Assembly (NCBI RefSeq): GCF_964188315.1
Contig: NC_135659.1
Coordinates: forward strand, 42,160,001 to 42,224,000
DNA from: Podarcis muralis
Taxonomy: Eukaryota
Reading direction: 5' to 3'
DNA: 64,000 nucleotides
This document shows positions 1-64,000 of this stretch, piece after piece (within the stretch, counting starts at the first letter, position 1; each line of letters opens with the position of its first letter). A program made the position numbers and the translations under genes. The notes below the pieces were generated by a model. That model saw nothing but the letters and a program-made list of their open reading frames with translations. It did not search any database and was not told where the DNA came from.

Positions 1-1390
1 TAAAAGTCCAAGTCTACCTGCATTTAAGTGCCTGGTGTTCTGCGCAGAGTTTCTGTCCCCCTTCGCAAACTCCTTGAATAATCCTTTCTGCCACAAAATT
101 GCTGGCTGTGGGCCTTTGTGGCATTGAATCTGGCCTGGGCCCCTTCTCTGACGCCGGCACCAACGCGGCTGCCTCTCCTCATACCCTCAGCAGAACAGAG
201 GCAGAAGCCAAATACAACGGGCTTCCTAGCCTAGGCAGAAGGCCAAAACCAAAGCCCACAATCCCTGAGGGTAAAGGGCAGAGCAGGCCAAGGAGGCGAG
301 AGAGAGGCCATTTTGGATGTGTCAGGCGACAGGCAGCCTCACGGCACTGAAGTAGGCCAGAAAAGCCTGGAAATATATCACAGAAGGTTATTTTGTCCTC
401 AGATATGTAATCATTAGAATCAGCCCAGCTTCCCAGGCTCACTTTTGAAGCATCCCTGGTACAGAGGTGACCTGTTCCATTGCTGAGCGGTGGTGTGGGT
501 GTTTCAATGTCTGGGGTTTCGAAGGGTGTGTGTTGTCGGGTGTTTGGGTATTTGTGGCATGAGGTGCGGTTGTGGGTTTACAGGAAGGGATACATGCATG
601 GTTGTGGTCCCCCTCTAGGGCTTGGACTACTGGAAAGGTTTAACACCTGGCCTGTGCCTCGCAGAGATGCTTTGCTGCAGTTACTATTTCTCAACATGGC
701 CCACCCCACAGGGTTGTTGTGATATTAAATACTGGAAGAGAAGCACCACTGTTCCTCTCCCCAGGCAAACTTCTTCTAGGGTGTGTTTTTTAGACCGGGG
801 TGCTGTGTTTGTGAGGGGTGTGTGGGACTTGCTCAGGCTTCTATAATGCACAGCCACATACTGTATATATTTTTGTTATACATATATAAACACAAGGCTA
901 TGTTGACCCAATACGGAAGTACTTAATTTTTTTTAAAGTGATTTAAATGCCACACAGTCATTGGTATCATACAAATAATTGAAGATGTGTTCCTCAGTAC
1001 CAGCCCCTGCTGCTGCCTTTGCTCCAAAATGCTTTGGAGGGATATGCAGAAGTTTTGAAGGCATTTATCCTACTTTGCTTCATACTGTCCCTTGGCAAGG
1101 AGTTCCACAGGTAGCTGTAAGCATGAAAAAGCAACCATTAAATTTGCTTGTTTTAATTCATGTCCCATTAATTTTTTAAGTCCATCCCCATTCCATGTGT
1201 GTGATACAAAGGGAGTATGTGTATGTTGTGTGTTTCCCTTTTGCTACAGATGCAAAATTGAAATTAAAACCATGTTACTATACAGGCTAGCCATAATGTA
1301 CTCTGTTGTTGATAACATTAATGAAGCACCACAATGTGATAATACATAGCATTGAAGGGGGAGGGAGGGGTTACTGGTTTGTAGGGTTTT

Positions 1391-1470
1391 TTGTTCTTGT
1401 TTTTATCATGTATTTTGTGCTTTTATGTTGCATTTTTATGTTGTGAACCTCCCGGATATCTGCGGATTGA

Positions 1471-1514
<44 letters not shown>
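1391..1514 (+). mobile_element. L2-like LINE 3' tail remnant ending in a (GAAA)n microsatellite
   Basis: T-rich 3'UTR-like text (tttatgttgtgaacctcccgg...) runs into a perfect (GAAA)n at about 1469-1514. Confidence 0.45.
1469..1514. repeat. (GAAA)n microsatellite
   Basis: Directly visible, about 11 units. Confidence 0.97.
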
Positions 1515-2918
1515 ATAATTACTATCCCATTTTGTCTCACTGGTGCTTTAACTTCAGATATTTTGACTACGCAGGAAACAAGGAGCCTTTGTATGTTTTT
1601 TCTTCCAAAAGCACTAAGAATGCTTGCAATATACTTTCAGAAGGGAAAAAAGAATGCAACTCCAAATATCTTGTCATTTTTTTCTTTCAAAGTAGAGATT
1701 GTACATCCATGGGAAAGAATACTTTTGCAACCATCAAACACCTTCGGAACACACAAAAAACCCATCTGTGAGTTTGAAAATGTTAGCTAAATATAACGAC
1801 TCAAATATAGGCTCCCCCACCCTTCTATAAAATTTTGTCTGTGTCCAGAGTAAAGTATGAACTCTGTTCTGAATGTCATTATAGAAGAAAACTGTGGTTA
1901 AGCTATTCATTTTAAATATAATTGAATTGCTTGGGCACATTAAAATGTTGAAATGTTTTAAGCAGAGGTAGGAGAAATAATTTAACGATGTTCTCTTTCA
2001 GATAGTTAATTAGCCTGCCATGTATGAAAGTGTAACAAGAACACCACCTACTGTAAAAGGGAATGTTCTACACTCAGGATGCTAATTTATTCATGTCTGC
2101 ACAAAGAGGGAAGACCGAGACTGTTAACCCTTGTCTGCCAGAGACTTTTGGATACTCTCTAAAGTGAATATCACTGAAGACTCCTGCAAAGTTTATTTCC
2201 TAGACATCATGATGAGAGCAGAATAACAAGTGTAGATATCAGAACAGCAGAATAACATATGATATGTTTAAAATTAATATGGACTGATTTGTGAAGTGGC
2301 AATAATTTACATTCCAAATAAATCTTAAAGCATCTATGAGTATTTGCTTGGAAGTAAGCCCCATGCAGTTTTCTCATGTAAATATATATTGAACTGTAGC
2401 TTCAGTTGGTATTGTTACAGAAACCAACATGATAATCAAATGATACAAAGGTACAGAAAATAATCTCTCTCATTTTTACTGACAACTGTCTTCACTACAG
2501 TACTTGTTATTAAAGGTAACTTTTATCAGCACGTCTAAATCAGGGATGAGGAATCTTTGGCCACCCAAGTACTATTGGGCTCCAAATGTCATCAACCTAG
2601 TCAGTGTGGTCAGTTGTCAGGTGACAACTGGGGGGGGGGCACAGATTTGCCATACAGCACACAAAAAATATATTTCTCCCTTGTTTTCAGGAGACCAGCA
2701 TTGGAATGAAATGAAATTATGAAACTGTACAGACATTATTTTTTGTTTGAAAGTCAACACTGAGGGGCACCTAAAACAAGTACATTTCAAGTTGAAGTAA
2801 GGAAATAAAATAAATCAATAAGGAAATAAAAGCTTTCCAGACTCAGCACTTTACATTTCATATTCTGCATCCCCTTAAAGTAGGGATCCTGCTGAATTTT
2901 GGAATATGGGAGTGGGTA

Positions 2919-3274
2919 AAGGTAAAGGTACCCCTGCCCGTACAGGCCAGTCTTGCCAGACTCTAGGGTTGTGCGCTCATCTCACTCTATAGGCTGGGAG
3001 CCAGCGCTGTCCGCAGACACTTCCGGGTCATGTGGCCAGTGTGACAAGCTGCATCTGGTGAGCCAGCGCAGCACACGGAACGCCGTTTACCTTCCCACTG
3101 GTAAGTGGTCCCTATTTATCTACTTGCACCCGGGGGTGCTTTCGAACTGCTAGGTTGGCAGGCGCTGGGACCGAACGATGGGAGCACACCCCGCCGCGGG
3201 GATTCGAACCGCTGACCATGCGATCGGCAAGTCCTAGGCGCTGAGGTTTTACCCACAGCGCCACCCACTTCCCT
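2919..3274 (-). mobile_element. Sauria SINE (lacertid type), full length
   Basis: On the minus strand: a tRNA-like head (GGTGGCGCTGTGG...GGTTCGAATCC), the body CTAGCAGTTCGAAAGCAC...AGTAGATAAATAGG, and an (ACCTTT)n tail. 12-bp TSD TGGGAGTGGGTA at 2907-2918 and 3275-3286. Confidence 0.92.
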
Positions 3275-4021
3275 TGGGAGTGGGTAGGTTTGGATATAAA
3301 CATTCCTGTTTGTAAAAGCCACACCCATAACAACCTGAGACAACTTTCAACTGGAAGTCATTTCTGGACCCTGGTTTTACTCATCTGCCCTCTTCCCCAA
3401 ATTTAGGACCCAAACTGGAAGTTATGATATTAATGAAATTAGTAGCAGCCATAAGCAGCTACTGATCTGCATCAGAATTGTGGCATAGGGTAAGGGAGCT
3501 GTAATCCTTCCCCTCTGTGGTCCCATTATGGATTGTTATGGCAAATAAATGCTATTTAAAATGTTATAGTAGAGAACTGTAGAACTGCCACCCCACACAC
3601 AGTGCTTCACTCTGAGGAAGCACCCTTTCTCAGACTAAAAGCACTGGCAACCTTGAGGAATCCACCTGCAGTAATGCCACTTAGCATTTTTAGGGTTTAG
3701 GCAGCAGCTGCTGTTCTGTCCCAAATGGGGATTGTTTTATTTGTTATATTGCCCCTGCTCTCTGCATTTAGAACTGTTTTCTTTTCCCATTGTCAATCAA
3801 CTGATCAAGCCTTATTATCATGCATTGATCAGCTATTCCTATGTAGAATATCCAATACTGCAGACGAAGAAAAGTCTTGTTCTGTCCTGCTCTCTGCCAC
3901 TCTGAGTTGCAGCCTGGAGGGCCTGGTCTTTTGTTATCTTTTTACCTCTTCCATACCACCATTTTTATCCTAGTCAGTTACTTCCTATTCATTCCGTTTT
4001 TTAAGCTTCTAAAGCTAAGTA

Positions 4022-4262
4022 CCGTGGTACCTTGATTCTCAAACATAATCCATTTCAGAAAACCGTTTGAGTTCCGAAATGTTCAAAAACTGAGGTACCA
4101 AGGGCTGTCTACAAATTCAATTGAGAAAATTGAAAAACACCCAGTGGAAGTTGTTCGACTTTCGAGGCACGTTCGAAAACGGAAGCATTTACTTCTGGGT
4201 TTTTGGCATTCGGGTTCTGAAACGTTTGTCAGCGGAGACGTTCGAGAACTGAGGTACCACTG
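4022..4262. mobile_element. Tc1/mariner (Tigger-like) MITE, variant subfamily
   Basis: TIRs C(C)GTGGTACC...GGTACCACTG flanked by TA on both sides. Confidence 0.75.
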
Positions 4263-4487
4263 TATTTGGTAATCTGCATTTGTAATTTGTATGCAAATTT
4301 GAAGTTGTGTTCAATTTACCAATAAAGTTGAAGACTGATTTCCTTGAAAGTGTGGCTTGGATGGAAGTTTAGTTGACACATATTAATGTGCCCTGAAGCT
4401 GGAACAATGGCTAGGCCTGAAGGAGAAGGGGTTTGTGTGCTAGTGGTGGTGGCAGGCAACCATTTGTGAGTGGCCAGAGGCAGTGGC

Positions 4488-4705
4488 CAGGGTCAGCCTA
4501 ACATATTTTGCTGCCTGAGGCACAGGGCAAGTTTCAGATACCAAAGATGATTGGACTGGGAGTTGAATTTTACTTTGACACTAGTGATGGGACATTGTCC
4601 TCCTGAGGGCAGCAAACTAGCCTAGTGGGTACAGGCAGGGGTCATTCCAAAACCATTCATCACACTCTGCTGCCTCACTCTGTTTAATGTTAGGGCTTGG
4701 CCTTG
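4488..4705. mobile_element. Degenerate hAT-type MITE
   Basis: Ends CAGGGTCAGCCTAA and TTAGGGCTTGGCCTTG resemble CAGGGCCGGCCCT-type TIRs, with internal GCTGCCTGAGGC/GCTGCCTCACTCTG. A similar right end occurs at about 14300-14337. The TSD is not clean. Confidence 0.5.
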
Positions 4706-6219
4706 CAGCAGCAGACAGTCCAGGGATACTCATCTGCCACCCCTCATGATCTGCCACCTGAGCCAAAGGTCAAAGATATTGCCTAATGGGAGAACTGGCA
4801 CTGTTTACTCTAAATATAATAGTATCCAAAATTAGGAATGTTGTACAAGTTTGGAACTGTGAGAATATAAATTCATATTTTTCAAAGCAAACAGGATTTA
4901 ATAGGATTTACTTTAAAAACAAATCCCGCAATGAGAGATTTCATTCAGGCCAAATGTTGATTTTTCCAAAATAAAGAACTTAATCTTTATAAAAATGATA
5001 ATCTGTGATCAAAGGCACCTATGCCCTTCAGACAAATTCCACTAGGTCTCATTTGTGATGGAATAAAATGTTACTGAATCAAGCACACCTAACCAATTAA
5101 ATTAGAAAATGTTAGTTGATTTGCTGTTTTGTTTATCTAGTTTTATCCATTATATAGCAAGAATATGCATATTATTTTGTTGGTATTTTTATACATATTA
5201 TTTTGTATAAATAGATTCATGCATGAACTGTAGTGGATTAATATTGTTAACCAGCCACTTTAACACAGATGTAGTTGATCTTTACCATCAAAGGGCAGAA
5301 TGGGAGTGAAAATGGTTAGCAAGCAACCGAAAGTTGATTATCACAATTCTAGTCCTAAGAGTAGACCCATCAACATTACTAGACATTGCTAACTTGGGTA
5401 CATTAATGTCAATGGGTCTACTCTGAGTAGCAGTGGATACAACCCAAAATGTATAAAGTGCTCTCTTATACTAGGTATTGTTCTTTCAATATATATGATG
5501 CCATTTAAAGACTTCAACTGTCTGTGAAAGGTTGATTACTTTCAGCTCTTGCTCTTTAAATCCCATAGCATTTGGCATGTAAATTTCCCTTAGGGGCAAA
5601 TCTATAGCTTGGACAGTAGGCTTGGGTCATGTTGTGCAACGGTAAGAGATTCTGGTTGATACACAAAGAACAATTAGGAGTTGAGATACATTGCAAAATC
5701 AGAGACCAATAGGTTGTAAGTCAAAGTGGCCAGGGGATTATAAATAACTTTTGTGGTTACTATCAAGATTGGATAAGAAACAAAGTATCAGCTCCTGTTA
5801 GCCATGGATGAGGAACTGAGCCCTGGGATTTGCTCGTTAGTGGGACCTCAGAGTGCGAAACTTGTTGCTAGATATATGCAGAGTGCTTTTGCTGAAGAAA
5901 TAACTTCTGAACAATTCAGGGAACTTACGAGAGTTGGACAACTATGCACTGAAGATCTGGTTCTTTTAGATATATATCAAGCAAGCACTAAGGAACTCTA
6001 CAATAACTCCTTCATACTCAGTAGAGGGCAGATCTACTTTACAAAAATAATTCTGTTTCATACCAGTTCTACTGTCATTATTGAAAGAATCCTGGGAATT
6101 GCAATTTGGAAACAGTGCAGCAATTTCTCTGTTAGAGACCTTCACACCGTTACAGTTTGCATCGTTCCCTGAAGGCAGACAGTAGTTACTGTATCCTGAC
6201 ATGCACATTTAGCATCCTC

Positions 6220-6775
6220 TGTCACTTGCACACCTGGCTGGTATGTGGAAGGGCTTTACATGCCTACCAATGTATGTGTGTGAACTTCTCCATGTGAAGG
6301 AGACCACGCAGGCAAAACATGGATCGCAAAGGGACATATTCTCTGCCCTGACAACAAATGTCTCTTGAATGCAGCAAATCGGTTCCGCTTCTGAGTGGGA
6401 CCTGGTTGTGCTCAGGCCTCCAGGCATGGAGCGGGATAGCATCCCGCATAACGCTGAGGGTGACTCAGCCACAGCATTTGCCAGGTGGCCAATCAGGGCG
6501 CCGGGGGGGCGTGGCTGGGCCAATTTAAACCACTCTGGCTGCTCGAATCAATCCGCAACGGCGGGGCTCCCCCTACTGGTGGTTTACCCTTCCAGACTTC
6601 CTGCAAGGTGGGCAAGAGTCAGATATAGTCTGTTGAAGCCAATGCCTAAGCCAATACCGCTCACATTCTGTAACCAATAAAGTTGTGGCCTAAATTTTGC
6701 CTATTAACACTAACCTAAATTCTCTGTCCTTGACTCTTTATTTTCCCTGGGGTGGCTTGGGGGTCTTGAAGTGCA
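6220..6775 (+). mobile_element. Probable solo LTR (family unassigned)
   Basis: Begins TGTCA. It has a CpG-retaining core with CCAAT (6489, 6520), a GC box GGGGCGTGGC (about 6506), TTTAAA (6524) and AATAAA (6676), in U3-R-U5 order. I could not find a TSD, so the ends are approximate. Confidence 0.55.
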
Positions 6776-9700
6776 AATAAATGTGCATAGAATGTATGCC
6801 TTGCTTCATCTAGTGTTGCTTTGATCAGTGAGTTAGCTGAGCATGAATTCTCGGCAGATGCCCAATGGTACTGTAGTCATGCATGGAATGCCCACCTAAC
6901 ATGGGATATCCAGACTAGTATGATAACTTGTAAAGTCATGGAGCTGGGTTTGATATGTGTTAGTTGGTGAACATCTTAAACTCTGGGCCGATATTGTTGA
7001 TTCTCTAGAATTGTATTAATGCACCACTAAATTATCAGGCCAGGGAAAGGTCTGCACACTTCCTTGAGATAAACCCACCTGAACGAAACACAGCTTAATT
7101 TCTGACTAGATATGCATAGGCCTACACAATCCGCCAGCCCTATCCAGCGCCTGGAATAAAATTTGAAACTAGTGGCTAATTTCTATTCAGAAATAAATAT
7201 CTCCTACAGTAAGCTCTTGTCCTATTCTAACTTGCCAGACGTCCTGATTAGACTTGCTTGAGAATGTAAGTCCTTGACTGGCTTGCTTTATCTCTGAGAC
7301 CTTCCTTGCTTATCTTCCTTATTCCAGTGTCCTCCTCAATCCTCTGCATAATTGGATTAGCTCTGGAAATTGCTGCAAACAGTTGTGCGTCATCTCAACA
7401 GATGCTAATCTGATCACTTACCTTGGGGTAGCCTCTCAACTTGGTGTTAATATGAAATGCTTCTACAGTGAAGTAATCTGTAAATATATGCTCTGAGTTC
7501 AGCATGGAGTTAATTCAGTTTTTTAAATATAAAAGAGAGAGAGAGAAATTTTAATTTGTACAATCATAATTTCTCTTATCCCCTTCTCAATCACTGATGT
7601 TCCATGATTAAATAATCTGTATTTAATAATTTATTTATTATTCATTGTTGCTATTTTATATACCGCACTTCCAGTCATGTTCTCAGACTGGTTATTTCAA
7701 GTAACAGTTGTGACAGTTCTGTTTTCATTGGCTCAAACTGAGCTCAGGACTCCTTGCACTCTGTATTGCTGAGGTTATTAAAGTTATGTACCAGTGCAAT
7801 TACCCTCCCAGCCCCAGTTTAAAGCAGAAACAAGCCAGGAAAAATAATACAACAAAGAAGAAGGAATAAAATACCAGCACCTCTGGAAAACGCGTGCTTC
7901 CCCCCAACACCCCCGGGTTTGTTTTTGTTTTTACTTCATTTTTGTTTTAAGATGACAGAGCTTTTCCTGCCGGTTGGGAGCCCATTCTCACTTTTACAAC
8001 GATATGGCAGCGCTGACAGGCAGAGTAGCCTTCCTGATTAAAGCAAGCCCCTAATACACAGAGTCTTGTGCTGTCAAATGCACATGCATTATTGCACAGG
8101 GGGCCAGCCATACTTCAGCCATGATGATAGAGTGGGCAGCGCTGTGTCAGATCAATTATGTACAAGGCCCATCTTCTCTATGATTCCCTCAATTTTTCCT
8201 CCTGACACTTCACCTTGGGCTCAACCTTCTGTTCTCACGGAGACAAACCTGCAGACAATAGTAAACCTAAGACAGTTCTCTCCACACCCCCCCCCCCATC
8301 CTCACAGGAACATGACACAGAGTAACCCTTTCCTGTCATACTTTCTCATGACTTTTCAGACAAATGTGGTTTCCTTGCTTTAGATGATTTGTGTAAAGGT
8401 TTGTAATGGACCGCAAGAAAAATGGCAAGTGTTCTCTTGTCTATTTGTTCACCAGCTCTGCATACGTGCCCATATGCTTGCATACTTCCTTCAACATATA
8501 CGTGTAACAGAGATAACTAGTTTAATAAAAAAATAAATTATATTGCCCTTCAGTTCAAAACTTCCATACAGTAAGTAGTTTGTTATCTTTTACAGTAAGT
8601 TGATCAGCCCATTCCACATTCCAGTTACTCTGACCACCATTTAGAAATTACCACTGGGAAATTTATGGTGCAGTCCTATGCTTCTTTATTTATAAGAAAG
8701 TCCCACAATGTTCAACAGGGCATATTCAGGTAAGTGTATTTCAGACAGGTAGCACAAACTAGTATCCAGTTGTCGGGGAGAAAACTGTAGCTTGATGGTG
8801 GGAAAGAACACTTAATTTGTAGTCTGCTATCCACTCAGGACACATCTACACCGTATTTTTATATATAACAAGGTTTAACAGTCATTCCCATTTACTGTGT
8901 GGTTGTGGTGGGAATGTTTGTTCATGGAAAATATCACCTCCTCTTTTTTTATCAGGAACTCACAACGATTTACAGCTCCCCTATGAAATAACCAAAAGGA
9001 GGCACTTTTTGCAACTGCAAAGGTTTTAGAAAAAAATAATTCCCTTCTGGATCACCTCTATTTTTATCTCTCTCACATTGTTATGTGACACCACCCAGAT
9101 TTCTGCATTACTCTGTTTTGATTGCACCTAAATTTGATTGTACCTAAAACATCCATTTATACATAAATGGTTTCAACGGATAAAATAACAATACGCATAG
9201 AAGCCTTCTTATGGTAGGTGGAAAGGTTTCACCAAAAGCCAATTTTTAAAAGAAGGGTTAAGATCCGCAATTCTAAATGGTCTCAATATTCGCAATGTAA
9301 ACCATTTGTTGTTTGAATGTTCACTTTTGGAAATGAGCCTCAAACCCTGATGTCTTATTATTATTGTAACCCTTATTCAAGAGCTGTTCCCTTATTCAAG
9401 AGCTGAGGTAAACTCAGCACCATTTTTGTTTCTTTAAATCAGGGCTTCTCTTTCTGGTTGTGTGACTTCAGGTAACTGGGGATTGTGTAGCTACAGTATC
9501 ATTAATTCATCATGTAGCTAATCTGACTTAACTGTGTGTGCCAACTGCACTAAACCCATTCCAAGGTGGAACTAAGGCTCCCTCGTTTTTGCTCTTGTTC
9601 ACAGCCCCCTTGAAAACCCACTGAAAAGAAAGCACTTTCACAGAAACCCTCTCCCACTTTTGATACTGAATCCTTGGATACGAACCAACTTGATACAGCT

Positions 9701-10250
9701 AAACTAGTTTAAGAATGTAATTTTAGTCAGCTTCATGGTTAGGCTGCCTGAGTTCTTTGAAAGCAACGTCAACATTTTCATGGTTTGTTGTATACGGATA
9801 ATATATGGGAAGGCTAGCTGGTAAGTAAAGCTTAGCCCACAAGAAAATTACTTGGGCAGTAGTACATAGTGCAATTAAATGGCATACCATGCTTTTTCCT
9901 AGCGCTTTGCTGTTAATCAGACTTCTGCAGAACGCTTTAAAATCTCATGTGATGTGTTAGATCACATTTGCTAAGATGCAGGAAGCAGATTGAACAATCA
10001 TATAATACTCACTTTACTTTTTCAGAGAGAAGCATCAGCATATTTGGGGGGTTTATGCAGAGTTCACCAGCTTTACAATGACACCTATTGGAGTAGTGCT
10101 CATATAATAACTCTAAAAATGCAAAGCTGCACCTATAAAAAAGTGCAAAGAGAAGGGGCCAAATCCCCCCACCCCTTAATACCTGTACATTTAGCAATTC
10201 TATTGTGTTAGGAATTCAGTTTGAAAGATATTTAGGAATTGGAAGAAAAT

Positions 10251-10398
10251 NNNNNNNNNNNNNNNNNNNNNNNNNNNNNNNNNNNNNNNNNNNNNNNNNN
10301 NNNNNNNNNNNNNNNNNNNNNNNNNNNNNNNNNNNNNNNNNNNNNNNNNNNNNNNNNNNNNNNNNNNNNNNNNNNNNNNNNNNNNNNNNNNNNNNNNN
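10251..10398. other. Assembly gap (N run); further gaps at 13401-13548, 13772-13991, 40408-40545, 52582-52713 and 56693-56852
   Basis: Runs of N. Confidence 0.99.
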
Positions 10399-10989
10399 TA
10401 GTTAATAGTAGCATTATTATTAAGCATACCAAAAGAGTGGGGTTGCAATAACTATGAACAGCCACAATTTGAAGGCAGAGGCAAACCAACAACCTAGTAA
10501 TTGTGTAGGCTAGATTAAAGACTGAGCAATATGTATTCAACCAGAAATTATAATGACTGTTGAATGAAGAAGCTCGATAGAATACAGAAGTATCATTTTT
10601 TGAGTAACAACTCATGTTCTATTCTAGTCTTTTACTTAAGATTTGCAAACAAACAAACCCGTCAGAGTTTGTGGCTTTTCTTTATAATCTTCTCTACCTC
10701 AAGCAAGGTGTTATCCATAGAATTTAGAGACTTTATTTTAAAAAGACAGGGCATGGATAAAATGAGTTTTCCTTTAACTTAAAAACAACCAGCATACAAG
10801 CCCATACAAAGAATACTTTAAGTAAGCAGGGAATAAAATCATCAGGAAGACTCAAAGCCATGCACTAAAAACCAGCAGCAGAAATAAATGGTCAAAAATA
10901 TTATATAGCAAAATACAAGTTGTTAAATTTAAAATATTATATTAGTAACTCTTGGCATAGGCTCTTTATATACAACTTATACACAACTA

Positions 10990-11371
10990 GGGACATGGGT
11001 GGCACAGTCGTCTAAACTACTAAGCCTCTTCGGCTTGGCCATTGGAAGATCAGCAGTTCAAATCTGCACAATGGGGTGAGCTCCCATTGCTCTGTCCCAG
11101 CTTCTGCCAACCTAGCAGTTTGAAAGCATGCCAGTGCAAGTAGATAAATAGGTACCACTGCGGCAGGAAGGTAAACGGCATTTCCGTGAGCTCTGGCTTC
11201 CATCACAGTGTTTCATTGCACCAGAAGCAGTTTAGTCATCTTGGCCACATGACTCAGAAAGCTGTCTGTGGACAAAAGCCAGCTTCCTCGGCCTGAAAAG
11301 CGAAATGAGTTCCACACCCCATAGTCACCTTTGACTGGACTTAAACGTCCAGGGGTCCTTTACCTTTCCCT
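10990..11371 (+). mobile_element. Sauria SINE, full length, older copy
   Basis: GGGACATGGGTGGC head, CTAGCAGTTTGAAAGCA...AGTAGATAAATAGGTACC body and CCTTTACCTTT tail. 10-bp TSD TACACAACTA at 10980-10989 and 11372-11381. Confidence 0.9.
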
Positions 11372-13548
11372 TACACAACTATCATATAGCAATCTAAATT
11401 TCAGAGACTATATCCTATGAAGAAGATTTGGGGGAAAGGAATAAACAGAATTCCCTTCTGTGATAAGAGAATCTCAAAAATAGGTTAGCACATTCTTTTG
11501 TGTAAGAGCAGATAGCAGCATTGACTGTAGCAACCCTGTGCTAGGCTTTCAAAGTGCTTGAGTGTATTGTTAATTCACTTGTAAAGTGAATTTCTTCACT
11601 ACTAGATAGTACATCACACCATCTTAAGCATTTTCCCACTTGTAACTCAACATATGTACTTTATGTCATCAAATGCCCATGTGGCAAATTATATGTAGGC
11701 AGAACAAGCAGAGCTTTCAAGAACAGAATGGATTTCTTTCTTTCTTTTACAAGATGCCCCTACCCCCATAAATATTCCATTTTGCGCTGGTAGATGGGTA
11801 TAGAAAAAAAAAGTTAAAACCAATCTAATAGCATAACTCAAATGCTTCCCAAATCCTTAAATTTGTATCAATAAACAGAGGGGGAAATGCTTCACCTGTG
11901 GTCAAAGTAAGAACCTTTCCAATATTTTAGGCTTAAGGCAATTTTATATTTTCATGAAAGTACCTACACACACATAATGGAATAAAAAAATCACACTTAA
12001 AAATGCATAATAGTATGCAAAGAGAATGTCACCAATCCAGCTGTAGTATGTCAACTGCTGTGTGTAGCAACTGATAGCCCAGGATATAGTTATGCACCCA
12101 GAAAAAGGTAGACTCATCTAAAACCTCTAGTGTTGGACCTTTGGGACCTGAGCAATCTTTGTTACACAAGACTTGTCATCATTCCCTTGGTCTTCAGTTG
12201 GTGGAGCAGGAGAAGACCTGCTGCTGGTCCATAGCCTAACTAGGGTGGGTCACAACAGCATTACCACCAAAGATATGGCAAAATGAAAAAGTGCATCTCC
12301 AAATGCATGTCTGGAAAAAAGGTGTCTCCCACTTTTGAAAAGGCTGACCACTAGAGATCCATCCATGAGTTACATTTCTAGATGGAGGGAGTTGGAGGAA
12401 AGACCATCTTGGTATGTGTGTTTTGGGAATGGAAGGATAACACAGGCAATTCTTCTATATATCTCCCAGACCAGCTGAGAGTTTATTTAAGCTAAAGAAG
12501 CCAGGCTGCAATCTTCCCTTCCAATATCTTTCTGCTCTGAGAACTTTGCACACTCCTAACAGGCAATTGATTGTGCGGAAATAATAAAACTCAAGACAAA
12601 AATTTGGGAACAGAACAATGTTTTTTTAATCCACTATACTTCAATGATTTCAACAGGCAACCCTCATTTGCAGCTAAGGCCTACTTTTTAGTACTTGTCT
12701 GTTAGCTCCTTATTGGAATAAGAGGCACAATGGCCCATGACTGGATAGGTTAGCATTTTTATTTCCTTTCTGCTTTCTCTAATGAAAATCACATGCGTCT
12801 AGTAAATCTTGCCTTTCTTCTTATTAAACCAGTCAGTGTTCATTATTGAGGTCTGGGCCTAGCTGGGCGGGAATCAATAAGATGATCCTTTTAATCACTT
12901 TACTAATCAACAAGCTATTTCTTATTTCACTTTCTCTGCAGCAGTCACTGAAATAAAAAGATTTATCTGCCTCTCTCTACATATAAATCATGTAGATTTG
13001 TCCTCATAAACATGTGTGCGCAGGCAAGCTTATGGATACATATTTGCCTACACACAAGGTTTTAACTAGTTTATACAGTAATGCACTTGGAGATTCTGAA
13101 AGTGAAATGAGCTACCTGTATAAATGAACACACACACACACACTTGTTCCCTTTAACACAATGTAGTTTTGCATATCACAAATTCAGTTTCCTCAGACAG
13201 AAAAAAATGAAAGTGACTGGGGCTAAGTATGCATACTTTAAATTCAATAAAGAGGTGACAGCATAGAAGGAGGCAGCAGGCAGGCGCTTAAATGCTATAT
13301 GTATTATTATTTTTTGCAGAGCAATCATAATAATTTGTCATCATTCATTCTTGGCCCAAGTTATTGAATTTCAGAAAACCTGGCTCCTTAGCCAACCTGG
13401 NNNNNNNNNNNNNNNNNNNNNNNNNNNNNNNNNNNNNNNNNNNNNNNNNNNNNNNNNNNNNNNNNNNNNNNNNNNNNNNNNNNNNNNNNNNNNNNNNNNN
13501 NNNNNNNNNNNNNNNNNNNNNNNNNNNNNNNNNNNNNNNNNNNNNNNN

Positions 13549-13771
13549 CCTGCTCCTGCCCACCTAGCAGTTTGAAAGCACATCAAAGTACAAGTAGATA
13601 AATAGGCACCACTCCAGTGGAAAGGTAATCGGCGTTTCCGTGCGCTGCTTTGGTTCGCCAGACGCAGCTTAGTCATGCTGGTCACATGACCCGGAAGCTG
13701 TACGCCGGCTCCCTCGGCTTATAGAGCGAGATGAGTGCCGCTACCCCAGAGTTGTTCACGACTGGACCTAA
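13549..13771 (+). mobile_element. Sauria SINE, partial (bounded by assembly gaps)
   Basis: Body is collinear with the copies at 2919 and 10990 (CTAGCAGTTTGAAAGCAC, GTAGATAAATAGG, CACATGACCCGGAAG, ACGACTGGACCTA). Confidence 0.88.
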
Positions 13772-14485
13772 NNNNNNNNNNNNNNNNNNNNNNNNNNNNN
13801 NNNNNNNNNNNNNNNNNNNNNNNNNNNNNNNNNNNNNNNNNNNNNNNNNNNNNNNNNNNNNNNNNNNNNNNNNNNNNNNNNNNNNNNNNNNNNNNNNNNN
13901 NNNNNNNNNNNNNNNNNNNNNNNNNNNNNNNNNNNNNNNNNNNNNNNNNNNNNNNNNNNNNNNNNNNNNNNNNNNNNNNNNNNNNNNNNNNCTTAGGGGC
14001 CTTCAGAGATGTAAAGTGACAGGCTCATGGGACACCTCAATATTTCTCCCTCCCATTCTTCACTCATTGCTTTCTTACCAAGGGCTATGGACAGGGTTTG
14101 CCCAAGAAATTTTGCTGCCCAAGGTGAAGAAGAAGGCATCCCTCCCATTCCATATACAAAAGCTGACTTCACTGACTTTCCCCACAGCACCTGAGGCAGC
14201 AGGTTAGTTTAAGAGGTTCAGGAGAGGTCATGTGGCAATAAACAGAAGTGTATGTGCTCAGGGACTGCTGTTCCTACCCTCAATCATTCTCCACCTGAGG
14301 TGGTTGCCTCACTCTGTCTGACGGTAGGGCTGGGCCTGGCTGTTTCAGGGAACACTATCACATTGACTGAGTGGTCATGGAGTTCTTTTTTTAAAAAACA
14401 AAACAAAACAGGCAGTCTGGATGTTTTAAATAAAAGGGAAAAATAGAAAGCAGGTAGCCAGAAGTTAGAGTGAGCTAACAGGGGG

Positions 14486-14895
14486 AGAGCTGAACCATAA
14501 AGATGGCTGATCGCCGAAGAATTGATGCTTTTGAATTATGGTGCTGGAGGAGACTCTTGAGAGTTCCATGGACTGCAAGAAGATCAAACCTCTCCATTCT
14601 TAAGGAAATCAGCCCTGAGTGCTCACTGGAAGGACAGATCCTGAAGCTGAGGCTCCAATACTTTGGCCACATCATGAGAAGAGAAGACTCCCTGGAAAAG
14701 ACCCTGATGTTGGGAAAGATTGAGGGCACAAGGAGAAGGGGCGACAGAGGAGGGGTGGTTGGACAGTGTTCTCGAAGCTACAAACATGAGTCTGACCAAA
14801 CTGCTGGAGGCAGTGAAAGACAGGAGTGCCTGGCGTGCTCTGGTCCATGGGGTCAGGAAGAGTCGGACACTTCTAAATGACTAAACAACAACAAC
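14486..14895 (+). mobile_element. Bov-B (RTE clade) LINE, 5'-truncated 3' end
   Basis: Translates to ADRRRIDAFELWCWRRLLRVPWTARRSN...LQYFGHIMRR...LMLGKIEG, the Bov-B ORF C-terminus. It has a (CAA)n tail and a 9-bp TSD AACAGGGGG at 14477-14485 and 14896-14904. Confidence 0.92.
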
Positions 14896-15068
14896 AACAG
14901 GGGGGTTGGGTGTAGGGGGTGGGATGGAGATGTGTGAAAAAATACAAGGAAATTACTTAATAATTTGGAAAACATGGACAATTACAATCAGTCTTGAGTC
15001 ATGAACAACCGTCTGTTTCTGAAGTTTGCTGCCTTGGAATGTGTTTCCAGATGGTATCACTGCATATA

Positions 15069-15765
15069 CAGTGAAACATTGGTTCTCGAACTTAATCCGT
15101 TCCAGGAGTCTGTCCGACTCCTGAAACTGTTTGAAAACCAAGGCATGGCTTCCGATTGGCTACAGGAGCTTCCTGCACTCAAGCAGAAGCCATGTCGAAC
15201 ATTTGTCTTCCAAAAAACGTTTGAAAACTGGAACACTTACTGTATATTTCCATGTATTGGACGAGGTTTTTTGACACAAAAATCATATAAAAAAACTGGG
15301 GTCGTCCAATACATGGATAGTGGCATGGGGGGGAGATGCTGCTGCTTGCAGGGAGCAATCTGGGGGTGCTGGCTGGCAGCGTGCAGCTTCCCCTGATGCC
15401 GCTGCACATGGGAGACACTCCCTGGATAGTTTCCCACGGATGGGGAAAGGTGCCCTCTGGCCAACTGACTGGCTGGCTGGAGTTCAACTTCCCTCGATGC
15501 TGCTGCGCAAGGATAACACCCCCTACCTGTGCGCAGGAAATGATCTAGGGAGTGTTTCCTGCCCGCAGCTGTGTGGGCGGAGAGGCTCAACAACTTTGGG
15601 CCATGTCCCCTCATTTTTTTAAAATTGAGTCCCTCCAAATAGGGGTGGGTGGGTCTTATACATGGGGGCGTCTAATAGATAGAAAAGTACGGTACTGTCT
15701 GGTTTTTGGTGTTTGGGAGCCAAAACGTACAAGTACCAAGGCGTTCAAGAACAAAGGTACAACTG
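15069..15765. mobile_element. Tigger-like MITE (related to the 4022 copy), split by a nested insertion
   Basis: TA|CAGTG...CAACTG|TA ends. The halves 15069-15239 and 15695-15765 join to match the 4022-4262 copy. Confidence 0.7.
15240..15692. mobile_element. pogo/Tc2-like MITE nested in the Tigger-like MITE
   Basis: Imperfect TIRs CTGTATATTTCCATGTATTGGACG and CGTCTAATAGATAGAAAAGTACGG. TA at 15238-15239 and 15693-15694. Subterminal GGGGTCGTCCAATACATGG/GGGTCTTATACATGGGGGCGTC repeats and a GC-rich interior. Confidence 0.72.
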
Positions 15766-18208
15766 TAATACGAAGACAGAATTCTACCAAAGAAGAGATT
15801 TTAGGTGCAATTCAAGGATAGGTAAGCCAGCACATCTTTCTGTATACCTATTGCTCCCCAGTTTAGTCTCTTTGCCCTAGCATCTAGCTTCTCAAAAACA
15901 AAAACAAAAACCCCCTTAAAAGTATGACTTCTTAGTTATATGAAACTTTATTGATTTATTTGCATTACTTATGGAATCCTATAACAAAAGTTCTCAGAGT
16001 GACTTGCAATAGAAATAACCACACTGCAATAAAAATACAATGAAGGCACCAAACAACCCCACAATATTAAATTAAAACAGAGAACAGAGAAAAAACACCA
16101 CAGAGACAGATCTATTTAAAACAGAAAGCTGACGGATAAAAATTCAGAGAGCTGAAACAGTATAAAACAATGATGTCATTTAAGAGGTATTTGTCTTGTG
16201 CCAACTGGACATTACAACAGGCACTAGGTGGGTCTCTCTGGGAAGGGGAGTTTCACAATTGGGGAGGGAACTACCATTTGGAGATAGGGATAGCTGGGCC
16301 TAAGGTTGTTCCATTCTGCTTCTGCCTGTGCTCAAACCTAAGTCTATCCTGTCCTATTTCTGTGCAGATTTTAAAGAGGGTGGGAATATACAAAATTCTT
16401 TAAAATCTGCACAGATTATTTAGTTTTTTTAAAAAATTACATGCTTAAAAAAGCCTGATGCGACTACTGTGTGCAACTGTTGCCAGGCATGTTGAAAACA
16501 GGCTGCAATTCTCCCTAGGAGCAACTGGACCGGATGCTGTGCCATTGCTGTCAGAGAGAAAAAAATATGGCTTCCCCCATGGAGCAGATGTGATTTTCTA
16601 CATACAGTCTCTCTGGGAGCCTTCCAGGGAGAATTTAGATGCAGAATCAGAGGCAGGGTGTGGTACCCTGAAACTAAAAGTGGTACCCCTTTTCCCATTT
16701 AACTTCAAACATGTTTTAAAAAGAAGTCCTTTTCCTTTCCTACTTATTAATTAAAAATGGTTTTCAAACTTCTGAAGTTAGGAAAAGGGACTGTCAGATG
16801 ACAGCAAAGATTCCTGTGGCTAGGGCACATGGGATATCATTTCTCATGAATATGGGCCACCAGAAGAAAATAGTGGCAGAGCTCAATGGGGATGCTTTAA
16901 AAGTTTGTGGCTCCAGCAGATGTCTGACCCTACCTATATAGACTTCCTGCCTTCCTGCCTTCCTTTTGTTTCTTGTATTTACAGTATAAGGGAAAAAATC
17001 ATGAGAAGGGCAAAGAATGAAGCAACCACCTGAAATATAACTGCAACACATCATAAACTGAAGGTGAGAAGTTCCAATAATTTCAATGTGATGCACGCTT
17101 GAGTTAGAATTACACACATAAGTGAGAATTGCAGGCTTAAGTGAGGTGCTGAAGCCATATATTTTTTAGCAAATTATATTATGAATGGTTATATTCTGCT
17201 TTATTCTGGAAAGCACCCCTTATTGAATGTTGAATGATCTAATTTGCCACCCCCTCTTTTTGTTGGTCAGAAAAGAGACAAAAGATGAAAAAAGTTCAAA
17301 CTTGCTGCGCACATCGCTCTTTGAACATCTTTCATCTGTGCCTCTTGTTACGTAACAGTGAGATGTGTTTGGCCTGCAACCTGACACCAGCCGTTCTTTC
17401 CCAAACAGAGGTTTTTCTCATAAAATCCACTCAGGCCCTTCTTCTCAAGTTCTTCATCCACTTTTCACAAGAAAAAAGAAATCATTCATATCCAACAAAG
17501 AGAGTCTCGGATTCTTTAGATATTTTCCATTATAAGCTTTTGGTACCATTATGAGCTTCAGCTCAAGTTACGTTTCTGATCCCTCTTCTTTCATCTGGTA
17601 AAAATGGATTATTTCATTATTAGCCTGGAACCGTTACTGTTCACAGAGATCAGGTCTGTGTATGAACAATTCTTTCCCCGGTGTATTACTGCTAATCCCA
17701 GGGTTGCTATAAACTTTGCTACAAATGCTCAAACTCTTGTTGGTGAGATCAGCATGGTAGCTAACTTTACCCAATGTCTCTTTACACTGAAAAAACCCTC
17801 CTTACTATGAATGTTATGGAGTAGAGAAACGACAGAATTGTTCATTAGTGGGAACCTTTACAATTCAAAAGTTTAAATGCTCCAAATTCATGAGTTTGGC
17901 ATTACATTAAAAATGGCTGATGCGAATGATGATGGGGTAGATATGATAGCATACACTGTTGGCAAAAGAAAGAAACTTACCCCCACAACAATAGCTTCAA
18001 AGCTTCTGGAGAGAATGGAAGTGGAATTGTGAGGAAGTAAAGACAAACTAATGCCCTGAATTGTAGCAGTCAAAGTTAAATTCAAGGTGAATGAGAGTAA
18101 ACCATCCAAAGAATAAGGATTAGACCTTGAGAATCAAAGACAGAGGAAAGTAAGGGGGGGGGGGGAGAGGAAATGGTCAGAAAGGAAATAGCTGTATTAA
18201 GTTTAAGT

Positions 18209-18405
18209 CAGTGGTGTCCAAACTTTTTTCAAGAAGGGCAAGATTTGATGAAGTGAAGGGCCGTGAGGGTGCACCAAAGGGCCAATTGAAGTTGTTGAGC
18301 TTTTTTATGATTTTACCCCAGGAAATAAACTGCCACAGGGGCTGGATTAAACCGACCGGCGGGCAGGATTAGGCCCCCCACCGAAGTAGACTTTGGACAT
18401 GCCTG
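18209..18405. mobile_element. hAT MITE
   Basis: TIRs CAGTGGTGTCCAAAC and CTTTGGACATGCCTG. Perfect 8-bp TSD GTTTAAGT at 18201-18208 and 18406-18413. Confidence 0.88.
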
Positions 18406-19357
18406 GTTTAAGTGGTCTACTTCTCATGAAGAACTGGAAATATAGTTTAAAGAGGAACCCATAAGGCCCCACAATCTAGTGACTGTAAAAAGAATTGAAT
18501 TGTGCTGGGATCAGTCTGTCTAATCCAAGGTGTCTTCTGATTATGGGCCAACATCACTTAACAAAGGATGGTCTGAGCACGTGTCCAAATGCAACATGTG
18601 ATAAACCAGAACCAGAACTTCCAGACGGGTAGGTGTGTTGAAGGAAAAATCAGAAGACATGCTTCTTCCAAAAATCTTGAGGTGGAACTCAGTGTGGTGA
18701 TAGGCAAGATGGGGGAAATCGGCTGTTGGAACACACACTTTAAAGCACACTCAAAACATAAACAGAGTATATTGCTTGGGGTTTGAGGGGACAATTGAAA
18801 CAAATATGGAAAAAATCCCAAGCCTTTACTTACGCAGTGTCTAGCATACAGGTTAGAGGCTCTGTATTCCCTGACATACACACAAGAAATTTGGGTACCC
18901 AGGCTTGTGCCCACAGCTGTTTTATTGCTCATACTTTGTGTTACACAGGAAATATTAGTGTTAACACTGATGAACAGCAATTAGGTAGTAACCTGTAAAA
19001 TGAGGGGTTGCCCCAATTATGGCAAAATTAATAATATGCTCATTGGCATGAGGGGATGTGCACTAAAGAAACAAGAACATTTATCTCAGGGTAAGTTCAC
19101 ATATTTGAACTACTTTTCTCAGTCAGCCCACTTCGATTAACTCTGAAATAACCTATATCATCGCACACTACCCATTCAAAAAGGAATTAAACTTGAATTC
19201 CTCCATTATTACACAGAATTAATGTTTAGCCAAGTGAGTAACATCATCATGGAATGTAAGCTTCTCCAGACTCTTTGTCCTCCATGGTGAAATGCTCCCA
19301 AATCACATTTGACGTGTTCCCCAAAGGGCAAGGACCATTTAAGCTTTATAAATGCTG

Positions 19358-19434
19358 TCTTCTTCTTCTTCTTCTTCTTCTTCTTCTTCTTCTTCTTCTT
19401 CTTCTTCTTCTTCTTCTTCTTCTTCTTCTTCTTC
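19358..19434. repeat. (TTC)n microsatellite
   Basis: About 25 perfect units; this explains the poly-Lys ORF on the minus strand. Confidence 0.97.
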
Positions 19435-22400
19435 TCTCTTTTTAAAAAACGCTTCACATAAATGTTTCATGTCTCTCCTTAGTGATGCACAGGCCCCGAA
19501 CATTTAGCTGTGAGGGTGTTTATATTTGTGGAACTCTCTTGAACATTTGCTGTGGATTTCAAACAGCTGCTACACTGAAGCACTGGGAATAGCAAGATCA
19601 TGAATATTCAGGTGTAGCGACTGGAATGAACAGCCGTTAATAGAATAAACGCCTAAACAGTTGTGTAAGGCTTATTAAGACCTATTGGGGCTGAGATAAT
19701 AAATTCCCAGCCTGACATGTTGCAACAAAATGTAGTTGAAACATTTTGGACCATCTCTTCAGAAATTAAGGGGAGAGAGTGAAATAAAAAAGTTAGTTCT
19801 GTATCATAGCACAATGGAACACCTGGAAATCTTGGCACTTGTGTTAGATTTGGCAGATATGATTTTTACATGCTAGCTCATCTTCACTTTAAATTGATGA
19901 CTCTGTCTATTCTGTAAGATGCATGGGATGTCTGGTATGGACATTGCTCTCCACATGAGACCATTTACTAGATCACCTTCCAGATTCTACAAACTCCAGA
20001 AATACACTCTGCTTGGGAAGAGCAATGTGGGATAGAATAGCACAAAAGAACCAACTTCTGTATGTCTGAACAAAACCCCATTCCAATTTGTGGCCTCTCT
20101 TAATTTCAGGTATTTGTCTGTTGCTTGCCATCCATTCTTTTGCTGCCAGACAGAATGAACAGCTTAGAAGTCATCACATCATAAACATATTCAAGTAGTT
20201 GATGGGCAAATCACATGAGGGAGGTTGCATATATAGGTACCACATTATTCAGCAAGGCCAATCAACATTGGGTTTTTGCTTAAGGGACTAGTATTTAGTA
20301 TTTGTTAGTATTTGACTGCAGTTACAGACTTGATCCTTGTCATGCCTGACAGAGGAGCCGTGCTTTCTACAAGGAGAAAGTGTATGTCACACAGACTGGG
20401 CAGTTTATTATTCTATATATTTAAATTTGTACATACCAAGAAGAAAAAGGATTGTGTCAAATATTATCAGATTTTGATCTTAAAAATAGTTATTTTGAAG
20501 GGGCAGAATTATTTCCCACATACATTATATTATATGTAAATATTCATTTCCCCCCAATCCTGTTCAGTGTCATTGTTTCTCCAGACTGCTGCTTCTTTCT
20601 CCTTCCTGGTTGATCCCAGCCAATCAGGGCTGTTGTGACACAACACTACATAGCTAATAAGATTTTGATGATGTAACTGATGAAATTGAGAATGAATAGA
20701 ATGCTTCTGGATCACCAGGAGGCACCAACACTGCTGTGTAAACAATCAGCTTTGACCAGACAATGTAATTCACAATGGCAAGAGAAATAATTTGACACCG
20801 AGATAAATATTCATTTATTTAGTTCTATGTCACACTTTAATTTGCAACTAAAGTGGTGCTTGAAGTAGTATACAGCATAATAGCATTATAAAAACATTAT
20901 GTCATTAAAACACAATTTTTTCACCAAAGATATGAAAACCATCAAAAGCCTTTTGACAGAAAAGAAAAACTAAATTGTTTTCTTGCTTTAATGTTACCTA
21001 AAAAAATTATCAAACTGTGCACACTTGTTGCAAACTGAGGAGGGTCTATTTTTAGCCACTCTTCCTGGGTTACTGTCTCCACTAGTCCAATTAATAGCAA
21101 TACAATTTTGTTGCCACATGCCTTTAGCTAAATTTTTAAATTCTTTACAATGATCTGAATTGCATTGTCATGCTGTACCTGCAAGATAGTTAATTGTTGT
21201 AAGAGAACAGGAATTTTGCCTGTCATGTTGCATTATGTTCTGCCATACTGCTTGGTTCTGTCACAAAGCATTGCACGCCATTAAAACACCATACACTGAA
21301 AAACCTCGCTGTTTCAAACCTAAAGGCAAACTCAGTAATATTTGATCTGTTACCTGCTGTCAGTTCCAATGAATGGCTCCTAAACTTAAACTGGCATTTT
21401 CCAGCACCAGATTCATGCTACTTAGTTCTGTGCAAACACAGGGAACCCCCCCATTATCATGGCAAACTCAACTGTACTCATTAAACTTAAGTGGTCACAT
21501 GGAGTTGCAATAGCTCAGGTGAATAAATGATGAAGTCTGTCATTTATAAAGCAACATGCACCTAAGAAGTACATATTGGGATACTTTTTAATGCTGCAAA
21601 GAATGCTGGTTCACAGTTCTTGCATGATGTACAACTGTGTGCAGTCTGGAAGTTCTACTTTGGAATTGACATAAACTCTGGGTATGTAAGGTATACTTGC
21701 TTGGGATGACCTAATGGTTTGGATTGGTCAAGCTGATTATCCACAATCATGGCTACCCATTATGAGGCTTTCCTTGTCTTCCTGGTTAGTCTAGCTGAAG
21801 TCAGCTTCATCTGGTTTGGCAGCTGCATTTCAAAATTCACTGGTTGTAGTTGGTACACAATTTGGAGATAGGCGGGCTGTAACTGCCCATTGCTTCCTAT
21901 GAACATTGCAGAAACGGGATCCAGTCCAGAGCAGTTAGAGTACAATGCATTGTATGATTTCAGGGCTTGGTTGTGATGAGCAAAATGCCTGACTTCTTTG
22001 TCAGAAGCCTAGGCTGCCATTTTTCATGCTGATACTCTGACTCATGTTGAAAGGGGCTAGAGTAGTAGGCAAAACTGTAGTTTCGCTTAGTGAACATGTA
22101 TGTAGACCCATTAGGAATAAGAGAAATCTCTCATGGACATGGAAAAAATCACCATAAAGGGTAAGACAGAGAAAATGTTTAAAGAGTAAGGCAGTTTGGT
22201 CTTTTAATTTTTAGATTAAAGAGGTATGTTGTGATTTTGACAGCTTATACCTATTCAGATTTTACTCAGTGTTATATACGCCACTAAATATTTCTGGGTC
22301 TTTGCTCTTGTATATCATATTAAATATATTTAAATGTGATTTGCTAAATGCAGGTTAAAACAATTGCAGATTAATATGGAAAAGGATGGAATATACAAAA

Positions 22401-22666
22401 TCAACACGGACCAGAAACAAGCTGATCATGGTCTGGCCTTGACACTTTCTCTCTGTATTCTGAGGCTGAAGGAAAACTCATGGTTCAGTGGGACTTAATA
22501 TAGAACTGCTCTCAGGATTACAGACCATGATGTTACTTGTATCATAAATAGATCAGTTCAGTGGAATGCCATAGGAGAAATATGGTGCCAGAAACAAGTA
22601 AACAATTTCTCCAACATATATAGAGCTGTCCCTTCAAGGATGTCATGAGATGCAAGTAAAGATGAC

Positions 22667-22819
22667 TATCCCATTTTTGTTAGGTAGGATTGCTAGGCTG
22701 TTATGTTGTGACTTGGCCAAGGCAACCCAGTGCGGTTCATGGCTAAGTGAGAATTTGATCCCAGATCTCCGCTGTCCAAATCCTCTACTCCAAGTCCATT
22801 ACCCCACACTGCCTCTCAG
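22667..22819 (-). mobile_element. MIR/CORE-like tRNA-derived SINE fragment
   Basis: The minus strand reads GAGGCAGTGTGGGGTAATGG...GGGATCAAATTCTCACTTAGCCATGAA...CCTTGGCCAAGTCAC, collinear with the copy at 59716. Confidence 0.65.
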
Positions 22820-23823
22820 GGGAAAGATTAAAATACAGATATATTAGAATGTTACAGTGATGTAAAGCAGTAGCCAAATGGATGCAAATATTCAATGTGT
22901 TCTTTGATGGACTGTCATCAGTATGGGATGCACAATGACGTCTGAAAACACATTTAGGCCTTGTTGAGTGTTAGCCATTCATTTTTACCCCAATGCAGAA
23001 ACCTAATGGCAGATGCAAAACAAAACTATAATTCTTTTAAACAGCACTATATATTTCAGACCCTTTCCTAAGGCATTCTAGATTTCCCTACTTGTTTAAG
23101 TTGCATGAATGATGTCAGACGTGTTGACTGCTCTAATGTATTCACCATACTGTGGATATCAGCAATCTGGATTAAAGCCATTCAGAATGAAAATAATTAC
23201 CCACTTCTTTCCTCTTCAGCCCCTCTGTCTTCACTCCCCCTTTCTCCATACCCTTTCATTCTTCTATGACCTGGTTATCAATATAAGAACCAAATCTGTT
23301 TCGGAAATTTCTATGTCATGGTTGCACTGGTGGAGGAAAGAACAGATGGAATAAATTAATTAGTCAAAGTCTGTTTAAAAGGAAAAGCATTTCTTTGCCC
23401 AAGCTGCCAGAGGGTAGAAAAGAAGAACATTTAAAGAAGTTAACAGACTTCTTGTTAACTTATCAGAACCCTTTAGCTTATCAGACCTGTACATTACCAT
23501 CCTCAACACAAAGCAATTTTGCATGTGAAAAGGGAAGCCAGGAGGTATCTCTCCAAATATAAAATGAAGAGCATTACCTTTTCGGCAAAATGGAAAGTTT
23601 ATTAAAATTATCTGCATCAAATGCATCTGACACAAAGAGTAAATAGGCATGGCACACGATTATGCTTCTCCTTCAGCACTATCAGTCATGTTGGATCTCA
23701 TTATTGTCTTGCTTGAAATGTGGCTACAACCTAGAACACACATAACACTCCTTTATAGCTGCCTATTACAGAGGAAGATTAGTAACTGCAGCCTAGCTGA
23801 AGCTTAAGAAAGATTGTGTTGCC

Positions 23824-23960
23824 CTGGGGTGGCTGTTCTGTGGGCCTCCAGATGTTGTTGGACTACAACTCCCATCATATTTGACTATTGGCCATGCTGG
23901 CTGGGATGGTTGCAAGTTGGACACCAGCACCATCTGGAGAGCCACAGGATAGCTACCCTG
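23824..23960. mobile_element. Palindromic hAT-type MITE (CCTCCAGATGTTG-GGACTACAACTCCCATCA family)
   Basis: Self-complementary arms CTGTGGGCCTCCAGATG and CATCTGGAGAGCCACAG. Related pieces lie at about 24055-24135, 48955-49160 and 58565-58682. Confidence 0.7.
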
Positions 23961-26900
23961 GTCTAGAGAGAAACTGTAGTTAAAAGGAGAGGATGTAGCT
24001 TAATGCTAGATATTGGGATTTGCATGCAGAATATCCCAGTGTTATTCCTATCAGTCCCAGCCAGCTTGGCCAAATGCAATGGATGATGGGAGCTGCAGTC
24101 TAGCAACACTGGGTGGGCAACTGGTTCCTCATTCCAGTGTAGACAATATGGAGCTATATGGACTTCCCTGTTTCAACAAGCCATACAAGCGGAGTTTTTT
24201 TTACATCCCATTTGGTTTTTAAATTGTTTTTATATATGTAATATTTTAATGGTTTTATATATGCAATTCATATATGCATTATTGTATCCTGAAAACATTT
24301 CAGCATGCTGACAAACCAAGATATAGTTGGTGATGGGCCAAGGGTCTGATTCCCTATTAAACAATCCCAAGTTCCTGTTCCTATCATTACTGATTTTTTC
24401 CCATTGAGAAATCTCTGGTTATCTTCCAAGGGACCCTAGGATTTCCCACTATCAGCCGAGAAGGAAACTGCTTCATTAGCCTCTGGCTAGAGGAAATGTG
24501 CTGGAACAGCAGCCAAACAGAGTGAGATGGGGAAAGAAAATGTGGCTTGAAGCAAATGCAGCTGTGTGTGTTTACTGCTGACAGTGGAGCAACAAAACTA
24601 GAAATGACCACCAAAGATTAGCCTGTCATTTGGATGGGTTTCTTAGAGGGAGAATGCAGACCGTTTTGGGATTCTAGACATCACACAATATAAATGGTAG
24701 GGGTGAGGAATTCACACATTTCCCAGCCAAAGCAAAAGCCCAGTTCATTTAGGCAGCATGAGCTCTTATATGCAGACCACACCAGTGATTCTACAAATTG
24801 ACACCCAGAAAAATGCAGAGGAATCTTCAAGACAAAGCCCTGATTTATTAAAATCAGTGCAGAGCAGAATGAGGCCCACCATAATCTTTCATGCTGCCTG
24901 ACTTAGTAAAACCTGAATTGGAGTTACTCCAGGTTTTTATACAGTAGGCCTACTGGAAAACATGAAGTGGATTCCGAAACATTATAGTTATTTTGGTTTC
25001 AGGACCTTTCCAGGCCCCTTCACTAGCAAAAGCCAATGTTATATTACATGCATTTATGTGTGTATAAATATTGCTTAAAGATTAAAAAAATGCTCTTATT
25101 TTTTTCCTTCAATAACCACCTATGCAACCATTTTTGTTTCTGTCCTGTTGGCATCACTATAGTCTCTTGATACCTTTCAAATGATACCTTATTTGTTCCA
25201 GTTTTGATTATATTGTATCATGACCATGGATATGGCCCTGTGAGATTAGGACAGGGGGAGGCCCCATAATTTCTTTAAACTTCTGCAAACAGAAAGGTAC
25301 CACCCAAGCTTTGCCATCACAAGCATGCCCAGAGAAAAAGCCCTGCACCAATGATAATTCTGACTCCTGAAGGAAGGAAGGATCACAGTTAATCTACCTG
25401 GGCAGGTTTACAATAAGGCCCCATTAGGCAGACCAATGGCTAGTGTAGTGAGTAAAGGTATGTTATATGATGGAAGTCCTCAGTCCAAATCTCAGACACC
25501 TACCCTCTAAATGATAGGAAATAAGCCTGGAATAGTCCGATTTGTGTACTAAAGTGCCCCATCAAGTGGGATTGACAAAACTGCAAGCCATACAATCATA
25601 CCAGCAAATCCTACAATTTTATTGAGATTAGTCTAGCTGTTGTGCTCATCTAAAAAATGACCCCTCTCTCTCTCTGAAGGATGGTAACACTCTTGGTTAG
25701 TTTTATAACCGCAAAAGAACACAACAAGGGGCTATGGCTTCCTGGCTACGCTTGCATTTTCAAGAGGCTTTGGAAAACAAGCACATGTTTCATTTGCATT
25801 CCAACTGCATCTCAGGTTCCCATCTCCCAGTAATACTTGAATAGACTGTGTACAGACCTGACAATCAGTACAAACAAGGGTGGGTGAACGCCAGGGAAGC
25901 ACTTCGACATTCTTCTTCTTCTTTACTTTTTTGCCTCTTTATTGTTTCCAGAAGGAATTTATTTGTGATTTTGCATATTTCCCCTAACATTCATGTGTTG
26001 GAGGGAAGCAGTGGAAATAAGGCAGAAGCCATTAGGTAGATATTTGGCAAGCCCATACAAATTTGCAAAATCCTGCTAGGAAGTCTGTGCCTGCCATGCT
26101 GCATTTGTTTTAAGTACCAGCCGCCTTTAGACCAACTTTTCTCCCACTCCAGCCACAGAGAAAGCACTTGAGTCAGCACAATTTGGAAGAAGCACAAACC
26201 CCCCTGTAATAGCCTTGTGCTGCTATCAATTTTCCACTTCAGAACATGAAGCTCCTTTGTCTATTTTCAGAAGCTAGTTCCAGGGACATGGCATAAAATA
26301 TATGATGCTATGGGCCATTTTCTCTTCTTCCAGATTGTAACTTAAAAGATATAAAATATGGGAAATGCAACAAGCCAAGGCGTAATGATTTTAGTTCTGG
26401 AGGATATGCAGCTACCAAGCACAGTATACATTTTAAAATATATAGATTTGTATTAGACTTTCAGATCTTTCTAATCAAAAAGGGAAATGCTCCCTGATGG
26501 TTGTCTTTTCCCCCTTCCCAGTAGAAGTCTAAAAACATGTTTTCACTTAAAAATGAAATAAGGGATGCATTTACATTATGTATCAAAAATAGTTGAATTA
26601 TACAATTATATGATTTAGGAAAAACTCAACCCATGTAAAGCAAGCTAATCATGATCCTAAATTGAATTTTCAAACCTTTAATTGATCCCATCCCACAGGT
26701 AACATTCTATTTTAATTGCTAGGCCGAGATGGTTGCAATTAAGTAAATTAAAAACTCAGCTCAGTGGAAACTGGGAAAGCCATCTAATTGAACAGATGAT
26801 GGCCAGGTTTTCTAACAGTTGATTGCAAAAGGATGTAACCACTTTGCTCATATTTCCTATTCTGGTTACATCCATATGAATTTGCATCCAGTTCATACCA

Positions 26901-27772
26901 AGACAGCCACCACAATGAATGAATGGAACATAATACCATCAGGGTTTTGTGTGTGTGGTTTTTTTAAAAAAACACACACCTAAAATCGAATTTTCAGCCA
27001 AAGATAACAGGTTTTAAAGTTCATGTACAGACGAGATAATCTAGCTCTGTGGTTCTCATATCTTTTTAATATTAAATTAAGAAAGCCCATTAATGGAATG
27101 TTGACTTTTCTCTGGGCCTGCATGTTATGTTTAACTCCTCAACACCTGATTGGGTATTGTGCTGAGGCAGCAGGGATACATCACTGTCACCATGCCAGGG
27201 ACTCTCAGGATCTGCTACCATTCACCAGAAAGGAAACTCAAACATGGCTCAAAGCTGTTATATGACAGGAAATGGTTGGAGTCAGAGTACGACAGGAACA
27301 AGGCTAGAAGCACCTCTCCTATGCACTGTCCAAAAATAGTTTTGGCTGCTTATTATGATACTAAGAGTCAAACTGCCCATTCTAGAAGTCCAAGTTGCAG
27401 TGGAGCTAAGTCATTTTAACAGCAAAGTGTTTAACAACCTGGTATTCTATAGTATCCTGCTGCTGAATTAAGCTGCACTCCAATGGATTAATGGTGTGAT
27501 GGAGACACTACTGGTATACACACTTCCATCGCTCCTGTCATCTGTGGCAGAAGGTGGGTGGGGCAGGCAAATCACAGTGCCAGCCTTGAGCCAGAGCACT
27601 GGTTGGGCCCGATGCCTTCATATGATCGCAGTTGGGACAACTTGGGATCAGGGCCGGCCCACCCATTAGGCAAGGAGTGCAATCATCTCAGATGGCAGGA
27701 TCCAGGGGCAGCAGGTTCTGATGTGGATCTTTATTTCCTCCTTCTTCCATGATGAGGAGGGGGCATCATGTT

Positions 27773-28410
27773 ATCAAAGTGCTGGTTTTGACCTATAAAG
27801 CCTTAAATGGCTCAGTACTACAATACCTCAGGGACCGCCTCTCCCCTTACAAACCAACCTGGATCATCATCTGAGGCCCTTCTCTCTGTGCCTCCTCCAT
27901 GAGAGGTCCAGAGGTTGGCAACAAGAGAATGGGCTTTTCTGCAGTGGCTTCCCGTTTTGGGAATGCTCTTCCCAGGGAGGTTCATCTGACGCCTTTGTTA
28001 CACATATTTAGGCACCAAGCAAAATCATTCCTCTTGTCCCAGACCTCTGGATAATTAAACAATCAATGACCTTTTAAACTGTGTGTGGCGGGGTATCATT
28101 TTTGTTCTTACTATGTTATGCATTTTTGTGTTTTAGTACAGTGGTACCTTGGGTTAAGAACTTAATTTGTTCTTGAGGTCTGTTTTTACCTGAAACTGTT
28201 CTTAACCTGAAGCACCACTTTAGCTAATGGGGCCTCCTGTTGCCGCTGTGCTGCTGCTGCACGATTTTTGTTCTCATCCTGAAGCAAAGTTCTTAACCCA
28301 AGGTATTATTTCTGGGTTAGCGGAGTCTGTAACCTGAAGCGTATGTAACCCGAGGTACCACTGTAATGTAAACTGCCCTGTAATCCTCGGATGAAGGGAA
28401 GTATAGAATC
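27773..28410 (+). mobile_element. L2 LINE 3' fragment, interrupted by a MITE
   Basis: Decayed KVLVLTYKALNG...YLRDRLSPY...RAFSAVA..WNALPRE (L2 RT C-terminus), then a T-rich UTR and a TGTAAACTGCCCTG...GATGAAGGG..TATAGAA end, followed by (TCTA)n. Confidence 0.75.
28139..28363. mobile_element. Tigger-like MITE (CAGTGGTACCTCGGGTT family), copy A
   Basis: TA|CAGTGGTACC...GGTACCACTG|TA ends; the interior is shared with four other copies. Confidence 0.9.
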
Positions 28411-28455
28411 TATCTACCTATCATCTATCTATCTACATCTATCTATCCATCTATC
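28409..28455. repeat. Imperfect (TCTA)n microsatellite
   Basis: Directly visible. Confidence 0.85.
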
Positions 28456-29579
28456 TGGTGCTAAAATGTCTTGGGTTAGCCCTGCTTGGGATCCATTAGA
28501 TCCTGGGCTAGTTCAGCCCATCCCTGGCATACCCTGTTTTAGGGTTTTCTATGGGCAGTGACCCCAATGTTAGTAGAATGATGCTGGCAGGGCTGGGAAG
28601 AGATATACCCAGCCCCTACTAAGGCACAAAGGAGAAATGGACTTCTGAGTAACTTTTTCAAGATTATTTTATTTCAAAAAAATTATGTTGCATTAGTTGC
28701 TCTGATTGGCTTTCTTTTAGTGCTACTGATGTGGCATATACATTATGAAGGGAAGAAAGAAAATTAAATTTCCCAATAACAAAACTACAAATCCCAGTGT
28801 TCTGTGGTTTGGAGCTATGCTGTGTCCTTGCCTTCAGGTTAGGTGGAAGAAAAGGAAAAACAGACATCAGTTCTCCTCTCTTCCTTGTAATGGAGCATAA
28901 GAAACAGGGGTCATAATATAAGGGGTGTAAGAGAGGGAGTAAGAGTGAATAGCCTGGTTGCAGCAGAAATGTTTTTAGCTCAACAGAACCTTTTTCTTTA
29001 AATACACATTTTATATTTTACTGACAATAATAAAATTCAGCCACCACCACAGATATTCTAGGATAAACCTTCTTTAGGTCAGCAAGTTATGTGGCTGGCT
29101 GTTTAACTGGCTGCTTCCCAGCTCCTCTATTGATCGACTTTGCAGTCAATACAATTAAGATGATGCTTGGTTGCCTGATTTATAAAAGAGAATGAGCCAA
29201 CCTTCACCATCTTTAAATATAATTCCTTTTATTCTGAAAGATCCCTGAAGTGTATTCAAAATTTTGAATGTCATGGGTGAGACTTCAGCTACATTTTAGC
29301 TTTAAAGCTTCACTCAAATTAACTTTGGGAAGCTATTTCTATTCTCTCTATGACCTTGGTCTTAATGTAAGTTGAACAGCAAACCTGTGACAAATGTGAT
29401 CTCTCATCTGTCTCTGTATACAAGAATTGCTGGAGCTTAAGGAATACTTTTGTCTCTCAGGAAAGCTCACAACTTTTATTAACGGGTCAAAATTCCGTCA
29501 AGGATAGGCATTTATAAGGAAGGAAGGGCTGTTTACAGGTTATTTGGTTTCATTATGTCTAATTTTGGGAGTGGGTGAT

Positions 29580-30030
29580 ATGTCATGCTCCTTCTTGAGT
29601 AGTTGGTTGACCTTTGGTCCCCACCCTGCACTCAGCTCTCACCTGCGGCTTCTAGAAGCTGTCAGTGTGTGACAGCGGCCATACCCCGGGAATGGCTTCA
29701 ACTTGCTGGCTGAACCAGGTGAGGGTAGCTGATGGGTCTCAAGCCCTCAGTGAGTTAGGGACTTCCCCTGCATGCAGTCACAGCCTCCAGTGGATTGAGT
29801 GGACAAGACCAATAGTGGGTCCAACGGTCAAGAAAGTGGTTTCTGCATGTGCTGTAGAGGGAAGTGAGGGGCAGATGGGGCTCATCAACCTGGGAAACAA
29901 GCCCATATAGGAGAAGGAAAACTCTGATCCTAAACTTCCACTGTGTTGTGGGATAGCTTCGGGGGAAGGAAAGTCTAAAGAAGAAACCCTACACAAACCC
30001 AGAGTGGAGTCCCTAAGATGGTTGGCCAAA
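29580..30030 (+). mobile_element. Probable RTE-clade LINE 5' region fragment
   Basis: Contains GGGCTCATCAACCTGGG...AGGAGAAGGAAAACTCTGATCCTAAAC, a block I associate with RTE-type 5' ends. No ORF is recognisable. The family call is from memory only. Confidence 0.45.
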
Positions 30031-30689
30031 TGTATTGCTCTGTTTTCCTTTGGATCATATCACCAAGGACGAGAGCAGGGTCCTGCCCTCTGGGCAGCCC
30101 AAGATTTCCATACACACTTCGCAGGCTTGCATCCCAGGAAGGTCACTTTGGTACTTCTAATGTAGCAGATTGGCTTCACCTGTGGAGGCACACTCCGTTG
30201 TCTCTCGAGACAGATGGGTGCCAACAACAATGTCTAATTTTGGTAATGCGTATTTACCTTATAATGTTGTGTGGCATACATAATTGAAACTCAGAAATGT
30301 GTGTTGGTCCCCCCATGTTTAGAACCCACTTTTAAATGTCTCTGTCATGTAGACATAGCTTAAAGAAATCCTGTGTGAATAGTACTCCCTTTTATTCAAA
30401 CCTCTGTGTACCAAAAGAACTAGAGATTCCAGGCCTTTCCAATAAACGAGGCAATTGTGTATTATTTGCTCATTGTGCAAGATATGCTGAATTGCATGCC
30501 AACGTGCCATTCCTTTGAAACCGTTGGCCTTGTCCACAGGAAGAACTCACAAACAGGTAAAGTAGCACACTAAACCAACTAAGCCTCTTAATCAAAAACA
30601 TGGTTGCAAACCTTTTCCTATGATGAAAAGTTAGAATATTTTGGACACTTTGGTTTAGAAGGAAGGCAACGAAGAACAAGGGAGGCGGG

Positions 30690-31175
30690 GGAGAGACATG
30701 ATAGAAGTGTGTGAAATGATGTGTGCTGTGGAAAAAGTGGATAGGGATAAGTCTCCCCCCCCCATCTTTCACAATACAGTGGTACCTCGGGTTACATACG
30801 CTTCAGGTTACATACGTTTCAGGTTACAGACTCCGCTAACCCAAGAATAGTACCTTGGGTTAAGAACTTTGCTTCAGGATGAGAACAGAAATCGTGCTCC
30901 AGTGGCGCAGCGGCAGCAGGAGGCCCCATTACCTAAAGTGGTGCTTCAGGTTAAGAACAGCTTCAGGTTAAGAACGGACCTCCGGAATGAATTAAGTACT
31001 TAACCCGAGGTACCACTGTACCAGAAGTAGGGGTTAATCCAATGAAGCTGAATGTTAGAAGATTCAGGACAGACAAATGGAAGTATTTATGCATAGGGCG
31101 CATAGTTAAACTATGGAATTTGCTCTTACAAGAGGTAGCGATGAACTTGGATGGCTTCACTTGGCTTGAGTTGTG
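30690..31175 (+). mobile_element. Old CR1 3' fragment split by a MITE
   Basis: With 30777-31020 removed it reads like GDMIEV..(M)..VEKVDR...HNTR.RG.PMKLNV.RFRTDK.KY...RIVKLWN.L.QEV, homologous to the C-terminus of the intact ORF2. Confidence 0.75.
30777..31018. mobile_element. Tigger-like MITE, copy B (opposite orientation to A)
   Basis: Perfect TIRs CAGTGGTACCTCGGGTTA and TAACCCGAGGTACCACTG, with TA duplication. Confidence 0.92.
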
Positions 31176-34100
31176 GTTTGCATCCTACATTTCTCCAACT
31201 TCAAAAAAGGAAAAGAAGGAAGCCAGGTTGAAGTAACAAAAACAAAACAAAACAAAAAACCCTTTGGATGACCTGTGCATTCCCTAGCAGATGAGGGTCA
31301 GTGGGAGCTGATTGAGAACGATGAACACATTATTGATCTCATGCACATTATATTGTAATGCTGACTGTAGAGGTTTCTCCGTCACATAGCTGCATATCTA
31401 TACCCTGTGTTAATTAATGCCCCACATTGTTTGTTTTTTGGCTTGTGCAAGACTTCTTATTTTTTATAGAATTTGCTCATCCAGAGGATCTAGGTTAGGG
31501 ATGGCTAACTTTCTGGCATGATGGTCGCATCTGGGGTGGCTGACCTTTAAGGGATGCATGTCAGCATGCCTGCATGAGTGGTCATGGCCAAAGTGGTCTC
31601 ACTCACTCACACACTCACTCACTCATGCATGCACACAGATGCGTGCCACACAAACACATCCACCCCACACATGTGCTGCACACCCTCTTTTTCAGTCACA
31701 CACAAACGTGCAGGCACACATCACACATCCATGTACACACCACACTCAGCTTAATCATTGCACTGATCTGAGAGGAGCATAAATCTTTTCACTCAGCTCA
31801 GCGCTGTGATGGGACAATTTCTGCTTGCCTTTGGCCCTCTGTTTCCCCATCCAAGGCATCTCTTCTCTCTCTGGCACAGCATCATTGCTAGGATATCTTT
31901 GCTCTCAAGTGGACCCAAGTCCTTCCTGTTTACTGACAATAAGACCTCCTATAGGAATGGCATTGTGCCAGAGGCAGAAGAGTGCCCAATTTTGCTGTGG
32001 GGGGCCCTGGGGGCTGCTTGGAGCAACTTGGCAGGCTGCATGTGAGCCAAAGACTCACTTCCCCACCCTAAATAGAGAAGGCTTTTTGTTTTATATCTTC
32101 CCTTTCTCTCCACACATGTACCTCAAAGTATGCTAACTTGATTTACTCTGTCATCCTTTTGTGCTTAACATGTACCTCATCTCTTTCCCACAAACTACCA
32201 GTTTCTTTCATTCCTCCTCCTTGCCCTTTCTTGCATTCATGTTTTCTCCCTATAACAGTTACAGTCTCTTATCCCTTTTCTTTTTATTCTCACTTTATTA
32301 TTTTTAAAACAACAACAACAATCCTTTATCACACATTCCAGTTTTCTTCCACACCCCCTCTGGCCCCTTCCCCTCCGAGAAGGAAGACCTTCTTTCCCTA
32401 GTCTCTCTCCCATCCCAAAATTTCAAGGTTTCCTGGCCAACATTTCTCATTTTGCAGGGTGTTGCTGGCGCTGGTCTAGCCAAAAGGTTTAAGCACAGCC
32501 AGGCACTGGGCACGCTATGGCACTGAGACCTACCTGAAGGTGGCGTGAGGTCCAATGATGGGCCATGGACCACTGTTTGAGGAACAGTGGCTAAGTGGTT
32601 GCACAGAAGGTTGTTGCTGTTAATGTGCCATTCCATAAATCCTACCTCCATCAGACCAGATATCCTTCTCTAGGAGAAATCTCACAGCAACAGCCTTTAT
32701 CCGTGCCCCTGTTGTAATTGCTAGGCCGAAGTTGTGTTTTAATTGATGAAATGTGCTATACAGCATGACAAAATTGGGAGGGGGCTGGGGAGAATCTAAG
32801 AAACCTTTTGTTACCCTTTGGAAATGTGACGAAAGTGCCAGAAGTTAAAACTCTTAGGGCTGAAATGAAATAACAGAAGCTCTCCATCCCTTCCTGAAGA
32901 CACTCATTAGATTTCACTTATCACATTCTGTTTCCATGGATTTGATCCAAAATAAAGGATGGAAAGTTATTAAGCAAGTGATAGTTTCAAAGCTCCAAGT
33001 GTCATCACTCACTGTGGATACACAGATACTTGGGGAGGGAGAGTCTTCATTACTAAGAGCTTTATTAATACTGTCATTTCCACAGGGGAGGCGCAGTTAC
33101 TGTGGTGACAGGAGCTCGAAAGATGCAAGACAAGATTTTGACTAGGTACATAAATATACCAAGAATGCTTGCATGTTCCTAAGGTGCAGTATGCCAGTCA
33201 TCACAAGGAACCATGTAAAAGGGAAAGCAGATTGCAGTCTAAGACAAGATGCAAGTTTAAGAGGTTCTAGGTTCAGCTTTAACGTTAAGCAACACATTTA
33301 ATACAACGGGATATGTTTCCACTTTTGACTTGCTCCCACTTGCAATTCCTAGGGGAATGATCTTACCAAAGTTCCATTCACTTCAATGTGATTTTTAATA
33401 TATAATTACCATTTGAGGATTAAGATTGATTTCCTATGCCCAGTTTTTATTCTGGGCATTCATTTGCAGTCAGTTATAGTATAATGGAGACGTAAACATG
33501 TGAAAGTCAAAGAATGTGAAAATGAACATTAGATTCCCCCCCCCCTTCATGTGGTAATATCTTCACAAGTAGCCATTCATTTATTAATTATTTAAGGCAT
33601 TTATCTGCTGCGCTTTGTAATATTTATCCCTGCACAATTTACAATGCAGTTAAAGCAAAACCGTAATAAAATATAAAACAGCTCAGCTTAATAAACAAAC
33701 TGCACAATTAAATATCCATTAACACAGCAGAATAGAAACTTCATACCCGGACTTCAGGAAATGACAAGAGAGTCACAACAAAACCGTCCACTTCTTCACT
33801 AACACCAGATCCAGAGTGTGACCTGTCACATGTTTGTGGCTGTTGACTTTATTGGAACAACCTCACATTCAGCATGGTAGTCATAAGGTAACCTTTGAAG
33901 AGACTATGGTGAGGGAAACTTGGAGCTTATGCTGGTACTGTCCCCAAAACCCAAGTGGAAACATTTGAAAGAGGGCAGCTCCTTAAGGTTCATCTGCTAA
34001 TGGCTTGGTAAGTATATCAGGTTGGTTCCCTCCTCCAAGATCAGATAATAGAAAACTGATTTTTTTTTTATTACAAACTTAGTGGCATTAAGCAACAGCA

Positions 34101-34378
34101 GCACTTGTCAAGTCGGCATGACCACTCACATTCCCCAAGGTAGAGAAGAAGACTGGGACAGAACTTAATAGTCCCTCCCTATCAGAGTTTGCAGGGCAGC
34201 AGCTGAAGAAGGTGCAAAAAAGAATTTTCTTGTGTGTGTTACTTGTGGCTGATTAGCTGATTTCTTTTAGATTTAGGGAATCCATCTTTTAGATTTAGGG
34301 GAGCTAGTCTCACACGTTTGTTGGCGGAGAACTAGGGTTTTTTTGGGGGGAGTTATTTGTCCTGTCTTCACGCTTTTT

Positions 34379-35452
34379 ATGATGGAGGACCGCTGTAGTC
34401 ACCCCCAACGACATGTTCTCAAGATGGAGGGTGAGGGAACAGCTGCAGTCGCCTGCGATTCCTGCGCAATGTTTGCCATCTTGCCAAAGGTTGCAGGCAG
34501 CTTTACTTGCAGCAATTGCATGTTGATTGCACTCTTACAAGACAAAGTCCAGCAACTGGAGGAACGTGTAGCTACGCTCCAAAGAATTAGAGAGCTAGAG
34601 CTCTTCTTGGAAGCAACAGAGCACACCGTCTCCACCAAGGAGGAGACAGGGGACTCCCCTGAGAAGGAGGCTAGTTCACCAACACAGGAGCCAGATATAT
34701 GGAGAAACGTGACTCAAAGAAGTAGGAGGCCCAGGGTTCGCTCTGATTGTTTAGAAATACACAATCGCTTTGAGGTCCTCTCCCCTAGCATGGAAGACGA
34801 AGAGCAGACTCCATTTGAGGATCTCTCCCTCATTACAGTTGATCAGGTATATGAAGACGAGCAGCAAAGTCAGTCCTCAGGGAATGTGCAGGCGACCTTG
34901 GAACGGACAGCTCACGGAAGAACCCCGACCAGACCTAAGAGGAGGCGTGTAGTGGTGATAGGGGATTCCCTACTGAGGGGAACAGAAGCAGTGATCTGTG
35001 GGCCTGACAAGATGTCTCGGGAAGTGTGCTGTCTCCCCGGGGCTAAGATCCAAGATGTAACTGAACGACTGCAAGGAATCATAAAACCCACTGACAAATA
35101 CCCCTTCCTCTTGGTTCATGTGGGAACCAATGACACTGCAAGCAATAGCCTCCAGAGGATCAAAAGAGACTACGAGGCTCTGGGCAGGAAATTGAAGCAA
35201 TTAAATGCACAAATTGTCATCTCATCTGTCCTCCCAGTTGAACGACGTGGCCCAGGGAGAGAGGGAAAAATAGTGGAAGTGAACAACTGGCTTCGCAAAT
35301 GGTGTAAACAGGAACGGTTTGGATTCTTAGATCACGGGCTGCAGCTTCTTAAAGATGGACTTCTGGCAAGCGATGGGCTGCACCTCACAACGGTTGGGAG
35401 GAATGTTTTTGCCAAAAATCTCAGAAACCTCATCAGGAGGGCTTTAAACTGA
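34379..35452 (+). CDS. CR1 ORF1 protein: zinc-finger/leucine-zipper plus SGNH/GDSL esterase domain
   Basis: CDSC...CSNC finger and an [21 protein letters not shown] coiled coil. SGNH blocks [27 protein letters not shown] and DGLHL. First ATG at 34379; the strong-Kozak ATG (aagATGG) at 34424 may be the real start. TGA at 35450-35452. Confidence 0.92.
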
Positions 35453-35457
35453 CTAAT

Positions 35458-38379
35458 GTGGGGGAGGGAGACAGTGCTCCTGAAGGTAGGAGTCTATCAA
35501 TTGATGAAGATGATCATCCAAATGTCATAGACCAAATGGAGCAAAGAGCACACAGACCTAGTGGTGGGAGGAAAAAATCCTTAAATAAGAGACACGGGGG
35601 AATGATTAATGGACTTCAATGTCTGTACACTAATGCGCAAAGCATGGGAAATAAACAAGATGAGCTTGAGCTCTTGGTACAGCAAACTAAATATGACATA
35701 ATAGGCATCACTGAAACCTGGTGGGATAAGTCCCACGATTGGAATGTAATAATCGAGGGATACAATCTATTTCAGAGAAACAGACCAGACAAGAAAGGAG
35801 GAGGAGTGGCGTTATATGTCAGGGATGTGTATACCTGTGAAGAGATCCAAGATTTAGAACCTCAAAGCCAAAGTGAGAGCATTTGGGTCAAAATTAAGGG
35901 AGAGAAGAATAACAGAGACCTCATTGTGGGAGTTTACTATAGATCCCCAAGCCAAACGGAGGACATAGATGATGCCTTCCTGGAACAGATGGCCAAGCAT
36001 GCAAAAGGAAGGGAGATAGTAGTAATGGGGGACTTCAATTACCCGGATATTTGTTGGATGTCAAACTCAGCCAAGAGCATAAGGTCAAACAGATTCCTCA
36101 CTGGACTTGCAGACAACTTCATTGTCCAGAAAGTGGGAGAAGCAACAAGAGGAACAGCCATTTTAGATCTGGTCCTAACCAATGTTGATGACCTGGTTAG
36201 TGGGGTAGAAGTGGAAGGATCATTAGGCGCGAGTGATCATGCTCTTCTAAAGTTTACTATACAGCGGAAAGGAGCAGCCAAGCTTACTAGGACTCAATTT
36301 CTTGACTTTAAGAAAGCCGACTTCATAAAACTTAGGGAAGTGCTGGGTGAGATCCCATGGACAGTAATACTAAAAGGAAAGGGAGTTCATGATGGCTGGG
36401 AGTTTGTTAAGAGGGAGATAGTAAAAGCACAACTTCAGGCAATACCAATGAGACGGAAACATGGAAGGTGCCTAAAGAAACCAGGGTGGCTATCTAAAGA
36501 ACTTTTAACTGAGTTAAGATTAAAAAAGGATGTGTACAAAAAATGGAAAAGGGGGGAAACCACCAAAGAGGAATTCAAACAAATAGCCAGCACGTGTAGA
36601 CACAAAGTCAGAAAAGCTAAAGCACAGAATGAACTCAGGCTTGCTAGAGAGGTTAAAAGCAACAAAAAAGGCTTTTATGGGTATGTTCGTAGCAAAAGGA
36701 AGAACAAAGAAACAGTGGGGTCACTCAGAGGAGAAGATGGTGAAATGCAAACAGGGGACACAGAAAGGGCTGAACTCCTCAATGCCTTCTTTGCCTCAGT
36801 CTTCTCCGATAAAGAAAACAATGCCCGACCTGAAGAATTTGGAGCAAATGATTCAGCAGAGGAAACACAGCCCAGAATAACTAAGGAGATAGTACAAGAA
36901 TACTTGGCTAGTCTAGATGTATTCAAGTCTCCAGGGCCAGATGAACTGCATCCAAGAGTATTAAAAGAACTGGCAGATGTGATCTCAGAACCACTGGCAG
37001 TCATCTTTGAGAATTCCTGGAGAACAGGCGAAGTCCCGGCAGACTGGAGGAGGGCAAATGTTGTACCTATTTTCAAAAAGGGGAAAAGAGAGGACCCAAA
37101 TAATTACCGCCCAGTCAGTCTGACATCAATACCAGGGAAGATTCTGGAGCAGATCATTAAGCAAACAGTCTGTGAGCACCTAGAAAGGAATGATGTGATC
37201 ACCAATAGTCAGCATGGATTTCTGAAAAATAAGTCATGTCAGACTAACCTGATCTCGTTTTTTGACAGAATTACAACCCTGGTAGATGAAGGGAACGCAG
37301 TGGATGTAGCCTACCTTGATTTCAGCAAGGCATTTGACAAGGTGCCCCATGATATTCTTGTAAAGAAGCTGGTAAAATGCGGACTTGACTATGCTACCAC
37401 TCAGTGGATTTGTAACTGGCTGACTGACCGAACCCAAAGGGTGCTCATCAATGGTTCCTCTTCATCCTGGAGAAGAGTGACTAGTGGGGTGCCACAGGGT
37501 TCTGTCTTGGGCCCGGTCTTATTCAACATCTTTATCAACGACTTGGATGATGGACTCAAGGGCATCCTGATCAAATTTGCAGATGACACCAAACTGGGAG
37601 GGGTGGCTAACACCCCAGAGGACAGGATCACACTTCAAAACGACCTTGACAGATTAGAGAACTGGGCCAAAACAAACAAGATGAATTTTAACAGGGAGAA
37701 ATGTAAAGTATTGCACTTGGGCAAAAAAAATGAGAGGCACAAATACAAGATGGGTGACACCTGGCTTGAGAGCAGTACATGTGAAAAGGATCTAGGAGTC
37801 TTGGTTGACCACAAACTTGACATGAGCCAACAGTGTGACGCGGCAGCTAAAAAAGCCAATGCAATTCTGGGCTGCATCAATAGGAGTATAGCATCTAGAT
37901 CAAGGGAAGTAATAGTGCCACTGTATTCTGCTCTGGTCAGACCTCACCTGGAGTACTGTGTCCAGTTCTGGGCACCACAGTTCAAGAAGGACACTGACAA
38001 ACTGGAACGTGTCCAGAGGAGGGCAACCAAAATGGTCAAAGGCCTGGAAACGATGCCTTATGAGGAACGGCTAAGGGAGCTGGGCATGTTTAGCCTGGAG
38101 AAGAGGAGGTTAAGGGGTGATATGATAGCCATGTTCAAATATATAAAAGGATGTCACATAGAGGAGGGAGAAAGGTTGTTTTCTGCTGCTCCAGAGAAGC
38201 GGACACGGAGCAATGGATCCAAACTACAAGAAAGAAGATTCCACCTAAACATTAGGAAGAACTTCCTGACAGTAAGAGCTGTTCGACAGTGGAATTTGCT
38301 GCCAAGGAGTGTGGTGGAGTCTCCTTCTTTGGAGGTCTTTAAGCAGAGGCTTGACAGCCATATGTCAGGAGTGCTCTGA
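35458..38379 (+). CDS. CR1 ORF2 protein: apurinic-like endonuclease plus reverse transcriptase (start mode uncertain)
   Basis: 973-codon open frame. APE motifs YTNAQS, GITETWW, GDFN, LDLVL and SDH. RT motifs [27 protein letters not shown] and FADD. CR1-type C-terminus ([21 protein letters not shown]). The frame is open from 35353, and the first in-frame ATG is at 35536. Confidence 0.96.
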
Positions 38380-38442
38380 TGGTGTTTCCTGCTTGGCAGG
38401 GGGTTGGACTCGATGGCCCTTGTGGTCTCTTCCAACTCTATG

Positions 38443-38470
38443 ATTCTATGATTCTATGATTCTATGATTC
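38443..38470 (+). repeat. CR1 3' terminal (ATTCTATG)n octamer tail
   Basis: ATTCTATG x3 plus ATTC, with perfect units, directly after the 3'UTR. Confidence 0.95.
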
Positions 38471-41400
38471 CCTCCTCTTTCCCTCACTGGACGTGTTGTA
38501 TTGTTCCTGCAACCATATCACCCCTGCCTGTTTCCATCAGAAGAAAGATGCCCCTCTCTCTTCCCCTCTCTTAACACACCTTCCCCAGGCACATAATAAT
38601 ACAGTTCAAACACTGTAATAACAGATGTACTAATTTAAAGTGCTGTTGACCATAAAAACAGACCTTAAAAACTCTTTCTTTCTTTCTTTTTGCAAAATTA
38701 TTCTGCCATAGTTGGGGCTTTTGTTTCCCATTATGTAAAACCTAGTCGTTGCCTCAGATTTTTTTTAAATGCAGAAAAATATTTGGACCCAGATATTCAA
38801 ACCAGTCTCACTTTTTTAACAGAAGTCATGATAAACTTTTCCACTGTGATGTAAGAGATACATTCTGTACATCTGAGGCTACGCTAGAGTAACATAATAG
38901 AAAAGCACTGCTTCTTTCATGTATCTGGTTCAATTGCCAGAGGCCTTTACAGATGATAATAATTATTATTAGCACCTCCCATACAACATTACAATATGTC
39001 TTTTTAAATAAATTGATTTATAAAACTTTTTGCAGATAAAATGGCACCAGCTTTAATGCTCAGTCTTAACAAAATCAATAGCTAGTGGGCATCTGCAAAG
39101 ATGTGAGGGCACAATTGCACTTGCTCATATAGAAAAACAAATACAAAATACAAATGTGGCTTGTATCAAAGAAATCAAGAAACTTTATTTTTTAAAAATC
39201 AAAATACATTTCTATACTACCTTTCACATTAGTCACAAGGCAGTGAAAAACGACTTTTAAAATATGTAAGCATTAAACAAGATTATTGATCACAAACAAA
39301 CAAACAAGGATTACATGGAGTGAAAGTCTTAGGTTTCTATCCAATGTAGTATGAGGCGACAGTCAGAGCAAATATATCTGTTTGTGCAATGGGACTTTTG
39401 CCCCACTCCTCCCCCACCATAAACCCTGTGTCATCCCCAAATGTGCACCAGAAGATTGGGGAAAACCCTAAAACAGATTTTAGAGACACATCAGGGGAGG
39501 AAGTGGGGGAAGATCCATTGCACAAGAGAAAATATTTTCACCAATGAGACGGTTACTCAGCGCTGCATTTGATACAAGCCTCATCGCCCTCCCCCCCCCC
39601 CCGCCAACATCCCATGTCATTCGTGATGTGACTGTAGCTTGAGATCCCTCTCTTTAGAATAGCTTAACTACTTTTCTTTGGAAGCAATAAAATCTACTTT
39701 TATCTTAAAACGCTTAATAAAAACATTGATTGAGTGTCAATTAAAAACACAGTCTTCCCATTAGTATGAGGAAGCTTCTATTTTCCATTGGAAAACGACT
39801 TGGCCAATTTTAAATTGGCTCTTCATTTAGAAAACCAAAACCAAGCTGTAAGTGCTTTTGTATTTGCCCTTGTAGTGAAGTCCTTGTCTTAAGATATCTT
39901 CAAAATATTAGACACAAGAGACATCACAGCATTAGCCTAAGTTAGGCAGCTCTTTGCAAAATGTGACACTGTGAGCTGCCTTGATAAACAAATGCAGTTG
40001 GACATTTTCCATGCATTTATTTACGTGGTCACCTCATCTCCTACATGAGATGCAACTGCATAATGCAATTATGAATGGCAAGGTGTACATCCTGTACTAC
40101 TCCTAAAGACAAATCCTCACAAATGAGGATTAATAATAATTTTATTAAATGATTACAAACGACAATCACAAATGATGATTAATTAGTTTCATTTTAATGT
40201 ATACTGATTTAGTTCCATTTCTTGAAGCTTCTATTGTATGAACCTAGGTTCCAATTTCCATTCTATTAAAATGGTGTTAAGTTTACTAGCACACAAGAGT
40301 GTCTATTATTAGGCATGGACCTATCGGATGGCAAACTCATTATTTGCCATCAGACAAGAATGTTTGGGACAATTGATCTTTATCTGCCCAAATATTTTTC
40401 AGATTTTNNNNNNNNNNNNNNNNNNNNNNNNNNNNNNNNNNNNNNNNNNNNNNNNNNNNNNNNNNNNNNNNNNNNNNNNNNNNNNNNNNNNNNNNNNNNN
40501 NNNNNNNNNNNNNNNNNNNNNNNNNNNNNNNNNNNNNNNNNNNNNACTTCTATGAAAAATTTATTTCCACTTTAAATATTTCCCCCCTCTGGCTAATAAA
40601 AACAGACTGCAGTCCAAGTGAAAACAAGAAACATAATGATGTCAGGAGTCTGGTTTGAACCAGCAAAATATAGGAAATTCAGAATTAACACTTAAACGGT
40701 CTATATAAAAACCACTTTCTGCTCAGAGACCAGAGTGCTAAATCTAAGCCAGCAGAGCTATTTTAACCAGTTCCATCCATAGTCCCAACAGATGCTGAGT
40801 ATAGAGAGATATTTAAAAATATTTCAAAGAACTTACCAAAGCCTTAAAAAAGAAATTCAAGCATATGTGTGTTAATATTAGCATATATCTTTTGAGGTCT
40901 GAAAGTAAAATTTGTATATTCATAGTTACTAAATAGCCAAGACAATGTCAGTGATCAAACTATAGGGGGAAATGTACAAGCTCCTTTCCCTGACTCCTTC
41001 GAGTTTTAGGCAAATGATACACTTTCCATTGTAGCCTTTTAAAAATGGTAGCTTAGGAGCATCCATAATCTTTTTTTTTTAATGTAAAAACAATATTGCT
41101 GAGGTTCCATCAACTTTTATCTGACACTGGTCAAGTTGTGGAGGAAAAGCTTGGGTTGCCCGTGTTTCCTCTCCTGTGCTCCTCACTTGAAATAACTATT
41201 GGTGGCCAACATATATAATACTATACCTCAGGTAAGCTTTAAATTAATCCTATTCTGATGGTATGAATGTGTGAAACTACTAACATCAATTGCTGACTGG
41301 TGACTGATGCTACCAAGTCAGCTCCACCCCACCACTGCCCCCAAATTAAAACAAACTGGTAGATAACCAAAAGCAACAAACTAGAACAAGTAACCACTTA

Positions 41401-42779
41401 GAAAGCATGTGTATGCTCACTCTTGAAAAGGCTATCGGGTGTTGGTGGTGGGAGTCACTTCAAAATCATCTAACGACATAAACAGAAAGGTCATAGTCAA
41501 TTTTAGCCGCGGCCACTGATCTCCGCAGCACTGACTGTATCTTGCTGTTTGAGGTGAGGCCAAATATGACATTCATTCCCATGCCATTAAACAAAAACAA
41601 ACCAGAAATATCCTACTACGACAAACTCGCTTAAATAGCTGGTCTTGATGGATCATGTCAGCATGACCAGTTATTTTGCTAATTGGCTAAAAAGAGCAAC
41701 AACTGGAGGACAGGTGGTGTTTTCAAAATGTTCATGTCATTACATGAACTCATTACTTCTCTGCATCTTTCCTGTCATAATTATCTGATCACAGGACTGT
41801 TCCTATCAAAGCACAATCTTGCCCGCATCTTGTCATCTAGGGCCTTTCAAACTGTAAAGCTCTCTCACGTAGGCTTCCGGTCCCGCCTGCCTTAATGGAG
41901 GCAGCCCCCATGACAGCGGGGGATTGTCGACGAACGAAAAACAAGGATGACAGAGGGTAAATCATCATTGCAAATTCCTCCCAGGTATGGGGGAATGGGC
42001 TTCACTCGCAGGTCATCTCGGTACCTGGCTCTCACTCTGGCATGGAATATGGAAGGCAGTGAGGCGCTGAGTGCAAATGCACTTCGCCTGGCAAAAACCC
42101 TCCTATGCCACCATTAAGAAGCAGAGGTTCTCTATTTAATCAGATCTTTGATTGGCTTTAAAGTACTGGTACATGATGGGAAAGGGTTGCAACAACATAC
42201 CGCCGAATATACCAGCTACGTGGAGCAACAGTTTGAATTGAGATAAGATTTTCTTCAGCATGAGAAGCGGTTGGGGAGAGGGAAGCCCATGATTTGTTTC
42301 TTCTGAGCTTCTTTTATAAATTTAGGATTTGGCAACCCTCTCCGGAATATAAGATAAAAAGATATTTGTAAGTGAGGAAGGGACATTGGAGTAATATTGA
42401 TATTAAAAAAGCAAAAACGGAAACTGCATTTGATCTGAAATGAAGAAAGGAGGGGGAGAGGAAGCTCAAGTATGACTGTGTTGGAAAGACAGAGTCATTC
42501 TCCTCACCTCTACCTTCTCCCACCTTTTCCTAGGTTGAGTGGAAAATGGCGAAGATCTGTGGCAGTTTAACTAGTGAGACAGAATGGTTTCCAGCAGACT
42601 TGTTGCCTGTTCTGAGACACTGAAGCAAGTGACGGAGAGATAAGACCTCTGAGAAACTTCGAGATTCAGTTGCGCCCCAAGTCATGATGGGAGGAAAACA
42701 ACAGCAGGAAAGTGAAATAGACAACACCATATATGGACAGAAGGAATCTCCATGGATATAACGGTTTTCAAACACATGG

Positions 42780-43100
42780 CAGAATAAAGATAATAGTTTG
42801 AGTTCCTGACTTGAAGCTTTATGAATTTATGTAATGTAACATCACGAATGGAAATCTTTAATTATGTAGCTGTTGACTAAGGGATTATTATTATAACTGA
42901 AATGTAACTGACATTCATTAAGATTATGGAACGCAGCAATATAAGATCGGAAATGCACCCAGACCATAATGCAGGGAGCCACTTTAACTAAAATGTATTA
43001 ATTGGAAGTTGATTGGTGCTTTGATAATTGTAAAATTTGGGAATTAATTGTTATTGTTATAATTTGGCTATTATTGGGGGTATATTGGAAAACTAATAAA
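42780..43100 (+). mobile_element. Possible L1-like LINE 3' UTR and poly(A) remnant
   Basis: AT-rich UTR-like text ending CTAATAAAAATTATTAAAAAAATAAA. No coding motif was recognised. Confidence 0.35.
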
Positions 43101-44126
43101 AATTATTAAAAAAATAAAGCTCTCTCATGTAATATCAGTTTGCATGTACAAGTGTCTACCACAAGGAAGGTTTCACTATATTTCTAATGCAGAACATCTC
43201 TCCATCACCTGTGCTGCAGAAGGAGCCTCAGTCTAATGTGTGGGAACATACAAGCTTACCAGAAATCGTACAGTTTAGCTATTTAGAAGGCTATTTGAAA
43301 TTGTAATTCCAGCCTCTTCCATGCCCCCTCTAATAGGGCCACGCACCTGTGCAGTCTTGGCAGGTGCATCTGGGGCAGAACTGTTCACTGAGCACGCAAG
43401 TCTCTCATCCAGCTAGGGATACAAATGTGAAAAGCCTATAAAAGAACCTCCACACTTCAGCCACATACGTTAAACCACAGACTAAATCCATAATTGAGCA
43501 TAGATTAAGCACAAACTCACCAAGCTGGGACCACAGACCAGAGTTAAAATTAGTGAAGCTGACTGATGTTTTGGCTTCTGTTCAGCTAACAAATTGTGCC
43601 AAGAGGAAGCCCTGCCTCACAATTTTAGTCAGTTTTGGATAAATCTCAATCCGGGTCTTAATGCTTGGCAAAAGAGAGGTTTTCCCTCTCTCCTGTCTCT
43701 GGCAAGGAGAGGTGTGGTTGGCTCCTTCCAATGTCCAAGCAGGTCAGCAATTCAAAGATAGACACTTCTCCTGGGGAAGAGAACACCTGTAACTTGGTGT
43801 AAGATATGCATCTATTTCCAGCTTATTTATTCACCTGGGCTTTTATGACAGGAATCTGCATGGTGGGATCAGGTGGACAGAGTTCAAATAAATGCATGTG
43901 GTGGCAAGCTGTTCCATCTGCCTTGCCCCACATTCCTTCACTAGGGAACAGTTCCCAGGACTTGGAGGTGACTTTTGGACTAAGGCATTAAAAACAGACC
44001 CTATACTGTAAGCAACAAATACCAATCTGTCAAGCACCAATGATTTGCTATTTAAAGGTTTCCAAACTTTTTAAAATCTGTTTCCCCCCCCCCCCATCTG
44101 AAGGCCCATGGTACACTATGTTTATA

Positions 44127-44357
44127 CAATGGTACCTTGGGTTAAGAACTTAATTCGTTCTGGAGGTCCATTCTTAACCTGAAACTGTTCTTAACCTGAG
44201 ATACCACTTTAGCTAATGGGGCCTCCTGCTGCTGCAGCGTAATTTCTGTTCTCATCATGAAGCAAAGTTCTTAACCCGAGGTACTATTTCTGGGTTAGTG
44301 GAGTCTGTAACCTGAAGTGTCTGTAACCTGAAGCGTCTGTAACCCGAAGTACCACTG
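44127..44357. mobile_element. Tigger-like MITE, copy C
   Basis: TA|CAATGGTACC...AGTACCACTG|TA ends, with the same interior as copy A. Confidence 0.9.
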
Positions 44358-44435
44358 TATAGTTATATTCATATTCATATAAACAATAGTGTTTAGTTTC
44401 CCCCCACATCCCATTTATCACCATTATCACTTTAT

Positions 44436-44552
44436 TACTTGAATCAAAGTTGGAAGGGACCACAGATCTAGACCAACCCCCTGCAATGCAAGAATCTTTC
44501 ACCCAACATTGGGCTCAAACCGACTGAGCTATTCTACCGGCTGAGCTGTCCC
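44436..44552 (-). mobile_element. Short tRNA-headed (Lys-like) SINE with a CR1-derived 3' tail
   Basis: The minus strand reads GGGACAGCTCAGCCGGTAGA (A box)...GGTTTGAGCCC (B box)...TTGCATTGCAGGGGGTTGGTCTAGAT-CTGTGGTCCCTTCCAACTTTGATTC. The tail aligns to the CR1 3'UTR at about 38386-38447. Confidence 0.75.
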
Positions 44553-47500
44553 TCAGGGCTACTTTCCCATACCATGGCAACTTACAGTATACAGAATTAA
44601 AATAGTGGGTTAATATTTAGTTGCTGGGCCCATAGCTGCCCTGTCTCTTTGTGACAACAGAGCAGGAAATCAATAACAATAAAGCCAAGCTCGATGACCC
44701 CATAATACCTATATTGTTTGCCAAGCCTTATTGTGAAAAAAGAATGGATTGGCCACTCTGATAGAGAAGCCTTAACTTCCATTTGACTAGACTATCTGGG
44801 CCAGTACAAAATTGCCACATACCTTTGAACTGGCGTGGTTCCACATGGAAGCAGTGACATCAAAAACCATATTTGTCTGCAGTTCTATTACACACTTACC
44901 TGGGCACAAGTCACACTGAATTCAGAGGGACTTACCTCTGTGTAGACATGTATAGCACATTAGCCAGGGCTGATGTGAATTGTAGTCCAAGCCGTCTGGA
45001 GGACAACTGGTTGGTGAAAGATGACGTGCAGGATCGCACCATCTTGAGGGATGATGCCTCAAGGAGAACTATATTAATGTGCCTCCATGAAAAGTTGCTA
45101 CTGAAATGCATTGGGGATCTAACTACTTACATAAAGGCATTTTATCATTTTATAAGATTATATTTTATATTACTGTTTTGAGGCACCCTTCCCTTTTGCT
45201 TCTGTTTGTATGTATTTGGAGAGACCTGTGTGGCAATAAGCTGTTAGATGTTCTTCCTTCCACATGGAACACTGCAAAGGTGAAAAACTTTTTTAGTGAC
45301 CCTTGTGTGGCAGTAGCAACATTTCGAACCAGCCCTCTGTAGGACATAAATACAGTATGTACAAGGTTTTTAAAAAGTCATTAAAGACTTTCCCATTTTG
45401 GGTACAGAGAGGACAAGCCATTTCTTTCAGCTACCCCGAATATACAGTTTGCAGAATGAAAACTCTCTCACAAAGAATAATTTATGGAATAACACGTTTT
45501 AGAATGTTTAGGCTGCTTATGAATAAATCAAAGGTTGTGTCTACTAATTTTGAGTGTGCCAGTCTTAAAACCTATTTCAAATGTTTGAAAGCATGGTAAG
45601 AAACTTCAAAAGCACAGCAAAGGAAGCTTTATAAGGAGTCATAAGTTAAAAGAGGATTGCCCTCTGCATTCATGATGATAAATTATCTACTTTGAAGGAG
45701 AGGACAAAGAAATAAAACAAATATGAAAAATTGTCCTGATATAATTAATAGAGTAGCTCTGGACACCACATGCTAAATGACTCTTATTTTAAATATACTT
45801 TGGTTTAATTTTGCTTAGTTTGGTCTCTTTTTAAAAAAAAACAAGCACACAGACAGAACTTACACTGAAGAATTTGCTGTTGTTCCCTGCTGGGAATCCA
45901 CCTGTTTCTGTCAGTCCCTTGATAGTTGTAAAAATTCTGGATTATCTTGACTTGCTACAGCAGGTCAAAGGGATAAACTTCTGTGAAGCTAACATTTGTT
46001 AGGTGAAACCACAGAGATACTTTAAAAACAACCTCCCACATTCTGAAATTCATAATTACGCATACTGTAGCGGATATTGGAAGCACCAAGGGTTCTGCCA
46101 AATATGTAGCTTTAACCCAATGACTTGTAAGGAATAAGCTCAAATGTAGCTATATCTGGTTGACAACCAGATGTTTCTAATGCCATATTCACTTTGCTGC
46201 CTAGTACAGGGTGCTGAAACCATGAATGTAAGCTTTTATCCTGCCACCTTTATGCTTGCTGCTGATGCCCTTTCTCATAGCAATCCTACTCCATATATAA
46301 CTGCTCACCCAAACTCCAAAAAATGCCCTCTGCGTTTTGTAAAATAGCATGCCAGGGATCATGCAGAAAATTAGCAGATCAGAAAGATTTCGTATGGCCC
46401 TTTTGTGGGGAATGCAGAGGATGCATTTATGCAGGGGTCTCATTTGCCCACATGAAGCTCCCTGGCTATTTAGATACTTTTCAGAGGGCCCCCTTTCAGG
46501 CTCCACTGCTACAGAGATGAGACAGGGAATAGGGCCTTTCAGTTATGGTGCTCCAACTCTTTGCCTTGCGACGCATTGAACTTGGTGAGCTTTTGGTGCT
46601 CATTTGCTGTGGCCTTGTAGATGTTGAGTTTTTGTGCAGTCTGTGCAAGCTTCATCTGCTTTATTGTTCTTTTTTGCTGCTCCTGATTTGTGCTGTACAC
46701 TTATCTCTCCTTCTAGTAGTAACCTCAGGAGGTGAGCGCTGATGAAAATGTAGCTGAAACAGGGACACTGAGAAACAAAACGGGGTGGGAGAATCAGCAG
46801 GCTCAGTGGAATTCCAAGGTTTACAGAGGTACAAAACTGAACAAAAACTTTAAGGGACGGGGACAGCCCAGCATGCTTAGTGGCCTCAGGATACTGAATA
46901 TCTGATGGGTGTACAGTAGATCTAGAATGCCATAGCAGAATACAAGGGAGTATCCTGGAAGGGTGAATGGCTGGCTGGAACACTGCTACCACTGTTTGTT
47001 GCAAGGCCCACTTGGTTGTTTTTTTTTTAGTTTTCATCCTGTGGGCTGCTATGAGAAGTTAAATAAATACATGCAAATTCTAAAAGGTTCAAAATTTCTT
47101 AAATTTCTTAAATAAACGAATGAGAAATGAGAAAGTCACTCCCCTCCCATGTCTGCAATTGAAAGTGGTATTGACCAGAATTCTTCCACCACATTGTGTT
47201 ACACAATGACTCTTTAGTCTGTTGCACAAAGCAAAGCAAGCAGACTTTGGGCACCTGGTATGCAGCGCCAAGCATACTGTGGCTCATGGGTACTACTGTA
47301 TGTACTTCCCTTGTTCCTAACACCTGTCGACTTTATCAACAATTCTGTAGTTGTCGTAACATATTTGTCACATATACTTGTGGCAAGCCTTATCTTTGAC
47401 ACCAACACACCTACCCTCATATGCTGGTGAATCGCAGGATAGACTGCAAAGTGAGGATCAAGGGGTTTTCCAGCACGGGACTACTGTTTTGTACTCCATC

Positions 47501-48451
47501 AGTGCAAGGAATTGTTGGAATCTGTTAAAAATGACAATTGCAGCTTGTGAATCTAACCAGCCGGGCAGATTTCAATGAGAACACAAAACTAAAACAAGCC
47601 ACCACCTCTATCGGGAAGCACTGAACATGTTAGCTTGGTTTGTGGAGGGGAAGGAAGAGAGGCTCTTGTTGGACCTGTTGGCCTCTCGGAGAATGACAAT
47701 TTACTTCTCAGGAGGAGATAAGCCTGATCACAGCCTGATAGAGGTTTGAACGCTGTGCCAACAACTCTCCTCGCAAGCACGTCCACCTCTCCTAGCAAGC
47801 TTTGTGCAGCTGTAACGTGAGCAGAGATCTGTATGTGAGTCATGCAGGAAAAATAGAGGACACGAGCATTTTTTTCTGTAAACAAAGCCAGGGATCCGCT
47901 GATGTCACTGCTTGTTGGCAAATGAATGGAAATGCACAATTCGGAACCAAAAGGTGAGTCAAATAAGAAATATGTCCAAGGAAGCAAGACTGCCCAGACT
48001 ATTCCCCCCCCCCCCCGGAGCCAAAACATGTGACAGATCCAGAAGCAAATCCAAAGCAACCAAACCCAACTGCCTGCTGAGTCTCTGCCAAGCAGCCAGA
48101 TGCTGCTGCTTTAAAAATATCTTCCACAACTGAGTGTCTGCACGATCTGATTGCCATAAAATGAGGAACAGGAATTGGAGTGTGGAACAGCAGGGAGATT
48201 ACTACTGCTTTTTTATGCTCAGTTCAAAGTGCTCCATGGTGAAGGGAAGCAGAGGATGCAGGGCTTATGAGCCACATGAGCATGTGGACATCTGGTAACC
48301 CTTGGTATGGATCATGCGTAGGTGCGCTAGACAAATATTGCTTTTCGTGTGCCCAAACTCACCCACATTCTGGGTGATCTGCAACTGCATACAGTGTGCT
48401 GGCCACTTCTGCCTGGATCATACAATCCTGTGGCCACTAAGGGCCCTCCAA

Positions 48452-48576
48452 ACCCTCCAAGTGTCCCTATTTTCCAGGGACAGTCCCAGATTTACAGAAG
48501 CCATCCCAGTTTCTGATTTGATTGTCCCGCTTTTCCTTAGGATGTACCTATTTTCAATGGAGAAACGTTGGAGGGT
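48452..48576. mobile_element. Small MITE with ACCCTCCAA/TTGGAGGGT termini
   Basis: 9-bp TIRs and internal TGTCCC repeats. A second right end occurs at about 48737-48772. Confidence 0.65.
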
Positions 48577-49374
48577 AAGGAGATAAGTAACTATACAACC
48601 TTTAGAAGACAGCCCTGTATAAGGAAGGTTTTTAAAAAAATGTTTAATGTTTTATATATGTTGGAAGCCACCCATAGGGGCAACCCAGTCAGTTGGGCGG
48701 GGTGCAAATAATAAAATTGTTGTTATTGTTAAACAGCATGTCCCCATTTTCACTGGAGAAATGTTGAAGGGTATGGCCTTCTCGTGGTGCAGGAGAACTA
48801 AGCAAGACAGAACTGGTTAGCCATGGGTGCCCTGTTCTCATATAAACATGGGAAGTGAGTTGGATATTCTTCTCTTTGTAGAGAAGGGCAGGGATAACAC
48901 GCTCACCCTGCCTCATCTCATTACACCAGGGGAAGCTGAGGCCCTTCAGAGGACATCGGACTGCAACTCCCAATATCCCTCAACAATGGCCATGTTGGCT
49001 GGGGCTGATGGGAGTTGTAGTCCAACAACAGCCCTGCATTACACACTGTTACTTTAAGCCAAGAGTACAGAACTTGTAGCCCTCAGATGTTGGGCTACAT
49101 GTCCAATCAGCCCCGACCATTGGCTATGCTGGCTGGGTCTGATGGGAGTTGGAGTACAGCACCTGGGCTGGGAAAGAGCCAGACAAGGATGTTTTGGGTT
49201 TTTTTTGCCAGCTCTTTTTCACTCAAAGAATTTACCCCACTCACCCTTTATCCGTGAAATGAGGCAAACATATAGATAAAACGCACATTGTGACATCACC
49301 CCAGTCCTGAGCAGGACTCAGACGCAGAGGAGGAGAATCCAGTCAAATTCGCAAATGGTGGAGGCAAAACACAG

Positions 49375-49730
49375 ATATCATGGCTAGTAGCCATTGATAG
49401 CCTAATCCTCCATGAATTTGTCTAGTCCTTTCTGAAGTCATCCAAGTTGTTGCTCATCACTACATCTTGTGGTAATATGTTCCATAGTTTAACCATGCGC
49501 TGTGCAAAGAAGTACTCGCTTTTGTCAGTCTGGAACACACCAACATTCAGGTTTGCCGAATGACCCCTGAGTTCTAGCATGAGAAGTGAGGGAGAAAAAC
49601 TTCTTTTTGTCTACTTGCTCCCCATCATGCCTACCTCTTGCCTACCTCTGCCATGTCCCTCTTACTCGTGTGTTTTTTTCTTTTCTAAGCTAGGAAGTCC
49701 CTATGACTGTAACCTTTCCTCATAGGAGAG
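49375..49730 (-). mobile_element. Old CR1 3' fragment
   Basis: The minus strand encodes decayed RLQSxGL.SLEK...RTQGSF.KLNV...QTDK.EYFFAQRMVKLWN.LPQDV, followed by the UTR GGCTATCAATGGCTACTAGCCATGA. Confidence 0.75.
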
Positions 49731-50541
49731 GATGCTATTGCCCTCAGCACCTGCTTTTAGTTGGTCACTGTGAGAACAGGATGCTGAACTAGTTGGTACT
49801 GCTGGCCTGACCCAGCAGGCTCTTCTTATTTTCTTATGCTCCACACTATCAATCATTTTCATTGCTCCTTCCTGCACTTTCCCCCCTGGTGGCACAATAT
49901 CCATTTTGAGATGCTACAACCCAAACCAGAATAGAATCAATAAGTGTGGTGGTACACATAGAATTGTATTATGGGTATGCATTATGGTATTGGCAGTTTT
50001 AGTTTTTGAACCTTCCCCTAATTATCTCTTAACACTGAATTTACTTTTCTCATAGCTGCTGAACAGCCCTCACTCAGCAAGGTTGGTGTGAAAATAAATC
50101 AAGGTGTGAAGAGATATACGGCATCATTTGGAGCTAGGACTCTGTGGGAACAACTTACCAGAGCAAATGAAAAAAGGAAAGGAGTGGGCCTTGATGACTT
50201 GCATATGAATGTGTGAACTGACTAAGTTGAAAGGCATTGTTTTCAAACTTCAAATCTCTTTTATTTCTTTTTGCAAAAAAAAAAAAAAAAAAAGAAGAAG
50301 AAGAAAAAAGAAAATAAAGAAAATAAATAAAAGCCACCCAGGAGCCAATCCACTGTTCCCACTGGTGCTTTTGCACCATGCCAACCTTGCTGCCGCCGCC
50401 TCCCCAATCGCTCCTGGCAAGCAGTAGTAACACAACTGATCGGAGGTCAAGTGAGCTGTATCACTCCGCCATGCCATCTACTACTGCTAGCATGGACATT
50501 CTATCTGTGGCATGTGGGGCAGGAAGACTCACATACATGTA

Positions 50542-50767
50542 CAGTGGTACCGCAGGTTACAGACGCTTCAGGTTACAGACTCCGCTAACCCAGAAATAGT
50601 ACCTCGGGTTAAGAACTTTGCTTCAGGATGAGAACAGAAATCGCATGGCAACGTCACAGCGGAAGCGGCAGGCCCCATTAGCTAAAGTGGTACCTCAGGT
50701 TAAGAACGGTTTCAGGTTAAGAACGGACCTCTGGAACGAATTAAGTTCTTAACCCGAGGTACCACTG
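50542..50767. mobile_element. Tigger-like MITE, copy D
   Basis: TA|CAGTGGTACC...GAGGTACCACTG|TA ends; CpGs are largely retained. Confidence 0.92.
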
Positions 50768-51325
50768 TACAAGTCATAATATGCATGCGTAGGCCCTTAT
50801 AGCCACTTTTTGTGAGTTAATCTTTGTACTTGAGTATGCACACCGCTCCTCCAGGACAAAATACACATGGATCACATCAAATGTGAGTGCATATATAATG
50901 CACCACTTTCCTCCTTCAAGCATATAGAAGCAGCAGTATTGAATACAACATGCATAGTTTATTTTTTATGCAATCCATGTGTATTATATGTAAATTTAGA
51001 ATAGCAGGTTTCATTGCATTTATACATTTAATTAAATTCATTCTACAAGCATCAGGATTTTAAACATCCTGGTTATAATTATATTGGGATAGATCCAGTG
51101 GTCCTGGGTTGATATTTTTGCCGATTCCCCCTTCCCCCTTTAGCCTCCAGTGCCACCTCCGTTCCGTGAAGCAGGCTTTCAGAGTGCACAGGGACTTCCA
51201 CGGGAAAGGGGGAATCAACAGCAATTGCTTCCACCTCTGTCACACCAGTGGGAATTCTTTGCTGAATCAGAAGCCTTCCACAGATTGAAGGAGCCACTCT
51301 GTTCATGACGACAAAGTCTGGGCTA

Positions 51326-51327
<2 letters not shown>

Positions 51328-51372
<45 letters not shown>
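51328..51372. repeat. (CA)n microsatellite
   Basis: Directly visible. Confidence 0.96.
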
Positions 51373-51373
<1 letters not shown>

Positions 51374-52872
51374 CATATTAAAATGTGAATGAGGTAAGCA
51401 CCATCTTGATCACATGCACACGTTTCGGTTTTGGTGAATCAGAGAGAAGGAGTCCCTATTTATTCACAAGGCATGGAAGGCCTGATCAAGACTGCAGTGG
51501 AGGAGAAAGAAGAGAGGAGTTGGTTTGCAACGCAGACAGGTCCAAGCCATGTAATGTTTATTTTAAAATGCAGAACCCACATTCTAATTTTATGTAAATC
51601 ATGGCTCAGACATTTAGATGGTGCATATTTACATAGCTATATATTCAAGTAGCAGTAGCAGGGTGCAACTTATCATAAATTAACATCACTCTATCTCTTT
51701 TGCGCTCAGATTCCTAGCCACAGTTTCCCCCCTGTGACAGGTGATTGTAGACTATAATATCAAAATGAAGTCATAATGAGGATTATGAAAACAAAAAAGT
51801 AGACTTATGCTTCCCTCTAACTCCTCAAGATATTATATGCTTTCAGAACTGAGTTTCATGCATTGTTTGCAAAATACAGAACAGGTAGCAAAGATGAAGA
51901 AGGGAGAATGTAGGACAGGTTCTAAATGTTGCTTTCGACTGAACTAGTGCAGAGCTTTTAACTTATTTTCCTGCTTTGAATAGGTCAGTCCCATGCCATA
52001 TCACAAAATCCTGTAGTAATTTCCTTCTGTTTCAAAAGCAGTTTCCCATAAGGCACAGGGATGGAAGGAGAAGGGGTTGCAGGGGAAGAAACAGCCCTAT
52101 CACCAAGTCTGAAGTCTCCCTACAGTCTTCCACAGTGCTTTGGATCTTGAACTCAGATTGCATCAGATAAATACTGTTTAGAATGGTCACAGATGACCTA
52201 AACAACATGGACTTTGCAATTTCGGGTGGATTAGAAGAAACCATTGGTGGCTTTTAAATGAACGTTTGGATAAAGCTTGTAAAAAATCTAATCATTGCAA
52301 ATCCACTTCTAATGCACGCTGCAGCTTTAAAGACAGACGTGCCTCAATTTCAACTCTTATCTCAACAAGCTGATTCTTCAATTTATTCTCCTCGTCTTAG
52401 TGGTTCAATAATAATCTTTATGGTTGTTTAATTTGCCCCATTAAGAAAAAATACATTTGTAAAAACAAGGATGTCCTGAAAATGTCTCTTGTGTTTGGTT
52501 TAGGACTCATAGAGTTAATAGGCTGGGGGAGGAAAAATACCCACTTGCCTGAAGCCTGTCACCTTTCCTTGGCAATTACACNNNNNNNNNNNNNNNNNNN
52601 NNNNNNNNNNNNNNNNNNNNNNNNNNNNNNNNNNNNNNNNNNNNNNNNNNNNNNNNNNNNNNNNNNNNNNNNNNNNNNNNNNNNNNNNNNNNNNNNNNNN
52701 NNNNNNNNNNNNNTATAACGTTAAATTATATATAACAATTTCAAGTAGCTGATATCGGAACAAGTGACGAAACAGAGTATCAGGGACAAATGGAAAAAGA
52801 CAGAAACCAAAGACTTGGGGGTTTTCACCTCCCCTATTGTGTCTCATCTCCCTAAGATTTTGACTGTAATTT

Positions 52873-52906
<34 letters not shown>

Positions 52907-55104
52907 AAGAAGAATAAGAAGAAAGAAAGAAAGATCTTTGATCATCATTTGTAATTGCCTGCTTCCATTTAAAAGTTAGTGTATTTTTCAAGAACCTTGC
53001 AAGCCACACAAAGAGGATTGGGGGAAAGCCCAAACGATTACATATATGTAATATGGCTACAGTGCAAATAATAATAATAAAAAGTATGAAGAGTCCAAAA
53101 ACGCCTTCTATGTTTTCTCATCCTTTAAATTAATTTCTCTCTCCCTCCAACCACAAAAAAATAAAAATAAAAAATTATAGGATAGAAACCGAATTCAATG
53201 TGAACAATGCAAATTTCTTATAATCCATTGATGGCAATGGGATCTAGTTTCAAATTGGTGCTGATGCAGATCTGCCCCAGTGTCTTCATTATGGCTATAC
53301 AAATTTACACAGAAGCTGGTACATTAACATATAAAATTAGCGATATGAAATCTATGGCTGGATACCTAAGCTAAAGTGGTCAACAGAGGGAGAGAGAGTG
53401 TCAGTGCCATTTCTACTGCTCAAGAACCACACTGAGTTCTGTTTAAAATATGGAAGAACTCATTTTAAAATGCATGAAATATTGTTTTTCTGTGTTGCAG
53501 CAGGGGAAGAGAATTTAACCCTCCTAACTTTCACTCAAAGAGAATTTCAACTCCTCTCTATGTAGGCATTGGGCACGATGGGCATCTGGGGGAAAAGAAC
53601 TGAAACTCCGCGGCTGGGCGTCATCCTAGCCAAAATAGTCCTTTCATTTGGCTCAATAGATCACAATAGATCTGAAGAAATAAGACAAAAGAGTGGGAAC
53701 ATGCTGTGTGTTTGTTGTGTGTGGCAAAGCCAACCCAAAAACTTCTCCTGCGGTCAGGATTACGGTGTTGCCTTTTCCATAAGAAAATCAAGTTTGGATG
53801 ATAGCTGCACAAATTGCCTTCTAGATTTTCAGTTTTGCTAAAGAAATAGGAGCCATGCTGCCTGTTTTTCAAAAATCATTTCCCTGGCTCTTAAAGACAC
53901 TTGAAACAAGATTTAAAACAATACCCTTTCCCCCACTTCAATGGAGTATGATTGGTGTCATTGTTGATTGTGCTACTGGTCACTAATGATGACCTGGAGG
54001 GAAAAAGGTTCCTTTCACTTTTGAGAATGCTCAGCGAATTAACATTAATCTATTTATATCTATATCTCTGTACACAGAGCAAATATTTGATTCCCTATTG
54101 ATTGCACCATTTCACACATGACAAAGATGATACCATTGCCCCCAGAACAGATCATACAGATCCAGTCACCACTACATTATTAGCAATAACTTGCAGCCAT
54201 GCAGTTTAAGAGGTGTTTTTTTTTTAATGGGCATAGATGGTAGAACATTCTTTGTCATCCTGCAAATGGGGCCCCATCTGAAGCTGCTGGTTGCTGAGTG
54301 ATGCTTTGTAGTCTGTACCAGATAGTTGCACAGTACCAGCTGCATTGGCAGGTAGCCGAAGTGCAAGGAGATAGCTGCCAAACTATGCTATACAAAGGAA
54401 ACGGTGCCAGAGAGAAAAGGACCTTTGCATAAGATGACCTTTGACTCTTCCGCCAGCATGGATCCCATATTCATCACTTCCAGACAATTGCATCTTTCAT
54501 TCCACCGCAAACTATGATCAGAAAGGGACCATTTGTGTTAGCAATTGTTAGTTTACAGTTCCCAGAGCCTGGATAGTTTAGCCTTTTGTTTTGGTAGTTG
54601 CAATATTCCCATTGATTCCTTATTAACAGGATCCAAATAATCATTTAGCGAATTATTATTAATATTTTTAGAGCCTGCTTTTTTCTTTTTGTCTAACTTT
54701 CTTGTGATACAGGAATTCAGCATGTTAACGGCAACAAGGAAGTTTGAGGAAAAGAAAACGGGTTCTTAAAACATGATCCCATGCTATTAGTCATTTTCAT
54801 GTGAATTGTTAATTGCAGAAGGGGGAAAAAAAGCAATCACTACAGTATCTGCATCTATGACATAAATCAGTTTTAAGTGTGAACTATTGGAACCTTATTG
54901 CATTATGTGGCTTTTTAATAGGAAAACATTTATTTTAGCAGCTAATGTCATATGCATTGCTTTCAACTGTAGATTTAATTTTTCATTTGTTAATTTTTGT
55001 CATGAATAATTTTGCTTACATGTCCTAGCAAAGAAGCACTATTTATCCAAAGTGGAATAGATTAATCTTACAGATAAATTGCTCTTAGGACAGCATTTAG
55101 TCAG

Positions 55105-55105
55105 T

Positions 55106-55156
<51 letters not shown>
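55105..55156. repeat. Compound (TG)n(AG)n microsatellite
   Basis: Directly visible. Confidence 0.96.
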
Positions 55157-55161
<5 letters not shown>

Positions 55162-57876
55162 TTAGTTAGCAATTCAAGGCAATTAAAATATCAACTATTG
55201 ATTCTCAAAGTAATTGTGAAAATTGTTTCTGTTTTACTCAAATACAGACCCTCTACAGGTGAGTAAGTAATGTACCTCTGTGAAACGTGAGCTTCCAGAA
55301 ATAGGAAAAAAAATGCTTGGTTTCTCCTTGCTAGTGCATAAATATAAATATCAGAAAACTGGAATCATATCTGACCTCTATTTCTTAGAATGAGAAAACA
55401 TGTATATGCATGTACGTGGAAAGAACATTTGAGGAAGAACTGAGATTTATTCTGTACTGGCAAAGAGGTGTCTTAATACAAAATTTGTACAGATGTTTCT
55501 CTGAAACTCCTGCCCCCATTACTCTCCCCCCATGTGCATTTGATCTTTTCCCTCTTATCATGAAGAATGTTTCTTTGAGGAATGGAAAAAGTCTTATACC
55601 TGAAGGCGAGCTTCATTGTATTGCACCTGACTTCTGGCTTGCATGTGAGACCGTCTGTTCTTTATTTTCACTCTGTATGAAGCTAATGGAATTTGCAGTT
55701 GATTAACCTCAGATTTTGACTAATGATCCAGCCTGGGATTGCAGCTGGCAATGCCACAGCGCCTTGTACTTCTTAACTGAGAAAGACAGCAACAAGTACA
55801 GTGGTGCAAAAGCAAAAGATCCAGGATGGATCAAATTGTCAAAGATGCATAATGGCATTCAACCACATGAAAGCTGTAGAGGGAGGATGCCTCAGAGGAA
55901 TTAATGTAGAATGAAAAGTTGACATAAAAACCCAGCTAGGAAACAGATTTCTAGGTTATTCACTGGAGTCTGTGGTTCTGCAAGTACATTTAATTCTAGC
56001 ATTTCTACTTAATTTACACTCGGCTGTTCTGTTTCTAAATGTGGCAGATTGACAGTTGCAAAATGTTAGCGCAGTAAACACACAAAAGCCTCAAGACCCT
56101 CTGTAGCCCACATCCCACTGAAATCAACGAGAACTACATGTGGGCAGAGAGAACAAAAGGCTTGCAGGAGGGGAGTGGGAAATCTGATATACCCTTAGGA
56201 AAAAGTTGATACTATTTTATCCTGAAACACATGAAGGCATGCATGTAAACTGAAGGGCAAAGAGAGATGTAACAGTTTGTAGACGCCACCCCACCCCCCC
56301 GAGACAATTTGGAAGTGCCGTCACCTTTTTCAGCTCAAGTGTACCTTTTACGCTGGCAGCGTGAACTATAAAAAGACTCATACGGCAGCTTTTCAAAATG
56401 TGTCTCTTTGAACAGGGAAATGCTAGCTGTGGACAGTGGTTAGTACCTGCGACTTCACAAACACACTTGCCATGTCAAGGGCACATGTGGTGTGTGTGTG
56501 TGTGTGTGTGTTAAGAGGTCCATTTGGCCCAGGGTCTCTATCTCCATAGGTGGTCTAAAATTTGGATACTTTTTAATAATGATGATGATGATGATTTATT
56601 TTTTGCACCCCACCCATCTGACTGGGTTGCCATTCTGTTTCCCAACCTGTTTTCATGTATATCAGACCAAAATGTGACATACTCTCTCCGGCNNNNNNNN
56701 NNNNNNNNNNNNNNNNNNNNNNNNNNNNNNNNNNNNNNNNNNNNNNNNNNNNNNNNNNNNNNNNNNNNNNNNNNNNNNNNNNNNNNNNNNNNNNNNNNNN
56801 NNNNNNNNNNNNNNNNNNNNNNNNNNNNNNNNNNNNNNNNNNNNNNNNNNNNTTTTTGATGCCTTATTCTGTTTTTAGGTATTGTCATTTTTATTTTTAT
56901 TATGACTAGGGGCCTCAAAAGCTGGCTGTGGCCCAGTCCTCTTTGAGAGGGCCTGGGCCCTGCCCAATTCCCAGAGAAGTTTTAGGATTGTTTTAAAAAT
57001 ATCTGCATTTCTTAAAATAATTTTAATTGTGAATAGACATACACCTAACATAGATAAAAGATAGGGGAAAGGTACAACTGACTCAGAGGTACACACATGT
57101 GCAAAACAGGTTGCAAAGTCAGGTGGAAGTCAGGCTCACACCACAGGTGAAGAATCCAGTGTGTCCATTGTTAGACCACTTGTGCTGCCCCAGGATATAG
57201 TGACCTGGCAGAATGAGAAATGTGATTCACGTCTGATTGGTAGATCCCTAAAAATGACAGCAGCACTTAGAGGAGTTGGCAGCTGTCTTTGTACCTTTGG
57301 TTCACAACCTGTACACCTGAAGGCCTATATAGGGTTGTATCCGCTGCTATTGTTCTCCTTGTGCAACAATTTTTTCACCTCCTCTCCTCTCCCCTAAAGT
57401 TCCTGCTGGTTGTTGGACCTTCAGGGATTTTGGGAAGGGGGCACAGGGCGAGGAGGGGAAGGGTAAGTCCTGTTGTATGAGTGGAACTCTATGCACACAG
57501 TGCTGGATGCTATAACCCATAGAGTCATGTGTGAACTTGTCCCATGAAGAGCATGCTAAGATCTCTGCTCCTTTAAAGTGCCCATCCTCACTAGACTTCC
57601 AAGAACTTTATATATATATATATATAAATCCTGCTGATCTTCTGATGATATCTAGTTTTCCCAAAGCATCTGAGGCCTGCAGGTAGAAGAGACTATAAAT
57701 CTGAAATTGAAACTCATCCAAGACCTGCCAAAGACATCAATACATGCTGTGAGGCTAAGATGTGACCTCCCCCACTCCCCTGCCAAATATGCTGCTTCGT
57801 TGTGAGGGAAAAACACAAGAAAACAAGGCAGAAGGTACCAAGATAAAAGGAAAGGTGTTGCTGAGACTGGTTCTTT

Positions 57877-58032
57877 GGGGAAGGGCCGCAGTTTAGTGGT
57901 ACAACAAATTCTTTGCATGTAGAAGATCCCAGTTGCACTTCCTGGCATCTCCAGGCAGGCCAGAAACCCTAGAGCACCTCTGCCAATGAATGTAGACTAT
58001 ACTAAGCCAGATGAACCAATGATCAGCTTCCT
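57877..58032 (+). mobile_element. tRNA(Ala/Cys-like)-headed squamate SINE (Squam3-like), degraded
   Basis: GGGGAAGGGCCGCAGTTTAGTGGT...TTTGCATGTAGAAGATCCCAG...CCTGGCATCTCCAGG...GTAGACTATACTAAGCCAGATGAACCAATG. Related pieces lie at about 23985-24050 (+) and 61436-61541 (-). Confidence 0.65.
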
Positions 58033-58682
58033 CTGCTGCTATGTTCTGCCAACACCTTTGTGGCTCTGTTAAGTGGCACCCACATGGTCCAGTGGTGGTG
58101 CGTGTCGGGTTGCTGTTGGCCCTAGATATTCTGCCGCAAATCCTCCACCACCCAGTCAAAGTGCATAGACCAGTCAAGTTGTGTGTTTTTCACCTGAAGC
58201 AAAAAGAATCTTACAAGTTTCTTTCTCTGAGATTGAATGTATAATAATAAAGAATCAGGTGGTTGCCTCAGTCTGCGTAATACTGGAGTGGGGACTCCCT
58301 GATTGCACTTTTTCAGGAGGGACTCAAAACCATGATGCAGTTTTGGTTCTAGGAGTTGCAAAGTCCATTTGCCATCATCCCAAGAAAACAGTGCCATCTG
58401 GATACACCTTAAGTGGCTGCCCTCTGATATATTTAGGAATTGGTAGGTTTTTTGGGGGGCGGAGGGGGTGGAGGGGAGATACTGCTCTACAGCGGTTTCA
58501 ACATCTTTGAGATCTTGCCAGAATGATCAGGTTTGATAGTAATGAGATATTGTGTTTATTGCAGAGATGGGGAGACTGTGGTCCTCCATTAACTCCATTA
58601 TATCTGACCATTGTCCATGCTGACTGGGGCTGATGGAAGTTGAAGTGCAAGAGCACCTGGAGACCAACAGGTTCCCCTATCC

Positions 58683-59636
58683 CAGTGTTTCCCAACCTTT
58701 TTTGGGCAAAGGCACACTTCTTTCATGAAAAAAATCTCGAGGCACACCACCATTAGAAAATATTAAAAAATTTAACTCTGTGCCTATATTGACTATATAA
58801 AAAGTACAGTGGTGCCTCGCAAGACGAAATTAATTCGTTCCGCAAGTCTCTTCGTCTTGCGAGTTTTTCGTCTTGCGATGCACGGTTTCCCATAGGAATG
58901 CATTGAAAATCAATTAATGCGTTCCTAGGGAAACCGCCTTCAGACCAGGTCCGGGGACAGTCTGTCCCCCGACCTCTTCTGAAGGCTGGGGGGGGGGGGA
59001 CAAGGGCTTTTCTTCCCACTGCCAGCCTTCAGAAGACTTTTGCCCCCGCCTGCCTTCAGAAGAGGTCCAGGACCTCGTTCCGATGCCCGGCGGCGGGGTG
59101 CGAGGTTCCCGCCCCACCTCCCGGCATCGGGGCATCGTTCCGATGCCGGGCGGCGGGGGGAGAGGTTCCCGCCCCACCGCCCGGCATCGGGGCATCGTTC
59201 CGATGCCGGGCGGCTGGGGCAGGTGTTCCCGCCCCCCCGCCCCGCTTCGGAGCACCGGGAGAAGCGATCTCCCCGCAGCCCCTTGCTTCAAAAGAGGTCC
59301 GGGGGCAACGGGGAAGAAGCGCTGCGCTTCCCGCTGTCCCCGGACCTCTTTTGAAGCAAGGGGCGGTGGGGAGAAGCGATCTCGGGCGCCGCGGCGCACA
59401 GGCGCACTGCTCGCTCCTCTTTCCGCGCAGGCGCCTTCTCTCGCTCTTTCGCCTCCTTTTCTTTCTCTCTCGATGGTCCGCCTACAAAGGAGCGAGGGAG
59501 GCGCCCGCCATGTTTGGATTTGCATCCAGCAGGAGATGCCGCCGCCGCCCCGCCTCTCCCGCCTCCCTCCCACGGCACACCAGGCAAGGTCTCACGGCAC
59601 ACCAGTGTGCCGCGGAACACCGGTTGGGAAACACTG
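58683..59636. mobile_element. Non-autonomous composite hAT element (954 bp)
   Basis: Perfect 15-bp TIRs CAGTGTTTCCCAACC and GGTTGGGAAACACTG. Perfect 8-bp TSD CCCTATCC at 58675-58682 and 59637-59644. It is inserted in the end of an older palindromic MITE. Confidence 0.93.
59076..59236. repeat. GC-rich 60-bp minisatellite (about 2.7 units) with an internal hairpin
   Basis: The lines starting at 59101 and 59161 are near-identical with a period of 60. Each unit has the stem CCCGGCATCGG/CCGATGCCGGG (11 bp, 9-nt loop). Confidence 0.9.
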
Positions 59637-59715
59637 CCCTATCCCTTGTCTATGGCCACAAAGTGATGCATCTAATCTTTCTTTCTATGCATTCTGAAGT
59701 AGATGCAGAATTTTC

Positions 59716-59935
59716 ATTACACCAGTGTAGTGTTGGACGATGACCTGTGTGACCAGGGTTCAAATCCCCACTCAGCCATGACGCTCACTGGATGACCTTG
59801 GACAAGTCACTCGCTCTCAACCTAACCTACTTCACAGGGTTGTTGTGACGATGAAATGGGGAGGAGAACCATGTACACAGCCTTGAGCTCCTTGGAAGAA
59901 AAGGGAGGTATATAAATGTTACAAACAAACAAACT
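59716..59935 (+). mobile_element. MIR/CORE-like tRNA-derived SINE
   Basis: B box GGTTCAAATCC (about 59756), core GACCTTGGACAAGTCACT...CACAGGGTTGTTGTGA, and an (ACAA)n tail. Confidence 0.8.
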
Positions 59936-60598
59936 AACTTTCATTAACCTTATTTACGAAAGTTCTACAAGATTTTACAACCTAACAGACTATATTTTAA
60001 ATGGCTTGCAATACCCTTGTTTGTTTTCTGTGGTGATATGTGTCCTTTGATCCAGTATTTGGTCTCATTTTGCAGAATTCTAACTGAAATTAATCTATAT
60101 GGTCAGTGCAGGTTGAGGACAGCACGTGTTTCTGTTGAAGGAAGGTTGCTGCAATTGTTGGTAGTAAAAGTCTATGAAACATGTGGGGTCTGTATTATAC
60201 CACGCCATGATGTGTCTGTAGTTGGACGATGGTTAAGTTTATACTCAGCAGCCCTGTGGAAAATCTATGTTTACATGTAACAAATGGTTTGAATTCAGCT
60301 CCATTAGTTAGTATAACTGTTTTGTCTCTTCTAGGAACGCATAGATTAGCCATAGCCATGTCTCAGCAATCTGGTATATGGGAAATAGTCCAGAACTTTG
60401 ACTACAGTGGCCATAAATTCAAAGCTGTTTAGGACAGGCTCTTACATTTGCAATATGTTGAAACTCCTAGACCCTCTGACCACTTGGTCCTTAAGTAAAG
60501 TTTTGATATGGATTTTCATAATTAATAATAAACACCTCTTGCACCCTTTCTTAAATGTGTACATTCAAAGAGATAAAACGACATTGATATAGCAAGCC

Positions 60599-60603
<5 letters not shown>

Positions 60604-60644
<41 letters not shown>
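60604..60644. repeat. (CA)n microsatellite
   Basis: Directly visible. Confidence 0.96.
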
Positions 60645-60647
<3 letters not shown>

Positions 60648-61122
60648 TTCCTTTTATATTTCAAAATAATGTATTGCCACTGCAATTTATCAGAGCTTTT
60701 AAAAAGGAGCCCCTTCTGTTTCTACCTGCTTCTCCCCTTTTCAGCTAGAAATATTCATAAGATTCTCTATATGTTGAATTATTCTTACACAGAAGCAGTC
60801 CGGAACATGATTCAGTGACTTGCACCGCGCCACTGTGGCCTATGAAAAAGGAAAGGGCCCCATGTACTTTGCAGATGCACTTGCCATAGAGACATAGGCA
60901 TGTGCTGAGCTCTAAATCACAGCCAACATCAAAGTGTTAGGCCTGACATGGCAGATAAGCATGTGCTTAGGAAGTTACCTTATAACAGCAGTTTTGAGCC
61001 TTCTGAATTCCGGGGGGCACCTTCAGCCCAAACAAGCATTTGGGGACCCACTTCTTAATATCTTATGGTTCATAGCAGTGGTGTGCTTACAATCTACCTT
61101 AGGCTAGGTTGCAATTCAGGTA

Positions 61123-61342
61123 CAGTGGTACCTCTGGTTATGTATTTAATTCGTTCCGGAGGTCCGTTCTTAACCTGAAATCATTCTTAACCTGAGGTAC
61201 CACTTTAGGGGCCTCCTGCTGCTGCCGCGCCGCTGGAGTGCGATTTCTGTTCTCATCCTGAAGCAAAGTTCTTTACCTGAGGTACTACTTCCGGATTAGC
61301 GGAGTCTGTAACCCGAAGTGTTTGTAACCCGAGGTACCACTG
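61123..61342. mobile_element. Tigger-like MITE, copy E
   Basis: TA|CAGTGGTACCTC...GAGGTACCACTG|TA ends. Confidence 0.92.
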
Positions 61343-61836
61343 TACTGGGTTCTCCTCACATACCTGCTGAAGACCAATACCTTTTACCAAGCCAGACCAC
61401 TGGGCTATCTGTCAAGGGCCCTCTCAGGTTTTAAGATGGGAGTCTTTCCCAGCCTTGCTTTGAGATGCCAGGGATCAAGCCTGTGTGGGATCCACAGCCT
61501 GGATCTTTTTCACCCAGAGCATGTGCTCTGCCACCAAGCTTTGCTACAACAGTTGCAAAGCCTTTTTTCTTCTTCAAATAATACCAGCAGCCAGAATGGA
61601 GCCCCTCAATGGTCCACCCGGTGTGACCACAGCATCTCAAGCTGTGATAGATTCTTCTGTCTACAGATACATAAGGCCCTACTAGAATAATCTTTCCTCA
61701 TTGTCCACTTGAGCTCCTGAAAGTTTGATCACACCCTGTGTGTGGGTATGGGCCTACTAACTAACTTGTCGTGGCTACAGTAGATACCAACATATATCAA
61801 TGGTGGTCATGGACTTGGGTTGGCAGGCGTGATGCA

Positions 61837-61882
61837 GGAGGAGGAGGAGAAGGAGGAGGAGGAGGAGGAGGAGGAGGAGGAA
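61837..61882. repeat. (GGA)n microsatellite
   Basis: Directly visible, with one interruption. Confidence 0.95.
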
Positions 61883-62051
61883 GAAACAAAAGAGGGGCTG
61901 TTTGGTGGGTACCAGGGGTGGAGGTCTCTCCCTATTGTACATTAACTTCAGCCGCATCAGAAGGAAATGGTTGGGACATCATCAATGCTTTCGTCCAGTT
62001 CTGAACATTTTGCCTGACTCTTGAATTCCTGAATTATAGCTCCTGAACACA

Positions 62052-62330
62052 GGGCTCACCTACTTCCCTTTGTCCCATGATTTCTTCCATTTGATTTCTA
62101 AACACAGGTCTGAGAGGTTTTTCTATTGTCCCATCACTTTCCCTGGGAAAACTCATTATTTACCATTAAATCAGGGGGAAAATGTCAATCTGCAGAAAAC
62201 CCTATTGACATTTGCTTCAGTTCAGAAGTAAACAGGGAAAGTTTCCCAGGGAAAGTGTCAGGACAATAGGATAAAACCTCTCGGACCCATGCCTAGAAGT
62301 CATGGACCAAGCAAAAGTGTGGATGAGCCC
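62052..62330. mobile_element. Foldback MITE, possibly PIF/Harbinger type
   Basis: Ends GGGCTCACCTAC and GTGGATGAGCCC, with long complementary arms (about 62107-62153 vs 62241-62288). 3-bp duplication ACA at 62049-62051 and 62331-62333. Confidence 0.7.
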
Positions 62331-62440
62331 ACACTGTCTATTAGCAAGTCTGTACAGTTTTGTGTCTGAATAAAGATCTCTTTCTTACTTACATATAGGA
62401 GCCTCTGTCTCTGTGTGCTGGGTGGGAGGCAGGATGACAG

Positions 62441-62563
62441 CATACATTTAAAACACATGACTTCCCCCCAAAGAATCCTGGGAACTGAAGTTTGTTAAGG
62501 TTACTGGGAATTGTAGCCACAGTTCTCAGCATTCTTTGGGGGGAAGGCTTGTGTTTAAATGTG
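62441..62563. mobile_element. Short palindromic MITE
   Basis: CATTTAAAACACATGACTTCCCCCCAAAGAAT pairs with ATTCTTTGGGGGGAAGGCTTGTGTTTAAATG. Confidence 0.7.
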
Positions 62564-64000
62564 CTTCAAATGTGGATGTGATGGCTGTCCAGTTAAAACA
62601 ACAGGAGAAAAGGATATTAAACCTTCTATAGTTGCCGGTGGCCATTTCTATCTCACACATGTACTATTGCTAGGCATGATATAAGCAGCTTCAATTCTGA
62701 GCTCGCCGTTACTTAGCTACATTTTTATCTCAGATTTTCTCTGCAATTGAGATGAATATTTAAAATATTTTCAGAAAAACCAAACTTCAGAACTACTGTA
62801 AAAATAATGCTGTATAGGAAACCTCAATAACATCTAAAATAAAAAAATCTCATCAAAGGCTCCTGCCATTTAAATATTAGAAGCTAACACATACATAAAA
62901 GTTCTTATAGATTGGAATGGAGTAAAGGTCTTTCAGGTATGAGTAACAGAACCGCACAGTAGTGGTAGTTTCGTCCCAAATTTTGAACCAGTGCAATAAA
63001 GGGCTTCGCCATTCAGGATGCTTATATTACAGCGACTTGGTCAGTCAGCTCTTGTTCTCTGTACAGCCAACGGAATCCTGATTTGGGCCTGAATTGTTCA
63101 CATTGAGCTATTAACAAGAAATGCTTCCCAATGTTTTTCTTTTTTGTGTTTGAGCAATTGGGGAAAAACAAGCTCCTTCTGCTGTCAAGCTATGGTCTGG
63201 AACAATAGCCTAGTGATGTCTCCGTTAGGGAACCTTGCTATTCCTTTGCCAGCATATTGCACAGCTGTACCCATGGCATTGCAATTTTTTATTTTTTTAA
63301 CATTTCTGAAGGGGGAATTAAGGTCTGAGTAAGGATTATCATGCTGCATTTTCCTCTTACTAAATAATGTTATTTCCCTTGGAAAGTATGATATGATCTG
63401 ATGCTTGATTCAATGTCAATAGCTGATATGGCTCATATTATACACATCATGTCTACATTATATCTACATATCGCAAACACAGTACGCACTCAGATTCAGG
63501 CAAATCCTGGAACGTAAAGGGGGAACAGATCTTTATAATATCCATATTTATTCGAATCTCCTTTACCCAATTGCTGGAAACAACCAGTCTTGGCTCAGAG
63601 TCATCAACTGCCTAATTTCCAGATTGTCTAAAGAAAGAAAAATTAAGCACAACAGGGAAAATAACATTGTAACTGTTGTTGAGTTTATAATCCAGTGTAA
63701 GTTACAGAGTGCTGATAAGTAAAGGAAGTTCAACCAGACAGTTTAATCTTCCAATTTCCTGTCTTCTAATCAGCCACTGGCTCTTTCGACTTTAAATTAG
63801 AAACATTCCTAACAATATTCAGGGCAGGTGAAGGAAGAGGGTAGAAAAGAAATGGAGATAGAGTATGTATCTGGAAAAAGAAGAAACTAGGGATAGTACA
63901 ATGGAAGAACAAGATATACAGCAAGACAGAAAGTATGTATTGCATGCAGGTCATCATGCTGTATAAAGCAAGTTTTGCTAGTCAGTTGGAAAACATTTCT

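Follow-up and report, generated by a model that had tools for sequence, protein, structure and literature searches.

A probable programmed −1 ribosomal frameshift site at the ORF1/ORF2 junction of CR1 retrotransposons

Nidovirus −1 frameshift sites are followed by a strong pseudoknot 5-6 nt downstream. In luteoviruses, dianthoviruses, and umbraviruses, the zero-frame stop codon is directly 3′ of the heptamer, as in CR1. These plant RNA viruses use other heptamers (GGGUUUU, GGAUUUU) and long-range RNA structures. Among non-LTR retrotransposons, human LINE-1 (L1) has a spacer between its two ORFs and no slippery heptamer. Its ORF2 is reportedly translated without an AUG and without frameshifting, a result attributed to Alisch et al. 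in 2006.

The heptamer U_UUA_AAC is among the most shift-prone on mammalian ribosomes, and a minority of stimulators are located 12-15 nt away and work with trans-factors (PMC5009743). Of the non-LTR elements, the same frameshifting review names just the HeT-A gag and does not settle the case of TART. CR1 predominates among the transposable elements of birds, crocodilians, turtles, and snakes. How its ORF2 is translated is not known to have been established, and recent surveys are silent on this point (PMC13343379, PMC4316615). The searchable literature yielded no description of CR1 frameshifting and no non-LTR ORF1/ORF2 junction reported as expressing ORF2 by −1 frameshifting; the primary CR1 papers of 1997-2003 (Haas 1997; Kajikawa 1997; Kapitonov & Jurka 2003) may contain an earlier mention.

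The CR1 copy and its ORF1/ORF2 junction

The element is found in the window, the whole stretch of 64,000 nt of Podarcis muralis DNA that was analyzed (Table 1). It belongs to the CR1 clade of LINEs: Pfam finds an esterase (PF13472) in ORF1 and both PF03372 and PF00078 in ORF2, and the 3′ end is a short octamer microsatellite, not poly(A). ORF1 matches the ZfL2-1 ORF1p esterase structure 4c1b in a PDB comparison (E = 2.8e-22), and a Podarcis muralis protein is 95% identical to it.

Table 1. Features of the CR1 copy, in window coordinates.
Feature	Position	Strand	Remarks
Full-length, coding-intact CR1 LINE copy	34036..38470	+	ORFs, Pfam domains, 3′ tail; 5′ limit provisional
ORF1, 357 aa	34379..35452	+	ATG to TGA; Cys-rich N-terminal part and SGNH/GDSL esterase; ends ...RRALN then TGA
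Slippery heptamer T_TTA_AAC	35443..35449	+	X_XXY_YYZ phase; wobble T of the preceding codon and final two ORF1 codons
ORF1 stop TGA	35450..35452	+	Abuts the 3′ end of the heptamer
ORF2 frame as entered after the predicted shift	35449..38379	+	CTG at 35449 onwards; 976 codons to the stop (38377-38379)
Conserved G-run GGGGGAGGGAG, candidate non-canonical 3′ stimulator	35460..35470	+	10 nt past the heptamer, 7 nt past the stop
APE endonuclease within ORF2	about 35617-36336	+	Pfam PF03372 Exo_endo_phos
Reverse transcriptase within ORF2	about 37078-37728	+	Pfam PF00078 RVT_1
CR1-type 3′ tail (ATGATTCT)n	38439..38470	+	Octamer microsatellite

Because ORF1 ends GCT TTA AAC TGA (35441-35452), T_TTA_AAC is an in-phase X_XXY_YYZ heptamer, as in a canonical −1 cassette. 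The initial annotation had placed it in this phase, right before the stop, and its coordinates are confirmed. ORF2 occupies the −1 frame, with no stop interrupting it from the heptamer on, which is also canonical. The frame was correctly described as open from 35353 (the preceding TAA is at 35350-35352), as overlapping ORF1 by 100 nt, and as having its first ATG at 35536-35538. The open −1 frame 5′ of the heptamer (35353-35442) was considered as a signal and rejected. Its length is not conserved in other lineages, and its openness is probably due to chance.

TTTAAAC alone is not rare in the window, with 14 occurrences against 16 expected. What exceeds chance is the position, phase, and conservation of the heptamer, not its mere presence.

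Conservation of the heptamer in CR1 and in a sister clade

The initial annotation had suggested a similar GGGCTTTAAACT junction in other amniote CR1s. Such junctions were found in turtle (Chelydra), snake (Erythrolamprus), penguin, Varanus, Zootoca, and many metagenome-borne copies. An in-phase X_XXY_YYZ heptamer is common to every one of the junctions read, and across all the CR1 lineages surveyed the heptamer runs straight into a stop codon (TAG, TGA, or TAA).

The check proposed at the outset, whether TTTAAAC is kept beyond its amino acid constraint with ORF2 in −1, was run and passed at the codon and protein levels. The codon test used 10 diverged CR1 lineages that can be aligned gap-free over the final 58 codons of ORF1, 7 of them picked by protein alone and not by DNA motif. 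The terminal Leu codon is TTA in 10 of 10 lineages, while elsewhere TTA makes up 7.9% of 278 Leu codons. The terminal Asn codon is AAC in all 10, against a background of 57%. Six other conserved Leu columns in these lineages use 3-5 different codons apiece. The synonymous sites of the heptamer are conserved beyond amino acid constraint, as expected of a canonical −1 cassette.

The wobble T was tested at the protein level with ORF1 homologues that have LN or F-L-x at the C-terminus, reduced to 50%-identity representatives. Twelve different residues precede the motif among these homologues. Residues with no NNT codon (K, Q, E, M, and W) are found there in 1 of 89 representatives (P = 3e-9) and 3 of 187 sequences overall, compared to a background of 22.7% (the P values overstate independence because the lineages share ancestry). 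The exception with E before LN reads GAG TTA AAC at the DNA level, i.e., G_UUA_AAC. Equine arteritis virus naturally carries the G_UU(A) variant, according to the frameshifting review (PMC5009743). As judged from codons and preceding residues, the nucleotide constraint falls exactly on the heptamer.

An unbiased sample was made up of 66 endonuclease-anchored CR1 loci from metagenome contigs, each searched up to 420 nt upstream of the endonuclease domain. TTTAAAC with an immediate stop is present in 31 of the 66 loci, where about 0.08 would be expected. Of these junctions, 23 are in −1 phase and the remainder are decayed copies with indels. Frog proteins that end in RRALN make the amphibians putative members. 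The distant loci L081, L084, and L072 have no canonical heptamer and a fourth, L075, has ORF2 in +1. The cassette is therefore not universal among CR1-like elements.

Comparison across lineages establishes the signal (heptamer, adjoining stop, −1 ORF2, and G-run at a fixed +11) as ancestral and conserved in the CR1 of squamates, turtles, and birds and in related elements. It is probably older than 300 million years, since it is spread across sauropsids.

The same approach reveals an alternative cassette, U_UUU_UUA plus a hairpin, in a sister clade of esterase-type LINEs. Here, 67 ORF1 homologues terminate in F-L-x-stop. At the DNA level, L068, L073, and L090 all read NNT TTT TTA NNN TAG (in-phase U_UUU_UUA, 3/3), and their ORF2 is in −1 with overlap windows of 13, 25, and 58 nt. 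The hairpin is conserved, has 9-10 bp, and starts 11-12 nt past the heptamer, or 5-6 nt past the stop. Its loops are variable, it contains two compensatory pairs, and its z-scores are −1.7, −3.7, and −2.0.

The G-run and RNA structure downstream of the CR1 heptamer

A position profile of 15 lineages has G at +11 to +15 in 80-100% and at +12 and +13 in 100%. The Gly codon at the G-run is GGG in 14 of 15 lineages, against a 30% background. The 8-nt spacer given by the initial annotation is correct if counted to GTGGGGG, but not for the uninterrupted GGGGG (35460-35464), which follows the heptamer by 10 nt. The usual stimulator spacing is 5-9 nt, and the wider spacing in CR1 speaks against the frameshift reading.

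Canonical −1 cassettes have a stable stem-loop or pseudoknot 5-9 nt downstream. This candidate was rejected for CR1, in which MFE, shuffled-control, and consensus folds give no structure that is stable or shared, another point against the frameshift reading. Folds of 81 nt in five lineages have z = +0.4 to −0.7 against shuffled controls, in line with the earlier impression, formed by eye, of a weak stimulator. The consensus fold of four squamate sequences reaches −6.3 kcal/mol, with nothing stable, and the MFE folds of 18 lineages have no helix in common. An Rfam search at the junction matched no family. The segments GGGAG (35466-35470), CTCCT (35477-35481), and AGGAG (35488-35492) are at the positions first given for them. 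The stems that they could form, GGGAG/CTCCT and CTCCT/AGGAG, are absent from Zootoca and from more distant squamate copies and were discarded.

The suggested two-tier G-quadruplex potential did not hold up: the window has no two- or three-tier motif with loops of ≤7 nt. Among 15 lineages, two-tier motifs are present in only 7 and three-tier motifs in none. ViennaRNA with the G-quadruplex option forms a two-tier structure in only 4 of 18 lineages. G-quadruplex-stimulated frameshifting was set aside, the motif being absent in the window and general in no set. The G-run, at a fixed distance and without RNA structure, may point to a non-canonical stimulator.

Routes to ORF2 translation and related systems

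The CR1 ORF1/ORF2 junction is likely to be a programmed −1 ribosomal frameshift site. That the arrangement is identical at every base in lizards, snakes, turtles, and birds suggests that the copying enzyme is made by frameshifting, and the comparative data support this reading as first proposed. Most ribosomes would translate ORF1 and terminate at the TGA (35450). A minority would slip one base back on U_UUA_AAC, with tRNA-Leu exchanging UUA for UUU and tRNA-Asn exchanging AAC for AAA. The slipped ribosomes would resume at CUG in the ORF2 frame and generate an ORF1p-ORF2p fusion. A fusion of this kind had been anticipated at about 1,320-1,330 aa; the computed length is 1,333 aa. The output would be Gag-Pol-like, with little endonuclease/reverse transcriptase per ORF1p. 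We infer the mechanism itself, including the occurrence and efficiency of slippage and the role of the G-run, from sequence. Because the G-run is 7 nt past the stop, the slip may be termination-coupled, with the stop codon in the A site; alternatively, the G-run may bind a protein.

A wider proposal is possible but doubtful. In esterase-type LINEs (CR1 and relatives), an ORF1p-ORF2p fusion made by −1 frameshifting would be the sole source of reverse transcriptase, a first among non-LTR retrotransposons. CR1 proper would have a novel type of stimulator, a linear G-run at a constant 7 nt past the ORF1 stop that acts via slow-termination coupling or protein binding. In the termination-coupled variant, the stop would occupy the A site while the P-site tRNA-Asn slips off AAC and onto AAA. 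In the protein-binding variant, the G-run might be bound by ORF1p or a host G-tract binder, and ORF2 output would be self-regulating.

Termination-reinitiation is the strongest of the alternatives, though unlikely. A 40S subunit retained after the ORF1 stop, and held by the G-run or by the sister-clade hairpin, would find an AUG or near-cognate codon close by in the ORF2 frame, restart there, and produce free ORF2p, like human L1 or silkworm SART1. The stop always adjoins the heptamer, and both the G-run (7 nt) and the sister-clade hairpin (5-6 nt) begin shortly beyond it, which favors this route. L1 ORF2 translation is also reportedly AUG-independent; that a LINE can reportedly manage this with no frameshift weighs against the frameshift reading. 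The UAAUG coupling of SART1 requires downstream structure, according to work cited in a passage of PMC3708506. With junctions read by eye, an ATG, GTG, CTG, or TTG is found in the ORF2 frame 2-3 codons past the stop in ~10 of 16 lineages (ATG in 5). This fits reinitiation and counts against the frameshift reading.

Set against reinitiation is a spacer with no NTG in the most abundant bird-type family, the intact turtle copy, and Varanus. The first in-frame ORF2 AUG is 4 to 94 codons past the heptamer, varying by lineage, and none is conserved; a conserved AUG overlapping or adjoining the stop, the signal of reinitiation (SART1 UAAUG, calicivirus TURBS), is not found across lineages. The turtle copy has an intact 967-aa ORF2, and its first in-frame Met is behind the endonuclease NxxS and ITETW motifs. 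Turtle, snake, and L004 have no ORF2-frame AUG upstream of these motifs. Reinitiation also leaves unexplained the invariant rare TTA, the AAC and the preceding wobble T, the different canonical in-phase heptamer of the second clade, and the constant −1 phase of ORF2.

Two further observations concern the surrounding sequence. Reinitiation signals of this type include an upstream motif that pairs with 18S rRNA helix 26. A UGGGA is present ~50 nt upstream in the window (35395-35399), within a Gly-Arg/Lys coding position; it was noted in the window only. In the linker from heptamer to ATG, every difference between the window and Zootoca is non-synonymous (read by eye), so the linker says nothing for or against coding.

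Two runs of raw RNA-seq reads together reach a depth of ~37-47 over 35368-35515. Across this stretch, the heptamer included, no insertion or deletion is listed at ≥5% in these reads, and no read-supported splice joint links ORF1 and ORF2. The lone ORF1-ORF2 joint is one contig-level skip of 310 nt, which does not restore the ORF2 frame. The frame problem therefore persists in RNA. The reads have no start pile-up downstream of the heptamer.

It is highly improbable that the motif is kept for a non-recoding role (packaging RNA/DNA element, internal TATA-like promoter, or binding site), with a coincidental slippery match and ORF2 translated otherwise. TTTAAA and the G-rich box are readable in principle as a promoter-like or protein-binding module, and the canonical stimulator structure was not found in CR1 folds. 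However, two clades have two different motifs, both of them canonical in-phase X_XXY_YYZ heptamers at the very end of ORF1. In turtle and snake, a subgenomic ORF2 transcript would lack an AUG before the endonuclease catalytic residues, and the missing read-start pile-up also argues against it. RNA-level frame correction, in which the polymerase slips or the RNA is edited or spliced at or close to TTTAAAC and a minority of mRNAs come to have ORF1 and ORF2 in one frame, has a negligible likelihood: homopolymer runs can provoke transcriptional slippage, but those at the site are only 3 nt, and the reads show neither an indel at ≥5% nor a read-supported joint.

If the frameshift reading is true, the fusion would alter the picture of cis-preference and ribonucleoprotein assembly in CR1, unlike L1 with its separate ORF2p. 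It would also account for the constant "LN-stop" terminus of ORF1 and supply a simple annotation rule for intact copies. A deeply conserved case from cellular genomes would also join a mostly viral list of −1 sites.

Human L1, SART1, and CR1 all have a bicistronic LINE RNA, a very low need for ORF2, and no dependence on a conserved ORF2 AUG (PMC3708506). In SART1, the stop and the start overlap. CR1, with neither a spacer nor such an overlap, has an in-phase conserved heptamer and a strictly −1 ORF2.

PRRSV nsp2TF (a C-rich motif 11 nt downstream) and cardioviruses (a 2A-bound stem-loop at 13-14 nt) are protein-stimulated sites with long spacers. They resemble CR1 in having a short, conserved linear element at a fixed ~10-11 nt and no strong structure, a likeness of spacing only. 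Unlike that of PRRSV, the CR1 element is G-rich, not C-rich.

The nidovirus ORF1a/1b sites, e.g., U_UUA_AAC of the coronavirus IBV, have the same heptamer in the same phase and, like CR1, encode the polymerase in the downstream ORF. G_UUA_AAC of equine arteritis virus is matched exactly in the single CR1 lineage with Glu before LN. CR1 differs from nidoviruses in its lack of a detectable stable structure, its G-run at 10 nt, and the stop abutting its heptamer.

Retroviral and LTR gag-pol −1 frameshifting follows a shared logic, with an excess of a structural or accessory protein alongside a fusion bearing the reverse transcriptase. CR1 differs in being non-LTR and in lacking Gag and protease, and its esterase-type ORF1p would be fused to the endonuclease-reverse transcriptase and presumably left uncleaved. 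HIV-1, with U_UUU_UUA followed by a stem-loop, has an arrangement like that of the CR1 sister clade, in which U_UUU_UUA is followed by a hairpin.

The CR1 junction and its conservation

The window contains a coding-intact CR1 LINE (table below). Its ORF1 is 95% identical to one Podarcis muralis protein, and its esterase matches the structure determined for that of zebrafish ZfL2-1 ORF1p (4c1b, E = 2.8e-22). ORF2 carries both APE endonuclease and reverse transcriptase domains, and a (ATGATTCT)n tail forms the 3' terminus. ORF1 ends in GCT TTA AAC TGA, which places T_TTA_AAC in X_XXY_YYZ phase, and the predicted ORF1-ORF2 fusion is 1,333 aa. Re-reading of the window bore out every junction coordinate of the initial annotation, including the in-phase heptamer and an ORF2 frame at -1 that is open well before its first ATG. 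Bare TTTAAAC is not unusual in the window (14 vs 16 expected); the case for a signal is the position, phase, and conservation of the heptamer. U_UUA_AAC is one of the heptamers at which mammalian ribosomes shift most readily (PMC5009743). As the initial annotation had proposed, the junction is likely a selected -1 frameshift signal yielding an ORF1p-ORF2p fusion, a reading that the comparative evidence supports.

Features of the CR1 junction in the window and at compared loci
Feature	Position	Strand	Description
CR1 LINE, coding-intact	~34036-38470	+	ORFs, domains, 3' tail
ORF1, 357 aa	34379-35452	+	Cys-rich N-terminal part and GDSL/SGNH esterase (Pfam PF13472)
ORF2 frame (-1)	open from 35353		first ATG at 35536
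AGG GC	35438-35442		conserved bases 5' of heptamer
T_TTA_AAC	35443-35449		slippery heptamer
NTG past ORF1 stop	35453-35461	+	equivalents in L002, L004, L005, L040, L047, L049, L087, L088, L089
G-run	35460-35470		conserved G tract 3' of heptamer
Varanus komodoensis G-run	L086:5378-5406		hairpin
Non-esterase junction	L069:1240-1300 (Ga0209788_1000452)		A_AAA_AAC
+1 junction	L075:920-1150 (Ga0206224_1000305)		47-nt overlap

A protein search returned 100 ORF1 homologues from lizards, snakes, turtles, poison frogs, birds, crocodilians, and metagenome contigs. About two thirds have LN immediately ahead of the stop, and those without this ending are mostly truncated or chimeric gene models. DNA junctions were fetched from snapping turtle, a colubrid snake, penguin, Varanus, Zootoca, and four metagenome contigs; every one reads NNT TTA AAC followed by TAG or TGA, with ORF2 at -1. 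A motif-independent sample consisted of 80 metagenome-contig loci anchored on the endonuclease domain, most from one host-contaminated sample but representing several families. Sufficient upstream sequence was present in 66, and TTTAAAC with an immediate stop lies within 420 nt upstream in 31 of these (~0.08 expected). The -1 relation noted in the window extends to all fetched DNA and to 23 of the 31 junctions, the other 8 being decayed copies with indels. The distance from heptamer to endonuclease ranges from 96 to 279 nt among families.

Most CR1 loci (L006-L085) come from Ga0065711, a JGI 'metagenome' with heavy host DNA contamination, whose contigs reach 89 kb and hold several CR1 families. 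Their junctions resemble that of the penguin copy, which suggests a bird-like host. Separately, in the reptile gene models P0010, P0039, P0143, and P0254, CR1 ORF1 is fused with host exons or with the sequence downstream. A 531-aa sea-turtle protein with esterase and endonuclease domains is among them, and the names beta-parvin, NUBP1, and replicase polyprotein 1a are attached to others. These models are annotation artefacts that arise because the ORF1/ORF2 arrangement is unrecognised.

Constraint on the heptamer and the downstream sequence

TTTAAAC is kept beyond its amino-acid constraint, a point the initial annotation had marked for checking. The last 58 ORF1 codons of 10 lineages form a gap-free alignment, in which the terminal Leu is TTA in 10/10 and the terminal Asn AAC in 10/10. 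At six other conserved Leu positions the codon varies, three to five different ones being used at each and TTA once. TTA accounts for 7.9% of Leu codons in this set of ORF1s (278 in total). The heptamer begins with a T that serves as wobble base for a varying amino acid (Ala, Thr, Ser, Cys, His, Tyr, Phe, among others). Exhaustive profile searching added 120 esterase ORF1 representatives at 50% identity, with C-termini of LN (59), F-L-x (30), or mostly truncated (28). Residues never encoded by NNT (K, Q, E, M, W; background 22.7%) precede the motif in 1/89 representatives (P = 3e-9) and in 3/187 overall. Such near-absence would be expected if X must be U. The exceptional Glu lineage has G_UUA_AAC in DNA, the same as the natural site of equine arteritis virus (PMC5009743).

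Nucleotide-level conservation extends to the bases AGG GC, 5' of the heptamer. The Arg codon there is AGG in 8/9 (39% background, P = 0.003), which may be a context effect on slippage.

Downstream, folding across lineages found no stable or shared structure, in agreement with the earlier impression of a weak stimulator, and the junction matches no Rfam family. A position profile of 15 lineages has the stop, seven variable bases, and then the G-run at +11 to +15 (G in 100% at +12 and +13), with GG.G at +18 to +21. The Gly codon in the G-run is GGG in 14/15 vs 30% background, and there is therefore constraint on the RNA. The G-quadruplex potential first suggested here was rejected, as the G-run forms no canonical motif; natural G-rich or G-quadruplex stimulators were stated as not known in a 2016 review (PMC5009743). 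The G-run starts 10 nt after the heptamer, which puts it 7 nt beyond the stop. Classical stimulators lie closer, whereas protein-dependent frameshift sites have similar spacing; the distance is normal if the pause that matters is one in which the A site holds the stop codon. That the G-run is still a candidate stimulator counts as the chief weak point of the frameshift interpretation.

In the Varanus copy, the G-run has grown to 13 G, followed by TTCAGG and six C. The resulting 7-bp G/C hairpin, 6 nt past the stop region, reinforces the downstream element in this lineage specifically.

ORF2 initiation and the RNA

The first in-frame ORF2 Met lies 4 to 94 codons past the heptamer across lineages. 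In turtle (intact 967-aa ORF2), snake, and locus L004, it lies behind the endonuclease motifs with catalytic Asn and Glu, and therefore ORF2 has no AUG start in these three. Ordinary initiation is thereby ruled out there, and an L1-like AUG-independent reinitiation would be compatible.

Termination at the ORF1 stop followed by reinitiation could yield ORF2, though this is improbable. The stop always adjoins the heptamer, and SART1 is a LINE precedent in which coupling is aided by downstream structure (PMC3708506). An NTG (ATG, GTG, CTG, TTG) also occurs in the ORF2 frame 2-3 codons past the stop in ~10/16 lineages (~12% expected). Such a codon may serve as a secondary site of restart, or it may follow from the UG commonly found ahead of the G-run. 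None is present in the turtle copy, Varanus, or the most abundant bird-type family. Reinitiation accounts for none of the heptamer-specific constraints and leaves the fixed -1 relation of ORF2 unexplained.

Correction of the frame at the RNA level is unlikely. Raw RNA-seq reads of the same species map over the whole element on both strands, and at a junction depth of ~40 they list no insertion or deletion at the heptamer and no read-supported joint linking ORF1 and ORF2. The frame break is therefore present in the RNA, to be solved during translation. Depth is ~20-fold higher at the 3' than the 5' end of the element, and many reads enter unrelated flanks. This pattern is expected from thousands of 5'-truncated copies in host transcripts, so the reads are not a demonstration of autonomous CR1 transcription. 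Given the both-strand coverage, read-through transcription may account for a large part of the signal.

Related junctions and known systems

L068 and L073 are distant endonuclease-anchored loci (38% endonuclease identity) with esterase ORF1s. These end in CCT TTT TTA GGG TAG and AGT TTT TTA CTG TAG, an independent cassette with U_UUU_UUA in phase and ORF2 at -1. The -1 frame of L073 becomes open 3 nt ahead of the heptamer, and ORF1 terminates 3 nt beyond the heptamer; therefore, any frame change is confined to 13 nt. Nearly all of 41 homologues of L073 ORF1 have the F-L-x-stop end. A third member (soil metagenome, 44% identical) reads AGT TTT TTA GTC TAG, with a 25-nt overlap window. All three have a hairpin of 9-10 bp starting 11-12 nt past the heptamer (folding z-scores -1.7, -3.7, -2.0), with two pairs showing compensatory changes and loops that vary in length and sequence. 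Conservation of the heptamer for a reason unrelated to recoding is unlikely; two related clades, each with its own in-phase canonical heptamer at the ORF1 end, are hard to explain without slippage.

Two other junction types were observed. L069 has a PHD-finger-type non-esterase ORF1 that shares ~200 nt with a -1 ORF2. Close to where this overlap starts is an in-phase A_AAA_AAC, and 6 nt further on comes a canonical three-tier G-quadruplex motif (GGG-N6-GGG-N5-GGG-N3-GGG); a slip at the heptamer would remove the last ~60 ORF1 residues. L075 has an esterase-like ORF1 with ORF2 at +1, not -1, and no Met from the overlap through to the endonuclease domain. This is either a different solution or a single-copy indel.

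The 2016 frameshifting review does not mention a LINE ORF1/ORF2 -1 site (PMC5009743). Frameshifting, overlap, and slippery sequences are likewise unmentioned in a 2026 CR1-group survey (PMC13343379) and a 2014 amniote CR1 study (PMC4316615). The searchable full-text literature, a scope outside which the 1997-2003 primary CR1 papers fall, yielded no description of CR1 frameshifting. The proposed mechanism would be of the same kind as Gag-Pol-style -1 frameshifting, differing in that it would operate in a non-LTR element of vertebrates and that the downstream element is non-canonical.
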